Positions 1 to 64,000 of a DNA stretch of 64,000 nt are shown here, in pieces (position 1 is the stretch's first letter; each line of letters opens with the position of its first letter). The DNA is from Myxococcales bacterium (GTDB lineage: Bacteria; Myxococcota_A; Polyangia; Polyangiales; DASUME01). The translations under genes were made by a program, and so were the position numbers. The notes beneath the pieces were generated by a model. That model saw nothing but the letters and a program-made list of their open reading frames with translations. It made no database searches and had not been told where the DNA came from. The stretch spans positions 4,736,001 to 4,800,000 of the forward strand of contig JASGJH010000001.1 of the NCBI GenBank assembly GCA_047601445.1, in the 5' to 3' direction.

Positions 1-773
1 TCGCCAACGCGCGCCTGTGCGTGAGCGGCGCCGCGCCCATCGCACGGGAGATCCTGGAGTTCTTCGCCTCGCTCGACATCGTGATCCACGAGGTCTACGG
101 GCAGAGCGAAGTCACGGGCCCCACCAGCTTCAACCAGCCAGGCCGCACGCGCTTCGGCAGCGTGGGCACGCGCATCCCCGGCCTCGAGGTGCGCATCGCC
201 AACGACGGCGAGATCCTGGTCAAGGGGCCCAGCGTGTTCATGGGCTACTTCAAGGATCCGGCGACCACGCGTGAGGTCCTGATCGACGGTGTGCTGCACT
301 CGGGCGATCTCGGAGAGGTCGACGCAGACGGCTTCTTGACCATCACTGGCCGCAAGAAGGACATCATCATCACCGCAGGCGGCAAGAACATCGCGCCCAA
401 GAACATCGAGGCAGCGCTCAAGCAGGACGAGTTGATCAGTGAGGCCGTAGTGATCGGCGATCGGCGCAAGTTCCTGACGGCCATCATGACCATCGATCCC
501 GAGGTGGCCAAGCAGCGCGGTGTCCATGACGACCGGCTCCACGAGAACGCGCGCATCCGTGAACTCGTGCAGCAGCGCGTGGACGTCGTGAATCGTGATC
601 TGGCGCGCGTGGAACAAATCAAACGCTTCAAGGTGCTGCCCCGGGCCTTCGGCATCGACTCCGGAGAGCTCACGCCTACGCTCAAGGTAAAGCGCAACAA
701 GGTGCACGAAATCTGGGCTCGCGAGATCGACTCCATGTACACGGAGGAAGCGGCGAGCTCGGCAGATAGCTGA
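1..773 (+). CDS. Long-chain fatty acid--CoA ligase (AMP-binding), 5'-truncated by window edge
   Basis: Frame open from position 3; motifs SGAAP, EVYGQSE, GEILVKGPSVFMGY, LHSGDLG, ITGRKKDIIITAGGKNIAP, ELTPTLKVKR. Confidence 0.93.
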   Translation, partial: ANARLCVSGAAPIAREILEFFASLDIVIHEVYGQSEVTGPTSFNQPGRTRFGSVGTRIPGLEVRIANDGEILVKGPSVFMGYFKDPATTREVLIDGVLHSGDLGEVDADGFLTITGRKKDIIITAGGKNIAPKNIEAALKQDELISEAVVIGDRRKFLTAIMTIDPEVAKQRGVHDDRLHENARIRELVQQRVDVVNRDLARVEQIKRFKVLPRAFGIDSGELTPTLKVKRNKVHEIWAREIDSMYTEEAASSADS

Positions 774-825
774 GTTTTTCCAGACGTTCTCGGGAGCGCG
801 GTGCCGCGCGCGGCCGGCTATCGGG

Positions 826-1911
826 GTGAAGCAGGGCCAGAGCCTTCCGCCGGGCTTGCCGGCGCCGACGCGCTCGTCACAAGATGAGCGCCCTATGCCT
901 GGCTTCACGCCGACCATCTACGCGATCCCGGAGGGCGGCGACGTCGTCGCCTGGTGCAGCGCCGAGAGCTGTATGGATCCAGCCGGGAAGTTGGCACTCA
1001 TCGACCAGAGCACCGGCACGCCGGTGCCCGGTGAAGTCGTGCGCAACGAGGGGACCGCCCAGGGGAAGTTGTTCGTGTTCCGCCCCGCCACGCCCCTGGC
1101 CGAGGGCATGCGGATAGGCGCGACGTACCAGACCGCCGATCTCAGCGAATGGCTGCAAGACTACGAGGTCCAGCGCACGCAGGCCGAATCGGTGCCGTCG
1201 TCCCAACCTTCGCTGCAGATCACCGAAAACGTCGTGCCGACGGGCCAAGCGTTCTGCTGCACACAACGGTTGTGCGACGAGTGCGTACCTCCTTGCATCA
1301 CCGAACGCGAAGCCGTTCGGGCGCAGGTGTCGCTCGGTCTGCCGGAGGCGACTGCCGCGGATTCCCAGTGGCTGTACCAGGCGACCTTCAGCGGCGAGGG
1401 AGGTGCCGCCATCGTGAGCGACTACTTTCCCTGGCAGGGCTCCGCGCAAGCAATTTTCGACGTGCAGAGCGCGCGCTACTGCTACTCGCTTTGGGCCGAG
1501 TCGGTCCAAGACGGTCAGCGCGTCCTCGTGGCAGAGGAATGCGTTTCCAGCGACGTCCGAGTCGCTCAACGCGACGTGACCGAGGACGCCAAGCGTGAGC
1601 TGCTGCTCGGGTGTCCACAGCCGATCGCCGGCTTCGAGGCCGAGTGGTGCGAGAGCTTTCAGCACGAATGTGCCTCGTCTAGTCCGCCGAGCGAACGCGT
1701 GTGCAACTCCATTCGGCATACCTGCCAGGACGACGCGGGGGCCGGGAGCACGCCGCCGGACGCCGGCGCGGACACCGAGGTTCACCAAGGAGATCACTCG
1801 CTGTGCAGCGCGGGGCACGGGCGCACGAGCCATTTGATGTGGCTGATGGCACTGCTGGTTTCCCTGACCCGTTGCATGCGCTTGGAACGGCCAAGAAAGG
1901 CTCGCCCATGA
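826..1911 (+). CDS. Cys-rich surface protein with MYXO-CTERM-like tail (paralog 1); start uncertain (826 or 895)
   Basis: C-terminal DAG linker, SLCSA, hydrophobic helix and basic tail; co-linear similarity to the next gene. Confidence 0.7.
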   Translation: MKQGQSLPPGLPAPTRSSQDERPMPGFTPTIYAIPEGGDVVAWCSAESCMDPAGKLALIDQSTGTPVPGEVVRNEGTAQGKLFVFRPATPLAEGMRIGATYQTADLSEWLQDYEVQRTQAESVPSSQPSLQITENVVPTGQAFCCTQRLCDECVPPCITEREAVRAQVSLGLPEATAADSQWLYQATFSGEGGAAIVSDYFPWQGSAQAIFDVQSARYCYSLWAESVQDGQRVLVAEECVSSDVRVAQRDVTEDAKRELLLGCPQPIAGFEAEWCESFQHECASSSPPSERVCNSIRHTCQDDAGAGSTPPDAGADTEVHQGDHSLCSAGHGRTSHLMWLMALLVSLTRCMRLERPRKARP

Positions 1912-2951
1912 ACCCCGCAGAAGCTGCCATCCTGTGTCTGACCAAGATCGCCTTCATGACCACGCAGGGAGATATCCCCGCAGGCGGAGACGTGGTGCTG
2001 CAGTGCCCCGAGGCAAACTGTGACAACTCGCTGCCTTCGCTCGACTTCATCGATGCCGCGACGCAGCTCCCGATCGCCGGCACCGTAATCCAAAAAGGGA
2101 GCAATCCCTGGGGGAATGGTTGGGCCGTTTTTCGCCCTGCCCAGCCGCTCGAGGTAGGCCAAAGGGTCATGGTCAATGGCGCCTTGGTCTTGGCGGTCTT
2201 TCAGGTAGTGGAAGCCTCGGCCTTCGACCCCACGCAGGTCCTGGCCTCCGCCGGCCTCGAGTACGACTCCACTCCGAGCGCCGACATGGCCTGCTGCGAG
2301 AACGCCAACTCTGGCTGCGGTTCCTTCGAGACCTGCGTGTCGAGAAACGAAACGACCAGCGCTGGCCTACGGATCGCGCTGCTGAATCCCACTGCCGCAG
2401 CCACGCAATACCTGTACGAGGTCACCTTCCAGGCCGAAGGCGCGGAGCCCGTGACCAGCGATCCATTCCCCTGGTTCGATAGTACCTTCCACTCGTTCAG
2501 CACGTTCGGGGGCGAGTATTGCTACACGCTCACTGCGCGCTCGCTCGCCGACGGCACGCGCGTGGACCTCGCGCAGGACTGCTTGGCCGCCAGCGTGCCG
2601 CTCGGGGAGCACGAGACCGACGACGCGAAGCTGCAGTCCAGCTTGCGGACCTGCAACGATCCTCCGACCGGCTGGGAGGAAGACTGGTGCGAAGCCTGGC
2701 GTCCCAGCTGTGAACAGGGTGCCGCTCTGTGCCCGAGCTCGCGGGCAGACACGTGCGACTGGGATTTGCCGGTCGACCGAGACGCGGGCATGGAAGGCGA
2801 TTTGGTCATCGTGCACAAGGGTGACGGCTCCTTGTGCAGCGTGAGCACGCGCGCTTCCGGCACTCCACGCTGGTCGTTGTTGTGGCTCGTGTGTTTGTCA
2901 GCCTGCGGCTTGAGTCGTGGGCATCGACGGCGAGTCCCCGTCCGTCGGTAG
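1908..2951 (+). CDS. Cys-rich surface protein with MYXO-CTERM-like tail (paralog 2)
   Basis: ATGA overlap with the upstream stop; shares IPxGGDVV, FRPAxPL, FPW, YCYxL and GDxSLCS motifs; hydrophobic helix then HRRR. Confidence 0.75.
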   Translation: MNPAEAAILCLTKIAFMTTQGDIPAGGDVVLQCPEANCDNSLPSLDFIDAATQLPIAGTVIQKGSNPWGNGWAVFRPAQPLEVGQRVMVNGALVLAVFQVVEASAFDPTQVLASAGLEYDSTPSADMACCENANSGCGSFETCVSRNETTSAGLRIALLNPTAAATQYLYEVTFQAEGAEPVTSDPFPWFDSTFHSFSTFGGEYCYTLTARSLADGTRVDLAQDCLAASVPLGEHETDDAKLQSSLRTCNDPPTGWEEDWCEAWRPSCEQGAALCPSSRADTCDWDLPVDRDAGMEGDLVIVHKGDGSLCSVSTRASGTPRWSLLWLVCLSACGLSRGHRRRVPVRR

Positions 2952-3644
2952 CTCAGCAGGCAGCTGGTGCAGCACCATGATCTTTTGCCAGATCTTGTGC
3001 GACAGGCTGCTCGTGAGGTCCTCCACCTGATCCACCGCGCTCAAGGCCACCGCGTCGCTGGTGTACTGTGCGTAGAGGGCGCCGACTTTGCCGATCAGCG
3101 CCAACATCTCGGTGCAGTAGTCGAGGTAGCGGCCCAGCTGAAAGCGGCTCAGATTCCGCTCCGGGGACGACTTGGTTCGTGCGCCGCTCAGCAGGTGGTC
3201 GGGATCCTTGGTGAGCTGATGCATGTCGATGATGTGGGCCAACGCGCGCAGCTCGTGGAGCGCCGCGAGCACCCGCTTGCGCTTGAGGCGATCTTCGAGG
3301 CCGATCAAAAAGAAGATACCGACGCCCAGGAACACCAGGTCGTTCACCGCCGCCTCGACGGTCTGGATGAGCTCGGCCGTGCTCTGAAAATGCAGCGGCA
3401 CCGGCAAGGCCGACAGTCCCGTAAAGAGCCCTGCCAAGATCAACAACGAGAGCAGCGCCACACCGGCCCGCAGCAAGAGCAACGGACGCGCCGAGGCCAC
3501 CGCGCGGTCGGCTGCATGGGAGGCGATCTCGTGCAGCTCAGCGGCCACCCGGGATAGGCCGGATTCCGGAAACCGCTCGAGAATGCGGTCCCGCAGCTTC
3601 TCCACGGTTCGGACCACGGCTCCGGGCTCCACGCTGCGATACAC
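2898..3644 (-). CDS. Conserved hypothetical membrane protein (2 TM)
   Basis: Two hydrophobic helices; ordinary globular composition; motifs ERFPESGL, HIIDMHQLTKDP, RYLDYCTEML, KIWQKI. Confidence 0.7.
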   Translation of the reverse strand: MYRSVEPGAVVRTVEKLRDRILERFPESGLSRVAAELHEIASHAADRAVASARPLLLLRAGVALLSLLILAGLFTGLSALPVPLHFQSTAELIQTVEAAVNDLVFLGVGIFFLIGLEDRLKRKRVLAALHELRALAHIIDMHQLTKDPDHLLSGARTKSSPERNLSRFQLGRYLDYCTEMLALIGKVGALYAQYTSDAVALSAVDQVEDLTSSLSHKIWQKIMVLHQLPAELPTDGDSPSMPTTQAAG

Positions 3645-3760
3645 GCTCGGTAATTACTCCGGCGCCCCCTCCCGATGCACGCTTTTCGCGAGCTTCCTCC
3701 GGAACCGGACGCCGCGTGCCTCCTTGACATACGTGAACACCAAGTTCACTTTTTCACCCC

Positions 3761-4375
3761 GTGGCCCAGGTCCTCAAAGAGGAAGTGGAACAGCGAATCC
3801 GTCAGGCGGCGCTGCGCGTCTTCGCCGAGCGGGGCTTCATCCACGCCGGCGTGGCTGACATCGCGCGAGAGGCGCGGGTCTCTAGCGGCAACGTGTACCG
3901 CTACTTCGAGAGCAAAGAGGTGCTGTTCGAGGCCGTGGTGCCACGCACGCTGTCTACCAAACTGCTGCGCTTGCTCGGGCGCCGAGTCCGCGCGCTCTCG
4001 GGCGTGCGCGACGTGGGCCACCTGCCCGGCTCGGCGTTCTTCAGCGCGGCCGAACAGCTGGTGGAGTTCTCGCTGGCGCACCGGTTGGAGACTGTGATCT
4101 TACTGTCGCGTACGGCCGGCACACCGCTCGAGGGCTTCGACGAAAAGCTGGTGCGCTTCCTGGAAAAGCTGGCGGTGGCGCACTTTCGTAAGCTCGACCC
4201 TAGCTACTTGTCCGATCCCGGTAGCCAAATCGTGTTGCGTATCGCCTACGAGAACATGGTGCGAGCCATGGCCACGATCCTCGAGCGCTCCGGCGACGAG
4301 AGTGAAATCCGAGCGTCTGTAAAGGCTTACTCGCGGTACCACCTGGCGGGTCTGAAGCAGCTGTTCGGAGCCTGA
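3761..4375 (+). CDS. TetR/AcrR family transcriptional regulator
   Basis: N-terminal HTH IRQAALRVFAERGF..VADIAREARVSSGNVYRYFESKEVLF. Confidence 0.92.
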   Translation: MAQVLKEEVEQRIRQAALRVFAERGFIHAGVADIAREARVSSGNVYRYFESKEVLFEAVVPRTLSTKLLRLLGRRVRALSGVRDVGHLPGSAFFSAAEQLVEFSLAHRLETVILLSRTAGTPLEGFDEKLVRFLEKLAVAHFRKLDPSYLSDPGSQIVLRIAYENMVRAMATILERSGDESEIRASVKAYSRYHLAGLKQLFGA

Positions 4376-4454
4376 GTTCCAATGGCGACGCGCCGTTAGC
4401 TCAGCTCACGGTCGTCTCGGTCACGGAAAAGGTCTCGCTATCCGCTTCCGCGCC

Positions 4455-5126
4455 ATGGCATGGTGCCCTCGGAGGCCAGCTCTGAAGCTCTCTCGCCAAA
4501 GTCTGCTTCGCCACGCGTGTTCACTGAGCCTCGCGCTCGTGAGCCTCGGCTGCGGCAATGACGAATCGAAAGGGCCGATCGACGCGGGGAGCACCAAGGA
4601 TCCGCACGACGGTGAGGACAGCTCCGTCGGCGATGGCGATGGCGACGGAGATGGAGATGGAGATGGCGACGGGGACATCGCCAACTCCAGCGACGCCGGG
4701 ACTTCGAATGCCTCCTGCACCAAGGACTCCCACGAGCCGGACAACACCGTCGAACAGGCGGGCGCCAAGCAACCCATCAACGGCATTCGGCCCATCGAGA
4801 TCACGGGCCGCACGGCGTGCGCAGAGGACACCGATTTGATCTGGGCCGGCCCCGTCGACAGTGGCGGCAAGGCCGGCGCAGTGCTCACCTGGGACGCGGC
4901 CGACGGCGCCCTCGAGCTGTCGCTGCTCGATGCAGACGGCGAGCCCATCGTGGATTTAGACGTCTCCACCAAGAAGGCGGGCACCAGCGAAGCGACCGTC
5001 AACGAGTTCTACGGCGCCTCGATGCCCGATTCGAGTGACAACTACTTCTACGTGCGCGTGCACAACCCGGGCAAAAAGAGCGTGTCTTATTCGCTCAAAG
5101 TCACGGCGCAGGTCTTCGGGCCGTAG
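4455..5126 (+). CDS. Lipoprotein with (GD)n linker and beta-rich C-terminal domain (PPC-like)
   Basis: Lipobox SLGC, GDGDGDGD repeat, DSHEPDNT motif, YFYVRV...YSLKV. Confidence 0.7.
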   Translation: MAWCPRRPALKLSRQSLLRHACSLSLALVSLGCGNDESKGPIDAGSTKDPHDGEDSSVGDGDGDGDGDGDGDGDIANSSDAGTSNASCTKDSHEPDNTVEQAGAKQPINGIRPIEITGRTACAEDTDLIWAGPVDSGGKAGAVLTWDAADGALELSLLDADGEPIVDLDVSTKKAGTSEATVNEFYGASMPDSSDNYFYVRVHNPGKKSVSYSLKVTAQVFGP

Positions 5127-5248
5127 GGGGCGTCCCTTTCGTGCTCGGCCCGACCTTCAGGTCGAGCCGGCGGGCGCGCTCGCGATGCGACGGAAATCCG
5201 CGCGCTGACACGCACCGGAATTAGGCCCCCCTAGAGCGCAGCTCGGCC

Positions 5249-5941
5249 TCAGACACCCTGTTTGTCGGCGCCCCAGATGTACTTGTGGAGCTGCAGGTTC
5301 ACGCGCACGGCTAGCTTGTCCTCGAGCACCCAAGCCACCAGCTCGCGTGGATCGAGCACGCCATGCACCGGTGAGAACAGCACCTGCCGTACGCGGCGCG
5401 CGAGCTGCTCGCGTTCGACCACCGCCCGCGCCCACTCGTAGTCGGCACGGTCGCGCAGCACCAGCTTGACCTCGTCGCGGCCGGTGAGGTGCGGCAGGTT
5501 CTCCCAGCGATTGCGCGCAGACTCGCCGCTGCCCGGGGCCTTCAGATCGACGATGCGATGAACCCTCGGATCGATCGCGGAGACGTCGCGCTCCCCGCTG
5601 GTCTCGATCAAGACCGTCTTGCCCGCATCGCACAGCTCCTTGAGCAGCGGGATGGTGCCTGCCTGGAGCAGTGGCTCGCCGCCGGTGAGCTCGACCAAGG
5701 GGGTGTCGAAGGCGAGCGCCTGGGCGAGCACCTCCGAGCGCGCGAGCTTCTTGCCACCGTGGAAGGCCTGCGGTGTGTCGCACCAGCTGCAGCGTAGATT
5801 GCAGCCGGTGGTGCGCACGAAGGTGCAGGGCAGCCCCGCGAAGCTCGATTCGCCCTGAATCGACGCGTAAATCTCGTGGATGACCAGCACATCGTCGCGC
5901 ATTTCGGGCTCAAGCGTAGTGGCGCGGGGCGCTTCTGCCAC
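5249..5941 (-). CDS. queE: 7-carboxy-7-deazaguanine synthase (radical SAM)
   Basis: EIYASIQGE, FVRTTGCNLRCSWCDT (CxxxCxxC), LTGGEPLLQ, QLHKYIW. Confidence 0.92.
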   Translation of the reverse strand: MAEAPRATTLEPEMRDDVLVIHEIYASIQGESSFAGLPCTFVRTTGCNLRCSWCDTPQAFHGGKKLARSEVLAQALAFDTPLVELTGGEPLLQAGTIPLLKELCDAGKTVLIETSGERDVSAIDPRVHRIVDLKAPGSGESARNRWENLPHLTGRDEVKLVLRDRADYEWARAVVEREQLARRVRQVLFSPVHGVLDPRELVAWVLEDKLAVRVNLQLHKYIWGADKQGV

Positions 5942-6034
5942 GCGGGCGTCGGAAGCGAGGCGGGGGCTTGAAAGATGTCAGCAGCGGAAGCATTTAGGAC
6001 AGAACCTGTCCTCATTAGAAGCTAGGCTCTCGCC

Positions 6035-6442
6035 ATGACCAAGACCTACCAAGGCAGCTGCCACTGCAAGCGCATCAAGTTCCAGGTCGAGCTGGACCTC
6101 TCCCAGGGCACCGGCAAGTGCAACTGCACCAGCTGCTGGAAGAAGCGCTGGTGGAGCGTGCGCGCCAAACCCGAAGGTTTCCGCTCCCTGCAGGGCGAGA
6201 CGGAGCTCACCGGTTACAAGCCGGGTCAGGCCACGGGCCACCGCGGTTTCTGCAAGCACTGCGGCGTCATCCCCTACAACTGGGTGGACGCTGCCGAGTG
6301 GAACGACGGCGCCTATGTCTCAGTCAACGTGGCCGCACTCGACGATTTGGATCCGGCCGAGCTGTTGGCTGCCCCGGTGCAGTACTTCGACGGGCTGCAC
6401 GACAACTGGTGGAACCCGCCGGCAGAGACGCGCCACCTCTGA
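6035..6442 (+). CDS. GFA family (glutathione-dependent formaldehyde-activating/CENP-V) protein
   Basis: GSCHC, CNCTSC and FCKHCG zinc-binding motifs. Confidence 0.9.
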   Translation: MTKTYQGSCHCKRIKFQVELDLSQGTGKCNCTSCWKKRWWSVRAKPEGFRSLQGETELTGYKPGQATGHRGFCKHCGVIPYNWVDAAEWNDGAYVSVNVAALDDLDPAELLAAPVQYFDGLHDNWWNPPAETRHL

Positions 6443-6472
6443 CGCGCACGTTCGACGCGCACTCCTCACCCG

Positions 6473-7675
6473 TCATGTCTGACGTCGTGGGCGCTGCGCG
6501 GGCCGTCGCCTCGTCCACCACCACAGCGCCAAGATTCCACTCGCGAACAGGCCGCGGAGCTGCGAGGCGACCGGGTTGCGGCCTGCGGCACTGGCGGGCC
6601 GCACCGAGCAAGCCTCGACGTGCTGCACCGTGATGCCATCCGGCAGGCCGCCGTCGCTGCCCGCGTCGGAGAACCCAGCATCGGGCCCGGGGGGTGGGGG
6701 CGTCGGTGGGGGCGGCAGGGCACAGAAGCCGAGCGCGCAGAGCTGTCCGGCCTGACACTCGTGGGCTTCGTGACAGGCCTCACCGAGTGCGGCACAGGCG
6801 AGGTCGATTCGACCATCGCAGTCGTTGTCGGCCCCGTCGCAGAGCTCGGGTCCCTCCACCACGCAGTCTCCCGCGGCCGCGACGGTGGACACGATGAACG
6901 CACGGTGCTCGTCCACCCGCTGGAAGAAGCTCGGTCCCCCCGGGCAGCCGATGCCATTGCCAACGCTGACGGTGCCCACCAATTTGTCGTGGATATCCAG
7001 CAAGGGCCCGCCGGAATCGCCCTGGCACACGGTCCCATCCACCAGGATGGAGTGCTCGGATACCTCGGTGATCACGGTGTCGGCGCGATAGCGCGTGCTG
7101 GACTCGCCATCGGGGGTGAGGCCGTAGCCGATGGCGAGCGCGCTCTGCCCCACGAGCGCGCTGCTTGCGGGCGCGAACTCGATGAAGCGCGCCGGCACGC
7201 CGGCAGGCTGCTCCAGGATCAAAATCGCCAGGTCCGATCCGAGCAGGGTTTTGGCGTCGGACGCCGAATAGGTGCCCGGCACCGGATGCACCGACTCCAC
7301 GCTGACCCAACGCAGGCCTGCCCCGAAGTTGGCGCTACGTCCGATGCCGATACGCAGGCTCTGGGCGTCGAGTGGAGTGTCTGTATCCGGCCGCTGCACG
7401 CAGTGTTTGGCGGTCAACACGGCACGCTCCGCAATCACGGTGCCGGAGCACACGGCGTTGTTCTGGCCAGAGACCAGCACCACGTCATCGAAGCCGATGG
7501 CCGGCGTGCCGTCGATGATGGGGAAGTCCTTGATTTCGAGCTCGGACTGGGCTGTCTCCCCACACCCGCCGAGCAGCGCGACCAGCGCGCTTGCTCCCCA
7601 TGCCTTGCGTTTCACGCATCCCATTGGTACCGCCTGGACGAGGTCCAGATCAACTCCGCTGGTTGGCTCGCACAC
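6473..7675 (-). CDS. Trypsin-like S1 serine protease, lipoprotein with MYXO-CTERM-like tail (start probably ~7624)
   Basis: LGGC lipobox, IIDG, CSGTVI, LTAKHC (His), SDLAIL (Asp), CQGDSGGPL (Ser), ELCDGADNDCDG repeat, CSV..TM..RRR tail. Confidence 0.88.
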   Translation of the reverse strand: MCEPTSGVDLDLVQAVPMGCVKRKAWGASALVALLGGCGETAQSELEIKDFPIIDGTPAIGFDDVVLVSGQNNAVCSGTVIAERAVLTAKHCVQRPDTDTPLDAQSLRIGIGRSANFGAGLRWVSVESVHPVPGTYSASDAKTLLGSDLAILILEQPAGVPARFIEFAPASSALVGQSALAIGYGLTPDGESSTRYRADTVITEVSEHSILVDGTVCQGDSGGPLLDIHDKLVGTVSVGNGIGCPGGPSFFQRVDEHRAFIVSTVAAAGDCVVEGPELCDGADNDCDGRIDLACAALGEACHEAHECQAGQLCALGFCALPPPPTPPPPGPDAGFSDAGSDGGLPDGITVQHVEACSVRPASAAGRNPVASQLRGLFASGILALWWWTRRRPAQRPRRQT

Positions 7676-7682
7676 GCTCGAC

Positions 7683-10259
7683 CTACGGGCGTGGCTTGCG
7701 CTGGGGGGGCTCCGCGGTGCGGGGGTCCTCGGGCCAGCTATGGCGAGGGTAGCGGCGCATCAGCTCCTTGCGGATCTGGGCGTAGTGCCTGTCCCAGAAG
7801 CCCTTGAGGTCGGTGCTCACTTGGACCGGGCGCTGGTTGGGCGCGAGCAGGTGCAGCACCAGGGGTACCTGGCCGTTGGCCAGGCGCGGACCATCGAGCA
7901 TGCCGAAAAAGTCCTGGAGTCTCGACTCCACCCAGGGAGGGCGATCGATCTCGTAGTGGATCACCAGTTCACGCCCAGACGGTAGACGCACGCGCGCCGG
8001 CGCCAGGCGCTCGAGCCGAGCGCGTAGGCTGTCCGAGACGAGCTGCGGCAAGGCGTGCTCGAAGGGATCTGCACGCAGATCCGCAAAGCTGTTCTTGTCG
8101 GCGCAGTGCTGCACCAGCTTGACCTTGAGCAGGTCCTCATCGATCACCGGGATGCTCGGGTCGTAGGTATGGGCAAAGCGTGTGCGACGCTGGAGGCTCT
8201 CCACGGCGTCCACGTCCCAGGGCGCAGCGGCCCCGCGCGCCAGCGCAGCCTCTGCCAGCGCGAGACTCGCATCCGGACTCGGCTCCGCAGCCCGCCGGGA
8301 CTCGTCGAGCGTGAGCCCGTCGTAGAGCATGGCGACGCTGACCTCGACGCGCTCGTTGCGTGCGTCGAAGGACGCCTTGCGCTCCTCGCGGACGCGCTCC
8401 GGAAAATACTCGAGCAACCACTCGGGCTCGATGGCGCTCGCCGTGCGCACGCTGGCGCCACCCCTGCCGCGCTCGTCCGCTTCCACGGCCACCAGGAACT
8501 CCGCCTCTTTCACCACACTCCCCTCGGCCAGGCTGGCCGATCCGCCGCCCGAGAGCACCACGTCGGGCTTGCTCGGGTGACGCCGCTTGGCGACGCGGTC
8601 GCCGAAGGCGAGCAGGGTGGCCACGCGCACCGCTTGCTCGAAGGGCTCTTCGATGGAGCGCTCCACGGCACGCAGTCGCTGCGCGAGCTGATCACGCATG
8701 CGCGCCACCGAGCGCACGGCCTGGGCGTCGAGTTCGTGGCGGCGCGCGTTTTGAGCCGAGTGGTCGTCACCCAGGGCGTCGAAGGCCTCGAAGCGAGCCA
8801 GCACGTCGCTCTCGCCCACCTCGTCATGACGGCGGCCGCCGCGCGAAAACGACGTGCGCTGGGCGATCCGAATTTCGCGCTCCGCCACGAGCGCTGCCAG
8901 GCTGGCGCCTTCATGAGGGTAGCCGCGCTCCGCCATCGCGATCGCCAGGCGGCTCAAGCGCGGGTGCACGGGCATGCGCAGAAGCGTGCGCCCGAGCTCC
9001 GAGAGTGCTCCGCCGGGCGCGAGCGCACCCAGGCGCGCGAGCAGGTCGCGCGCGGCGTCGCGGGCCGCGCGTGGAGGTGAGTCGAGCCAGGCCAGCTCGT
9101 CACTCTCGCCCGCCAGCAACGCGTGTAACGTGAGCTCGGTCTCCGTCAGGTCGCTCTTGCTGATGTCGGGCGCGTCGAAGCGCGGGCGCCCGTCGAAGTC
9201 GCTCTTGGTGTAGAGACGTAGGCAGCTGCCCTCGCGCACGCGCCCGGCGCGCCCGGCGCGCTGGATGGCCGACGCTTGACTGACCTTCGCGGTGCCGAGA
9301 GTCGGCAAGCCCGACCACGGTGAGTGGCCGGCTACGCGCGCCAGGCCCGAGTCGATCACCGCACTGACTCCCTCGAGCGTGAGGCTGGTCTCGGCGATGT
9401 TGGTGGAGAGCACGAGCTTGGGCTGGCTGCCTCGTCGCACGGCGCGGTCCTGCTCGCTCGCCGGCAAGTCTCCGTGCAGCGTGGCGATCTCGAGACCGAA
9501 GGTCTTGGCCAGCTCGCTGCAGCTCTCCTCTGCCCGCCGGATCTCGGCGGCGCCAGGCAAGAACACCAGCACGTCGCCGTCCCGCCCTGCCCCCGCCTGA
9601 CCGGCCGCGCGTCCGCTGCGCACGAGGAGCTTGCGCGCCGCGGCCTGCACCTGCTCCTCGAGCCGGCGCTCATCGGGTCGCTCGAGGTACTCCACGTGCA
9701 CTGGGAAAGTGCGGCCGGGCACGCGCAGCGTAGGCGCGTCGAGGAAGTCGGCCAGGCGCTCGGCGTCGAGCGTGGCGCTCATCACGATGATTCGCAGGTC
9801 GGGCCGCGTGGTGCGCTGCAGCCGCCTCAGCAGGGCGAGCCCGAGATCGGTGTGGAGCGAACGCTCGTGGAACTCGTCCAGGACCACGCAGCTGACCCGG
9901 CTCAGCGTGGGGTCGTCCACCAGCCGCCTTGTCAACAGTGCTTCCGTAAGGAAGATCACCCGGGTCTGATCGCTGACCACCCGCTCGAATCGCACCATGT
10001 ACCCCACGCGCTGGCCCACGTTCTCGCCGAGCTCGCTGGCCACGCGTACGGCCGACATGCGCGCCGCCAGACGCCTCGGCTCCAGCACGAGCACCTGCCC
10101 CCTGGAGAGAAAGCGCGCTTCGAGCAAGGCCGCGGGAACGCGCGTGGTCTTGCCGGCGCCGGGCTCGGCCACCAGCACCAGGTTCGGCGTGCGCTCGAGC
10201 GTCTCCACGATCTCGGGCAACGCGGCATCGATGGGCAACGACAGGCGCGGGGCGTTCAC
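7683..10259 (-). CDS. hrpB: ATP-dependent RNA helicase HrpB
   Basis: AEPGAGKTT, LEPRRLAA, DEFHERS, MSAT, TNIAETSLT, QRAGRAGR, LLAPNQRPVQ, RYPRHSWPEDP; GTG start inferred. Confidence 0.95.
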   Translation of the reverse strand: MNAPRLSLPIDAALPEIVETLERTPNLVLVAEPGAGKTTRVPAALLEARFLSRGQVLVLEPRRLAARMSAVRVASELGENVGQRVGYMVRFERVVSDQTRVIFLTEALLTRRLVDDPTLSRVSCVVLDEFHERSLHTDLGLALLRRLQRTTRPDLRIIVMSATLDAERLADFLDAPTLRVPGRTFPVHVEYLERPDERRLEEQVQAAARKLLVRSGRAAGQAGAGRDGDVLVFLPGAAEIRRAEESCSELAKTFGLEIATLHGDLPASEQDRAVRRGSQPKLVLSTNIAETSLTLEGVSAVIDSGLARVAGHSPWSGLPTLGTAKVSQASAIQRAGRAGRVREGSCLRLYTKSDFDGRPRFDAPDISKSDLTETELTLHALLAGESDELAWLDSPPRAARDAARDLLARLGALAPGGALSELGRTLLRMPVHPRLSRLAIAMAERGYPHEGASLAALVAEREIRIAQRTSFSRGGRRHDEVGESDVLARFEAFDALGDDHSAQNARRHELDAQAVRSVARMRDQLAQRLRAVERSIEEPFEQAVRVATLLAFGDRVAKRRHPSKPDVVLSGGGSASLAEGSVVKEAEFLVAVEADERGRGGASVRTASAIEPEWLLEYFPERVREERKASFDARNERVEVSVAMLYDGLTLDESRRAAEPSPDASLALAEAALARGAAAPWDVDAVESLQRRTRFAHTYDPSIPVIDEDLLKVKLVQHCADKNSFADLRADPFEHALPQLVSDSLRARLERLAPARVRLPSGRELVIHYEIDRPPWVESRLQDFFGMLDGPRLANGQVPLVLHLLAPNQRPVQVSTDLKGFWDRHYAQIRKELMRRYPRHSWPEDPRTAEPPQRKPRP

Positions 10260-10423
10260 GCCGCCTTCGTAGGCGATGCCACACGAGTTCGCAAAGTACG
10301 CATTGCGAGCGCATTTTTTCGCCCGGGCGGCTCCCCACAGCAACCGCCGTCAGCAGCCGCCGACCCGCGGTCGATCGGGAACTGCTGCACCGCGCCAAGC
10401 GGTTTGTGTAGGATAGCGCTGCC

Positions 10424-11437
10424 GTGAAGGAGCTCGGGTCCGCAGACGAACCTTGCTATGCAGCACGCCTGGCGTGGCCTTTCGTGCGCGTGCTCAAGCA
10501 GGATGGTCGTCTACCTCCGGGCGCCGTGAGTTGGCTCGAGCAGGCAGATGGCGACCAGCGAGTTCCAATCCGTGTCGTGCACCAGCTCCTCGAGGCCGCC
10601 GAGAAACTCACGCGTGACCCCGCGCTAGGCGTCAGGGCCGCCAAGGAGACGGCCCAAGCCGACGGCGGCGCGCTCTACTACGCCATGAGCACGGCCGAGA
10701 GCATGGGTGCACGGCTCACCGTGCTCAAGCGCTATGCCCGGCTGGTCAACGACACGCTCGAGGTCCACGTCGAGGAGCAGGGCGAGCGCGCGCTCGTGCG
10801 GGTGGGCAATCCCATCGTGCTGCCCAAGGTGGCACTCGACTTCCAGCTCTGCTCCATGGTCTGGCGACTACTCAGCGCGTGGCCCGACGACATGCCGGTC
10901 GACATCGACGTGTGGTTCCCTTACCCGGAGCCCGCACAGCTCGACGCCTACCGGGCCACCCTGCCCAATGTCCGTCTGCATTTTGGCGGGGACTTCTCGG
11001 GCTTCGTAGTCTCCAAGCAGCTGCTGGCTGCCCCGCAGCGAACCGCCGACCGCTCTCTGCACCAGATCGTGAGTCGGCATGCCGAGCACGAACTCGCGGC
11101 GCTCCCGCGCACCAAGAGCCTGGGCGAGCGCGTGCGCGAGCACCTGATCAACGATCTCGCGAGCGGTAACGCCAACGCCATCCGCATCGCAAAGAAGCTC
11201 GAGATGAGCCGGCGCACGCTCAACCGCCGACTCGAGCAGGAGCAGACCAGCTTCCGCATCCTGCTCGACGAGGTTCGCAAGCAGCTGGCCCTGCGCTACC
11301 TGAGTACGCGGGACCTCAGCATCCCGGACATCGCGCTGTTGACCGGCTTCTCCGAGGCCGCGGCGTTCCACCGAGCCTTCAAGCGCTGGACCGACCAGAC
11401 GCCCAGCGAATATCGCCGCGCCCATCGCGGACGCTGA
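10424..11437 (+). CDS. AraC family transcriptional regulator
   Basis: C-terminal MSRRTLNRRL, IALLTGFSEAAAFHRAFKRWTDQTPSEYR; N-terminal ligand-binding domain. Confidence 0.92.
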   Translation: MKELGSADEPCYAARLAWPFVRVLKQDGRLPPGAVSWLEQADGDQRVPIRVVHQLLEAAEKLTRDPALGVRAAKETAQADGGALYYAMSTAESMGARLTVLKRYARLVNDTLEVHVEEQGERALVRVGNPIVLPKVALDFQLCSMVWRLLSAWPDDMPVDIDVWFPYPEPAQLDAYRATLPNVRLHFGGDFSGFVVSKQLLAAPQRTADRSLHQIVSRHAEHELAALPRTKSLGERVREHLINDLASGNANAIRIAKKLEMSRRTLNRRLEQEQTSFRILLDEVRKQLALRYLSTRDLSIPDIALLTGFSEAAAFHRAFKRWTDQTPSEYRRAHRGR

Positions 11438-11463
11438 AACAGGCGGGCGCTCATCAGGCGCCC

Positions 11464-11506
11464 AAAAGGCAAAAGCCCGGAGCCTCTTGAGAGGTCCCGG
11501 GCCTTT
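11464..11506 (-). terminator. Intrinsic terminator (possibly bidirectional) between the araC and RRM genes
   Basis: Minus strand gcccgggacctc-tcaa-gaggctccgggc followed by ttttgccttttg. Confidence 0.75.
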
Positions 11507-11585
11507 AGCCAGTCGCACCGTCGCGCCTTTGGGGGCGCGCATCAAACGAACGCCGGAAGGCGTGTCTTAGGTGCGAGCCAAGGTC

Positions 11586-12014
<429 letters not shown>

Positions 12015-12304
12015 GTGTCTCTCAACTGTGTCCAGCGCGCTTAGTCACTCAAACCGTTTCCACTATCCAGCGCGCTGCCAGGATCGAGGACTGAGCAGAA
12101 CCCATGTTCCGCTTCCCACGCTACCGCCCAATTTCACAGATTGGTCGCGATCCCGAAGAACGAGAGGGCTTCGTCTCTAGTGCAGGAAATTGTGTCGTGA
12201 GTCCCAGCACTATGGGCCGGATGGAGCGCCGGGGCAAACCCCTGACGACTGCCCCCACCTGGGACCACCCCAAATACCCCCGAATGGGTACAAACCAAAA
12301 CGGC

Positions 12305-13981
<1,677 letters not shown>

Positions 13982-14145
13982 GGTGACCGCTAGCGTATAG
14001 GAGCGCGGCGGATTGTCGAATCACCCATGCTCTCTGCGGACCCAGCGCGCGGCGAGGGGTTCGGCGCTGAAAAGCACGTGAATCAAAACACTACGTGAGC
14101 GGAGCGAACCTCTCGGTGGGGTGCCGCACCGGCACAGAGTAAGGT

Positions 14146-16857
14146 TCAGTGCCCGAGACCGAAGAATTGCCGCGCGGAGTCCGCCTGGCGGGATCGAAAC
14201 GCCTCGCACAGCTTGGCCGATTCGAGGGCGAGCGCGAACTCGTGGGGCGCCCCGGGGATGCTCGCCGCGCGCGGCTCCAGGAAGGCGGCCTCACGCTCGA
14301 TGTCCGCGGCTTGGCAGGCGTTGGCCAACACCCCGAACACGTGCGGCTTCGCGTTGGAGTTGAGCTGTGCCACGAAGGCGTCGAAGTGGGCCGTGAGCCA
14401 GTCGAGGGCTTTGGCGTGCGTGCGGACCTGACCGGCCTGACCGTAGAGAGGCGCCAGGCGTTCGTTGGTTCGCAAGCGGGGGTCGAGGCTGAGATCGAGC
14501 ACGCGCGGGGTGTAGGCCGGGTCATCCAGGCCGGCGATGGCCGACATCAGACGCGAACGCTCCTGCGAGTCCTCGGAGGCCAACAGGCGCGCGATGGCCG
14601 GCTCGAGGAGCTTCTTGGGGTCCTCGCGCAGCGCCGCCGTGAGGGCTTCATCGCGCAGGTCGGTGGGCAACGTCCCCGGTGGCGCCGGAGTCACACCCAA
14701 CTCCGCACGCCCGAACTTGGCGAGGGGAGCGCTCACTGCGGGGTCGCGTGCGCTCAGTGCCAGGGCGCGCACCACCAGGGCGCGCTTGAGGCCGAGCTCC
14801 ACGTCGCTGCCGCCGTCGGTGGCGAAGAGGCCGAGCTCGCGATAGGCGGGACCGAGCAAGACGATCAACTTGGCGCGGTAAGCCGGCAGGGTCTTCTCAT
14901 CGAGTAGCTCGTGCTCCACCGTGGAGAGAGCCGACAGCACAGCCTCGAGCACGGGGCGCTCGGAGGAGCTGGCGAGACTGCTCAAGGCCGCCAGGCCCTG
15001 GTCGGCCGGTAGCGCACCCGCCTGCATGGCGGCCAGTACGTTCGAGGCGAAGGAGACTTGTTCCGCCAGCGTGAGCTGAGGCACGGCCGCGAGCAGGGAC
15101 TTCACGTCACCGGCGGACAAAGACCAACGGTAGTAGCCCTGGGCGCCCGCGTTGGGCATCACCCAGGCAGGACAAGTCGTGGCCTCGAGCGGCGTCGTGA
15201 GCTCGGCGTCCTTGAGCAGCACGCATTGCTCGCGCAGCTCGGCGCCAACCTGGTAGCGCACGCAGACCGGCAGCTCCCAGCGCTGGGCAGGAGAAGCCGT
15301 GGAACCCAGGGGTAGATAGCGAGCCTGGCTCAACGAGAGCTTGGGCTGCGCCGCTCCGCACTGCAGCGTGGCGGTCACCAGCGGGACACCCGGTTGCTCG
15401 AGGAACGAAAAGAAGGCCGACTTGAGCTCGGACTTTTCCGAGGCATCGGTGAGCGCCTGCACGAGATCGGACGCGGTGGCATTGCCGAAGCGATGGCGCT
15501 GCATATAGAGGCGCAGGCCCGCACGGAAGACCTCGGGGCCCAGGTAGCGCTCGAACATCGACAACACCGCGCCGCCTTTGGCGTAGGTAATTGAGTCGAA
15601 TGCACTCGAGATCTGGTCATCGCTCGAGATGGGCTGCCGGATCTGGCGCGCCGCCACCTGGCTATCGACATCCATGGCGTGCTGGGCCGACGCGAGTGCG
15701 CCGAGGGGCGCTCGGTATTGCGGGTACACCTCGTCGACGACGCGATTGCCCATCCAGGTAGCGAACGCTTCGTTGAGCCAGATGTCGTCCCACCACGGCA
15801 TGGTCACCAGGTTGCCGAACCACTGGTGCGCGAGTTCGTGCGCGTTGACGTAAGCCAAGAGCCTGCGCTGGTTCTCGGTGGCGTCGCTGGCGATCAGCAA
15901 GATGGTGTCGCGAAAGGTGATGGCCCCGGCGTTCTCCATGGCCCCGGCGCTGAAGTCGGGGACTGCGATCAAGTCGAGCTTGTCGTACGGGTAGGCGATG
16001 CCGAAGTACTTTTCGAGCGCCTCGAGCAGGGGCTTGGTCTCCGCGAGGGCATAGGCGAGCTCGCCGCCGCGCCCGCGCACGGCGACGCCACGCAGGGGCA
16101 GCGGGGTGGGACGCACCGCGCTCGCTGGGATGGCCGGGGCATTCACCACGTCGAAGGGGCCAGCTGCGAAGGCAACCAGGTACGTGGGCAGCCTTTCGGT
16201 GGGCGCGAAGTGCACCTCGCGCAGGCCGTCGGCCCCCGTGCTCGAGGAGACCTCGAGCGTGTTGGCGACGGCCACGTGGCTCGGCTCGACGCGCAGAGTG
16301 ACCTCGAAGGGCGTCTTGAAGCGTGGCTCGTCGAAGCACGGAAAGGCTTCCCGCGCTGCGATGGGCTCGAACTGCGTGAACAGGTAGGGCACCCCCGCGG
16401 CCTCGGCTCGGTAGAGACCCGACAGGCGTTTGCCCACGTCGGCCTCGAACTCGATTTCGATGCGCGCCACACCTGGGCCCACGGGAGTCGGCAGCCGCAG
16501 CGCCGTGAGTCCGCTCGGGCTCACGCTCTCGAGTGTGCCGGGCAACGGATCGACGCCCACACGGACCAGGCGCACCAGCGAGGCGCGGATGCCCTTTTGG
16601 TGGAGCCAGATGGTCTCGCGCGGTCGATCGAGCGCGATATCGATGGCGACCTTGCCACGGTAGATTGGGCGCGAGGGCACCATGTCGAGCGTGATTTGGT
16701 AGCGCAGCGGATGGGTGTCTACGGGCAAGCGCGTGGTGGGAGCTCCCTCCGCGTCGGCATCGGGCGCCGGAAGCGGCGCGTAGATGGGCGGCGTGAGATT
16801 GGCCGGCTTTCCACACGCAAAGAGCAGCGCACAACAGAGGACGATGAGGACTCGCAT
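14146..16857 (-). CDS. M1 family aminopeptidase, lipoprotein, ERAP1-like C-terminal domain
   Basis: LFAC lipobox, TQFEP..AREAFPCFDEP, GAMEN, HELAHQWFGN..WLNE. Confidence 0.94.
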   Translation of the reverse strand: MRVLIVLCCALLFACGKPANLTPPIYAPLPAPDADAEGAPTTRLPVDTHPLRYQITLDMVPSRPIYRGKVAIDIALDRPRETIWLHQKGIRASLVRLVRVGVDPLPGTLESVSPSGLTALRLPTPVGPGVARIEIEFEADVGKRLSGLYRAEAAGVPYLFTQFEPIAAREAFPCFDEPRFKTPFEVTLRVEPSHVAVANTLEVSSSTGADGLREVHFAPTERLPTYLVAFAAGPFDVVNAPAIPASAVRPTPLPLRGVAVRGRGGELAYALAETKPLLEALEKYFGIAYPYDKLDLIAVPDFSAGAMENAGAITFRDTILLIASDATENQRRLLAYVNAHELAHQWFGNLVTMPWWDDIWLNEAFATWMGNRVVDEVYPQYRAPLGALASAQHAMDVDSQVAARQIRQPISSDDQISSAFDSITYAKGGAVLSMFERYLGPEVFRAGLRLYMQRHRFGNATASDLVQALTDASEKSELKSAFFSFLEQPGVPLVTATLQCGAAQPKLSLSQARYLPLGSTASPAQRWELPVCVRYQVGAELREQCVLLKDAELTTPLEATTCPAWVMPNAGAQGYYRWSLSAGDVKSLLAAVPQLTLAEQVSFASNVLAAMQAGALPADQGLAALSSLASSSERPVLEAVLSALSTVEHELLDEKTLPAYRAKLIVLLGPAYRELGLFATDGGSDVELGLKRALVVRALALSARDPAVSAPLAKFGRAELGVTPAPPGTLPTDLRDEALTAALREDPKKLLEPAIARLLASEDSQERSRLMSAIAGLDDPAYTPRVLDLSLDPRLRTNERLAPLYGQAGQVRTHAKALDWLTAHFDAFVAQLNSNAKPHVFGVLANACQAADIEREAAFLEPRAASIPGAPHEFALALESAKLCEAFRSRQADSARQFFGLGH

Positions 16858-17009
16858 CACGGCGAACCCTACCATTCAGTTCCGTTGGCGGGGAGGGCAC
16901 GCTCCCTCCCTGCTCGATCGCGGCGAGGCCCGATGGGACCGACCCCACCGAGGTTCGCTTTGCTCGTCGGTCCTTCGACGTCGTCACGCCCCGTCGAGGC
17001 GTGCCCAGC

Positions 17010-18017
17010 TCAGGACTGGCCCGTGAAGAGCCGCAGCAGCGCGTAGCTAAGGCTGGCGACCGCCGCGGCAGCCGGGATGGTGAACACCCAAGCCCAAACG
17101 ATGCGTCCTGCCACACCCCAACGCACGGCGCTCAAGCTCCGCTCGGACCAGCCGACGCCCACGATGGAGCCTGTGATGGTGTGGGTGGTCGAGACCGGGA
17201 CCCCCATGAACACGGCCAGGGCCAGGGTGATGGCGCCGCTGGTCTCCGCGCAAAAGCCGCCCACGGGCTTGAGCTTGGTGATACGCATGCCCATGGTCTG
17301 CACGATGCGCCAGCCGCCCGAGAGCGTGCCGAGGCCCATCGCAGCGTGGCACAGGAGGACGACCCAAAGCAGGGGCTCCGGGTGATCGGACTTCTCCTGA
17401 ATGCCCGCTGTCATCAGGAGCAAGGTGATGATGCCCATGGTCTTCTGGGCGTCGTTGCCGCCGTGGCCGAGTGAGTAGAGTGCGGCGGATAGCAGCTGGC
17501 CTCGGCGGAAGAAGCGATCGACCTTGCCCGGACGCCAGCCGCCGAACATGAGGCGCACCACCTTGAACAGCAGGAAGCCGATGAACATGCCCATCGTCGG
17601 TGCGACGACGATGAAGAGCACCGTCTTGCCGAAGACCTTGGCGTCGAGGATGGAGAGGTCAGGCGTGTTGGTCAGGGCCGCGCCTGCGAAGCCGCCCATC
17701 AGCGCGTGCGAGGACGACGACGGCAGCCCCCACCACCAGGTCAGCAGGTTCCACAGGATGGCGCCCACCAAGGTGGCCAGAATCACGTTGTAGGTGACCG
17801 ATTCCATCGCCACGCCCTTGGCGATGGCCGAGGAGACGTGGGTCGGGAACACCAAAAAGGCCACGAAATTGAAGAATGCGGCCCACACCACGGCTGCCCG
17901 CGGCGACAGCACGCGGGTGGACACCACGGTCGCGATCGAATTGGCTGCGTCGTGGAAACCGTTGATGTAGTCGAAGACGAGCGCCGCGAAGATGATGATT
18001 AGGACCGTGGTCGTCAT
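17010..18017 (-). CDS. pit: Inorganic phosphate transporter (PiT family)
   Basis: NGFHDAANSIAT, GLPSSSSHAL, HGGNDAQK, PVSTTH. Confidence 0.94.
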   Translation of the reverse strand: MTTTVLIIIFAALVFDYINGFHDAANSIATVVSTRVLSPRAAVVWAAFFNFVAFLVFPTHVSSAIAKGVAMESVTYNVILATLVGAILWNLLTWWWGLPSSSSHALMGGFAGAALTNTPDLSILDAKVFGKTVLFIVVAPTMGMFIGFLLFKVVRLMFGGWRPGKVDRFFRRGQLLSAALYSLGHGGNDAQKTMGIITLLLMTAGIQEKSDHPEPLLWVVLLCHAAMGLGTLSGGWRIVQTMGMRITKLKPVGGFCAETSGAITLALAVFMGVPVSTTHTITGSIVGVGWSERSLSAVRWGVAGRIVWAWVFTIPAAAAVASLSYALLRLFTGQS

Positions 18018-18634
18018 CAACCGTGCTCCAACACGATCCCCTCGATGATGTTGGCGACGTCCTCCGCGCGATCGGTGGCCGTCTCCAGGGCGTCGTAGAT
18101 ATCTCGCCACTTCATGACTTCGAGCGGATCGGTGTGCTCGTTGAACAGGCGGGCGAGGCCACGACGGAACACGGCGTCCGCATCGTGCTCGTGGCGATTG
18201 ATCTGCCGGCACAGGTCGAGCAGCGGCTTCACGTCTTTCATGTTGTGAAGCAAGCCCATGGCGCGCTCGATCTCGGAGCACGCCAGGTGCAGGATCTTGG
18301 CCAGCTCGATGGCCTCGGTGCGGGTCGCGCTCAACTGGTAGAGCGTGAAGCGGTCGCTGGCCGAGTCGATCAGATCGAGCACGTCGTCGAGCCGCGAGAC
18401 CAAAGCGTGGATCTCCTCACGGTCGAGGGGGGTGATCCAGGTCTGATGCAATGCGAGCACCGTGTCGTGCGTAATGCGATCGCCTTCGTGCTCCAGGTCG
18501 GAGATCTGCTGCCCCAACGTCTGCGCACGCTCGGGGTGCTCCAGGATCTCCACCAGCAGCGCAGCGGCGCGGGTCGAGCACCCGGCGTGCCCCTTGAAAG
18601 CCGACCAAAACTCGTCGTCTCGTGTGAGCGCCAT
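18017..18634 (-). CDS. DUF47 / PhoU-like phosphate transport regulator
   Basis: LEHEGD, ITPLDREEI, EHDAD, LETATDRAEDVA; translationally coupled to pit; GAGGAG RBS. Confidence 0.92.
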   Translation of the reverse strand: MALTRDDEFWSAFKGHAGCSTRAAALLVEILEHPERAQTLGQQISDLEHEGDRITHDTVLALHQTWITPLDREEIHALVSRLDDVLDLIDSASDRFTLYQLSATRTEAIELAKILHLACSEIERAMGLLHNMKDVKPLLDLCRQINRHEHDADAVFRRGLARLFNEHTDPLEVMKWRDIYDALETATDRAEDVANIIEGIVLEHG

Positions 18635-18762
18635 GCCCAACTCCTCGTTTCGCGGCGCGAGGAAAGCCGAGGAAGGCGCTCGAGTCAAGCGGACGCAGGC
18701 CCGGGGCCGGACCATTGACCTACCCTCGTCGACAGGCAGCGATCACGAGCTACACCGCGGCC

Positions 18763-19299
18763 ATGTCACGCCTTGACGGCGCACTCGAGCCGAGTCCCCA
18801 CGCCCAGCAACGTGGGCGAGAGCTGAGCCTCACGCTGGGCCGTGGCTCGCCCCTGGTCCTGGCGCGCGCGGCGCGGCTCGGCATCTCCCCGGAACGACTC
18901 TTCGAGTTCATCGTGGATTTCGAGCGCCTGCCCGAATGGATGCCGATGATGAAGGCCTGCCAGGTCGACAATACGCATGCCCGTGAGCCGGGCGGCGTGG
19001 GGGCCGTGCGGGTCATCGATAGCGGGTTCGGTAAGCCCACCCGCGAGACCGTGGTGGCCCTGGAGCGTCCGAGCTTGTTGGCCTACAGCGCCGACGATGC
19101 CTCCTTGCGAGGCCTGTTTTCCCAGCACTTGGGCGTACTGATCAGCGAACCCCACCCGCTCGGAGGCGCCTGGTTGAGCTGGCTGAGCTACGCCAAGCCG
19201 GGCGCGGGCCCCCAGAAGTTCCTGGGTCCCGGTGTGTTCAAGTTGGTGGTCCAGCAGAGCCTTTCACGCCTGGGCGCACGCTTTCCGCTGGCGACCTAG
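18763..19299 (+). CDS. SRPBCC / polyketide-cyclase-like family protein
   Basis: PERLFEFIVDFERLPEWMP, GGVGAVR. Confidence 0.75.
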   Translation: MSRLDGALEPSPHAQQRGRELSLTLGRGSPLVLARAARLGISPERLFEFIVDFERLPEWMPMMKACQVDNTHAREPGGVGAVRVIDSGFGKPTRETVVALERPSLLAYSADDASLRGLFSQHLGVLISEPHPLGGAWLSWLSYAKPGAGPQKFLGPGVFKLVVQQSLSRLGARFPLAT

Positions 19300-19414
19300 C
19301 GCACCGTACCCAGCGCTTACCGGCCTTCTTGACCGGGCTTCCGTTTCTGGCCAGATTGCAGGCACATTTTCGCGAACCATCCAGTTCGCCCGTGCTCTCG
19401 AGCATCCTCCCATC

Positions 19415-19972
19415 GTGTCCTCTGCTCCCAACAAGACCGCTCGCCTGGCAATCGCCCTGTGCCTGATTGCGGGAGCCTTCGTGGTCACGAAGAGCCTGGG
19501 ACTCGAGCACTACTTCGAGACGGCGCAGCTACGCCAGATGGTCTCCCACGCGGGTCCCTGGGGCCCCTTGGCCTTCGTGATGGTGTTCGTTGGAGCCGTC
19601 GTGAGTCAGGTACCGGGTCTGGTCTTCGTGTTCGCGGCCCCGGCTTTGTTTCATTTGCCCGAAGCCTGGGTGCTCTGCTTCTTGGCCTCGAATATCGCGG
19701 TGATCCTCAACTTCGCGTTGGTGCGACGTCTGGGAGGTCAGCCCCTGGCCAGCATCCAGCAACCCTGGCTGCGCAAGCTCTTCGGCGCCCTGGATGCCCA
19801 TCCCATCCGCACCGTGGCCATCCTACGCACCATCACCGTGATGTTCCCGCCCGTCACCGGCGCCCTGGCCCTCACGCGCATCTCCGCGCGCGAGCACGCC
19901 GTAGGGTCCGCCATTGGCATGGTGCTTCCTCTCACGGCCATTCTGGTCGCTGCGGGTCTCCTTCTCTCGTAA
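19415..19972 (+). CDS. TVP38/TMEM64 (VTT/DedA) membrane protein; start approximate
   Basis: Hydrophobic; GPWGPLAF, VPG, FALVRRLG pattern. Confidence 0.75.
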   Translation: MSSAPNKTARLAIALCLIAGAFVVTKSLGLEHYFETAQLRQMVSHAGPWGPLAFVMVFVGAVVSQVPGLVFVFAAPALFHLPEAWVLCFLASNIAVILNFALVRRLGGQPLASIQQPWLRKLFGALDAHPIRTVAILRTITVMFPPVTGALALTRISAREHAVGSAIGMVLPLTAILVAAGLLLS

Positions 19973-20016
19973 GTCCTCTACGTCCTCCCTTCACGTCACG
20001 ACGGCCTCTCTGCCCC

Positions 20017-20165
20017 AGTGTTCCTTGGGGTCTGGGCCAGTGCTTCGGTGAGGCAGGCTTGTGGGGGCGCGCCTGGCGCTTTGTCGCGTCGGGCTGGCGG
20101 TGGGCTTTGGAGTCGCACAGGTCCGAGCGGCCGGCCCGCCTGTGAGGACGCGAGTTCAACAAAGC
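20017..20165 (+). repeat. ~150-bp dispersed repeat, copy 1 (inverted relative to 21050-21198)
   Basis: Co-linear match to the reverse complement of 21050-21198 (ggcaggcttgtgggggcg ... ccggcccgcctgtgaggacgc ... acaaagc). Confidence 0.85.
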
Positions 20166-20250
20166 GCTTGCCCGCGCAAGCAACGACCCCCCGCCCCCGC
20201 AGCGACGGCCCAGACAAGGACACATTGGAGCGAGTGGAGGAAGGCGAGAG

Positions 20251-20868
20251 TCAGGGAGCGAGGCGTTCAGCGAACGAGAGAGTAGCGTCGATGGCCTGCG
20301 CCAGATTTTGAGAGAAGGTGCGCCCCGAGGACTTGCGCGGCTCGAAGGAGTGGTCTCCGTCTTCGAGCCACTCCAGGGCGATGCCCATGGACAGTGTGTA
20401 GCCCGCCACGTCTTCACGTGATCCGAGTTGATCGCGGGTGCCCTGCACGACCAGGCATGGCGTGCGCAGGTGCTCGAGGTGTTCAGTGCGTGTTTGGGCC
20501 GGCTTCTTGGGCGGATGAAATGGGTAGCCGTAGGCCACCACACCGCGCACGCCGAGTGCGTCTGCCACGCGTGTCGCGACACGGCCTCCCATGCTCTTGC
20601 CGCCGATGATCCACTCGTGGGGCGGGCCGAGCGTGGCGAGGACTTCGGCGAAGGTGCGTTCGAGCACGGGCATGCGATCGGGGGCGCCGCGCTTCTCGCC
20701 TGTGCGGGCGCGCGCCATGTAGGGGAACTCGAAGCGCACCACGCGCACGCCGCGGGCTGCGAGGCTCTGGGCGAGCACGGCCATGAACTCCGAGTCCATG
20801 GGGGCGCCCGCGCCGTGGGCGAGCAGGAGGCGGGCATGGGCATCGACGGGACCGTCCTCGAGCAGCAT
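20251..20868 (-). CDS. Alpha/beta hydrolase (KANL3/Tex30-like)
   Basis: LAHGAGAPMDS, GGKSMGGR nucleophile elbow, GYPFHPP, QGTRD, DGDHSF. Confidence 0.9.
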   Translation of the reverse strand: MLLEDGPVDAHARLLLAHGAGAPMDSEFMAVLAQSLAARGVRVVRFEFPYMARARTGEKRGAPDRMPVLERTFAEVLATLGPPHEWIIGGKSMGGRVATRVADALGVRGVVAYGYPFHPPKKPAQTRTEHLEHLRTPCLVVQGTRDQLGSREDVAGYTLSMGIALEWLEDGDHSFEPRKSSGRTFSQNLAQAIDATLSFAERLAP

Positions 20869-21018
20869 CGTTCGAGCTTAGCCAGGCAAGCGTCAGGAGG
20901 CGATCGAGCGGCATCGAAGCGCGAGCCCCCGCTTTGCGTTCGTCCCAACCAACGCCATCGCTTCGCCAACGACGTCGGTCCGCCCCAGTTCGGTCTGCGA
21001 ACTGGGGTCGAGCGTAGC

Positions 21019-21198
21019 TGGGGCAGGTTTGTGGGGGCGCGCCGCCCGTGCTTTGTCGAACAAGCGTCCTCACAGGCGGGCCGGTCGCCCAGGCGTGCGC
21101 CACTCCAAGCCCCACCGCTACCCTGGCGCAACAAGGCGCAGGGCCCGCCCCCACAAGCCTGCCCCACCGGAGCACCGGCCCATACCCGGGAGAGCACT
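21019..21198 (-). repeat. ~150-bp dispersed repeat, copy 2, with 21-bp inverted arms
   Basis: tggggcaggtttgtgggggcg (21019-21039) pairs with cgcccccacaagcctgcccca (21146-21166), one mismatch. Confidence 0.85.
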
Positions 21199-21309
21199 AT
21201 GCGAGCTTACAGAACTTTGGCGAAGTTCGGGCGTCCATGGAGAGGCCTGGGTCGCTCGTACCGCGCGGGATTGCGCAGAGGGTCGAGCTTTGCCCGGCGG
21301 GAGGCATTC

Positions 21310-23262
21310 ATGCGTTCAAGGGGCCGGAGTAACGGAGCATTGTGGCTGTTGGTGTGGGCGTTGACCACGGGAGGCTGCGCCCACGATGGGCCCGTCACCA
21401 ACGAGCACGTCGAGCTGCGCAGCACGCCTGTGGCCGCGGTGCGGGTCGATAAGCCGGCGAACCAGCGCAGCGAGCGCGTCGCGCAGCCCAGCACGTCCGT
21501 GTCCGCGGTACAGGTCGATAAGCCGGCCGACAAGGACACTGCGGCCGCACCGAGCGATCCGACTGGCCCCGTGGTGGTGGAAGCGGTTCCGGAGCAGGAG
21601 CGCAGCGAAGACCGCAAGCAAGACGATGCGTCTCTGCAGCGCGCTGCGCCCCCCGCTCCAGTGAAGCGCTCTGCGCGCGCGAAGGCGGCTGCGGGCAGCG
21701 TCGCCGTGGGCGACATGGCCTTTAGCGTCAGCTCGAGTGGAGCGGGCTATGGCATCGGAGGCGCCGCACTCGGCGCAGGGGGCATGGTGGCTGCGAGTCC
21801 GGTGCAGAAGCAGCTCGAAGCCCAGCCGCTCGAGATGAACCGCGAGGCCTACGCCCACATCGCCGAACAGAGCTTCTCTCCCGCGCGCGAGGAGCCCCTC
21901 TCCACCTTCTCCATCGACGTGGACACCGCAAGCTACGCCAACGTACGGCGCTTCCTGCGCGACGGCAGCCTGCCGCCGGCCGACGCGGTGCGCATCGAAG
22001 AGCTGGTGAACTACTTCGACTACGACTACCCCAAGCCGAGTGCTGGCGAGCCTTTCTCGATCTACGCGGAGGTGGGCGATTGCCCGTGGAATCCTGCACA
22101 TCGCCTGGTGCACATCGGCGTGCAGGGGCGTGAAATCGCGCAGGAGAACGTGCCCGCACGCAACCTGGTGTTTCTGGTGGACGTGTCGGGCTCGATGCAG
22201 GATCCGAACAAACTCCCGCTGCTGAAGCAAGGCCTGACCATGTTGGCGCGCAACCTGCGCCCGGAGGATCGCGTGTCCATCGCGGTGTACGCGGGCTCCT
22301 CCGGACTCGCCCTGCCCTCCACCAGCGGAAAGAACCCGAGCGAGATCATCGACGCACTCTCGCGCCTCGAGGCAGGCGGCTCCACCAACGGCGCCGAGGG
22401 CATCCAGCTCGCTTACCAGGAGGCCCAAAAACACTTCGTGAAGGGCGGCATCAACCGCGTGATCCTCGCCACCGACGGCGACTTCAACGTGGGCATGACC
22501 AGCGAGGGCGAGCTGGTGCGCTTGATCGAGGAGAAGCGCAAGAGCGGCGTGTTCCTGACGGTGCTCGGCTTTGGCAGCGGCAATCTGCAGGATTCGCGCA
22601 TGGAGCAGCTGGCCGACAAGGGCAACGGCAACTACGCCTACATCGATTCGCTGGCCGAGGCGCACAAGGTGCTGGTGCGGGAGGCGGGCTCGACCCTGGT
22701 CACCATCGCCAAGGACGTGAAGCTGCAGGTCGAATGGAACCCGACCCACGTCGCGAGCTATCGCTTGATCGGCTACGAAAACCGGGCGCTCGCGGCTCGT
22801 GACTTCAACGATGACAAGAAGGACGCCGGCGAGATCGGCGCCGGCCACAACGTGACTGCGCTCTACGAGATCGTGCCCGCCGGCAGCGAGGAGCCCGGAT
22901 CACCGCGCGTGGACCCGCTGCGCTATCAAGCCAAGCCGGGCGACACGGCCAAGGCCTTCGAAGGTGAGCTGTTGACGGTGAAGGTCCGCTACAAGGCTCC
23001 CGATGGCGAGACGAGTCAGCTGGTGACGCGTTCACTCGCCGATCAGCACCGCGCGCTTGCCTCGACCTCCGACTCCTTCCGCTTCTCGGCCGCGGTGGCC
23101 GGCTTCGGCATGTTGCTGCGCGACTCCAAGCACAAGGGCGCCGCCACACTCGACACGCTCTCCGAGCTCGCGCGTGGTGCCAGCAAGCAGGACGCTCACG
23201 GTGATCGTGGCGAACTCCTGGACATGATGAACGCCGCGCGACGCCTGGGCCTGGGTGGCTGA
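21310..23262 (+). CDS. vWA domain lipoprotein (YfbK/DUF3520 type)
   Basis: TGGC lipobox, PLSTFSIDVDTASY, MIDAS DVSGSM, LATDGDFNVG, DAGEIGAGH; GGGAGG RBS. Confidence 0.9.
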   Translation: MRSRGRSNGALWLLVWALTTGGCAHDGPVTNEHVELRSTPVAAVRVDKPANQRSERVAQPSTSVSAVQVDKPADKDTAAAPSDPTGPVVVEAVPEQERSEDRKQDDASLQRAAPPAPVKRSARAKAAAGSVAVGDMAFSVSSSGAGYGIGGAALGAGGMVAASPVQKQLEAQPLEMNREAYAHIAEQSFSPAREEPLSTFSIDVDTASYANVRRFLRDGSLPPADAVRIEELVNYFDYDYPKPSAGEPFSIYAEVGDCPWNPAHRLVHIGVQGREIAQENVPARNLVFLVDVSGSMQDPNKLPLLKQGLTMLARNLRPEDRVSIAVYAGSSGLALPSTSGKNPSEIIDALSRLEAGGSTNGAEGIQLAYQEAQKHFVKGGINRVILATDGDFNVGMTSEGELVRLIEEKRKSGVFLTVLGFGSGNLQDSRMEQLADKGNGNYAYIDSLAEAHKVLVREAGSTLVTIAKDVKLQVEWNPTHVASYRLIGYENRALAARDFNDDKKDAGEIGAGHNVTALYEIVPAGSEEPGSPRVDPLRYQAKPGDTAKAFEGELLTVKVRYKAPDGETSQLVTRSLADQHRALASTSDSFRFSAAVAGFGMLLRDSKHKGAATLDTLSELARGASKQDAHGDRGELLDMMNAARRLGLGG

Positions 23263-23395
23263 GCGCGGGCGCGCCCCGCTCGCACAAGGCTGGCACGAGG
23301 AGCCGGGCGCCGACTTTGTCAGCGCTCGGCTTTTTCCACACAGATCGTTTTTCGCGCTGACGCGTCGGTACGAGCACAACGAGGAGTTCCGCGCC

Positions 23396-24325
23396 ATGTC
23401 GCCGAAACTGGGTCACTTTTTTCTCGCTCTCCTGCTGGGTGCGCTGTTCATTCAAGTGGGACTGAACTGCGCCAAAGCCGAGCCACCGTACGAAATCGTA
23501 CTCGAGGACGAGTTCGGCAACCGCTTGCCCACCTACGCCCACCGCGGCGAGTGGTTCGCGCAGGGCCGTGAGGGGCAGCGCTACAACGTGCGCGTGGTCA
23601 ACAACAGCGGGCGGCGTGTGGAAGCCGTGGTCACAGTGGACGGGCGCGACGTGCTTAGCGGTCAGCCCGGCGACTTCAAGAGCCAGCGCGGCTATCTCGT
23701 GCCCGCCTACGGCTCGGTGGTGATCGACGGTTTCCGCACCAGCCTGAGCGAGGTCGCGGCCTTCCGCTTCACCCACCCGGACAACAGCTACTCCTCGCGC
23801 ATGGGCACGCCAGAGAACGTGGGCGTGGTCGGCGCCGCCTTCTTCCCGGAGCGTGAGCGCGAGCCCGTCTACCGCCCGCAGATCCCGCGTCGCCCCTACT
23901 ACGAGCCCTACAGCGGCAACTCGCACGACTCGCGCCGCAAGAGCGGTAGCTACGACGGCCTCGGCAGCAGCGGCCCCGGGCAGGGCGGCGGCGGTCGAGC
24001 CGAGGCGAAGCCCGCGGCTCCCAGTGCCAGCGCTCCTGCCGCAGAAGCATCCGCACGCGCCTATCGAGAACAGCCCGCAGACGACGAGAGCAACATCGGC
24101 ACCGAGTACGGCGAGCAGCAGTACAGTGCCGTCACCGAGGTGGCCTTCACGCGGGCACGCAAGAGTCCCGACCGCGTGCTCACCGTGCGCTACGACGACT
24201 ACGAAGGCCTGCTCGCGCGCGGTGTCTTGCCCCGCCCCGCTCCGCGCCCCTACGCCGGTCCCAGCGCGTTCCCGGTCAACCGTTTCGCCCCGCCGCCCCC
24301 GCCGCCTCGCTCTTACTGGAACTGA
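23396..24325 (+). CDS. Secreted conserved hypothetical protein
   Basis: Signal peptide; GQRYNVRVVN, VTVDGRDVLSG, RGYLVPAY, NVGVVGAAFF, GTEYGE; GAGGAG RBS. Confidence 0.75.
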   Translation: MSPKLGHFFLALLLGALFIQVGLNCAKAEPPYEIVLEDEFGNRLPTYAHRGEWFAQGREGQRYNVRVVNNSGRRVEAVVTVDGRDVLSGQPGDFKSQRGYLVPAYGSVVIDGFRTSLSEVAAFRFTHPDNSYSSRMGTPENVGVVGAAFFPEREREPVYRPQIPRRPYYEPYSGNSHDSRRKSGSYDGLGSSGPGQGGGGRAEAKPAAPSASAPAAEASARAYREQPADDESNIGTEYGEQQYSAVTEVAFTRARKSPDRVLTVRYDDYEGLLARGVLPRPAPRPYAGPSAFPVNRFAPPPPPPRSYWN

Positions 24326-25628
24326 GCGGTGGCCGCGACGCGCGGACCGGTGCGCCGGGTTGCAAGCGGCCGCCAGTGATGAGACGGGCACCACGCCGAT
24401 AGGTGAAGTAGGACCAGGCCCAGTCGAACATCACGAGCAGGCGATTGCGGAAACCGATCAAATACCAGATGTGCACCATCAGCCAGGCGAGCCAGGCGAG
24501 GAAGCCGCTGAGCTTGAGACGTCCAGCCTCGGCGATGGCACGTGAACGTCCGATGGTGGCCATGCTGCCCTTGTCGAAGTAGCGGAACGGCTGGCGGGCC
24601 GCAGGCGCGGTCCCCGACGACTTGGCGCGCAGCTCGCTGGCGATGACCTGGGCCACGTAGCGCCCCATCTGCATCGCCACGGGACTGACCCCCGGCAAGG
24701 GCTTGCCATGCGCGTCGAGCATGAAGGCGGCGTCACCGATCACGAACACGTCGGGACGTCCCTTGAGCGCGCAGTCGGGACCCACCACGGCACGTCCCGA
24801 GCGGTCGAGTTCGAGACCGATGGTCTTGAGCAGCGGCGAGGCCGATACACCCGCTGCCCACAGCACCGTGTCGGCCGCGATGACCTCGCCGTTGGCGAGC
24901 GTGACTCCGTCGCTCCCGATGCGCGACACCATGGAGCCGGTGCGCACGTGCACACCGAGCTCCGAGAGCTGCTGGACCGCACGCTCGGACAGGTCTGGCT
25001 CGAAGGTCGAGAGCACGCGTGGGCCGGCCTCGATCAACAACACGCGAGCCTCCGAGGGCTTCACGTGCCTGAAATCTCGGCTCAACACGTGGCGCGCCAG
25101 CTCGGCGATGGCGCCCGCGAGCTCCACGCCGGTGGGGCCGCCCCCGATGACCACGAAGCTCAACAGCTTGGCGCGCAGCGCGGGATCGCCCGCGCGCTCC
25201 GCGGCCTCGAAGGCCACCAGCACGCGACGGCGGATTTCCACGGCATCGTCGAGGTTCTTGAGACCAGGCGCAAAGTGCTCCCACTCATCGTGCCCGAAGT
25301 AATGCGTGCGCGCTCCGGGCGCCAATACGAGATAGTCGTAGGGCAAACCGCCGCCCTCCATGAGCAGCACGCGCTTCTGCTCCAGGTCCACCCCGGTGAC
25401 CTCATCGAGCAGCACGGTGACTCGACGTAGCTTGTGCACGATCGAGCGGATGGGCGCGGCGATCTCGCTGGGTGCCAGGCCCGCCATCGCCACCTGATAC
25501 AGGAGCGGCTGGAACAGATGGTGGTTCTGGCGATCGACGAGGGTAACATCCGCGTCGACGCGCTTGAGCGCTTGCACGGTGGTGAGTCCGCCGAAGCCCC
25601 CACCGACGATGACTATTTTGGCGCTCAT
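24276..25628 (-). CDS. ndh: Type II NADH:quinone oxidoreductase
   Basis: IVGGGFGG, HLFQPLLYQVA, IGGGPTGVELAG, YFDKGSMATIGR. Confidence 0.93.
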   Translation of the reverse strand: MSAKIVIVGGGFGGLTTVQALKRVDADVTLVDRQNHHLFQPLLYQVAMAGLAPSEIAAPIRSIVHKLRRVTVLLDEVTGVDLEQKRVLLMEGGGLPYDYLVLAPGARTHYFGHDEWEHFAPGLKNLDDAVEIRRRVLVAFEAAERAGDPALRAKLLSFVVIGGGPTGVELAGAIAELARHVLSRDFRHVKPSEARVLLIEAGPRVLSTFEPDLSERAVQQLSELGVHVRTGSMVSRIGSDGVTLANGEVIAADTVLWAAGVSASPLLKTIGLELDRSGRAVVGPDCALKGRPDVFVIGDAAFMLDAHGKPLPGVSPVAMQMGRYVAQVIASELRAKSSGTAPAARQPFRYFDKGSMATIGRSRAIAEAGRLKLSGFLAWLAWLMVHIWYLIGFRNRLLVMFDWAWSYFTYRRGARLITGGRLQPGAPVRASRPPLSSSKSEAAGAAGRNG

Positions 25629-25749
25629 TCGACACCCGCGCCGCGCGTGGAACCCGAGTAGCCCTGGGCCATGCGTTTTTTCTACGCCGGCCCCCGGCGG
25701 GGCGCCATGCGACGTTGCTCGCGGCGCCCGCCGGCCTTACAAGCCCTGG

Positions 25750-27318
25750 ATGGTTGCTGCTTCGGTGCGCGCTTTCTTCCGTGTCGCTCGTCTCGCACCC
25801 TGCTTGGGATTGCTGGCAGCCTGTACAGGCCCCAAGCGCGAAGCTCCGGCCCGGCGCGAGCCTCCCAAGGCCGCACCGCTGCCCGCCTTCTCCGGCCCCA
25901 CCAGCTCGCTCGAACGCCCGCCGGTGGAGGTCCCCGCACAGCTCGACTACCTCATCTTCGGCGGCGGCAGCGAGCCGCTCTCCAATCAAATCTCGTTGGC
26001 GCAGGATCTCAACTTCGCGCGCGAGTTGCTCGATGGCCGAGGCCTCACCCTGTTCGCCAGCGGGCCCAACGCGCCAGTATCCGTCGAGGATCGCAGGTCC
26101 GAGAACGAACGGCCCGATCTCACGCGCGAGCTTGCGCGCATGTTCGGCGTCCCCGGCGCCGACGCCACACGCTACGAAGCCGCTCCACTCAGCAGCGACG
26201 GACCGAGCACCGCTGACCAGGTGCTGCACGCACTCGAGAAGGGATTGAGCCACGGCAAGGAGCCGCTGTTCGTGTACGCAGCGTGCCACGGCGATCAGGG
26301 CGCACAACCTGCGGACAACACGCTCAGCTTGTGGGGCGGCTGGGGACTCAAGGTCACCGATCTCACGGCCGTGCTTGATCGTCACGAGGACAACCCGCGT
26401 GGCACGCGCTTCGTGATCACGGCGTGCTTCGGCGGTGGCTTCGCGGAGCTCGCCTTCGTGGCGGGCGATCCCAAGCGCGGCGCGCGCTCACCGGAGCACT
26501 GTGGACTGTTCGCCGCTCCCTGGGACGAAGAAGCCAGCGGCTGCGATCCGAACCCCGACCGCCGCGTGCAGGAGTCCTACTCGATTCATTTCATGCACGC
26601 ACTGGCGGGCCAGGACCGGCGTCAGCACCCGCGCATGCACGAGATCGATCTCAACGGAGATCAGCGCGTGAGCTTGCTCGAAGCCCATACCTATGCGCGC
26701 ATCGCGAGCCGCTCGTTCGACACACCGACCACGACCTCCGAGCGCTACTTGCGCGAGGTCAGCCCCAACCCGGGCCGTGCCACCCCTCGAGTCGCGCTCG
26801 ACCCGTTGGCCGCGCCCGAAGAAGTCGCCATCGTGCGCGCCCTGGGCGAAGAGCTCGAGCTGAGCTCGGAAGCCGAAGCCAAGGCCAAGTTGAGCGAGCT
26901 CGACGGCATCCTGACCGACGCGAACCAACAAGTGAGCAAGGCTCAACAGACGGCCGACGACGCCTACTACGCCCTGCGCATCGCCCTGCTTGAGCGCTTT
27001 CCGCTACTCGAGCATCCCTGGGAGCAGCGCGGACGTGACCTGATCGCCCAACAGGCCGTCGAAATCAGCAAACTCCTCACGGAGTCAGACCTGGCTCAGG
27101 AACACGTGCAAGCCTCCCACGAGCTCGATCAGGCCGTGATCGACCAGGACTCCGTGCGCGTTGCGCGCGCGCGTGTGCAGCGCCTCGTTCGGGCCTACGA
27201 GACCCTGCGCCTGGCGACCGCGCTCAAGAAAAAGAGCGGGCCGGATTACACCCATTTTGCAGCGCTCCGCCGCTGTGAAAACTGGGTGCCGAGATTGCGG
27301 AGCGGCGGTCGTCCGTGA
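25750..27318 (+). CDS. Lipoprotein, putative clan CD (caspase/legumain-fold) cysteine peptidase with helical C-terminus
   Basis: LAAC lipobox; LFVYAACHG (His-Gly), FVITACFGGGF (Cys), DLNGDQRVSLLEA loop. Confidence 0.6.
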   Translation: MVAASVRAFFRVARLAPCLGLLAACTGPKREAPARREPPKAAPLPAFSGPTSSLERPPVEVPAQLDYLIFGGGSEPLSNQISLAQDLNFARELLDGRGLTLFASGPNAPVSVEDRRSENERPDLTRELARMFGVPGADATRYEAAPLSSDGPSTADQVLHALEKGLSHGKEPLFVYAACHGDQGAQPADNTLSLWGGWGLKVTDLTAVLDRHEDNPRGTRFVITACFGGGFAELAFVAGDPKRGARSPEHCGLFAAPWDEEASGCDPNPDRRVQESYSIHFMHALAGQDRRQHPRMHEIDLNGDQRVSLLEAHTYARIASRSFDTPTTTSERYLREVSPNPGRATPRVALDPLAAPEEVAIVRALGEELELSSEAEAKAKLSELDGILTDANQQVSKAQQTADDAYYALRIALLERFPLLEHPWEQRGRDLIAQQAVEISKLLTESDLAQEHVQASHELDQAVIDQDSVRVARARVQRLVRAYETLRLATALKKKSGPDYTHFAALRRCENWVPRLRSGGRP

Positions 27319-27392
27319 TACGCGTGTGGCTCCTTTCACCTGGGTGCGCTGTGCCATGATCGCGCCCTCGAGACGCCAGGGAGCGCGCAAAC

Positions 27393-28889
27393 ATGAGCTT
27401 ATTCAGGGGATTTTTGGGCCTGACCGCAGTGGCGGCATGGTCATCTGTGTTGGGTTGCGGGGAGAACGATAGCCCCGCCGGAGCGGACAAGGGCGACCAG
27501 CAGGGCAATGAGCAGGCCCTGGTCACCTGGCACCAACACGTGGCGCCCGTGATCACGGAGAAGTGCACGGCGTGCCACACCGAGGGCGGCATCGCTCCGT
27601 TCTCGCTGACCAGTTACGCCAACGCCAAGGCCGTGGCTTCGCAGGTGGCCGCTGCCGTCATGGAAGGCCGCATGCCGCCTTACCTCGCGCAGGAGACCCC
27701 CGACTGTCAGCCGCGCCTCCACTGGGCCAACGACCTGCGCCTGAGCGCCGAGCAGAAGACGATGATCCAGACCTGGGTGGACAACGGCACGCCGGAGGGC
27801 GATCCCGCCACCGCCGCCGAGATCAAGCACCCCGCGCCGGTGGCGCTGCCGCGCGAAGACATCGTGATGAACTGGCCCGAAGCCATCGCGGTGGACGGTA
27901 CCAAGGACATCCACACCTGCATCATCGTCGATCCCCAGCTCACCGCCGACTCCTACGTCACCGGTCGCCTGATCACCTCGGGCAACAAGAAGGTGCTGCA
28001 CCACGTGGTGTCGTACGTCATCGCGCCCGGCCAGAATGCGGACGGCACGCCGCGCACCAAGGCCCAGCTCGAAGAGGCCGTGAAGGCCCAAAAGGGCGTG
28101 GGCATCGGCGGTCGCTACGACTGCTTCGGCGGCGCGGGCTTCCAATCCGGCGGCGGCGTCTCCACGGAGATGCTCGACGCATGGGCGCCGGGCGGCGTGG
28201 CCAACCTGGCTCCCGAAGACTCCGGTCAGCCCGTCCTCAAGGACTCGTTGGTGCTGCTGGACGTCCACTACCATCCCACCGGCAAGCCCGAGGTGGACTC
28301 GGGCAGCAAGCTCTCCTTGATGCTCTCGCAGACGCGCCCCAGTCGCATCTCGCGCAGCATTCTGCTCGGCAACTTCACGCAGCCCGAGAGCGCGCCCTAC
28401 ACCTCGATGTACGGCGACGGCATGCTGATCAAGCAACCCGACGAGACCGAGGCCAAGTTCCTCATCCCCGCCAATGCCAAGGATCACGTCGAAGAGATGA
28501 CCTGGACCTGGAAGGCCCTGAGCAGCGACGGCTTGCGCGTGATGGGCATGGGCACGCACATGCACTACGTGGGCCGCGGCATGCGCATCACGCTCGAGCG
28601 CGCGAACGGCGACTCGGAGTGCCTGATCGAGACGCCCCGGTACGACTTCAACTGGCAGCGCGGCTACGGCTACGACGCCGCCTTCGAGCAGCTCCCGATG
28701 ATGGGCGTGGGTGACACGCTGCGCATGCGTTGCATCTACGACAACAGCATGGACAACAACTTCGTCCGTCAAGCGCTCGACGATCAGGGCTTGGATGCGC
28801 CCGTGGACGTGCCGCTCGGTGAGGACACGTTGAACGAGATGTGCCTGGGCGCCGTGGGCATCATCTATCCGAACCTCACCGGTCCCTGA
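27393..28889 (+). CDS. Copper type II monooxygenase-like lipoprotein with N-terminal c-type heme motif
   Basis: VLGC lipobox, KCTACH, MPP, LHH, HYH, HMH, YDFNWQ, EMC. Confidence 0.85.
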   Translation: MSLFRGFLGLTAVAAWSSVLGCGENDSPAGADKGDQQGNEQALVTWHQHVAPVITEKCTACHTEGGIAPFSLTSYANAKAVASQVAAAVMEGRMPPYLAQETPDCQPRLHWANDLRLSAEQKTMIQTWVDNGTPEGDPATAAEIKHPAPVALPREDIVMNWPEAIAVDGTKDIHTCIIVDPQLTADSYVTGRLITSGNKKVLHHVVSYVIAPGQNADGTPRTKAQLEEAVKAQKGVGIGGRYDCFGGAGFQSGGGVSTEMLDAWAPGGVANLAPEDSGQPVLKDSLVLLDVHYHPTGKPEVDSGSKLSLMLSQTRPSRISRSILLGNFTQPESAPYTSMYGDGMLIKQPDETEAKFLIPANAKDHVEEMTWTWKALSSDGLRVMGMGTHMHYVGRGMRITLERANGDSECLIETPRYDFNWQRGYGYDAAFEQLPMMGVGDTLRMRCIYDNSMDNNFVRQALDDQGLDAPVDVPLGEDTLNEMCLGAVGIIYPNLTGP

Positions 28890-28901
28890 GCCACGGCGAG
28901 C

Positions 28902-30167
28902 TCACTGCGTGGGCTCGTCGTCACGCTCGAGGTCTTGCAGGCGACGCTCGAGAAAACGCCGCTCGGCGAGGTTGGTCACCAGGGGCAGCGCTTCGCGATA
29001 GGCCTGGGCCGCTTCCCGGCGGCGCCCGAGTCGGACAAGCAAGGCCGCGCGCGCGGCGGGCAGATGGTGGTAGCTCTCGAGCGTGCCCGCGCGAGAGAGC
29101 GCCGCGAGCATCGAGAGTCCGGCTTCGGGTCCATCGCGCATGGCCACCGCCACGGCGTGATTGAGCGCGATCACGGGCGAGTCCTCGCGCGCGCGCAGAC
29201 GCGCATAGAGCGCGGCGATTTGGCCCCAGTCGGTGTCCTCGGGCGTGCGCGCGCGGGCATGGATGGCGGCCACGGCCGCCTGCAGCGTGTAGCTCTGGTG
29301 GGCTCCCTCCTGGAGCGCACGGTCCAGCTGCGCCAGACCTTCGCGGATCTGCTCCTGGTTCCACAACCGACGATCCTGCTCCTCCAGGAGCACCAGGTCG
29401 CCGGCCGGATTCACGCGCGCCAGCCGCCGCGAGTCCTGCAGCAGCAGCAAGGCCAAGAGCGCGCGTAGCTCGGGTTGTCGCGGCAACAGCTCGCAGGCGA
29501 GGTGCCCGAGCCGAATCGCTTCGGCCGCCAGATCCGCGCGCAGCAAGGTGGGACCGAAGCTGGCCGAGTAGCCCTCGTTGAAGATCAAGTACACCACCGA
29601 CATCACGGGCCCCAAGCGCTCGGGGAGCTCCTCCTCGGGTGGCACGCGGTACGGAATCGCGGCCACTCGGATCTTCTGCTTTGCCCGCACCAGGCGCTGC
29701 GCCATGGTGGCCACGGGCACCAGGAAGGCGCGCGCGATCTCCTCGGTGCTCAGTCCGCCGAGCGTTCGCAACGTGAGTGCGACCTGCGCCTCCAGCGCGA
29801 GCGCCGGGTGACAGCACGTGAAGATCAAGCGCAGCCGGTCGTCTTCCAGGGCCGTCGGCTCGGCCCACTCATCGGCCGCGACGTCGTCCGGCCGATCTCC
29901 CTCCAGCACGAAGGCGAGTTCCTCACGGCGACGCTCCTTCATGACCTGGTGGCGAATCTGGTCCACGCCCTTGTTGCGGGCGGTGCGGATCAACCAGGCT
30001 CGCGGCTGCTCCGGGATCCCCGCTTCCTCCCACTGCGCGAGCGCCTGCTCGAACGCGAGCGCCAGCGCATCCTCGGCCACGTCGATATCGCCGAGCAGGC
30101 GGATCAACGTGGCGAGGATGCGGCCGCGCTCGGCCTGGAAGATCTCTGCGATGCGTTCCCGATGCAT
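28902..30167 (-). CDS. ECF sigma factor with TPR-like C-terminal extension (ECF42-like)
   Basis: DDRLRLIFTCCHPAL, TMAQRLVRAK, VYLIFNEGY, LEEQDRRLW, TDWGQI. Confidence 0.92.
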   Translation of the reverse strand: MHRERIAEIFQAERGRILATLIRLLGDIDVAEDALALAFEQALAQWEEAGIPEQPRAWLIRTARNKGVDQIRHQVMKERRREELAFVLEGDRPDDVAADEWAEPTALEDDRLRLIFTCCHPALALEAQVALTLRTLGGLSTEEIARAFLVPVATMAQRLVRAKQKIRVAAIPYRVPPEEELPERLGPVMSVVYLIFNEGYSASFGPTLLRADLAAEAIRLGHLACELLPRQPELRALLALLLLQDSRRLARVNPAGDLVLLEEQDRRLWNQEQIREGLAQLDRALQEGAHQSYTLQAAVAAIHARARTPEDTDWGQIAALYARLRAREDSPVIALNHAVAVAMRDGPEAGLSMLAALSRAGTLESYHHLPAARAALLVRLGRRREAAQAYREALPLVTNLAERRFLERRLQDLERDDEPTQ

Positions 30168-30212
30168 GACGACCTACCGAGTGAGCGCCGCGAAGGTGGA
30201 CGCGAGGCGGAG

Positions 30213-30563
30213 TCAGCGATTGAACACCATGATCGGGCGCACCTCGATGCTCCCCATGCGGGCCGAGGGGATGCGCGCTGCGATGCGGATCGCCTCGTCG
30301 AGATTCTCGGCATCGATGAGGTAGTAGCCGCCGAGCTGCTCCTTGGTCTCCGCGAACGGGCCGTCCGTGGTCAAAGTCTTGCCCTCGCGCACGCGCACGG
30401 TGGTAGCCGTGGAGGTGGGCTGCAGCGCGTTGCCGCCGCGCATGTGCCCGCTCTTGGCGATGCTGTCCGTGAACTCCTTGTACTCGGTCATCATCTCGGC
30501 CTGGCCGGAGACCTTGGGGGACAGGTTCTTTTCGTTATCGTAGATGAGCAACAGGTATTGCAT
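30213..30563 (-). CDS. YciI/DGPF family protein
   Basis: MQYLLLIY, TDGPFAETKEQLGGYY, IEVRP; typical partner upstream of ECF42. Confidence 0.92.
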   Translation of the reverse strand: MQYLLLIYDNEKNLSPKVSGQAEMMTEYKEFTDSIAKSGHMRGGNALQPTSTATTVRVREGKTLTTDGPFAETKEQLGGYYLIDAENLDEAIRIAARIPSARMGSIEVRPIMVFNR

Positions 30564-30905
30564 GACGGTTCCTTGGGTAGTCGGACCAGCCGGTCCTACC
30601 TTAGGTCGAGCGACCCCCGGCCCGATCGACAAGCTCCTCGAGTTTTTTCTCTGGGTCGAGCCGATTTGCGGAAAGGCCAACGATTCCTGGAATATCGCGT
30701 CTCCTACCGAGCGCGTGATGGGGGCCACGCCGCGGACTGAACCAGCGACCAGTGCAGGAACTCGTTGGCCCGGGGTCTGACGCTCGAAGGGTGATTCGTC
30801 GGGTCTTCGCGAGATCGCGAGCCAGATTTCCCGGGTAGCCGTCGTAACAGGGCTGGGGGTCCTCGCTCCAGGAGGGCCTTCTGCGCCTTGGGAGGACGAG
30901 GGCCT

Positions 30906-32345
30906 GTGCCGATCCCACATACGCTCTTCGGCGGGAAGTACCGGACCGTGCGCCCGCTCGGCGAAGGCGGCATGGGCACCGTCTTCGAAGTCGAGAACGT
31001 GCTGACCCAGAAGCGCGCGGCCATCAAGTGGCTCCACCCTCGCTTCCAGTCCGGCCCCGACTCCGTGCGACGCATGCTGCGCGAGGCCCGCGCCATGGCG
31101 CGCATTCGGCACCAGAACGTGGTCGACGTCTACGACGTGCTGCTCGAGGACAACGACATCTGCCTGGTGATGGAGCTCTTGCAAGGAGAGCTGCTGTCGG
31201 AGCGCCTGGCCCGGGCCTCCGTCTCGATGGCCAACCTGCTCGCGCTGCTCTTGCCCGCCATGCGTGGGGTCGCGGCGGCCCATGCCGTGGGCGTGGTGCA
31301 TCGGGACATCAAGCCCGAGAACATCTTTTTGGTACGTGAAAACGACCAGTCTCAACCGACTCCCAAGGTGATCGACTTCGGAATCTCCAAGGTGTTCAAC
31401 GGCGAAGAGGACCCCTCGACCTGCTCGGGCGTCACCATGGGTACCCCGCGCTATGTGTCCTACGAGCAGCTGCGCGGCCTGCGCGACGTCGACGGACGCA
31501 CCGATACCTACGCGTTCGGCGTCATCTTGTTCGAGGCGCTCACGGGACGTGCTCCCTATCAGGCCGATACCCTCGGGCAACAGGCCATCCAGTTCGTCAC
31601 GTCGGTGCCCCCCACCGTCCGCTCCTTGCGCCCCGAGGTGCCGGAGGCCCTGGCCAGCAGCGTGGAGCGCGCCATCTCGCGGGATCGAGATCAGCGCTCC
31701 GACAGCCTGGGGCAGCTGGTGGAAGAGCTCACGCCGTTCATGGACACGGCCTCCTACCCGCAGGCATTGAACGCGTTCCCACCGGTTCCCGTGCCACAGC
31801 CGGTAGGCGGACACCCGTTGGCCATGGCCTGGGAGACCACCTCCGAAGCCAGCGGCCTTCGCTTTCCTCGCACCCACCCTGCCCCCAGCGTGCGCAGCCC
31901 GGGAAACCGCCGGCTGGGCATCGTGGCCTCGGTGTTGCTGGTGGCCGGCCTGGCGGCGACGCTGCTCATGGGGCGCGCGCGAACCCACGCCGATCGAGCC
32001 GAGGCCAAGCGCCCCGTTGTCGCTGCAAGCCCGAAGCCGATGGCCGCAGCCACGCCAACCGTCTTGCCCGACATCGCGCCCGCGCCGGCCCTGTCCGTGG
32101 AGATCCCAGAGCTGGCTCCCTCGGAGCCCACGCCCTCCCTCGTGACCGGTCCACTCGCACTCCCGGGGCCGACCGACGATTCCGCGCCCCGTCCACCGCG
32201 CGCACGTCGCGGCGCACCCGAGGCCGCGCTCGAACGTGAGCTCGCGACGGGCGCGTCCGCAGCCGCGCCGGTTGCTGCCGAGCCCGCCACTTTGCCCGAG
32301 CCCGTGACGGCGCGCTCGGGGCGCCTTTCCCGCAGCGAGTTTTGA
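30906..32345 (+). CDS. Membrane-anchored Hanks-type Ser/Thr protein kinase
   Basis: LGEGGMGTV, AIK, HRDIKPEN, DFG, GTPRY, TM helix, Pro-rich tail. Confidence 0.95.
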   Translation: MPIPHTLFGGKYRTVRPLGEGGMGTVFEVENVLTQKRAAIKWLHPRFQSGPDSVRRMLREARAMARIRHQNVVDVYDVLLEDNDICLVMELLQGELLSERLARASVSMANLLALLLPAMRGVAAAHAVGVVHRDIKPENIFLVRENDQSQPTPKVIDFGISKVFNGEEDPSTCSGVTMGTPRYVSYEQLRGLRDVDGRTDTYAFGVILFEALTGRAPYQADTLGQQAIQFVTSVPPTVRSLRPEVPEALASSVERAISRDRDQRSDSLGQLVEELTPFMDTASYPQALNAFPPVPVPQPVGGHPLAMAWETTSEASGLRFPRTHPAPSVRSPGNRRLGIVASVLLVAGLAATLLMGRARTHADRAEAKRPVVAASPKPMAAATPTVLPDIAPAPALSVEIPELAPSEPTPSLVTGPLALPGPTDDSAPRPPRARRGAPEAALERELATGASAAAPVAAEPATLPEPVTARSGRLSRSEF

Positions 32346-32425
32346 CGCCATCGAGCCAGCCCCTGCGAATCAATCATCCCAGTTCCCGTGTTCATTCATC
32401 AGTTCAATCTCGCGGAGCCGACAAC

Positions 32426-33340
32426 ATGTCGCTGATCGTTACGGCCGAAGACAGCCACACCGAATCCCTCGTGTTGGGGCTGTCGACTTTGCTCTTCCTC
32501 CTCGCGTTACAGCTCGCGCTCTCGGGTCTGACGCGCGCTCAGGAACCCGCGACACAGGCACCCGCTAGCGCAGGAGTCGCGGCCGAGGCCACGTCAGCGG
32601 GCTCGTCGGCCGGGCCGGGCGCAGCCGAAGCCGACGCCCCCGGCAGCGTGTATTCGCGCGCCATCGACGCAGCCCTGATGGAGTACGAGCGCGGCAACTT
32701 CGAGGAAGCGCGCGAGCACCTGCGCGCTGCGCACGAGGCCTACCCCAATGCGCGCACCTACCGCGGACTCGGCAAAGCCGAGTTCGAGCTACGCAACTAC
32801 GGCGAGTCCGTGAAGATGCTGGAAGCCGCGCTGACGTCCCAGGTGAAGCCACTCGACGCAACGCTGCGCGCCGAGGTCGAGGCGATCCTTGCGCGTGCCC
32901 GCGCCTACGTGGGCGAGGTTCACGTCAACGTCGAGCCCGGTACGGCCACCGTGAGCGTGGACGGCGTCCTGATGGCGAGCGGCCCCGACGCGGCTCTCGC
33001 CCTGGTGGTCGGCGATCACGTGCTCGAGTTCCGTGCATCGGGCCATCTGCCCGAGCGACGCGCCATCCGCGTGAAAGGCGGCGAGAGCATGACGGTGCGC
33101 GTGGTGTTGCCTTCGCCCAACGACTCTGGCGACGGACACCAAACCATCGTGGCGCTCCAGCCGCAGGCCTCCCCGCTGGTCGACACCGCCACCCGCAAGC
33201 GACGCTGGGTCTGGGCCAGCGTCGGCACGTTGCTCGTTGGCGGCATCGTCACCGGTGCAGTGCTCGCCGCACGCTCTGGTCACCGCGGGAATGGTGACGT
33301 GAGCGGAGGCACCACCGGCGTGGTGATCGAGAACCCGTGA
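32426..33340 (+). CDS. TPR + PEGA domain protein
   Basis: TPR-like helices (YERGNFEEA), VEPGTATVSVDG...GDHVLEF PEGA segment, WVW TM tail; follows the kinase. Confidence 0.8.
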   Translation: MSLIVTAEDSHTESLVLGLSTLLFLLALQLALSGLTRAQEPATQAPASAGVAAEATSAGSSAGPGAAEADAPGSVYSRAIDAALMEYERGNFEEAREHLRAAHEAYPNARTYRGLGKAEFELRNYGESVKMLEAALTSQVKPLDATLRAEVEAILARARAYVGEVHVNVEPGTATVSVDGVLMASGPDAALALVVGDHVLEFRASGHLPERRAIRVKGGESMTVRVVLPSPNDSGDGHQTIVALQPQASPLVDTATRKRRWVWASVGTLLVGGIVTGAVLAARSGHRGNGDVSGGTTGVVIENP

Positions 33341-33364
33341 AGGCTTGAGAGCCGGCTCAGCTCT

Positions 33365-34285
33365 CTAGTAGCGCGCAAGCTCGGGATCGACCTCGAGCGC
33401 GTATCCGTCGATGCCACCCGCCACGTTGAAGACGTGCTTGAAGCCCTGGCGCAGGTAGTGCTCCGCCGCCTGCTGGCTGCGGCCGCCGTGGTGACAGTGG
33501 AAGTAGATGGGCGTGTCTTTGTCGAGCTTGGCGAGCTTTTCCTGGGCCGCCTTGTCGAAGTGCTGAGCCTGCTCGAGCTTGACGATGTTACGCTCCTCGT
33601 TGCTGCGCACGTCGAACAGCTCGAAGGACTTGCCGGCGTCGATCAGAGCCTTGAGATCCCTGGGCCCGATCTGCTTCACGCGCGGCGGCTCGTTGGGGTT
33701 GTCGATCTTGAAGCCCCCGCCGTCGGCGGCCAGGAAATCGATGCGCAAACCGTCGGCGCGTAGCGCGCTCTGGCGGTCAAACACCAGAGTCAGTCCACCG
33801 GCGTCCACCTTGATGTCACCCTCGTTGGGCTCATCCACCGACAGCGCGTACTCGAACTGCGGAGAGATCTCGATGCGCAACGCCGCCACGGCCTCGCCTT
33901 CGCCGGCCTCGAGCACCGCTCGCTTGGCGGCCTCCGTGACGGTCACCGTGGGCGCCTTGACCTCGGGTTTGGCGGTGCCGAGCACGTCGTAAATCTCACC
34001 GCTGGCGAACAGCTCCTTCACGATGTCCGCGCCGCCCACAAACTGCCCTTTGACGTAAAGCTGCGGGAACGTGGGCCAGCTGGTGTACTCCTTCATGCCT
34101 TCGCGCAGATCCGCACGGGCCAGGATGTTCACGTCCTTGAGCTCGCGGACCCCCGCTTCCTTGAGGATGTTCACCACGGTGGCCGAGAACCCGCACTGCG
34201 GGAAGCTCTTGGTGCCCTTCATGAAAAGGAGCACGGGGTGCTTCTGGACCAGCTCCTCGATCTCAGCCTTCAGCTGCGCATCCAT
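33365..34285 (-). CDS. grxD: Monothiol glutaredoxin (Grx4) fused to a HesB/IscA-like domain and rhodanese
   Basis: LFMKG..PQCGFS, WPTFPQLY, GGADI; TVTEAA..FKIDNPN; FDVR..CHHGGRS..GGIDGY. Confidence 0.88.
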   Translation of the reverse strand: MDAQLKAEIEELVQKHPVLLFMKGTKSFPQCGFSATVVNILKEAGVRELKDVNILARADLREGMKEYTSWPTFPQLYVKGQFVGGADIVKELFASGEIYDVLGTAKPEVKAPTVTVTEAAKRAVLEAGEGEAVAALRIEISPQFEYALSVDEPNEGDIKVDAGGLTLVFDRQSALRADGLRIDFLAADGGGFKIDNPNEPPRVKQIGPRDLKALIDAGKSFELFDVRSNEERNIVKLEQAQHFDKAAQEKLAKLDKDTPIYFHCHHGGRSQQAAEHYLRQGFKHVFNVAGGIDGYALEVDPELARY

Positions 34286-34584
34286 CGTCTCTTAACTCCT
34301 GCCGTCTCGCCGGGTTCGCGCGGACAGCAACAGCGTAAGGTCGCGAGGCGAGGCGTGCCAGCCAAAGGGGCTGGCGAACGCGGCCGACAGGCTTGGCTCA
34401 CGGGCCCACCGGGCCGAGCGCCGGGCCCGAACGCCCGTGATGGGCCACCCGGCCAGGAGCGGAGGGTAAGGCGCGTGACACGCGGGGGAGGCCGCCGGCA
34501 GCGTGGGGCCGGGGCCGCTTCCCCCGCCCCGTAAGGAACTTTCGGACTCGGCCCCCACGAGGCCAGGCGAAGCGGTGCCAGGAC

Positions 34585-35493
34585 TCACAGCCAGTGTTTG
34601 CGCCGGAACCAGCGCCAGATGGCAAAGGAAATCGCCACCAACGCCAACCAGAACACCGGATAGCTGTAGCGCCAGTGGAGCTCGGGCATCTCGCGGAAGT
34701 TCATGCCGTAGACCCCCACGATGAACGTGAGGGGCAGGAAGAACACCGAGTAGAGCGCCAGCGTCCGCATCACGTCGTTGGTGTCGTTGGCCGAAAGCGA
34801 GAGCTGCACCGCCAACAGGTTGCGCAGATCCTCGAGCAGGTTGTCCGCGAAGAACAGCAAGCTCTCCACGTGTTCGCGCAGGTCCTGGCACAGCGGCTGA
34901 TTGCGGTCGGAGCGCGGCACGAAGCGCTGCACGGCATTGTGCGTATGCCAGAGCATGCGCTTGATCACGGTGAGCCGAGTCTGCGTGCGAAAGATGGCAT
35001 CCCAGTGAGCGCTGTCGCGCTGGTCGGTCAGGATGGAGGCCTCGAAGGCGTGGATCTGATCTTCGATGGTCTCGAGTGGCTCGTGATAGGTCTCGACGGC
35101 GCTCATCAACACCTCGAGCATGCTGGTCAACAGGTACACGGGCCCTGGAGCATAGCGATACTTGCGCAGGATGGGCTCCATGAACGCGAGATCCTCGCGG
35201 TGCACGGTGATCAGGAAGCGATTGCCCAAGAACAGCGCCACCTTTTGCGTCAGGGCGTGCACGTCGCTGTCCAGCACGCTCGCGCGCGAGTTGAAGGCGC
35301 GCACGATCAGAAAGGTGGTATCGCCCGACTGCTCGTGCTTCGGCAGATGCTGCGGCTCGAGGCAGTCCTTCACCAGCGTGGAATGCAGGTGATATCTGCG
35401 CGAGAGCGTCTCGAACTCATCGGCCGTCGGATCGACCAGGTCGAGCCACACCGGAACCGGCGGCTCACCTTCCACGCGAATCTGGTTGATCAT
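34585..35493 (-). CDS. corA: CorA family divalent cation transporter
   Basis: WLDLVDP, FLPLTFIVGVYGMNF..MPEL; two C-terminal TM helices; start 35493 (GGAGAG) or 35523. Confidence 0.92.
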   Translation of the reverse strand: MINQIRVEGEPPVPVWLDLVDPTADEFETLSRRYHLHSTLVKDCLEPQHLPKHEQSGDTTFLIVRAFNSRASVLDSDVHALTQKVALFLGNRFLITVHREDLAFMEPILRKYRYAPGPVYLLTSMLEVLMSAVETYHEPLETIEDQIHAFEASILTDQRDSAHWDAIFRTQTRLTVIKRMLWHTHNAVQRFVPRSDRNQPLCQDLREHVESLLFFADNLLEDLRNLLAVQLSLSANDTNDVMRTLALYSVFFLPLTFIVGVYGMNFREMPELHWRYSYPVFWLALVAISFAIWRWFRRKHWL

Positions 35494-35545
35494 CTCTCCG
35501 AGCCTGCTCCTCTCGTGTGCCACGCGCCACTCATGAGGCGCTCAC

Positions 35546-35807
35546 GTGCCCCGCGCGCTGCCCGGAAGCACGGGCCACCGCCTGCTGGCGCAAATCGCGC
35601 CCATGAGGCGCTTGTTCGCGGTGGGGTCGGTCGGTCATGGGGGCGCTTCTGGTCTTGGTGCGCAAGGCGCGCGCAAGAGCGCGCGCAGCTCAGTCTCCGT
35701 CGCTTCGTTCACTGACAGGGTCCACCGGTTGAGCTTCGCTTCCGATCGAGGGCGCGAAAGATTGCGCGCAGGCGGTGGCCCGTGCTTTCAGGCAGCACGC
35801 GGGGCAC
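35546..35807 (-). repeat. Structured element copy A upstream of corA (40-bp closing stem plus ~165-nt core)
   Basis: 35546-35585 pairs with 35768-35807 (3 mismatches); core matches the reverse complement of 36073-36237. Confidence 0.85.
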
Positions 35808-36032
35808 TGTGTGCACTCCGGAGCACGAGCGTTCTCGAGTGTTCTTGGCCCGGATCGTCTCGAATGTTCTCTCGAATCAAGGTGGCCCCAAGCCCCAGTG
35901 GCCTCGAGGGTGCTCGCGCGACCACTGGGTCCACTCAAGCGAGCCTCACTCGAGCTCCCGAGCAACCCGTGCTCACATGAGCCCTCGAACACCACGAGAG
36001 CCCGCGTGAGTCCCGTCGTATTCGAGGGGGTT

Positions 36033-36282
36033 CGGCGGGCGAGTCGGTGGCGGGCGGTTCCCTCTGGCGCCGAGTCTTGGCGCGCTCCGACTCGAAGCAA
36101 AGCTCAACCGGTGAACCCCGTCAGCGGCCGATACGACGGAGACTGAGCCTGCGCGCTTCCTGCGCGCCTTGCGTACCAAGACCAGAGTCGACCCCATGAC
36201 CGTCCCCACCGCGCGGCGCACGATTCATGGCGCGACTCTCGGCCAGCCAGAGGGAACCCGACCGCCACCGACTCGCCCGCCG
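36033..36282 (+). repeat. Structured element copy B upstream of feoA (~40-bp closing stem plus the same core)
   Basis: 36033-36053 pairs perfectly with 36262-36282, and 36056-36068 with 36246-36258; core homologous to copy A. Confidence 0.85.
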
Positions 36283-36311
36283 GGACCCTTCTGGGCAGGG
36301 ACGGGACGCAC

Positions 36312-36566
36312 GTGGACGGACGGGCTATCACAGCGCTCGTGGCAGTTCGTCTGGCTCAGTATCCCCGCCATCAGGTCGCTCGTATCGTCAGTGTGGGAGG
36401 AGCGCGTCCGGTGCGGCGTCGGCTGCTCGAGCTGGGCCTGACGCCTGGGACCGAGGTCACGGTGGTGGGCGTGTCGCCGCTGGGTGACCCGCTCGAGCTG
36501 TCGGTGCGTGGCTCGCGCGTCTCCATCCGCAAGAAGGACGCCCTCGAGATCGAGGTGGACGCGTGA
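36312..36566 (+). CDS. feoA: Ferrous iron transport protein A
   Basis: RRRLLELGLTPGTEV..SPLGDPLEL; overlaps the feoB start. Confidence 0.92.
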   Translation: MDGRAITALVAVRLAQYPRHQVARIVSVGGARPVRRRLLELGLTPGTEVTVVGVSPLGDPLELSVRGSRVSIRKKDALEIEVDA

Positions 36567-38644
36567 GTGCCGCCACGCGCGTGGCCCTGGTGGGCAATCC
36601 CAACACGGGCAAGAGCACGCTCTTCAATCGACTCACGGGTGCCAATGCCCGCGTGGGTAACTATCCTGGGGTCACCGTGGAGCTCGAGCGCGGCTCGCTC
36701 GTGCTCGCCCCGGGCCGCACGGTCGAAGTCGTCGACGTACCGGGTTCCTACTCGCTCGTGGCGCGCAGCCGTGAGGAGCAGGTGGCCATCGAGTGCCTGC
36801 TGGGCCTGGACGGCCAGACCGCCCCGGATCTCGTGGTGTGCTGCGTCGATGCCACCAACCTTTCGCGCAATCTGTACTTCGTGCTGCAGGCGCAGGAGCT
36901 GGGGCTCAACCTCGTCGTGGCCCTGACCATGGTCGACGAAGCCGGCCCGCTGGCCCCCGAGGCCTCCGAACTCTCGGACATCCTCGAGTGTCCGGTGGTG
37001 AGCGTGGTCGCGCGTACGGGTCAGGGGCTCGATGGGCTCAAGCGGGTCATGGCCGAAGCCCTCACGCGCAAGGTCACACCCAAGCTGCGTTTCGCGCCCA
37101 GCGCCACCCTGGCCAAGCAAATCGCCCAGGTGCGCGCCGCATGCCCCACCGGCCTTCAGACCGATGCCTTCGCGCTCTGGGCGCTGATGTCGGTGGCTCG
37201 CGATGACGAGCTTTCGCTGCCCGAGAACCTGCGAGCCGCCGTGCTCTCGGCGGTGCCCGACGACCAAGCCGGCAAGGCCCTCGACGACGAGGTCGTGAAC
37301 GCACGCTACGCGTTCATCGATCGCACCGTGTCGCCGCTCGTGACTCAACCGGTGAAGCGAACGCTCACCGAGCGCGTGGACGGCGTGCTGCTCCATCCGG
37401 TGTTCGGTTTCTTCGCCTTCCTGCTGATCTCCCTGTTGATCTTCCAGTCTCTCTTCAGCTGGGCCAACCCTGCCATCGAGCTCGTCGAGTGGCTGTTCGG
37501 CAAGCTGGGCGAAGGCGTGGGGCAGCTGCTCGGCGACAACGTGGTGAGCGAGCTGATCGTCGAGGGCATCGTGGGCGGCGCGGGCAGCGTGGTGGTGTTC
37601 CTGCCGCAGATTCTGCTGCTGTTCTTGTTCGTGGGGTTGATGGAGGACTCCGGCTACATGGCGCGCGTGGCCTACCTCATGGATCGCATCATGAAGGGCA
37701 TGGGGCTCCACGGGCGTGCCTTCGTGCCGATGCTCTCGGGCTTTGCCTGCGCCATCCCGGCCATCATGGCCACGCGCACCATGGAGCGACAGCGCGACCG
37801 CCTCCTGACCATGATGGTGGTGCCGCTGATGACCTGCTCGGCCCGCCTGCCGGTGTACACGCTGATCATCGGCGCGCTGTTCCCGGCTCAAATGCGCTGG
37901 CTCGGCATCCCGGTGCAGGGTGGCTTGATGATCGCCATGTATCTGTTTTCGGTGTGCATCGCGCTGCTCGCGGCCTGGGTGCTCTCCAAGACGGTGCTGC
38001 GCGCCGAGAGCGCCACGTTGATTCTCGAACTGCCTCCGTACCGCCTACCGCGCTTGCCGGATGTGCTGCGCATGGTGTGGCAGCGCGCCAAGGCGTTCCT
38101 CACGCAGGCCGGCACCATCATCCTCGGCTGCAGTGTGCTGCTATGGCTGCTGCTGAATTTCCCGCGGCCCAGCGCCGAACAGCTGGCGGGCCACACACCC
38201 ACCGAGCAGCACTCTATCGCGCTCGCCAACAGCTACGGCGGCAGGCTCGGTCACACCATCGAACCCGTCATCGCTCCGCTCGGCTTCGACTGGAAGATCG
38301 GCGTGGGCATTATCGGCGCCTTCGCCGCGCGCGAGGTCTTCGTGGCCACCATGGGCGTGGTCTACAGCGCCGGCGACGACGTGGACGAGGAGAACCAGAC
38401 GTTGCGGGAGAAGCTGCGCGAGGAGCGCACGCCGGACGGCCAGACCGCCTACACCCCGTTGGTGGGCCTGTCCTTGATGATCTTCTTCGCCCTGGCCTGC
38501 CAGTGCATGAGCACACTCGCGGTGGTGAAGCGCGAGACCCACAGCTATCGCTGGCCCGCGTTCCTCTTCGTGTACATGACCGTGCTCGCCTGGTGCACGA
38601 GCTTCGCGGTCTACCAGGGCGGACGCCTACTCGGCCTGGGTTGA
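36563..38644 (+). CDS. feoB: Ferrous iron transport protein B
   Basis: GNPNTGKST, VGNYPGVTVE, DVPGSYSL, EDSGYMAR, MTCSARLPVY, PLGFDWK. Confidence 0.96.
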   Translation: MSAATRVALVGNPNTGKSTLFNRLTGANARVGNYPGVTVELERGSLVLAPGRTVEVVDVPGSYSLVARSREEQVAIECLLGLDGQTAPDLVVCCVDATNLSRNLYFVLQAQELGLNLVVALTMVDEAGPLAPEASELSDILECPVVSVVARTGQGLDGLKRVMAEALTRKVTPKLRFAPSATLAKQIAQVRAACPTGLQTDAFALWALMSVARDDELSLPENLRAAVLSAVPDDQAGKALDDEVVNARYAFIDRTVSPLVTQPVKRTLTERVDGVLLHPVFGFFAFLLISLLIFQSLFSWANPAIELVEWLFGKLGEGVGQLLGDNVVSELIVEGIVGGAGSVVVFLPQILLLFLFVGLMEDSGYMARVAYLMDRIMKGMGLHGRAFVPMLSGFACAIPAIMATRTMERQRDRLLTMMVVPLMTCSARLPVYTLIIGALFPAQMRWLGIPVQGGLMIAMYLFSVCIALLAAWVLSKTVLRAESATLILELPPYRLPRLPDVLRMVWQRAKAFLTQAGTIILGCSVLLWLLLNFPRPSAEQLAGHTPTEQHSIALANSYGGRLGHTIEPVIAPLGFDWKIGVGIIGAFAAREVFVATMGVVYSAGDDVDEENQTLREKLREERTPDGQTAYTPLVGLSLMIFFALACQCMSTLAVVKRETHSYRWPAFLFVYMTVLAWCTSFAVYQGGRLLGLG

Positions 38645-38648
38645 TCAC

Positions 38649-38712
38649 CCGCGTGCTCGTGCTCGGTCGCAACCAGGACGAAGATGGCGCTGGATCGAGC
38701 ACGAGCACGCGG
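38649..38712. repeat. Palindromic REP-like hairpin between convergent genes
   Basis: ccgcgtgctcgtgctcggtc / gatcgagcacgagcacgcgg arms, 19 of 20 complementary. Confidence 0.75.
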
Positions 38713-38749
38713 TCGGGCGTGTGCCCACCGGAGCTCCCCTAGCTGCTCT

Positions 38750-39688
38750 TCACTTGCAGCGGTCAGCAGGCGCGCAGATGCCGTTGTCTTGCTTGCTGCC
38801 GTCGGCGTTGGTGAACAGCACGCAGCAACCGGTGGCGGTGCATTCGCCGTTGTTGTGGCAGGGGATCTGGCAGCCGTTCAGACCGATGTCCTGGGCGCTC
38901 TGCGCGCAGACCAGGCCCATGCAGCACGGGTTGCGATTGGTGTCGCACTCCTCGTCGAGCCGTCGACACGCGTTTTGGCAGCTCTCGAAGGTGGTGCCGC
39001 AGAAGGGCTTGGCGACGCGATCGTTGTCAGCGCAACAGTTGCTCGAGCAGTTGTCGTCGGTGGTACAGGGCTTCATGCAGATGCCCAGGTACTTTTTCCC
39101 GTCGGGGGCCGTGCCCTGCATGCATTCGAGTCCCTCGCAGCAGCCGTCGGGGCGCCCATCACAGACGCTCTCCTCGAGCAAACACGCGGTGCTCGCGTTG
39201 GGGAGCAGCGACGCGCACTGGTGCGCCTTTTCACGACCCTGACGGTCGAGGCAAACGCAGCCAAGCTCGTCTGGAGTCAGACACACGGCCTGCAGGCAAA
39301 TCGGCGCCTCTTGCGGGCATCCGTTGAGGCGGCAGTCGTCCACGTTCTGGTAGCGTGGGTCCGGTAGGCACACACTGCCCTCACACGTGAGTCCGGGTCC
39401 GCATGGTTTTCCCGATTCGCATGTGTTACCCAGGTTACCGCATTGCTCGGCGGCCACGTATCCACCCGCCAGCATCTTGTCGTCGCCTGGATGGATGACC
39501 GCACCATCGGGACCGATGATCACCTCACCGGCATCGCTGTCGATGCCACTGCTGGTCGGGCTACAGCCCGCCCCCAGGAAGACGGCAGCCATCAGGCAGA
39601 TTGCGCTGGAAGGGCGCGGACTAGAGACGCGCGGAAGGGCGCGAGGAGGATTGGGAGCACGGTGACGATTGGCCGAACCAAAGTGCAT
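38750..39688 (-). CDS. Cys-rich repeat lipoprotein (true start probably downstream of 39688)
   Basis: GAGC lipobox, DAG linker, many C..C..CC.GL.C modules. Confidence 0.75.
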   Translation of the reverse strand: MHFGSANRHRAPNPPRALPRVSSPRPSSAICLMAAVFLGAGCSPTSSGIDSDAGEVIIGPDGAVIHPGDDKMLAGGYVAAEQCGNLGNTCESGKPCGPGLTCEGSVCLPDPRYQNVDDCRLNGCPQEAPICLQAVCLTPDELGCVCLDRQGREKAHQCASLLPNASTACLLEESVCDGRPDGCCEGLECMQGTAPDGKKYLGICMKPCTTDDNCSSNCCADNDRVAKPFCGTTFESCQNACRRLDEECDTNRNPCCMGLVCAQSAQDIGLNGCQIPCHNNGECTATGCCVLFTNADGSKQDNGICAPADRCK

Positions 39689-39835
39689 GGCGAGACTCTA
39701 CATCGGGCGCACGGAGCCGGAAAACCTTCTGTGGTCTCCAAGTGTGACCTGAGGCCACCTGCGATCGGGAGGGTTGAGGGTTCTCGTAGCCTTGGGCCGC
39801 GAAGTCGGCGACAAGGGAACGATAGGAGGTGCGCC

Positions 39836-41023
39836 ATGCAGTATCGGGCGCGCGCTTTGACCCGCGCGGTGTCGTTCTTGGGCCTCTTGCTGGCCCTCAC
39901 TGGTTGCACCCGGGTGCCCGAGCTGAGCGGCATGGGCACCCTGCTCTCGGCGCGCGATGCGGCCCACGGGCCCCTGGCCAGCACCACCGCGGAGGCTTTG
40001 ACCCTCGACCAACTCCAGCTCAAGGGGTCCCACAACAGCTATCACCAGGCGCCGCGCATGGCCCTGGCCAAGGGCTGGCGGTACAGCCACCTCCCGCTGC
40101 GCAAGCAGCTCGAGACCCAGGGCGTGCGCCAAATCGAGCTCGACGTTCGCTACAGCGGCGGCCAGGTCGTGGTCGGCCATCTGCCCATCGTCGACGGCCG
40201 CAGCAGCTGCCGTACCCTGGCCGCGTGCCTGCAGCAGGTGAAGGCCTGGTCCGACGAGAATCCCTCGCACCTGCCGCTGTTCGTGTTCCTGGAGCCCAAG
40301 GAGCACATCACGCCCTCGAACCTGGACGGGCGTCTCGAGGTGCTCGACCAGACCATCGCCAAGGTCTTCCCGCGCTCGTCGCTGCTCACGCCGCGCGACG
40401 TGGCGGGGGAGGAGCGCACGCTCAAGGAGGCCGTGCAGGCGCACGGCTGGCCGAGTCTCGAGTCGACCCGAGGCAAGGTGGTGTTCGTGCTGTTCGGCCG
40501 CAAGAACCACACGCGCGCCTACGGCGAGGGTCGGCCGCGCCTCGAAGGGCGGCTGATGTTCGCGGCGGGCAGGCCGCAGGACCCCTATGCGGTGTTCGCT
40601 TCGTGTGACGATCCGGTGGCAGAGAAGGCCGAGATCGCGGCCGCGCTCGACCAGGGCATGCTGGTGCGAACGCGCGCCGACAGCGATTTGCGCCGTGACC
40701 GCAACCGCCGCGACGCGGCGTTGGCCAGCGGCGCCCACTTTATCGGCAGCGATTTCGTCGATCCCAAGAGCAACTGGCTCGCACTGGGAGAGCGTGCCCC
40801 GGCACGTTGTAACCCGCTTTCGGGCGCGGCCTGCGTGAGCGCAGCGCTGACGGAGACCCCCGAAGACGTGGTCGCGCTCGGCGCGAATCCTGCGTTGCCC
40901 GCAGCGAGCGCGTCCCCTGCCGTGGGAACGAGCGCATCTGGTTCCCTCGTCGAAGAGCGCGCGCTCTTGCCGCTGCCGGCCAATGCCAGCGCCACCGGCA
41001 AGGCCCCCATCGGCGTTCCGTGA
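39836..41023 (+). CDS. Phosphoinositide-specific phospholipase C-like lipoprotein
   Basis: LTGC lipobox, GSHNSYH, GVRQIELDV, WSDENPSHLP, LVRTRAD, SGAHFIGSD; AGGAGG RBS. Confidence 0.85.
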   Translation: MQYRARALTRAVSFLGLLLALTGCTRVPELSGMGTLLSARDAAHGPLASTTAEALTLDQLQLKGSHNSYHQAPRMALAKGWRYSHLPLRKQLETQGVRQIELDVRYSGGQVVVGHLPIVDGRSSCRTLAACLQQVKAWSDENPSHLPLFVFLEPKEHITPSNLDGRLEVLDQTIAKVFPRSSLLTPRDVAGEERTLKEAVQAHGWPSLESTRGKVVFVLFGRKNHTRAYGEGRPRLEGRLMFAAGRPQDPYAVFASCDDPVAEKAEIAAALDQGMLVRTRADSDLRRDRNRRDAALASGAHFIGSDFVDPKSNWLALGERAPARCNPLSGAACVSAALTETPEDVVALGANPALPAASASPAVGTSASGSLVEERALLPLPANASATGKAPIGVP

Positions 41024-41310
41024 TCGACGGTCTTGCGCGCGCTGGGCACTCCGCCTTGCACGCGCTGGACACGTGACGCGCTGATCGAGGACGCGCTGGC
41101 ACGGAACACTGCCGCCCCAAGTTTTGGGTATGCAGCGACCCGTCGCAGCGCGGCCGATTGAAACGCCTGCGCGAAGGTGGCAAGAGTGGTTGCTGCTGGC
41201 CACCGCGTACGCGCCGCGCGTCACGCGCACGCGGGTCTGGCGTGGCGAGCCCGAGGGCGATTGCTCGCGGGCCGACCCGCCCGCTTCGACGCTCCGGGAG
41301 AGGTGATCCA

Positions 41311-42456
41311 ATGCGTTTGGGGGAACCAATCGATCCGCGCCTGCCGTGGGTGCGGCGTCTGCACAACCTCGATTCGGCCTGGAACCACGGCGTGAGTGGC
41401 CCGCGCCTCAGCGCGCTCGAGCAGGCGGGCCTGCGTCTGGGCGATGCCTTGCGCGCGGGCCCCTCCGTGGTCGCCGTACGGACGCTGCCTCTGAGCACGC
41501 TGCTCTACCCGACCAAATACGCTTTCCAGGGCGCCTGCCGTTTGCCGGTACCTTACGTCGTGATGACCCACCGCGCGCTGCTGGTACAGGTGCGTGTCGA
41601 CGGCGAGATCCGCAACATCCTGTTCAATCCCACGTCGGTGGATGCAGCCCTGGCGGCCCCCTTCTTCCGGCAACTCGCGGATCGCACGGGCGACTGGGCG
41701 GTGAAGAACATCCTCACCAAGCGCTTCGGGAGCGTGGAGGAGCAACTGGCGCGGCTCGGCTTGTCGCCGGCCGACATCGATGTGATCGCCTTCGATCATT
41801 TCCACGTGCAAGACCTGCGGCCGCTGCTCGGTGCGCGGCATACCGACGAGCAAGCCGGGCAAGTGGGGCTCTATCCCCGCGCGCTGCTGTTGGCTCCGCG
41901 CTGCGAGTGGAACGACTGGGATCAGCTCCACCCGTTGCAGCAGGCCTGGTTCGTGCGCGACGGAAAGCTCGGCGTACCCTCCGAGCGCGTGGTGCTCACC
42001 GACGGGGATCTCTCGCTGGGTCCGGGCGCCCTCCTGCTGCGCACGCCGGGGCACACCAGCGGCAACCAAACCCTGGTCGTGCGTAGCGATGGCGGGGTCT
42101 TCGGCTGCAGCGAGAACGGCGTCTCGGTGGACAACTGGGCCCCCCTCGAGTCCAAGATCCCGGGCCTGCGCGAGGTCGCCTTGCTGCAGGGGCTCGACGT
42201 GATCCTCAACTCGAACACACCCGAGTCGGGCATGCAGCAGTACACGTCGATGATGCTGGAGCGCGCCCTGGTGGACCGGCTCCCCGAGCACCCCGCGCTG
42301 TTCCAGATGTTTCCCTCGAGCGAGCTGACGAGCTCCTGGTTCGCCCCCGGCGTTCACCCTGCGCGCAGCCTGCTGGAGCGCGTGGGCGGACAGGTCGTGT
42401 TCTCGCCGCCCAGGCGCGCGCCGCTGGAACATGCGCCGGCCCTGGCGGAGGACTAG
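41311..42456 (+). CDS. Metallo-beta-lactamase-fold hydrolase
   Basis: LARLGLSPADIDVIAFDHFHVQD, TPGHTSG. Confidence 0.7.
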   Translation: MRLGEPIDPRLPWVRRLHNLDSAWNHGVSGPRLSALEQAGLRLGDALRAGPSVVAVRTLPLSTLLYPTKYAFQGACRLPVPYVVMTHRALLVQVRVDGEIRNILFNPTSVDAALAAPFFRQLADRTGDWAVKNILTKRFGSVEEQLARLGLSPADIDVIAFDHFHVQDLRPLLGARHTDEQAGQVGLYPRALLLAPRCEWNDWDQLHPLQQAWFVRDGKLGVPSERVVLTDGDLSLGPGALLLRTPGHTSGNQTLVVRSDGGVFGCSENGVSVDNWAPLESKIPGLREVALLQGLDVILNSNTPESGMQQYTSMMLERALVDRLPEHPALFQMFPSSELTSSWFAPGVHPARSLLERVGGQVVFSPPRRAPLEHAPALAED

Positions 42457-42468
42457 CATCGAGGCCCG

Positions 42469-43062
42469 ATGGGCACCTCGAGCGCTTCGTTGATCCTGGC
42501 CTCCACCTCGCGCTACCGACACGAGCTCCTGGGGCGGCTCGGGCTGCCTTTCCGCGCCTGCGCCCCCGACTGCGACGAGGATTCGTTCAAGGGCCGTGGC
42601 CATGCGCCGCAACAACTGGCGGAGCTACTCGCGCGAAAGAAGGCCGAGAGCGTCGCGCGCCTGGAGCCAGACAGTTTCGTGATCGGCTCGGATCAGGTGG
42701 TGGACCTGGACGGCGAGATCCTGGGCAAGCCCGGCAGCGTGGCCGCGGCGGAGCGCCAGCTGGCGCGCCTTCAGGGACGCGAACACCGACTCATCACGGC
42801 GGTCGCCCTGTGCGGACCGGGCCCACGCGTGGCCTTCCACACGGACATCACGCGGCTGCGCATGCGCGACCTCGGGGACGAGTCGATCCGCCGCTACGTG
42901 GCCCACGATCAGCCCCTGGACTGCGCCGGAAGCTACAAGATCGAGTCGCTGGGGATCGCCCTCTTCGAACACATCGAGTGCGCCGACTACAACGCCATCG
43001 CCGGGCTCCCGCTGCTGGCCCTGGCAGGTCTGTTGCGCGCCGCCGGCTTCAGCGTGCCATAG
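42469..43062 (+). CDS. maf: Maf family nucleoside triphosphate pyrophosphatase
   Basis: LILASTSRYR, KA, IGSDQ, ILGKP, CAGSYKIE, GLP. Confidence 0.93.
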   Translation: MGTSSASLILASTSRYRHELLGRLGLPFRACAPDCDEDSFKGRGHAPQQLAELLARKKAESVARLEPDSFVIGSDQVVDLDGEILGKPGSVAAAERQLARLQGREHRLITAVALCGPGPRVAFHTDITRLRMRDLGDESIRRYVAHDQPLDCAGSYKIESLGIALFEHIECADYNAIAGLPLLALAGLLRAAGFSVP

Positions 43063-43072
43063 GGGGGTGTCC

Positions 43073-43513
43073 CTAGAAGCTGCCGCGCAGGCTCACGAAT
43101 GCTCCGCGGCGATCATTGGTGAGACGCAGGTCGGGGCGCAGCACCACGGCCCGCGGGCCATGGTCGAAGTGAAAGCCCGGCGGCTCGGGCAGCCGGGTCG
43201 GCATCACGAAGCGCGCCGCCAGGGCGGGCGGCGTGACCAGCAAGGCGGGCTGCGGGTCGGTGTGCACGAGCCGGACGCGGGGCAGGCGCCTAGTCTCGGG
43301 TGTCAGCTCGACGCCCACGCGGGGCGCGCTGCGAACCACCAAGCCGGCCAGGCCGCTGCCCACCAGGGTCGTCGCGATGACCATGGGTGCCGCCGGCCAG
43401 AACGCCAGCGCCGAGAGCCCCGCCTCGGCCCGGGCCGGCGCGGAGGCCAACAGGCCCAGCAGGCAGACTCCCCACACACTCGCTGCCCGCGTCCGGTTGC
43501 CCCAACTGCCCAT
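43073..43513 (-). CDS. Hypothetical exported protein
   Basis: Signal-peptide-like N-terminus (PARAE); C-terminal FVSLRGSF. Confidence 0.45.
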   Translation of the reverse strand: MGSWGNRTRAASVWGVCLLGLLASAPARAEAGLSALAFWPAAPMVIATTLVGSGLAGLVVRSAPRVGVELTPETRRLPRVRLVHTDPQPALLVTPPALAARFVMPTRLPEPPGFHFDHGPRAVVLRPDLRLTNDRRGAFVSLRGSF

Positions 43514-43756
43514 TTTTCGCGCCCCCGCTCGCCTCCCCGCCGAGGCGTTCGGGACAGTTCGTCTTCACCTTTCGGGCCAACTTGTGCGTTTTTTGCTTTG
43601 TCGCGCGATTACATCCCCTTACAAACCGCGGTTTGCTCGGCAAAACGGGCCCTCTCGCAACGGTGTGGCGCGCTTGCGCCGCACCCCAAAACGCTTCCGC
43701 ACCGGGCGCGCGGGCCGAGCCAGTCAGGGTTTGGGACTCTGCTATAACGCGAGCGC

Positions 43757-45496
43757 ATGTCCGAAGAGCGAGTCCAGCCGAGCGGGGCTGAAGAGAACGC
43801 CCCCAACTTCATCAGCGACATGGTCCGTGAGGACCTCGCGAAGAACAAACACCCTGGTAGGCTCAACACGCGCTTCCCGCCCGAACCCAACGGGTACCTC
43901 CACATCGGCCACGCCAAGTCGATCACGTTGAACTTCGGCACCGCCGAGCTGGCGCCGTTCGGGAAGTGCAACCTGCGTTTCGACGACACCAACCCCACCA
44001 AAGAAGAGACCGAGTTCGTGGAGTCCATCCAGAACGACGTTCGTTGGCTGGGCTACGACTGGCAGGACCGGCTGTACTTCGCCTCGGACTACTTCGAGCG
44101 CCTCTACGAGTGCGCAGTGGACCTGATCCGGCGTGGACTCGCCTACGTGGACAGCCAGAGCCTGGAAGAAATCCGCAAGAACCGCGGCGACTTCTACACC
44201 CCGGGCACGCCGAGCCCCTTCCGCGAGCGCAGCGCCGAGGAGAACCTCGACCTGCTGGCGCGCATGCGCAAGGGCGACTTCGAGGAGGGCGTGCATGTGC
44301 TGCGCGCCAAGATCGACATGGCGTCCGCAGACCTCAACCTGCGTGATCCGCTGCTCTACCGCATCAAGCACGCGCACCACCACCGCACGGGCGATGCCTG
44401 GTGCATCTATCCGATGTACGACTACGCGCATCCGCTTTCCGATGCCTTCGAGGGCATCACGCACTCGTTGTGCACGCTGGAGTTCGCGCACCATCGGCCG
44501 CTCTACGACTGGCTGGTGGCTCAGTTCTCCTTCGATCCGGTGCCCGAGCAGACCGAGTTCGCCAAGCTCGCCCTCACGTACACGGTGCTGAGCAAACGCC
44601 GCCTGCAGGCTTTGGTGGTGGGTGGACAGGTAAACGGCTGGAACGATCCGCGCATGCCGACCCTGGCAGGACTGCGCCGCCGTGGCTTCACGCCGGCAGC
44701 GCTGCGCCGCTTCTGCGAGCGCATCGGCGTGTCGCGCCGCGACAGCGTGGTGGACGTGAGCTTGCTCGAGCACGCGGTGCGCGAGGACCTCAACGCCACG
44801 AGCCCGCGGGTGCTGGCCGTGCTGCGTCCGCTCAAGATCACGCTCACGAACTTCCCCGAGCACGAGACCATCGAGCTCGACGCCCAGTACAACAGCGAGA
44901 ACCCGAGTTGGGGCAGCCGCAAGGTCCCGCTCACACGCGAGCTCTACATCGAGCGCGACGACTTCCTCGAAACGCCCGTCAAGGGCTGGTTCCGGCTCTC
45001 ACCCGGCGCGGAGGTGCGACTGCGCTACGCCTGCATCATCACGTGCAACGAGGTGGTGAAGAACGAGGCCGGGGAGATCGTGGAGCTCAAGTGCACCTGG
45101 GACCCCGATTCGCTGGGTGGGCAACCCAAGGACGGCCGCAAGATCAAGGGCACCATCCACTGGGTCAGCGAGAAGCACGCGTTGACCGCCGAGGTGCGCC
45201 TGTACGACCGGCTGTTCACCGCCGAGAACCCGCTCGACGAGGCACACTACGCCAACGACACCAGCAAGCACGAGCATCCCTGGATGCGGTTCCTGAATCC
45301 GAACTCGCTCGAAGTGGTGCGGGGCGCCAAGCTCGAGCCCAGTCTGGCCAAGTCCGAGCCGCTCAGCCGCGTGCAGTTCGAGCGACTCGGCTACTTCTGC
45401 GCGGACGAAATCGACAGCAAGCCCGGCGCGCTCGTGTTCAACCGGACCATCTCGCTCAAGGACGGCTGGGCCAAAGCCCAGGGTAAGGGCAAGTAG
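43757..45496 (+). CDS. glnS: Glutamine--tRNA ligase
   Basis: TRFPPEPNGYLHIGHAKS, RFDDTNP, YPMYDYAH, VLSKR, GTIHWVS, QFERLGYF. Confidence 0.97.
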   Translation: MSEERVQPSGAEENAPNFISDMVREDLAKNKHPGRLNTRFPPEPNGYLHIGHAKSITLNFGTAELAPFGKCNLRFDDTNPTKEETEFVESIQNDVRWLGYDWQDRLYFASDYFERLYECAVDLIRRGLAYVDSQSLEEIRKNRGDFYTPGTPSPFRERSAEENLDLLARMRKGDFEEGVHVLRAKIDMASADLNLRDPLLYRIKHAHHHRTGDAWCIYPMYDYAHPLSDAFEGITHSLCTLEFAHHRPLYDWLVAQFSFDPVPEQTEFAKLALTYTVLSKRRLQALVVGGQVNGWNDPRMPTLAGLRRRGFTPAALRRFCERIGVSRRDSVVDVSLLEHAVREDLNATSPRVLAVLRPLKITLTNFPEHETIELDAQYNSENPSWGSRKVPLTRELYIERDDFLETPVKGWFRLSPGAEVRLRYACIITCNEVVKNEAGEIVELKCTWDPDSLGGQPKDGRKIKGTIHWVSEKHALTAEVRLYDRLFTAENPLDEAHYANDTSKHEHPWMRFLNPNSLEVVRGAKLEPSLAKSEPLSRVQFERLGYFCADEIDSKPGALVFNRTISLKDGWAKAQGKGK

Positions 45497-45627
45497 CTCC
45501 GACCCGCTCGCGCGTTCCTGCGCGAGCGCGCGCTCCATCGCGCGCTTCCATCGCTTGGCATGAAAAGACGGCGCTCACGCGGTTGAAAGCCGCGCCGGTC
45601 CGCGGCAGGAACGATCAGGGGGTGCAA

Positions 45628-46524
45628 ATGCTCTCGGCTCGTTCATGCATCGATGGAAAGCGCTTGCTCGCATGGAGTGGCGCAGGCTTGCTCGCGCTGG
45701 GCTCGATCTCGGTGGCGGGCACGGGCCTGGCGGAACCGACTCCCGCCGACAGTGCCAAGGCGAAGTCGACTCAGCGCACGGACGCCAGGCGCGATCCCAG
45801 GGCGATGACGGCCCTACAGCGCATGAAGGACTACCTGCGCAGGTTGCCGGCGTTCAGCGTGCGCGCGGAGATCTCGCGCGACGAGGTGGTGCAGGACGAC
45901 TTCAAGCTCGAGCGCAGCATGCATCTGTTCGCCACGGCGCAGCGCCCGGATTGCATGCGCGTGGAGTCGAGCGGCGACGACGGCGAGCGGCTCATCGTCT
46001 ACGACGGAAAGGCCCTCAACGTGTACGCCAAGTCGGAGAACTACTTCGGCTCGATGGAGGCGCCCGCCACGCTGAAGGAGACGCTGGAGATCGCGGTGGG
46101 GCAGCGCGACGTGGAAGTCCCGCTGCTGGATGTGTTCTACGTGGCGATGGGCGGCGAGCTCGGCGAACCCATCGACGCCGCTGGCTTCATCGGCACGTCG
46201 TTGGTGGATGGCACGCCCTGTGATCACGTGGCCTTTCGCGGCGACAAGGTCGACTGGCAGCTGTGGATCGAGCAGGGCAAGCGGCCGGTCCCGCACAAGT
46301 TGGTGGTGACGACCCGCGACCAGACGAGCCACCCGCAATACCGCGCGGTAATCGGCTGGGACGTGGCGCCACGCATCGAGAACGGCATGTTCACCTTCGC
46401 GCCTCCTCAGGGCGCGCTGCCGATGAGCATCGGGCTCGGCCAGCCTGCGCTGCTGAATGCCGTCACGGGCGCCAAGAAGCCCAAAGCGCAACCGCCCACG
46501 AACAGCGAAAAGCAGACGCCGTAG
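45628..46524 (+). CDS. DUF2092 family periplasmic protein (LolA-like)
   Basis: Signal peptide; RPD..R, YDGK, CDHVAF..VDWQLWI..G..P.P, FTFAPP. Confidence 0.82.
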   Translation: MLSARSCIDGKRLLAWSGAGLLALGSISVAGTGLAEPTPADSAKAKSTQRTDARRDPRAMTALQRMKDYLRRLPAFSVRAEISRDEVVQDDFKLERSMHLFATAQRPDCMRVESSGDDGERLIVYDGKALNVYAKSENYFGSMEAPATLKETLEIAVGQRDVEVPLLDVFYVAMGGELGEPIDAAGFIGTSLVDGTPCDHVAFRGDKVDWQLWIEQGKRPVPHKLVVTTRDQTSHPQYRAVIGWDVAPRIENGMFTFAPPQGALPMSIGLGQPALLNAVTGAKKPKAQPPTNSEKQTP

Positions 46525-46538
46525 GAAGGAGCTCCAAC

Positions 46539-47081
46539 GTGCCGAAACTCGAGAAATTCGAAGCGCGCCCTCGGGCGTGCGAGCGCAGAATCGACTCACG
46601 CTGGGCCTGGCTCGCCTTCGCGTTCGCGCTCGTCGTCTGCTGCCTGAGCACGCCGCTCGAGGCGCAACGCCGCGGCGGCGGTGGTGGGCGCAGCTTCGCA
46701 CGCAGCAGCGTCTCTCAACCGCGCGGCGGCGGCTACCAGGGCAATCGCGGGGGCGGCCGCGACTTCAATGACAACCGCAGCTTCAACGACAACCGCAACT
46801 ACAACCAGAACGTCAACGTCAACCGCAACGTCAATGTGCACAACGACGTGAACGTCTACCACCATGGCTACTATTACGACGGCTGGGGACATCCCGTGGC
46901 CGCCGCGGCGGCCGTCACCGCGACCGCCATCGCCGTGGGCACCATCGTGGCGTCGTTGCCCCCCCAGTGCTCGACCATGGTGATGGGCAACGTGACCTAT
47001 CAAAACTGCGGCGGAACCTACTATCAGCCGGTCTACCAGGGCACCACGGTGCAGTACGTGGTGGTGAACCCGCCGCAGTGA
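46539..47081 (+). CDS. Exported low-complexity Gly/Asn-rich protein, probable DUF2092 partner
   Basis: AAGGAG RBS plus GTG; signal peptide; NVNVNRNVNV tract; SLPPQC..YQNCGGTYYQP. Confidence 0.75.
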   Translation: MPKLEKFEARPRACERRIDSRWAWLAFAFALVVCCLSTPLEAQRRGGGGGRSFARSSVSQPRGGGYQGNRGGGRDFNDNRSFNDNRNYNQNVNVNRNVNVHNDVNVYHHGYYYDGWGHPVAAAAAVTATAIAVGTIVASLPPQCSTMVMGNVTYQNCGGTYYQPVYQGTTVQYVVVNPPQ

Positions 47082-47128
47082 GCCGCTGAGCCGCGCTGGG
47101 CTCCCGGTCGTGCCATAGTCGCGACGCG

Positions 47129-47887
47129 ATGATCGAAAGCAGGTACCCGCCCGACCTCTTCGCCTTGATCCATCGAGGCACGGCGGGCGACATGGAGTTC
47201 TACCGCGAGGTCTGTCAGAGCACGGACTCGGTGCTCGAGCTCGGCTGCGGCTATGGGCGCTTGATCCCGGAGCTGGTGGCCACCGGCACGCACTACTTCG
47301 GGCTCGAGTTGTCGCCCGAGCTGCTGCGCCTGGCCCGCCGCGTGCGCGCCAAGCTTCCCGAGCGCAAGCGTGGGCGGGTGTCGTTGCGCGCGGGCGACAT
47401 GCGGGACTTCCAGTTCAAGCGTCGCTTCGATCGCATCCTGTTGCCCCACTCCACGTTGTATTGCTTGCCCGACGACCGCAGCGTGCTCGCCTGTCTGCGC
47501 TGCGCGAAGGCCCATCTGAGCGAAGGCGGCCAGCTAGTGCTGGACGCTTACTGCGCCGACGACTTCCACTATCGGCTCGATCCCAAGGAGCTCACCGGCA
47601 AGCAACGTGAGTATCTGACCCGGGTGGAGAGCCGCCTTGGCAGCTACTTGGTGTTCGAGCGCACGCGCTGGATCAGAAGCAAGCAGCGCTTCGTGGTCAC
47701 CTACGAGCACGAGAGCGAGCGCGGCAAGCTCCTGCAGGGCACGGTGGAGCATCGCTACCTCCTGCGTGGCCAGCTGGAGAGGCTGCTCGAGCGCGCCGGC
47801 TTCGAGCACAGCAAATGGGCAGGCAATTTCCGGGGTGGGCGGCTCAAGACCCGCAGCGAACAGCTGGTGGTGCAGGCCTGGGGCTGA
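47129..47887 (+). CDS. Class I SAM-dependent methyltransferase
   Basis: VLELGCGYGR, GDMRDF, HLSEGGQLVLD. Confidence 0.9.
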   Translation: MIESRYPPDLFALIHRGTAGDMEFYREVCQSTDSVLELGCGYGRLIPELVATGTHYFGLELSPELLRLARRVRAKLPERKRGRVSLRAGDMRDFQFKRRFDRILLPHSTLYCLPDDRSVLACLRCAKAHLSEGGQLVLDAYCADDFHYRLDPKELTGKQREYLTRVESRLGSYLVFERTRWIRSKQRFVVTYEHESERGKLLQGTVEHRYLLRGQLERLLERAGFEHSKWAGNFRGGRLKTRSEQLVVQAWG

Positions 47888-47895
47888 CAAACACG

Positions 47896-47925
47896 TTGAC
47901 ACCAACCACTGTCACAGTTATTGAT
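47896..47925 (+). promoter_or_regulatory. Putative sigma70 -35 overlapped by a TGACA-N8-TGTCA operator-like palindrome
   Basis: TTGACA at 47896-47901; TGTCA at 47910-47914; AT-rich patch upstream of the 2TM gene. Confidence 0.4.
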
Positions 47926-47969
47926 GTCCTATTGTCGACCCGCGCAGCGGGCAGTACCCGAGGCAGCTT

Positions 47970-48266
47970 ATGAACCAGAGCGACCGAGCCCAGATCGAGC
48001 GTGAAGTCCGCCAGCAGATCGTGCGCCGGATGCGCATCAAACTGGGATTTTCCTGGCATGCGGCCGTGTTCGCCGTGGCCAACGCAGCCATGATCGCCAT
48101 CAACGTGCGCTTTACTCCCAACACGCTCTGGTGCGTGTGGCCCCTCGGGGCCTGGGGCGTGGGCCTGCTGTTTCACGCCTTTGCGGCCTTCGGCGGCGGC
48201 TCCCTGAGCGAGGCCGAGATCCAGGCCCAGGTGCAGGCCGAGCTCGCGCGGCGCGGCTTGAGCTGA
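47970..48266 (+). CDS. 2TM domain protein
   Basis: FSWHAAVFAVAN..IN..WCVWPLGAWGVGLLFH. Confidence 0.82.
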   Translation: MNQSDRAQIEREVRQQIVRRMRIKLGFSWHAAVFAVANAAMIAINVRFTPNTLWCVWPLGAWGVGLLFHAFAAFGGGSLSEAEIQAQVQAELARRGLS

Positions 48267-48311
48267 GGCGGGCACCCTTTCGGGCGCAGGCCGTGGTAGG
48301 ACCCGGGTCGA

Positions 48312-48977
48312 GTGACGAGACCACGCGACGTCCTTGAGCTCTCCCAGCGCGCCGCCGCGCTCGCGGGCCGCACGCTCGGCGAGGTGGCAGCGGAGTTCGC
48401 AGCGCAGCAGGGCACGGGTTCGCTCCTGCACCGCAAGGGCAAGCTCGGGCAGCTGGTCGAGCGCGTGCTCGGTGCGAGCGCGGGCTCACGGGCCGAACCG
48501 GACTTCCCCGAGCTCGGGGTGGAGCTCAAGACCATTCCGCTCGACGACGCTGGACGTCCACGCGAGTCCACTTTCGTGGCGTCCTTCTCCCTGGCGGACG
48601 CCGACACGGCGACCTGGGAGAGCTCCTCCGTCCGTCACAAGCTCGCGCACGTGCTGTGGATCCCCGTGATCACCAGCGGCTCCGAGCAGCGCTTCGGGAG
48701 GCCGCTGTTCTGGCGGCCCACGCGCGAGCAGGAGCAGGTGCTGCGCGCGGACTTCGACGACATCATGGGCACGGTCGCCATCGGCAACGTCGAAGGGCTC
48801 ACGGCCCACGTGGGGCGCTGGCTTCAGGCCCGCCCCAAAGCGGCCCACGGGCGCGTGCGCACCCTGGCCTACGACGAGGATGGCCCCCAGCTGGCCTTGC
48901 CGCGCGGCTTTTACCTGCGCGCGCGCGTGACCTGCGAGCTCCTGCGCGACCCATGCACGCTCGCCTTCTCGGAGTGA
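48312..48977 (+). CDS. mutH: MutH/Sau3AI family endonuclease
   Basis: KGKLGQLVERVLGASAGS, PDFPELGVELKTIP, ESTFV, VLWIPV, LQARPKAA, PRGFYLR. Confidence 0.85.
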   Translation: MTRPRDVLELSQRAAALAGRTLGEVAAEFAAQQGTGSLLHRKGKLGQLVERVLGASAGSRAEPDFPELGVELKTIPLDDAGRPRESTFVASFSLADADTATWESSSVRHKLAHVLWIPVITSGSEQRFGRPLFWRPTREQEQVLRADFDDIMGTVAIGNVEGLTAHVGRWLQARPKAAHGRVRTLAYDEDGPQLALPRGFYLRARVTCELLRDPCTLAFSE

Positions 48978-48987
48978 GCGCTGGACC

Positions 48988-50286
48988 TCAAGGGCTGCAC
49001 AGCAGTGCGGCCGAACGCAGTCCCTTTGGCGTGGTGTACACGAGCTCGAACTCGCCTGCGCGCTCGCCAGGCGCCACGCTCGGTGAACTGGCGGAGGCAT
49101 CGTCGAGTCCCAAGGCGAGCGGCTCGCCCGCGCCGGCCGCATCGACCACGCTAACGACGACCTTGCGGGGCGAATCCTTGCCGTCCACGCGGAAGGCCTC
49201 CACGGCGAACACACTGACGCCCGACTGCTGCGCGGCGCCGAGCGCGAGCTCCCCATAGCCGTACGAGGGTACCAGCGCGACGGGCGCCTCGGCGGCACGC
49301 AGCGGCACCAAGCCGATCGCCGTGGCGGCGGCGCGACCGATGGCCGTGTAGGCGACCACGGTGCGATCTTTGGAGAGCTGCATGGCCGCGAGTGCAGGGG
49401 GCGCGTAGGGCTGACTCACGGGCGTACGCACCACCGCGGGCGCGAGCTTGCCCGTGCCGTCGAAGGGCAGCTCCAGCAGCGGGGAGACCCCCGCATGGGC
49501 ATCGACCACCACCAGCGCCGGCGGCTGGGCGCCTACGATGAAGGTCGGCGCGCTCGCGCCATGTCCCTCGGGGGTCACGTCTTCGACCGTGGAGCGCTCT
49601 CCCTCGACGCGCGCCAGGTGCACGTGCATGGCCTCGCCGACACTGCGCGTGAACGCCAGGAGCAGCTGCTGGTGGTTGCGCGCAAGGGCCGGGGTGAAAC
49701 GTCGATCGATGCCCTCGGCGAGCCGGCGGGGCGCCGAGAACTGCTGCTCCACGACTGACAGCCAGAGCTGAGCCCGCTCGTCGACCCAGGCCACGTAGAC
49801 CTGTTTGCCCGCGCTCAGCAGCGCTGCACGGCGAGCCGGCGACGACAGCTCGAGCTCGGCGCTGGGACGAAGCTCCTGGCCTGGCTGGGCGCGCCACAGC
49901 TCGAGCTTGGGCTCCGCGTCGGAGATCACCAGCAGGGCCCCGCGCTCGCGCACCCCGCGCGCGGCGCCGGCTCGCAACACGCGTTGCTCCGCCATCACGC
50001 AAGCGCGCGGCTTGCGCGTCACCTGCACCGCCCGCGGGGTCGACGGCGCGGCCTTCGAAGCATCCGAACCAGCATCGGCGCTCGGCCCTCGCAGGTCACT
50101 CGGCGTCCCTTCCTGCGCGGGCTCGGGCGCGGGCTCCTTGGCGCCCTCACGCGCTGCCGGCAGCGCCGCGTTGGTGGCTCGCGAAGGTTCGGGTTCGGCA
50201 GCGCGCTCGCCGCAAGCGCCGAGCCAGGTGGCCGCGCTCAAGCCGGTGATACAAGCAAAGACGAGGGCACGTCGCACGCGCGGCAT
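48988..50286 (-). CDS. Hypothetical lipoprotein
   Basis: LGAC lipobox, Pro/Ala linker, beta-rich repeats. Confidence 0.65.
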   Translation of the reverse strand: MPRVRRALVFACITGLSAATWLGACGERAAEPEPSRATNAALPAAREGAKEPAPEPAQEGTPSDLRGPSADAGSDASKAAPSTPRAVQVTRKPRACVMAEQRVLRAGAARGVRERGALLVISDAEPKLELWRAQPGQELRPSAELELSSPARRAALLSAGKQVYVAWVDERAQLWLSVVEQQFSAPRRLAEGIDRRFTPALARNHQQLLLAFTRSVGEAMHVHLARVEGERSTVEDVTPEGHGASAPTFIVGAQPPALVVVDAHAGVSPLLELPFDGTGKLAPAVVRTPVSQPYAPPALAAMQLSKDRTVVAYTAIGRAAATAIGLVPLRAAEAPVALVPSYGYGELALGAAQQSGVSVFAVEAFRVDGKDSPRKVVVSVVDAAGAGEPLALGLDDASASSPSVAPGERAGEFELVYTTPKGLRSAALLCSP

Positions 50287-50321
50287 GGTACTGCCATCGG
50301 CCCGCAGAGCCCAGCGCGAAC

Positions 50322-51818
50322 TCAGGCGCTCACTTGCCCGAGCAAGCGTTCCTCGTCCATGGCACAAGGTAGATCGACCTGGAACGTGCTGCCGGTGCGG
50401 CGGCTGTGCACGAGCCGTAGGTTGCCACCATGGGCCTCCGCGATGCCGTGGCTGATCGACAGCCCGAGCCCCGTACCGCCCGTGGAGCTCTTGGTGGTGA
50501 AGAAGGGATCGAAGATCTGGGCCGCCACTTCAGGCGCCACGCCATCGCCGTTGTCGTCCACCGCCACCGTGAGCCAGGGGCGACCGTCGCGCGTCTCCGT
50601 GTTCACCACGATCTGGATCGACTTCTCCTCGGTGCGCGTGGGGCAGCGCGCCGCGAGCGCGTCCCGCGCGTTGTTGATCAGGTTGAGCAGCACCTGCTGG
50701 AGCTGATACGGGCGACAACGCAGCACGGGCAGCTCCTTGGCCACGCTGACGCTCAGCAGGATGCCCTCCTGGCGCACCGCGTTCTGCGTCAGCGCAAGCG
50801 TGGCGCGCACGATCTCACCGAGGTCGGCCAGCTGCGACTCGGCCTCGTCCGCACGCCCGAAGCGCAACAGCCCGCGCGCGATGCGTGCCACGCGCTCGCC
50901 CTCGGCATCGAGCTTGTCGAGATACTCGCGCGCTCCTGGGTCCTCTTTGAGCGAGAGCCGAAGCAGACTGGAGTAGTTGAGAATGCCCTGGATGGGGTTG
51001 TTGATCTCGTGGGCCATGGCAGCCACCAGGCTGCCCAGACCGTCGAGCCGCTGCTTCTGCACCAACGTGGGCGAGAGCAGGAGCTTGCGACGCTGGTCCT
51101 CCAACACCTGCACGGTTTCCTTGAGCTCGAACAGCGCGCGCTGAAAGCGGCGGGTCAGAAAGCGGAAGCTGCCCAGCACCAGCCCCAGGAACCCGAAGTG
51201 CGAAAAGAGCAGGCCGTCGCGCAAATCGAGCAGGGTCGCCAGGTCGAGCAGGCTGCACAGCACGAAGGCCAGGCAGCCGCACACGATGGGCAAGAGGTCC
51301 TCGCGCTCGCGATACGAGCGCACCGCGTGCACCATGAACAGCGAGAGGGCGAGCATGGCGAACGCCATGGGTCCGGCACCGAGTGGCGTGATGCCCAGGG
51401 GCGTGTGCACGGAGCCCGCTGCGTGGGCGACCTCGCGCTCGAACACCAGACCGGGCCAGAACAGTAAGTCGCTCACTGCCAGGGCACCGAACACGGCGAC
51501 GACCCCGAGGTGCAATTGCTGGAAAGCGTGCAGAACGCGCGGAGCGCTCACCACCCCAAGACACAACTGACCAAACAAGTAGGTAAGACAAGGGACGAGC
51601 ATGCAGATCGCTTGTCCCCAGGGCGCAGCGCTCGGTCCATCTTCGCTTCCCATGTAGCGATAGGCGAGACCGCAGTAGAGCGCCTCCGAGATGGAGAGAG
51701 AAAACAGCCTCAAATACTGGCGATTTCTCGTCTGTACGGCCAGCGCTGCAGCCTGCAACGCGAGCGCGATGCAGGTGCCGGCAGAGAGTAAGAGGCTGGC
51801 AAAGTACAGCTCGCGCAT
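50322..51818 (-). CDS. Sensor histidine kinase with multi-TM sensor domain
   Basis: About 7 hydrophobic helices; MAHEINNP, QVLLNLINNA, DNGDG, FDPFFTTK, GTGLGL. Confidence 0.93.
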   Translation of the reverse strand: MRELYFASLLLSAGTCIALALQAAALAVQTRNRQYLRLFSLSISEALYCGLAYRYMGSEDGPSAAPWGQAICMLVPCLTYLFGQLCLGVVSAPRVLHAFQQLHLGVVAVFGALAVSDLLFWPGLVFEREVAHAAGSVHTPLGITPLGAGPMAFAMLALSLFMVHAVRSYREREDLLPIVCGCLAFVLCSLLDLATLLDLRDGLLFSHFGFLGLVLGSFRFLTRRFQRALFELKETVQVLEDQRRKLLLSPTLVQKQRLDGLGSLVAAMAHEINNPIQGILNYSSLLRLSLKEDPGAREYLDKLDAEGERVARIARGLLRFGRADEAESQLADLGEIVRATLALTQNAVRQEGILLSVSVAKELPVLRCRPYQLQQVLLNLINNARDALAARCPTRTEEKSIQIVVNTETRDGRPWLTVAVDDNGDGVAPEVAAQIFDPFFTTKSSTGGTGLGLSISHGIAEAHGGNLRLVHSRRTGSTFQVDLPCAMDEERLLGQVSA

Positions 51819-51975
51819 ACTCTGAGTGCCCCATCCTTATCACGGGATAGCACCGGCATGGCCAGACTGTTCGCGATCGAAGCCTGCGATTGCGCGATCT
51901 TACGCGAGATTTCCCATCGGCCGCCCAGCCAAGGTGCGCTATCGGAGCCGTCGCGCCGGGAGTTTCGAACAGCGT

Positions 51976-53373
51976 TTAGATGACACTGGGCTCACCGACC
52001 AGGTCGATGTTGCGCCAACGTCCCGACGCGAAGCGCAGGCTGAACGCCACCGAGAGCGCGCCCAAGTACACGACCATGGCGGCGATCACCGCGTGCACGC
52101 CGCCGCCGTACACGATCACCGCGGCCCAGCCGAGCGGGGTGAACACGAACCACGCGAGCATGATGCGCACCACCATGCACCAAGTGGTGTCCCCCGCACC
52201 GCGCAGGGCTTCGCCGAGCGTGAGGCCCAGGGCGTCGAAGAGCTGCCACACCGCGGAGAGCATGAGCATGGTGGCGCCGATGGCGGCGAGCTCGCCGGAA
52301 TCCGCGCCGCGCGGCACGAACAAGCCCATGAGCTGCTTGGAGAACAACAGATAGATCAAACCGATGGAGCCCATGAAACCGCAGGTGAGCTTGGCTGTGA
52401 GCTTCACGATCGGCGGGACCTCGTCGTGGGCGCGACGTCCGATGGCTTCGCCCACCAGGATGGCCCCCGCGGAAGACAGGCCGAAGGCGGGCATGAAGGA
52501 GATGGAGTTGATCTGAATCACCACGTTGAAGGCCGCCAGCACGGTGGTGCCGAGGTGGCCGACCACCAGGTTGATGAACAGCACGAAGGCCGAGAACTCG
52601 AGGAACCAATTGACCCCGTTCGGCACGCCGAAGCGCAACATGCGCAGGAACTCCGCACGACGAAAGGTGAAGGGCTCCTTCTTCGCAGCCTTGCGGCGGT
52701 CCCGCCAGAAGCGCAGGAGCAGCACGCAGAAGGCGCTCCAGGTGGCAAACGAGCTTACCCAGGCTGCACCCACGACACCGTAACCTGGCAAACCGAAGTG
52801 AGGCTGGATCAGGAGGTAGGCGCCGGCCACGTTGGTCACCATGGCGAACAGGCCGGCGAACATCGCGGGGCGAGTCTCGCCCAAACCTCCATACCAGTTG
52901 CCGAGCGCCTCCATGCCCACCGCGGGGGCAACCGAAGTGAGGCGGATCATCAGGTACTGACTCATTAACGAGTGCACCTGGGGCGTGTAGCCGAAGGACC
53001 GCAGCAAGCTCGGGATGAACGGTGTACACAGCAGCGCGAACAGGCCCGCCGCGGCAGCCAGCATGAGGCCGTAGTACGCGTAGCGGTCGACCGCAGCGAG
53101 ATCACCCCGACCTCGGAGCTGGGCCGCGAAGCTCTGCACGATGAACGCGGTGCCCATGGGCAAGATGATGAAAGCCATGGTGTTGAGCGCGCTGGTGGTG
53201 ACCGCGGCGAGCGCGTCCTCTCCGAGCGGGGCCACCAAGAAGGCGTCGGAGAAGCCGATCACCGACTGCGTCGCGCGCGCGATGACCACGGGCCAGGCCA
53301 GGGTGAGCAAGGTACGCAGCGGGGAGCTCTTGGGCGATGCTTGTTCGATGGCAGACGGTGATTCAGCAAACAT
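51976..53373 (-). CDS. MATE family efflux transporter
   Basis: LAWPVV, LGEDALAA, GLGETRPAM, ALRGAGDT; 12-TM pattern. Confidence 0.92.
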   Translation of the reverse strand: MFAESPSAIEQASPKSSPLRTLLTLAWPVVIARATQSVIGFSDAFLVAPLGEDALAAVTTSALNTMAFIILPMGTAFIVQSFAAQLRGRGDLAAVDRYAYYGLMLAAAAGLFALLCTPFIPSLLRSFGYTPQVHSLMSQYLMIRLTSVAPAVGMEALGNWYGGLGETRPAMFAGLFAMVTNVAGAYLLIQPHFGLPGYGVVGAAWVSSFATWSAFCVLLLRFWRDRRKAAKKEPFTFRRAEFLRMLRFGVPNGVNWFLEFSAFVLFINLVVGHLGTTVLAAFNVVIQINSISFMPAFGLSSAGAILVGEAIGRRAHDEVPPIVKLTAKLTCGFMGSIGLIYLLFSKQLMGLFVPRGADSGELAAIGATMLMLSAVWQLFDALGLTLGEALRGAGDTTWCMVVRIMLAWFVFTPLGWAAVIVYGGGVHAVIAAMVVYLGALSVAFSLRFASGRWRNIDLVGEPSVI

Positions 53374-53641
53374 AAAGCAGCCCGCAATGTAGCGGCGTGC
53401 GCGCGCCGGTCGAGTTTTGGTGAGGCACCGCGCTGATGGCACGGCATCGCGACGAGCCTCTCGGATGCGTTCGACATGCACGCGAGTGCGCTTCGCGATC
53501 GCGACGCAGCCTCGCTTGCGCCCTTCCATATGGGTCGCGACCACGCCTGGATTCGTCACGTAAATCGCGGTTTTTCTGGGACCGTCGTGTCGGCCCTGTT
53601 TCATTTGCTCCGGCCGTTAAAGATCCGTTGCCGATCACAAT

Positions 53642-54940
53642 GTGTTTCGTGCGATCGTTCGGCTCGTGCATCCGCACGCGCACAAACCGCAGCTCGCGAA
53701 CGCCAAAACGCTGGGGCAACCCTGGCACGGTCCAGCAACCGCTTTGGCCAACGTCGTGGCGTTTCTGCAGCCCGTGGTTTCGGTGCGGCAGCAAGAAGTG
53801 CGGCTCGTGGAAGCGCTGGCGCGCGGCGTCGACCCGGACGGGCGCACGCGTTCGCCCGCCGAACTCTTCGCCGAAGCCGCACGGGGTGACTACTCACGGG
53901 AGCTCGAGCGTACGTGCCGCAAGGCCGCCTTCGCCGCCTACCGGAGTTTGCCCATCGCACAGCGCCCCATCCTCTCGCTCAACACCGACACCGCGCTCAT
54001 TCTCGAGGGCGAGCGCGGAGCGGAGCGGGTGGCGAGCGAGGCGACCGAAGCGGGCGTGGATCCGGCCAGCGTGGCCCTCGAGATCCTCGAGTATGCCCAG
54101 CCCGATTCGATGCAGCTCGAGGCATTCTGCAAGCGCGCACGTCAGCTCGGCTTCTTGCTCGCGCTCGACGACGTGGGCACCGGCCATTCGAACCTCGAGC
54201 GCATCCCGCGCCTCGAGCCAGACATCCTGAAGATCGACCGCGTGCTCGTGCACGGCATGAGCGAGAGCTACCACCGGCGCGAGGTCTTCCGCTCGCTGCT
54301 CGCGCTCTCGTTCCAGATCGGCGCACTGGCCATCGCCGAGGGCGTGGAAGACGAACAAGACGTGCTCGCCGCGCTGTCGTTGGGCTGCGACTACTTCCAG
54401 GGTTACTACTTCGGCAGGCCGCGCGACGTGCGCGGTGCGAGCGCCCAAGCCATGGCGGACCGCAGCACGCTGCAGCAGGTGGGCGAGGAGTTCCGCACCG
54501 GAGCCCAACGCAGGGTGGGCGAGCGTCGCGCGCAGCAACGGCGCTGCGAGAAGGCCATTCGAGAGCTCTCGAGCACGCTGCGCGGCGTGGACCCCGAGTC
54601 CTCCTTCGAGTCCGCGCTGCACCAGGCACTCGACGCGCTGCCATTCGTGGAAGCGCTCTACGTACTCGACGCGCGCGGCGTGCAAATCACCGACACCGTG
54701 CAGCGTGCCACCGGCCACCCGCGCGGCCTGTTCGCGCCCGCTCCGCGCGGCACCGATCAGTCGCTCAAGCAGTACTACTTGATGCTCGAGGCAGGCCTCG
54801 ATCGCTACACCTCGGATCCGTACATCTCGAGCGCCTCGGGCAACTTCTGCATCACCATGAGCCGCTATTTCCGCGACGCGCTGGGGCAGAGCTACGTGCT
54901 CTGCTGTGATCTGATGGTCTCGCGCGAATCCGGTCGCTGA
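53642..54940 (+). CDS. EAL-domain c-di-GMP phosphodiesterase with C-terminal EAL-associated domain (start uncertain)
   Basis: LQPVV, EALAR, LEILE, LDDVGTGHS, KIDR, AEGVE, QGYYF; C-terminal SDPYISSASG. Confidence 0.88.
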   Translation: MFRAIVRLVHPHAHKPQLANAKTLGQPWHGPATALANVVAFLQPVVSVRQQEVRLVEALARGVDPDGRTRSPAELFAEAARGDYSRELERTCRKAAFAAYRSLPIAQRPILSLNTDTALILEGERGAERVASEATEAGVDPASVALEILEYAQPDSMQLEAFCKRARQLGFLLALDDVGTGHSNLERIPRLEPDILKIDRVLVHGMSESYHRREVFRSLLALSFQIGALAIAEGVEDEQDVLAALSLGCDYFQGYYFGRPRDVRGASAQAMADRSTLQQVGEEFRTGAQRRVGERRAQQRRCEKAIRELSSTLRGVDPESSFESALHQALDALPFVEALYVLDARGVQITDTVQRATGHPRGLFAPAPRGTDQSLKQYYLMLEAGLDRYTSDPYISSASGNFCITMSRYFRDALGQSYVLCCDLMVSRESGR

Positions 54941-55120
54941 CGAGCGCCTCGCACGTTCGCACTGCTCTCCGGCGCTCGCCATCGCACGGAGCCCGCACCG
55001 TCGCGCCCCCGATTGGCCGCTGAACTCCACGCGCAACGCCGAGCGCGAGTGCTTGGCGCGCCTCTAGCACGGTCTCCTGGGAACGAAGCGCCCCTGCCGG
55101 GGGCCCTGCCGGGAGGAACC

Positions 55121-56551
55121 ATGAAGCAGCTCTCACGGACCGCGCGAGCGGCCACCCTAATGTGCTCTCTGACGGGCGCGCTGGCGCTCGTTGCGCCGGC
55201 GAGCCAGGCGCAGCCCACGAGCGCCGCACCAGCCTACACGGAAGCCGCCCAGATCGCGGAGGACGCTTATATCTACGGGTATCCGCTGGTGCTGATGGAT
55301 CTCACGCGGAAGCAGACGCTCGCGAACGCCAACCTGAAGCCCAACCAATTCTCTCACTCGAATCGCCTCGCCACATCCGCCGACCGCACCGTGGTGCGAC
55401 CCAACGTGGACACCCTCTACTCGACGGCCTGGCTCGATCTCTCCAAGGGCGCGGTGGTGCTGCAGGTGCCCGCCACCCAGCGCTACTACGTGATGCAGAT
55501 GCTCGACGCCTACACCAACGTGTTCGCGGCGCCGGGAGCGCGCACCACGGGCACGGGAGCGAATCAATTCCTGATCGCTGGTCCCAACTTCAAGGGACCC
55601 GTCCCCGACAGAATGACGCGCATCGACGCGCCCACCGATATGGTCTGGTTGCTCGGTCGACTGCAGGTCAATGGGCCGCACGACGTGCCGGCCGCCACCG
55701 AGGTCCAACTTCAGTTCAGCCTGCGTGATGCCAACCAGCCGGTGCCGTTTCCGCAGCGCAGTAGCGGGGAGGCGCTCGGAGGTGGCAACGCCAAGGGGCA
55801 GACCCCGCCCGAGCTGGTCGCCCGCATGGACACGCAGACCTATTTCGATCGCCTGGCCGCGCTGCTGAAGGCCAACCCTCCGCCGCAGGCCGATGCCCCT
55901 GCCCTCGCGCACTTCGCGACGATTGGGCTGAAGCCGGGGCAGACCTTCAGTCCGAGCGCCGAACAGCGCACCGCCGTAACGGCCGCCTTACCCCGCGCGC
56001 GCAAGCGCCTGGTGGAGTCTGCGACCCGCATCGCCGAGCCAGTCAACGGCTGGCAGGTGGTGCGCAGCGAGATCGGCACCTATGGCACCAACTACGATCG
56101 ACGCGCCGCGGTCGCCGTATACGGCCTGGGCGCGAACCTCCCGGAGGATGCGGTCTACCCCGGCACGCATGTGGACGGGCAGAACCAGACGCTCACCGGA
56201 AAGCGGCGTTACACCGTGCGCTTCAACACGGGCAAGCAGCCCCCCGCCAAGGCCTTCTGGTCCCTGACCCTGTACGACAAGGACGGCTACCTGGTGCAGA
56301 ACTCGATCAATCGCTACGCGTTGGGCGATCGGGACAAGCTGCTGGTCAACCCCGATGGCTCGGTAGACATCTTGATTCAGCACGAGCCCACGAGCGCCGA
56401 GCGCACCTCCAACTGGCTGCCAGCTCCAGACGGGGAGTTCAGCCTGCTCATGCGCATCTACAGCCCCAAGCCCGAGGTGCTCAACGGACAGTGGATGCCA
56501 CCGCCGGTGCGCCCCGCGGAGATCCCGCTGCGGCCCGCTGCAGCGCGCTGA
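55121..56551 (+). CDS. DUF1254/DUF1214 family exported protein
   Basis: Signal peptide; AYIYGYPLV, PNVDTLYSTAWLDL, FWSLTLY, NWLPAP; GGAGG RBS. Confidence 0.9.
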   Translation: MKQLSRTARAATLMCSLTGALALVAPASQAQPTSAAPAYTEAAQIAEDAYIYGYPLVLMDLTRKQTLANANLKPNQFSHSNRLATSADRTVVRPNVDTLYSTAWLDLSKGAVVLQVPATQRYYVMQMLDAYTNVFAAPGARTTGTGANQFLIAGPNFKGPVPDRMTRIDAPTDMVWLLGRLQVNGPHDVPAATEVQLQFSLRDANQPVPFPQRSSGEALGGGNAKGQTPPELVARMDTQTYFDRLAALLKANPPPQADAPALAHFATIGLKPGQTFSPSAEQRTAVTAALPRARKRLVESATRIAEPVNGWQVVRSEIGTYGTNYDRRAAVAVYGLGANLPEDAVYPGTHVDGQNQTLTGKRRYTVRFNTGKQPPAKAFWSLTLYDKDGYLVQNSINRYALGDRDKLLVNPDGSVDILIQHEPTSAERTSNWLPAPDGEFSLLMRIYSPKPEVLNGQWMPPPVRPAEIPLRPAAAR

Positions 56552-56591
56552 TCGGGTTGTTGAAGCGGGAGCGGGGTGATACTGCGGGCGC

Positions 56592-57053
56592 ATGAACAAG
56601 CCGGATGCCCAGGCAATCCAAGATTTTCTGTTCAATCTGACGAAGAAAGCCGACGGCACGCCCCGTTTCCTGGTCGAAGAGCTGAGCGCTGATTACGCCC
56701 GCGTGCGCATGCCCGCCCGCAGCAGCCATCTGCGCCCCGGCGACACGGTGAGTGGTCCCGTGCAAATGACACTCGCCGACACCGCGAGCTGGGCCCAGAT
56801 CCTCCACAACCTGGGCTTCGACGCCGCGCCCTCGGTGACCAGCAACCTCAACATCAGCTTCCTGAGTCGCCCGATGGCGGGCGATCTGATCGCCGAAGCG
56901 CGCCTGCTCAAGTTGGGTCGACGCCTGGCGGTCTCCGAGGTGCGGCTGTTCAGCGAAGGGCGCGACAAGCCGGTGGCGCATGCGACGGTGACCTACGCAG
57001 TGCAACTGGCTTCCGAGCTGGCCAAGCAAAAAGCGGAGCCCAAGGCGCCGTGA
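56592..57053 (+). CDS. PaaI family thioesterase (hotdog fold)
   Basis: HLRPGDTVSGP..LAD, VTSNLNISFL, KLGRRL, AHATVTY. Confidence 0.88.
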   Translation: MNKPDAQAIQDFLFNLTKKADGTPRFLVEELSADYARVRMPARSSHLRPGDTVSGPVQMTLADTASWAQILHNLGFDAAPSVTSNLNISFLSRPMAGDLIAEARLLKLGRRLAVSEVRLFSEGRDKPVAHATVTYAVQLASELAKQKAEPKAP

Positions 57054-57751
57054 CCTGCGACAAGCCCACCATCGTCTTGTTCGACATCGACGGTACGCTC
57101 TTGCTCACGGGCGGCGCCGGCAGGCGCGCCTTCGAGCGCTCGTTTCGCAGCGTGATCGGGCGCGCCGAATCGCTGGCCGGCTTCTCCTTTGGGGGCATGA
57201 CCGACCGCGCCATCGCGCGCATGGGCCTCGAAACCGCTGGCCTCAGCGCCGACGATGAGCGCATCGAGGCACTGCTCGACGCCTACGTGATGGCGCTCGA
57301 AGACGAACTCGCGCAACGCCCCAACTACCGCATCATGCCTCACGCGCGCGAGGTCGTGAGCGCAGCGCGCGAACACCCGCACGTGGCGGTCGGACTCGGC
57401 ACGGGCAACCTCAAGCGTGGCGCCGAGGCCAAGCTCCGCCACGGCGGGCTCTGGGAGCTGTTCGACTTCGGCGGCTTCGGCTGCGACCACGAGAACCGCA
57501 CCGAGCTCCTACGCACCGGCGCGCTGCGCGGCGCCGAGAAGCTAGGTCAGCCGCTGTCGCACTGTCGCATCGTGGTGGTCGGAGACACGGTGCGCGACGT
57601 GGTCGCGGCGCACGGCATCCTGGCCGATTGCGTGGGCGTCGAGACCGGCGGCATCTCGGCCCAGGAACTGCGTGCCGCGGGTGCGCACGCCGTGTTCCCG
57701 GACCTCTCGGCCGCGGGCGTACTCGAGGCTATTTTGCAGGGTGGTTTTTGA
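57050..57751 (+). CDS. HAD family hydrolase
   Basis: LFDIDGTLL, GMTD, GTGN, K, VVGDT..D; GTGA overlap with the upstream stop. Confidence 0.9.
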   Translation: MTCDKPTIVLFDIDGTLLLTGGAGRRAFERSFRSVIGRAESLAGFSFGGMTDRAIARMGLETAGLSADDERIEALLDAYVMALEDELAQRPNYRIMPHAREVVSAAREHPHVAVGLGTGNLKRGAEAKLRHGGLWELFDFGGFGCDHENRTELLRTGALRGAEKLGQPLSHCRIVVVGDTVRDVVAAHGILADCVGVETGGISAQELRAAGAHAVFPDLSAAGVLEAILQGGF

Positions 57752-59150
57752 CCCAGTCCACGATGGCGCGCGCCTTCGGATTCTGACTGAGCGCACCGCC
57801 CGTCTTCTCCTTGGCGCCCCAGGCACCGCTCGAGGACCAGCTGCCACTGTTCGCGTAGTGGGTGGTCATGGCGTAGAGCTTGGCGGACGCGTCGAGCCAT
57901 TCCTTGTACAGGTCGTAGGCCACTTGGTTGCGCGAGAAGGCGTCGGCGCCCTGCAACAGGTGTTGCCCGCCTTCGTAGCTGATCAGCTTCATGCTGGTCT
58001 TCGAGATCAGGTTCTTCTGAGACGTGGCCCAGGTGACCATGTCCGTGAGCGCCTTGCGGAACTGGGCGGCCACGTCCGCGGCGTTGCCGTTCACGCTGCC
58101 GTCGGCGCCCACATAGTTGGAGATCGCGTAATAGTCCGGCGTGCGCGAGCCGAAGTTCACGTTCGGATCCGCCAGCGCCTCCAGCTGCATCTGGGTGCCG
58201 TAATCGCTGCCGAGCTGGCCCGAGACGACCCAGCGCACGCGCGCGATCTCGCTGCCGTAGACCTTCACGAAGGCGTCGTACATGCGCGACGAGGCGTAGA
58301 CGTGGAACTTGAAGGATGCGCCGTAGCTGTCGTCGGCGAGCATCATCTGGGTGCCGCGGTTCTGACAATAGGTGGACTGTCCGAAGCCGGGGTTCCAGGT
58401 CTCGTTCGAGTACTCCACGTACAGCGTGAGGCCGGGATCGAGCTTCTCCTTGGCCAACTTGGCGAGCGAGGTGAAGAAGTTGTCGTCGGCGTTGGCCTCG
58501 TAGCTCTCGATGGCGAGGTGGGGCACCGTGATCCAGCAGTCCTTCTGCATGCGATTGCAGAGATCGAACATCCACTCGTAGGCGATGCCGCGCCCGCCCA
58601 CGTCGCCGCCGTTGCTGTTGCCGGTGGCCGACTGCTGCGTACGATCGGCCCAATTACGGATGGAGGAGTTGTTGGTGCCGCCGAAGTCCATGAAGCGGTA
58701 CACGGAGTAGTCCGCCTCCTCGAGGTCGCTCAAGAACGCCGGGTTCCACGGGTTCATGCTGGTGGCGAAGTTCACGCCCGAAGACCAGGCCTCCTCGGCC
58801 CAGCCGGCGCTCAGGAACCAGAAGTTGGTCCCCACGCGCATGCCGCTCCAGCTCTGCGCGGGCTTCGTGCCGGTGACTGGCGTGGAAGGTGTGCTCGGAC
58901 TGCCCGGGTTTGCCGGCTGGTCCGGCGCTCCGGAGTCGGCGCTCGCGCCGGGGGGCAGCTCTTCGTGATCCGCTCCCGCATCGCCCGCGAGGGGGCCGTC
59001 GGCATCGCCGCCAGACAGGTCGTCACCGGAGTCGGGCGTCTCTTCGATCTGGTTCAGGTGTTGATCGATCGGCGAGCCATCACTGCCGCAAGCACCGAGC
59101 AGAAGGATCGCAAAGAAAGGCATGAGACGGGCAGAGCTGAGGGCTCGCAT
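57729..59150 (-). CDS. Lipoprotein with putative glycoside-hydrolase TIM-barrel domain
   Basis: LGAC lipobox, DAG/Pro linker; RFMDF, WITVPH, YVEYSNETWN, YEGGQHL; CAGGAG RBS. Confidence 0.7.
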   Translation of the reverse strand: MRALSSARLMPFFAILLLGACGSDGSPIDQHLNQIEETPDSGDDLSGGDADGPLAGDAGADHEELPPGASADSGAPDQPANPGSPSTPSTPVTGTKPAQSWSGMRVGTNFWFLSAGWAEEAWSSGVNFATSMNPWNPAFLSDLEEADYSVYRFMDFGGTNNSSIRNWADRTQQSATGNSNGGDVGGRGIAYEWMFDLCNRMQKDCWITVPHLAIESYEANADDNFFTSLAKLAKEKLDPGLTLYVEYSNETWNPGFGQSTYCQNRGTQMMLADDSYGASFKFHVYASSRMYDAFVKVYGSEIARVRWVVSGQLGSDYGTQMQLEALADPNVNFGSRTPDYYAISNYVGADGSVNGNAADVAAQFRKALTDMVTWATSQKNLISKTSMKLISYEGGQHLLQGADAFSRNQVAYDLYKEWLDASAKLYAMTTHYANSGSWSSSGAWGAKEKTGGALSQNPKARAIVDWVKNHPAK

Positions 59151-59480
59151 TCCGTGGACTCCTGGTTTCTGGAAAAGGGAAATCGCGGCGTCTGGGGCCG
59201 ACCTGCGGCACCGCGTCCGCCACAACGCGAGCTCCGTTCCTAGCAACCACGACTCGCGCGCTGCTCGTCGAAAGCCGTGTCGACGGGCAATTGAACGCAG
59301 CCTGGTCAGCTGCGCTCCTCGCTATCGGCTACGCACGTGACGCGATCGCGGGCGCGCAGAACGCCAGCACACGCTCGCTCTGTGGCAGCTCGAACCGGTG
59401 TCGAGGGGCCGCGCACATGTCTTGAATTCAGGCCAAAACCGTCGCAAGTTCAGCGCATGGTTCGCAGGCCGCGGCACACC

Positions 59481-59678
59481 ATGCCACACGACCTTCCCGA
59501 CGTGCGGGACGGCCTCACACGCCTCGAGCGCGCGGTGCTGGTGGAGCTCGCTCGCGCCCGCGAAGAATACGGCGAGCGACATGTGCCCAGCGCGCTCTTG
59601 TACGGACGCGTGGTGGAGCACGTCGACGTGAGCGTCGAGGAGTTCCAGCGCGTGCTGCGCAGGCTAGCTGGAGGCTGA
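59481..59678 (+). CDS. Small hypothetical protein resembling the GyrA/ParC N-terminal segment
   Basis: 65 aa: DLPDVRDGLTRLERAVL...SALLYGRVVE. Confidence 0.7.
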   Translation: MPHDLPDVRDGLTRLERAVLVELARAREEYGERHVPSALLYGRVVEHVDVSVEEFQRVLRRLAGG

Positions 59679-59695
59679 CCGAGTCAGGCGTCCGT

Positions 59696-60529
59696 TTACT
59701 CGAAAGCGATATCCCGGAAGTCGCTGATCGGTTCGTAGCCGATGCGCGGATAGATGTGGTTCGAGATCGGGTTGGCGAGATCGGTGAACAGACACGCCTG
59801 CCGCTTGCCGGCGTCGAGCACGTACTGGCTGAGCGCAGACACCAGCGCGGTGGCATAGCCCTCGCCGCGCCGTTCAGGGGGCGTGTAGACGGGACCGATG
59901 GATGCGCTGGTGGCGAGCTCTCGCCCGACCGCCGCCAGGCACACGGGGCCGCCGTGATCCCAGACGAACACGCGCCCGGCATCGAGTGCGCGGCGTGCGA
60001 TGCCCACCGGGTCGACTGGATCGCGCGGGATCGCTTCGCGATGGAAGGCCCGGAACCAGTGGGTCACGAGGCTGGCATCGCGCGGCTTGGCCAGGCGCAT
60101 CACCCCGGGCACGCTGGGGCGGAACTTGACGCGCTTGAGGGAGAAAAGCCGCAGGTCGAGCTCGTTGCGGGAGCGGACGCACTGACGACGCGCCCAGGCC
60201 TCGGCAAACGCCGACGCGCTGGCGGCGGGACCGTGCACGGCCGGAAATTGCGCCTGCACCTGCGCCAGGAATTCGGCCAGGGCTTCGGCGGACTCGCGAT
60301 CGAGCTCCGAGATCACCAAGTTTCGTGGGGGAGTCTGAAGCGCGCAGCCGCGGATTTCCCCGTAACATCGAATCACCGCGAACCAGGCGCTCGGGCAGAC
60401 CTGGGGCTCGTGGATCAGTAGCTGGGTGACCCCCAGCTTCAGGCCACAGGTGAGCTCGCGATCCGCCAGGAAGCCCTGGGCCGTCGCGAGAAAATCCCGC
60501 GCATTCGACAGGCGCTCCACGCTGCGCAT
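59696..60529 (-). CDS. GNAT family N-acetyltransferase
   Basis: IGPVYTPPERRGEGYA, LFTDLANPISNHIYPRIGY. Confidence 0.9.
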   Translation of the reverse strand: MRSVERLSNARDFLATAQGFLADRELTCGLKLGVTQLLIHEPQVCPSAWFAVIRCYGEIRGCALQTPPRNLVISELDRESAEALAEFLAQVQAQFPAVHGPAASASAFAEAWARRQCVRSRNELDLRLFSLKRVKFRPSVPGVMRLAKPRDASLVTHWFRAFHREAIPRDPVDPVGIARRALDAGRVFVWDHGGPVCLAAVGRELATSASIGPVYTPPERRGEGYATALVSALSQYVLDAGKRQACLFTDLANPISNHIYPRIGYEPISDFRDIAFE

Positions 60530-60801
60530 TCCAACCGCTTATCGCCGCTCGGTCCTGGCCGTCAAGGTCACTCCCCGGAACCCTCCTGGTCACGGCCGTG
60601 GGGCCCGTGATCGGACCTGGCGCGCGGCGTCCCCATCCAGGCTCAGGTCGAACTCGGTCACTGAGTCTGAGCTCACTGATAGTGAATGATCTTTCAGTGG
60701 GATTTTTTGGCGTCGTTTCGCTGTTTTGGACAGCGTTCAGACTTGCTTGTCAAAGCGCATCTGACTACACCGGCCGCAAGGCCAGGGGGAGGACGAGGGG
60801 C

Positions 60802-63800
60802 ATGGTTCGTAACAGCTACGACGTCGTGGTGGTCGGTGCAGGACCAGTGGGCTCGGTGGCTGCGGTGGCAGCCGCGCGGACCGGGGCACGCGTGCTCTTG
60901 CTGGAGGCCAATCCCGAAGCCGCGCGCCGCTTCGCGGGCGAATGGCTGCATCCCACGGGAGTCGCGGTGCTCGATCGCCTGCGCATCGGCCGCCTCGAAG
61001 GCGCCGACGCACGCACGGGCTACGGCTTCGTGGTGTTCCCGGACGACGGAAGCGAACCCGTGGAGCTCGCCTATCCGAGCGGCCAGGTCGCGCTGGCCTG
61101 CGAGCACTCGAGCATCGTGGAAGCGCTGCGCGAGCGCGCCGCCTCGCTCGACGAGGTCGACTATCTGCCCCACGCGCGCGTGACCAGCATCGAGGGTCAC
61201 CGCGTGACCTTCCGCACCCGCGAGGGTGAGCACAGCGTGCATGCCGGCAAGGTCATCGGCGCCGACGGGCGCTCCTCCGTGGCGCGCAAGGCGCTCGGGC
61301 TCTCCGCCCACGGCGCCCCGGTCTCGTACATGGCCTCGGTGGAGCTGCGCGGCGTGGAGCTGCCGGTCGAGGGCTATGGTCACGTGGTGCTCGGCGGGCC
61401 CGGGCCCGTGCTCATGTACCGCATCGGGCCCGACCTGATCCGCGGCTGCTTCGACGTGCCGCTGTCGTTCGACGCCAGCCGCCGCAACCCCACCTTCCTG
61501 TGGGACGGCTTCTCGGCCGTGCTGCCGGGGCGTCTGCGACGCTCCTTCCGCGACGCGCTCGAGCGGGGACCCGTGCACTGGGCCGTCAACCGCTTCGCGC
61601 CGCGCGGCTTCTATGGGCAAGGCCCTGTCTGGCTGGCGGGCGACGCGGTGGGGCATTTCCACCCGCTCACCGCGGCGGGCATGACGCTCGGCTTCCTCGA
61701 CGCCGAGCTCGCGGGCGAGACCGGCTCGCTCACCGAATACCATCGCACGCGCGAGCGCGGCAGCTACGTGCCCGAATTGCTCTCCAACGCGCTTTACCAG
61801 GTGCTCTCCCGCGAAGACGCCAGCGCCACCGCCGTTCGCAGTGCGGTGTACCGCGTGTGGCGCAAGAGCCCGTCCGAGCGCGAGCGCACCATGCGCCTGC
61901 TGATGGGCGCCACGTCCAGCCGCTCCACCTTCGGCGCCTCGTTCACGCGCATGGCCCTGTCGGCCTTCCGCAACACCATCAGCGAGCTCTCCCAGGCACG
62001 CCGCTTCGACGCGCTGCTGCCGTCGCTCGCCTCGTACCGTGAGTGGGTCCAGTGGCCCGCTGCCTCGCTCGCACCCTCCCGCGGACGTCGCCGCTATCGC
62101 ATGAAGAGCACCTCCGAGCGCCCGCTGCCCTGGCGCGGCCTGAAGCTGCTCAAGCCCAGCCAGATCGAGGCCGCTCCCGCGGTTCCGTTGATGGAAGCCA
62201 GCGCCGAGAAGGGCGAGGGCCCCACCCTACAAGAGGCGCTCTCGCTGGCCGGTGATGCCCTGCTCGTGGAGCTCAAGCGCCTGCACGAGCGCATCGGCCG
62301 CGATCCTCACTGGATGCTGATGCGCAGCGCCACGCGCATCGTGGCTGCCATCGACGCCGCCGACCTGGGCACCAGCATGGCCGCCCGCATGGGCCTGGCC
62401 CGCCGCCCCATGGCGCGTCTCGGCATCGCGAGCCTGCTCGGCGCCTACGAAGCCGACCCGCACGTCATCCGTGCCAGCGACTTCGCCTCGTTCATGCTCA
62501 GCCTCGTCACCCCCGACGACAGCTCCACCGTGGACCGCCTCGACGACGGCGTGCGCCACTTGCTGGCCTGCCAGCGTCCCAACGGCGGCTTCGCGCCGTG
62601 GCCGCAGCCGTCGGCGCAGCCCGATCTCGCGACCACAGAGCTGGCCTGCCGTGCACTCGCGCGCTGCCGCGATCGCTACGGCGACGACGGCGCCTTCCGC
62701 TATACCGACGCGCTCTCGCGCGCCCGGCGCTTCCTGCTCTCGAGCCAGGCCAAGGACGGCAGCTGGCCCGCCAGCGAGCTCGAGGGCGTCCTCAGCAACA
62801 CCGCCCACGCCATGCGCGCCCTGTCGGCAGTCGGAGAACCCGCGGCCTCCTCGGCTTTGCGCCGCGCCGCGCGCTTCTTGGCCTCGGCCCAGTCCGAAGA
62901 CGGTGTGTTCGCCGCGCGCGCAGACGAGCGCGCTGCCACACCCGAGCTCACGGCCCGCGCCGTCAACGCCTTGCTCACCGTGCGCGGTCCCCACTGGGGC
63001 GTGATCCAGCGCGCGGTTCCTCACTTGATCGCGCGCCTGGCCGACACGGTCGCGGTCGAAGTCCGCGAAGCCCGCAGCGAAGAGGCCTGGGAGCGCTGCT
63101 GCGATCTCGTCGACGCGCTCACCGCACTCGAGGCGCAGCGCCGCGCTCGACCGCGCCCCGAGCTGTTCCGCGCCCAGCAGTCGGGCGACGACTGGGCCTT
63201 CTGCAAGGAGAGCCTGGTGGCGGTCTCGCGCACCTTCTCCAAGCCGATCGCGATGTTGCCCGGCGACCTCGAGGTCGCGGTGACCTGCGGCTATCTTCTG
63301 TGCCGCATCGCCGACACCGTCGAAGATCACCCGGCCGTGCCGCGCGGGCAGAAGGACGACCTGTTCAACCGCTTCCTGAGCGTGCTCGAGCAGGGCGGCA
63401 GCGCGCGCGACTTCTCGATCGCCTTCGAGGCCATCGAGGGTGACGACGCCGAGCTCTCGCTGGCGCGCCAACTCCCGTGCGTCATGCGCGTGTTTACCTC
63501 GCTGCCCGAAGGCATGCAGGCCGTGGTCGGTCGCTGGGTGGCCGAGATGTCGCGCGGCATGAGCCTCTACACGCACCGTGAGCCCGGAGACGACGGCTTC
63601 GTGGCCCTCTACACGGTCGAGGATCTCGAGCGCTACTGCTACTACGTGGCGGGCACCGTCGGGCACATGCTCACCGAGCTCTTCGCGGAGGCCATGGGCG
63701 ACCGCGTCGACAAGCGCACGCTGGCGGAGATGCGGCATCACGCCGAGGCCTTCGGCGCCGGACTGCAGCTGGTGAACATCCTCAAGGACGTCACCGACGA

Positions 63801-64000
63801 CCGCCAACGCCGCTGGTCCTTCATCCCGCGCGCAGCCTGCGAGCGCGTGGGCATCAGCATCGAGAACCTCACCGACGAGGACGTGCGCGACCGTGCCCAC
63901 CTGGCGGTGGCGCCGCTGTTCGACTTGGCCAAGGTCAAGCTCGACCGCGCGCTCGCCTACGCCCTGTCCATCCCCCCGGATCAAAAGGGGGTGCGCTTGT
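60802..64000 (+). CDS. Multidomain triterpenoid enzyme: squalene epoxidase + degenerate terpene-cyclase (QW) fragment + squalene synthase; 3'-truncated by window edge
   Basis: ATG at 60802 after GGAGG; no in-frame stop to the window end; GAGPVG, GEWLHPTG, GDAVGHFHPLTAAGMT; QRPNGGF, QAKDGSW, QSEDGVF; VSRTF, CRIADTVED, YCYYVAGTVG, LQLVNILKDVTDD. Confidence 0.88.
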   Translation, partial: MVRNSYDVVVVGAGPVGSVAAVAAARTGARVLLLEANPEAARRFAGEWLHPTGVAVLDRLRIGRLEGADARTGYGFVVFPDDGSEPVELAYPSGQVALACEHSSIVEALRERAASLDEVDYLPHARVTSIEGHRVTFRTREGEHSVHAGKVIGADGRSSVARKALGLSAHGAPVSYMASVELRGVELPVEGYGHVVLGGPGPVLMYRIGPDLIRGCFDVPLSFDASRRNPTFLWDGFSAVLPGRLRRSFRDALERGPVHWAVNRFAPRGFYGQGPVWLAGDAVGHFHPLTAAGMTLGFLDAELAGETGSLTEYHRTRERGSYVPELLSNALYQVLSREDASATAVRSAVYRVWRKSPSERERTMRLLMGATSSRSTFGASFTRMALSAFRNTISELSQARRFDALLPSLASYREWVQWPAASLAPSRGRRRYRMKSTSERPLPWRGLKLLKPSQIEAAPAVPLMEASAEKGEGPTLQEALSLAGDALLVELKRLHERIGRDPHWMLMRSATRIVAAIDAADLGTSMAARMGLARRPMARLGIASLLGAYEADPHVIRASDFASFMLSLVTPDDSSTVDRLDDGVRHLLACQRPNGGFAPWPQPSAQPDLATTELACRALARCRDRYGDDGAFRYTDALSRARRFLLSSQAKDGSWPASELEGVLSNTAHAMRALSAVGEPAASSALRRAARFLASAQSEDGVFAARADERAATPELTARAVNALLTVRGPHWGVIQRAVPHLIARLADTVAVEVREARSEEAWERCCDLVDALTALEAQRRARPRPELFRAQQSGDDWAFCKESLVAVSRTFSKPIAMLPGDLEVAVTCGYLLCRIADTVEDHPAVPRGQKDDLFNRFLSVLEQGGSARDFSIAFEAIEGDDAELSLARQLPCVMRVFTSLPEGMQAVVGRWVAEMSRGMSLYTHREPGDDGFVALYTVEDLERYCYYVAGTVGHMLTELFAEAMGDRVDKRTLAEMRHHAEAFGAGLQLVNILKDVTDDRQRRWSFIPRAACERVGISIENLTDEDVRDRAHLAVAPLFDLAKVKLDRALAYALSIPPDQKGVRL

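What the first reader, a model, noticed from the sequence alone, without database searches (positions are those of the whole stretch)
60802..64000. Single polypeptide fusing squalene epoxidase, a cyclase remnant and squalene synthase
Seen: one uninterrupted reading frame of at least 1066 codons, absent from the ORF track because its stop lies beyond the window. ~60802-62050 is an FAD monooxygenase with squalene-epoxidase-type motifs (RFAGEWLHPTG, GYGHVVLGGPGPVLMYRI, GDAVGHFHPLTAAGMT, NALY). ~62220-63150 carries QW repeats. ~63190 to the end is a head-to-head prenyl synthase with FDFT1-type motifs (VSRTF, YLLCRIADTVED, YCYYVAGTVG, LQLVNILKDVTDD), closer to single-enzyme squalene synthases than to CrtB/HpnD. 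Known: FPP -> squalene -> 2,3-oxidosqualene -> cyclised sterol is the entry to sterol synthesis; some myxobacteria make sterols; epoxidase-cyclase fusions occur in a few bacteria. I do not know of a characterised epoxidase-synthase fusion. Inference: a natural FPP-to-oxidosqualene channelling enzyme, likely heading a sterol/triterpenoid operon that continues past the window.
Basis: partly seen in the sequence, partly recalled or inferred. Interest (0 to 1): 0.9.

Follow-up and report, generated by a model that had tools for sequence, protein, structure and literature searches.

The report
Fused squalene synthase-epoxidase with inactive barrel
One bacterial gene joins the enzyme that makes squalene to the enzyme that oxidises it, with an apparently inactive but conserved piece of a sterol cyclase between them; the fusion is real, common in myxobacteria and present in cultured sterol makers, but apparently unstudied as a fusion.

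Summary
Confirmed. The frame continues past the window into a 1138-aa protein: squalene epoxidase (SE), a 310-aa middle domain and squalene synthase (SQS). An intact lanosterol-type oxidosqualene cyclase (OSC) starts 17 nt after its stop. It is the genome's only SE and only SQS-type enzyme found. The middle is a complete OSC beta-barrel without the gamma domain or a conserved catalytic Asp, yet under purifying selection. The fusion is widespread in myxobacteria, including cultured Cystobacter fuscus DSM 2262 (cycloartenol) and Sandaracinus amylolyticus (cholesterol). Their accessions appear in published tables and trees without comment; ten literature searches found no paper on the fusion. This scan reported it four times before on other genomes. 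Where an SE-OSC fusion lies next door, its SE is the decayed one (12 of 13, against 0 of 39), which points to this protein as the working epoxidase. Best reading: an FPP-to-oxidosqualene bifunctional enzyme with a structural barrel. Channelling is unshown, since barrel-less forms arose repeatedly. The operon is only two genes. New variant of a known kind.

The parts
60674..60699 (.). Conserved imperfect palindrome about 130 nt upstream of the start codon; candidate regulator binding site (function inferred)
   Evidence: Inverted repeat I3. Found upstream of the gene in 10 of 10 same-genus sequences and unique in the genome: score 37.7, next site 20.3, shuffled maximum 19.0 (the matrix was built from these same sites).
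60788..60792 (+). Shine-Dalgarno-like GGAGG, 9 nt before the ATG
   Evidence: Read from the sequence. Homologues begin at this ATG (query 1-1138).
60802..64000 (+). SE-barrel-SQS fusion gene, 1138 aa (P0001); continues 218 nt beyond the window (G000:C1:4796802-4800218). An intact 674-aa oxidosqualene cyclase gene follows 17 nt after its stop, wholly outside the window (L001:5236-7260).
   Evidence: The exact protein is in NCBI. Downstream OSC: TIGR01787 632 bits over cut-off 323, TIGR03463 711 bits under its cut-off of 851; GWIVSDCTAE motif with Val at the position Wei 2016 links to lanosterol synthases.
60802..62100 (+). Squalene epoxidase domain, aa 1-433 (FAD fold, substrate domain and C-terminal helical domain)
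   Evidence: Best PDB hit is human SQLE 6c6n, E 2e-25, next hit 2e-8. Foldseek TM 0.82 over the whole 450-residue chain. It is the only PF08491 match in the genome.
62101..62223 (+). Flexible linker, aa 434-474
   Evidence: pLDDT about 50; 2 of 41 columns conserved at 90% or more.
62224..63153 (+). Complete 12-helix OSC-type beta barrel, aa 475-784, gamma domain absent, no conserved catalytic Asp
   Evidence: Model pLDDT 90.5. VIA Z 25.8, rmsd 3.2, 293 aligned to human OSC 1w6k 68-727. OSC D(CTAE) aligns to S559, a variable column. dN/dS 0.10-0.50.
63184..64000 (+). Squalene synthase domain, aa 795-1130 (ends beyond the window at the equivalent of 64191)
   Evidence: All top PDB hits are squalene synthases, E 8e-24 to 2e-14, ahead of CrtM at 1e-11. 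TIGR01559 124 bits against HpnD 50 and CrtB 46. VSRTF, DTxED, RYCxxVAG, QxxNILKDxxxD and VKISR are invariant or nearly so in 91 homologues.

Best explanation
The gene encodes a bifunctional enzyme for the two steps from farnesyl diphosphate to 2,3-oxidosqualene. The C-terminal SQS domain joins two FPP through presqualene diphosphate and reduces it with NADPH to squalene. The N-terminal FAD domain epoxidises squalene with O2 and reducing power supplied from outside, as the chain has no reductase domain. The OSC encoded by the next gene cyclises the product, probably to lanosterol. The middle domain is the beta barrel of an OSC from the lineage that includes SE-OSC fusions. It has lost its gamma domain and catalytic acid and is kept as a folded structural part, probably packed on SE. 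The benefit is 1:1 co-expression and proximity at the membrane; a closed channel is not required. Shown here: architecture, folds, motif conservation, loss of the cyclase acid, selection on the barrel, genomic uniqueness and the adjacent OSC. Inferred: both activities, the product, SE-barrel packing and any proximity effect.
For: Only SE in the genome. The only other PF00494 gene is a crtB between crtI-like and lycopene-cyclase genes, and no HpnE reaches the cut-off. The genome also has CYP51, an ERG4/ERG24 family gene, Rieske plus 3-beta-HSD genes beside CYP51 and two HMG-CoA reductases. SE and SQS columns are 34% and 41% conserved at 90% or more, against 11% in the barrel. The C. fuscus DSM 2262 orthologue D187_003106 (1163 aa) is the SE listed for that cycloartenol producer (Wei 2016 Table 4). 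Eight FAD or catalytic positions are intact in 39 of 39 SE-(barrel)-SQS domains and 6 of 6 lone SE-OSC fusions, but changed in 12 of 13 SE-OSC fusions lying next to this gene. In the cholesterol producer S. amylolyticus the SE-OSC AKF09142 has H287P while AKF09140 is intact. SE-barrel complex prediction: 0.55 against best control 0.02, weak support; the mark was reached by 116 of 157 solved and 2 of 215 mismatched pairs, but at 0.60 or under by only 18 of the 157 and by both mismatches; contacts agree 87% or more, partner pLDDT 85 or more.
Against: No activity has been measured. Human SQLE Y195 (Y195F loses over 90% activity) and its partner Q168 align to invariant F76 and H50. This pair is shared by nearly all bacterial SEs aligned, so it is a clade trait, but it is not proof of activity. 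The SQS domain scores far below the TIGR01559 cut-off (124 against 287). Other SE or squalene sources in C. fuscus and S. amylolyticus were not excluded. The origin is not a simple duplication of the neighbour: grouping this SE with myxobacterial SE-OSC domains is rejected (AU p 0.0009), although grouping with all SE-OSC is not (p 0.11). A grouping of the barrel with SHC-like outgroups is not rejected (p 0.09). Related genomes are not independent samples.
Confidence: 0.75

Rival explanations
1. True channelling machine: the open-faced dead barrel docks on SE and forms a hydrophobic conduit or holding site, so that squalene passes from SQS to SE without entering bulk membrane; it may also dock the separate OSC.
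For: The barrel is complete and under purifying selection close to that of the catalytic domains. It has family-wide conserved residues in its N-terminal part, such as G499, P502, R529, R535 and G541, outside the stretch that aligns to OSC by profile. Full-length pTM 0.70 for three domains. Weak SE-barrel support, 0.55 against control 0.02. No squalene is marked for S. amylolyticus in Wei 2016 Table 3.
Against: 6 of 126 fusions have under 110 aa between SE and SQS and 4 have about 255. Monophyly of the barrel-bearing forms is rejected (AU p 0.0002), so the barrel was lost repeatedly. Squalene is marked as present in C. fuscus. Both linkers have low confidence in the model.
Confidence: 0.13
2. 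One catalytic domain does something else or nothing: the FAD domain is not a working squalene epoxidase, or the C-terminal domain stops at presqualene diphosphate or makes dehydrosqualene.
For: F76 and H50 replace human Y195 and Q168. SQS is below the TIGR01559 cut-off.
Against: The same F/H pair occurs across bacterial SEs next to OSC genes. No other SE or SQS-type gene was found to feed the adjacent OSC. The DTxxD first motif is the Sqs signature in Santana-Molina 2020. The SRTF flap and VKISR segment match human SQS. CrtB lies elsewhere in a crt operon.
Confidence: 0.07
3. The middle domain is an active single-domain class II cyclase, like MstE or the Cystobacter and Archangium monodomain cyclases, making the protein trifunctional.
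For: Fold matches to monodomain cyclases 8paj (Z 23.1) and MstE 6sbb (Z 20.6). Asp560 lies one residue from the catalytic position, present in 38 of 91 homologues.
Against: The catalytic column is S 23, E 23, R 18 and A 11 of 91, and the only invariant barrel residue is T612. No Asp reaches 90%, apart from one in a helix-linking loop (position 503) that this protein lacks. An intact OSC is encoded next door in this genus, and an SE-OSC with DCTAE in Sandaracinaceae.
Confidence: 0.04
4. Assembly or sequencing artefact joining separate genes.
For: None found; the junctions were not checked at read level.
Against: The same one-frame architecture occurs in 5 independent same-genus assemblies, 20 of 78 loci and complete genomes of cultured strains. 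GC3 is uniform across the junctions.
Confidence: 0.01

Closest known systems
Cystobacter fuscus DSM 2262 D187_003106 (EPX59202.1, WP_002623688.1, UniProt S9PAC1, 1163 aa) and Sandaracinus amylolyticus AKF09140.1 (WP_053236219.1, 1146 aa)
   Same: Same three-part architecture; per domain about 54% (SE), 30-34% (barrel) and 61-63% (SQS) identical. Both strains make sterols.
   Different: Databases name them as single enzymes (squalene monooxygenase or squalene synthase). Wei 2016 lists the first as SE. The Hoshino and Gaucher 2021 supplement carries both accessions in two trees with different residue ranges, and has no occurrence of 'fusion'. In S. amylolyticus the partner cyclase is an SE-OSC fusion; here it is a stand-alone OSC.
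[quoted passage not shown]
   Same: N-terminal SE followed by an OSC-derived part. The barrel here nests in the OSC clade that holds the SE-OSC fusions (aLRT 99), not with the neighbouring OSC (AU p 0.0015).
   Different: MsbE has a whole cyclase and no SQS; the paper says squalene synthase lies on another scaffold. Here the gamma domain and catalytic Asp are gone and SQS is appended.
Squalene epoxidase, human SQLE (PDB 6C6N; PF08491)
   Same: Fold over the full catalytic chain (TM 0.82), GxGxxG, the R-x-x-GE motif, the Y335 equivalent (Y206) and the GD..HP..GxT motif.
   Different: Y195 and Q168 are F and H, as in other bacterial SEs; fused at its C-terminus.
Single-enzyme squalene synthase (FDFT1; PDB 1EZF, 3VJ8, 7WGH; TIGR01559)
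   Same: Flap, both Asp-rich motifs, the YCxYVAG and FCxxP segments and the VKI segment.
   Different: Bacterial branch below the model's cut-off; no clear C-terminal membrane anchor in a hydropathy scan; fused at its N-terminus.
Oxidosqualene cyclase beta domain (human LSS 1W6K) and monodomain class II cyclases (MstE 6SBB, 8PAJ, 8PAK)
   Same: 12-helix alpha/alpha toroid, Z 20.6-25.8.
   Different: No conserved catalytic Asp; active-site loops shortened; sandwiched between two other enzymes.

Membership tests
Squalene epoxidase (SQLE/SQMO) | FAD monooxygenase fold with SE substrate domain and C-terminal helical domain | tested here: met
   PF08491 73 bits over cut-off 20; Foldseek top three hits human SQLE, TM 0.82-0.83.
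Squalene epoxidase (SQLE/SQMO) | FAD motifs (GxGxxG, acidic ribose residue, GD motif) and the Y335-equivalent tyrosine | tested here: met
   G12, G14, G17, E35, R43, E47, Y206, D281, H287, P288 and G293 present and conserved.
Squalene epoxidase (eukaryotic SQLE branch) | Y195-Q168 pair needed for activity in the human enzyme | tested here: not met
   F76 and H50. The same pair stands in nearly all 103 bacterial SE domains aligned, so it defines the eukaryotic branch rather than the family.
Squalene epoxidase (SQLE/SQMO) | Epoxidises squalene to 2,3-oxidosqualene | not testable with these tools
   Indirect only: sole SE beside an OSC; the orthologue is the listed SE of a cycloartenol producer.
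Squalene synthase (Sqs/FDFT1) | Head-to-head fold with DTxxD first motif, second D-x-x-x-D motif, SRxF flap and catalytic Tyr segment | tested here: met
   DTVED 838-842, DVTDD 996-1000, VSRTF 808-812 and RYCYYVAG 944-951, near-invariant in 91 sequences; DTxxD signature.
Squalene synthase (TIGR01559 equivalog) | Scores over the TIGR01559 curated cut-off | tested here: not met
   124 against 286.75 bits. It is still the best head-to-head family (HpnD 50, HpnC 48, CrtB 46), and the C. fuscus and S. amylolyticus orthologues also fall short.
Squalene synthase (Sqs/FDFT1) | NADPH-dependent formation of squalene from two FPP | not testable with these tools
   No assay possible.
Class II triterpene cyclase (OSC/SHC), middle domain | alpha/alpha toroid beta domain with QW repeats | tested here: met
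   Z 25.8, 293 residues aligned to 1w6k; HHalign probability 99.7 against an OSC alignment.
Class II triterpene cyclase (OSC/SHC), middle domain | Catalytic Asp of DCTAE or DxDD | tested here: not met
   Aligns to S559; the column is unconserved.
Class II triterpene cyclase (OSC/SHC), middle domain | Gamma domain with substrate channel | tested here: not met
   310 aa cover OSC 68-727 with 293 aligned residues, so the inserted domain is absent.
SE-OSC fusion (MsbE type) | SE joined to a complete, catalytically intact cyclase | tested here: not met
   Cyclase part incomplete and SQS appended.
CrtB/CrtM/HpnC/HpnD synthases | Closer to these than to Sqs, with a crtI, crtN or hpnE neighbour | tested here: not met
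   Lower scores; neighbours are a GNAT gene and an OSC.

The most novel reading that the evidence does not exclude
A natural sterol-entry machine in which a dead cyclase barrel was co-opted as an adaptor. It docks on the epoxidase and hands squalene from the synthase to the epoxidase (and perhaps recruits the separate cyclase). It would have arisen by reciprocal decay between an SE-OSC fusion that kept cyclisation and this gene that kept epoxidation.
Probability: 0.15. Interest if true: 0.75.

Novelty: new variant of a known kind. Interest (0 to 1): 0.45.

Why it matters
Squalene synthase and squalene epoxidase are separate membrane enzymes in eukaryotes and common control points in triterpene engineering (general knowledge). 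A natural single-chain version with no clear membrane anchor, from cultured bacteria, is directly testable as a one-gene source of oxidosqualene. It also matters for sterol evolution. Myxobacterial SQS and SQMO used in published trees are in part halves of one protein, and the family shows a cyclase domain becoming a pseudo-enzyme while the neighbouring SE-OSC fusion loses its epoxidase residues. It is not a new reaction or a rare gene.

Tried and rejected
Read-level check: no sequencing run was listed for the locus, so the junctions were not checked with reads; this says nothing either way. A larger sterol operon past the window was rejected. After the OSC come opposite-strand genes (a predicted metal hydrolase and an ORF with no Pfam match), then a fatty-acid cis/trans isomerase gene. 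The sigma-70 promoter and terminator scan found nothing above chance. A hidden second SE, SQS or HpnCDE route was not found with PF08491, PF00494 and TIGR03467. The first HMMER register put the barrel's PDLATT segment (607-612) on the SHC DxDD motif. Profile and multiple alignment place it on the later VECT helix instead; neither register gives a conserved catalytic Asp. Simple tandem duplication of the neighbouring myxobacterial SE-OSC was rejected for the SE domain. Fission back to separate SE and SQS genes (L062, L063, L090 nest in the fusion clade) is not established: fused-only monophyly is not rejected (p 0.29). Calothrix NIES-4105 was dropped as proof that the bacterial F/H pair is active, because Lee 2023 calls its sterol analysis inconclusive. 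A genome-wide regulon for the upstream palindrome was not found. Rows L007 and L008 were in the wrong orientation and were ignored; they were redone. Trees left out 33 of 103 SE domains as near-duplicates or contig fragments. The barrel AU test used 38 of 68 rows, fast searches and 2000 replicates, so its p-values are rough.
Full report
OBSERVATION. The frame that starts at ATG 60802 has no stop before the window ends. In the genome (one contig, 9.5 Mb, 66% GC) it ends 218 nt further on and encodes 1138 aa. GC3 is 0.80-0.93 in every 100-codon block to residue 1100, across both junctions. Pfam places FAD_binding_3 and SE at the N-terminus, SQHop_cyclase_C at 609-707 and SQS_PSY at 807-1099. An AlphaFold2 model on a 91-sequence alignment (pLDDT 90.8, pTM 0.70) gives three folded units, 1-433, 475-784 and 795-1130, joined by two low-confidence linkers.

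NOT AN ARTEFACT, AND NOT RARE. Five of 9 same-genus genomes hold the gene full length in one frame at 68-89% identity; the other 4 are cut by contig ends. A protein search gave 295 hits at E 1e-50 or better among 8000 candidates scored. Of the 120 listed plus 12 cluster members, 126 of 132 carry SE and SQS on one chain. In 116 the spacer is 304-484 aa, in 4 about 255 aa, and in 6 under 110 aa. Among 78 loci from named genome records, 20 have SE-barrel-SQS (one frameshifted within SQS, one cut by a contig end), from records titled Myxococcales, Myxococcota, Polyangiales, Polyangia, Sandaracinaceae, Sandaracinus, or only Deltaproteobacteria or proteobacterium. Cultured carriers include Cystobacter fuscus DSM 2262 (D187_003106, EPX59202.1), C. 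ferrugineus and Sandaracinus amylolyticus (AKF09140.1).

CONTEXT. Seventeen nucleotides after the stop begins a 674-aa oxidosqualene cyclase with GWIVSDCTAE (L001:5236-7260). Its Val matches the lanosterol rule given by Wei 2016. No further sterol gene follows, so the operon is two genes. The fusion is the only PF08491 match in the genome. The only other PF00494 gene is a crtB in a carotenoid cluster, and no HpnE reaches its cut-off. CYP51 with Rieske and 3-beta-HSD neighbours, an ERG4/ERG24-family gene and two HMG-CoA reductases lie elsewhere. The genome thus has a sterol route with a single found source of oxidosqualene.

SE DOMAIN. The best solved relative is human SQLE by sequence (E 2e-25, next 2e-8) and by fold (TM 0.82). 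The FAD motifs and the equivalent of human Y335 are conserved. Against activity: human Y195 and Q168, needed for activity, are F76 and H50. That pair stands in nearly all 103 bacterial SE domains aligned, including the C. fuscus orthologue, which Wei 2016 lists as the SE of a cycloartenol producer. A comparative test favours activity. In Sandaracinaceae-type loci the gene follows an SE-OSC fusion. At eight FAD or catalytic positions, 12 of 13 such neighbours carry a change, against 0 of 6 lone SE-OSC fusions, 0 of 39 SE-(barrel)-SQS domains and 4 of 45 stand-alone SEs, one of them a truncation. In S. amylolyticus, which makes cholesterol, the SE-OSC AKF09142 has H287P and AKF09140 is intact. 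These genomes are kin, but the changes differ among lineages.

SQS DOMAIN. The top ten PDB hits are all FDFT1-type enzymes. TIGR01559 scores 124 bits, against 50 for HpnD and 46 for CrtB, but below its cut-off of 287. The flap, both Asp motifs, RYCxxVAG and VKISR are invariant or nearly so in 91 homologues. DTxxD is the Sqs signature of Santana-Molina 2020. A hydropathy scan shows no clear membrane-spanning tail.

MIDDLE DOMAIN. Folded alone it gives pLDDT 90.5 and 12 main helices. The best matches among 48,161 chains are human OSC (Z 25.8, rmsd 3.2, 293 aligned, chain range 68-727) and SHC (Z 24.7). So it is a whole beta barrel with the inserted gamma domain cut out. The catalytic Asp of DCTAE aligns to S559, a column with S 23, E 23, R 18 and A 11 of 91. 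The next column is Asp in 38 of 91, and only T612 is invariant. Only 11% of barrel columns are 90% conserved, against 34% in SE and 41% in SQS. Yet dN/dS is 0.10-0.50 in 11 overlapping pairs, close to SE (0.09-0.44) and SQS (0.12-0.40) (simple counting method, high GC depresses dS). In trees all barrels form one clade inside the OSC group that holds the SE-OSC fusions (aLRT 99). Grouping with the neighbouring stand-alone OSC type is rejected (AU p 0.0015); grouping with SHC-like outgroups is not (p 0.09). Possible intermediates exist: SE-OSC proteins with a decayed motif (P0238, P0258) and an 810-aa SE-barrel protein without SQS (P0170). The SE tree does not support a simple duplication of the myxobacterial SE-OSC (p 0.0009), though an older SE-OSC ancestor stays open (p 0.11). 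Barrel-bearing forms are not monophyletic (p 0.0002), so the barrel was lost several times. A complex prediction of SE with the barrel scored 0.55 against a best control of 0.02. This is weak support: the mark was reached by 116 of 157 solved and 2 of 215 mismatched pairs, but at 0.60 or under by only 18 of the 157 and by both mismatches. Contacts agree 87% or more and partner pLDDT is 85 or more.

HOW IT MOST LIKELY WORKS (0.75). SQS makes squalene from two FPP and NADPH. SE epoxidises it with O2 and outside reductant. The next gene's OSC makes lanosterol. The barrel is a catalytically dead structural part, probably packed on SE. The chemistry is inferred from family knowledge; the architecture, folds, lost acid, selection and context are shown. 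Channelling (0.13) is possible but is opposed by repeated barrel loss and by squalene marked in C. fuscus extracts. It is not marked for S. amylolyticus (columns read from the table text). An inactive or re-specified domain (0.07), an active monodomain cyclase (0.04) and an artefact (0.01) are weaker.

WHAT IS KNOWN. Ten full-text searches found no paper describing an SE-SQS fusion. The library lacks most subscription journals. What I saw of each paper: Wei 2016 (PMC4919349), passages including Tables 3 and 4, with no 'fusion' or 'fused' in the text. Hoshino and Gaucher 2021 (PMC8237579), passages and supplement searches. There EPX59202 and AKF09140 each occur once before the legend of the SQS tree and once with range 4-437 in a later part, which I read as the SQMO tree (legend not seen); 'fusion' does not occur. 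Santana-Molina 2020 (PMC7306690), passages and supplement searches; both orthologues are listed once and 'fused' and 'fusion' are absent from the supplement. The triterpenoid cyclase preprint (PMC12324236), passages. Lee 2023 (PMC10202945) and the geranylgeranyl reductase preprint (10.1101/2024.11.01.621555), passages; one supplement search of its journal version had no hits. Its gene-cluster figure is an image I could not see and might draw the fusion, and bioRxiv supplements were closed. Padyana 2019 (PMC6327030), passages. The Melophlus sponge paper (PMC7074536), passages describing MsbE, the SE-OSC fusion. The pathway chemistry, the engineering relevance, some author names and the beta/gamma layout of OSC beyond one search are recalled. 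This scan reported the same fusion four times on other genomes and the degenerate SE-OSC neighbour once. The C. fuscus and MsbE leads and the 'complete but inactive barrel' reading came from those notes and were tested here.

VERDICT. Real, conserved and widespread; an unremarked fusion of two known enzymes around a pseudo-enzyme domain. New variant of a known kind. Interest 0.45: easily testable in cultured strains and useful, but with known chemistry, long in databases and with channelling unshown.

Noticed in passing
window 60674-60699: Imperfect palindrome 122-216 nt upstream of the fusion in 10 of 10 same-genus sequences, with no second strong copy in this genome and none in 16 more distant loci scanned; a candidate regulator site for a bacterial sterol operon.
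   Followed up: partly
L029-L033, L035, L037, L038, L040-L043, L068; P0415: Tandem SE-OSC then SE-barrel-SQS in Sandaracinaceae-type loci. The SE of the SE-OSC carries changes at FAD or catalytic positions in 12 of 13 while its DCTAE is intact: reciprocal decay.
   Followed up: yes
L115:2520-10119 (G000:C1 about 9.105-9.113 Mb): CYP51 cluster with 3-beta-HSD, Rieske oxygenase (SdmA/SdmB-like by family only), TetR, and one 1103-codon frame holding both an aldehyde dehydrogenase and a GMC oxidoreductase match, possibly another fusion.
   Followed up: partly
P0170 (810 aa), P0238, P0258: An SE-barrel protein without SQS, and SE-OSC fusions with a decayed cyclase motif; possible evolutionary intermediates, genomic context not seen.
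   Followed up: partly
L016, L051; P0048, P0107, P0112, P0113, P0118, P0121: Natural SE-SQS fusions of 820-875 aa with no barrel, at several places in the tree; ready-made controls for the barrel's role.
   Followed up: partly
L001:8076-11360 (frame starting about 0.8 kb past the OSC): Fatty acid cis/trans isomerase family gene (PF06934, E 8e-163) near the sterol operon; both affect membrane order, linkage not tested.
   Followed up: no
L107:8738-15224 (G000:C1 about 9.087-9.093 Mb): Carotenoid cluster (lycopene cyclase, crtI-like, crtB) ending against a photolyase-like ORF, about 12 kb from the CYP51 cluster (the photolyase label is by eye).
   Followed up: no
window 57729-59246 (-): 505-aa ORF with a lipoprotein-like N-terminus and no Pfam match.
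   Followed up: no
L052:945-5681, L054:934-5676: Frames of about 1580 codons with an SQS-like match in the middle (830-1160), upstream of an SE-OSC fusion; possibly a different SQS fusion.
   Followed up: no
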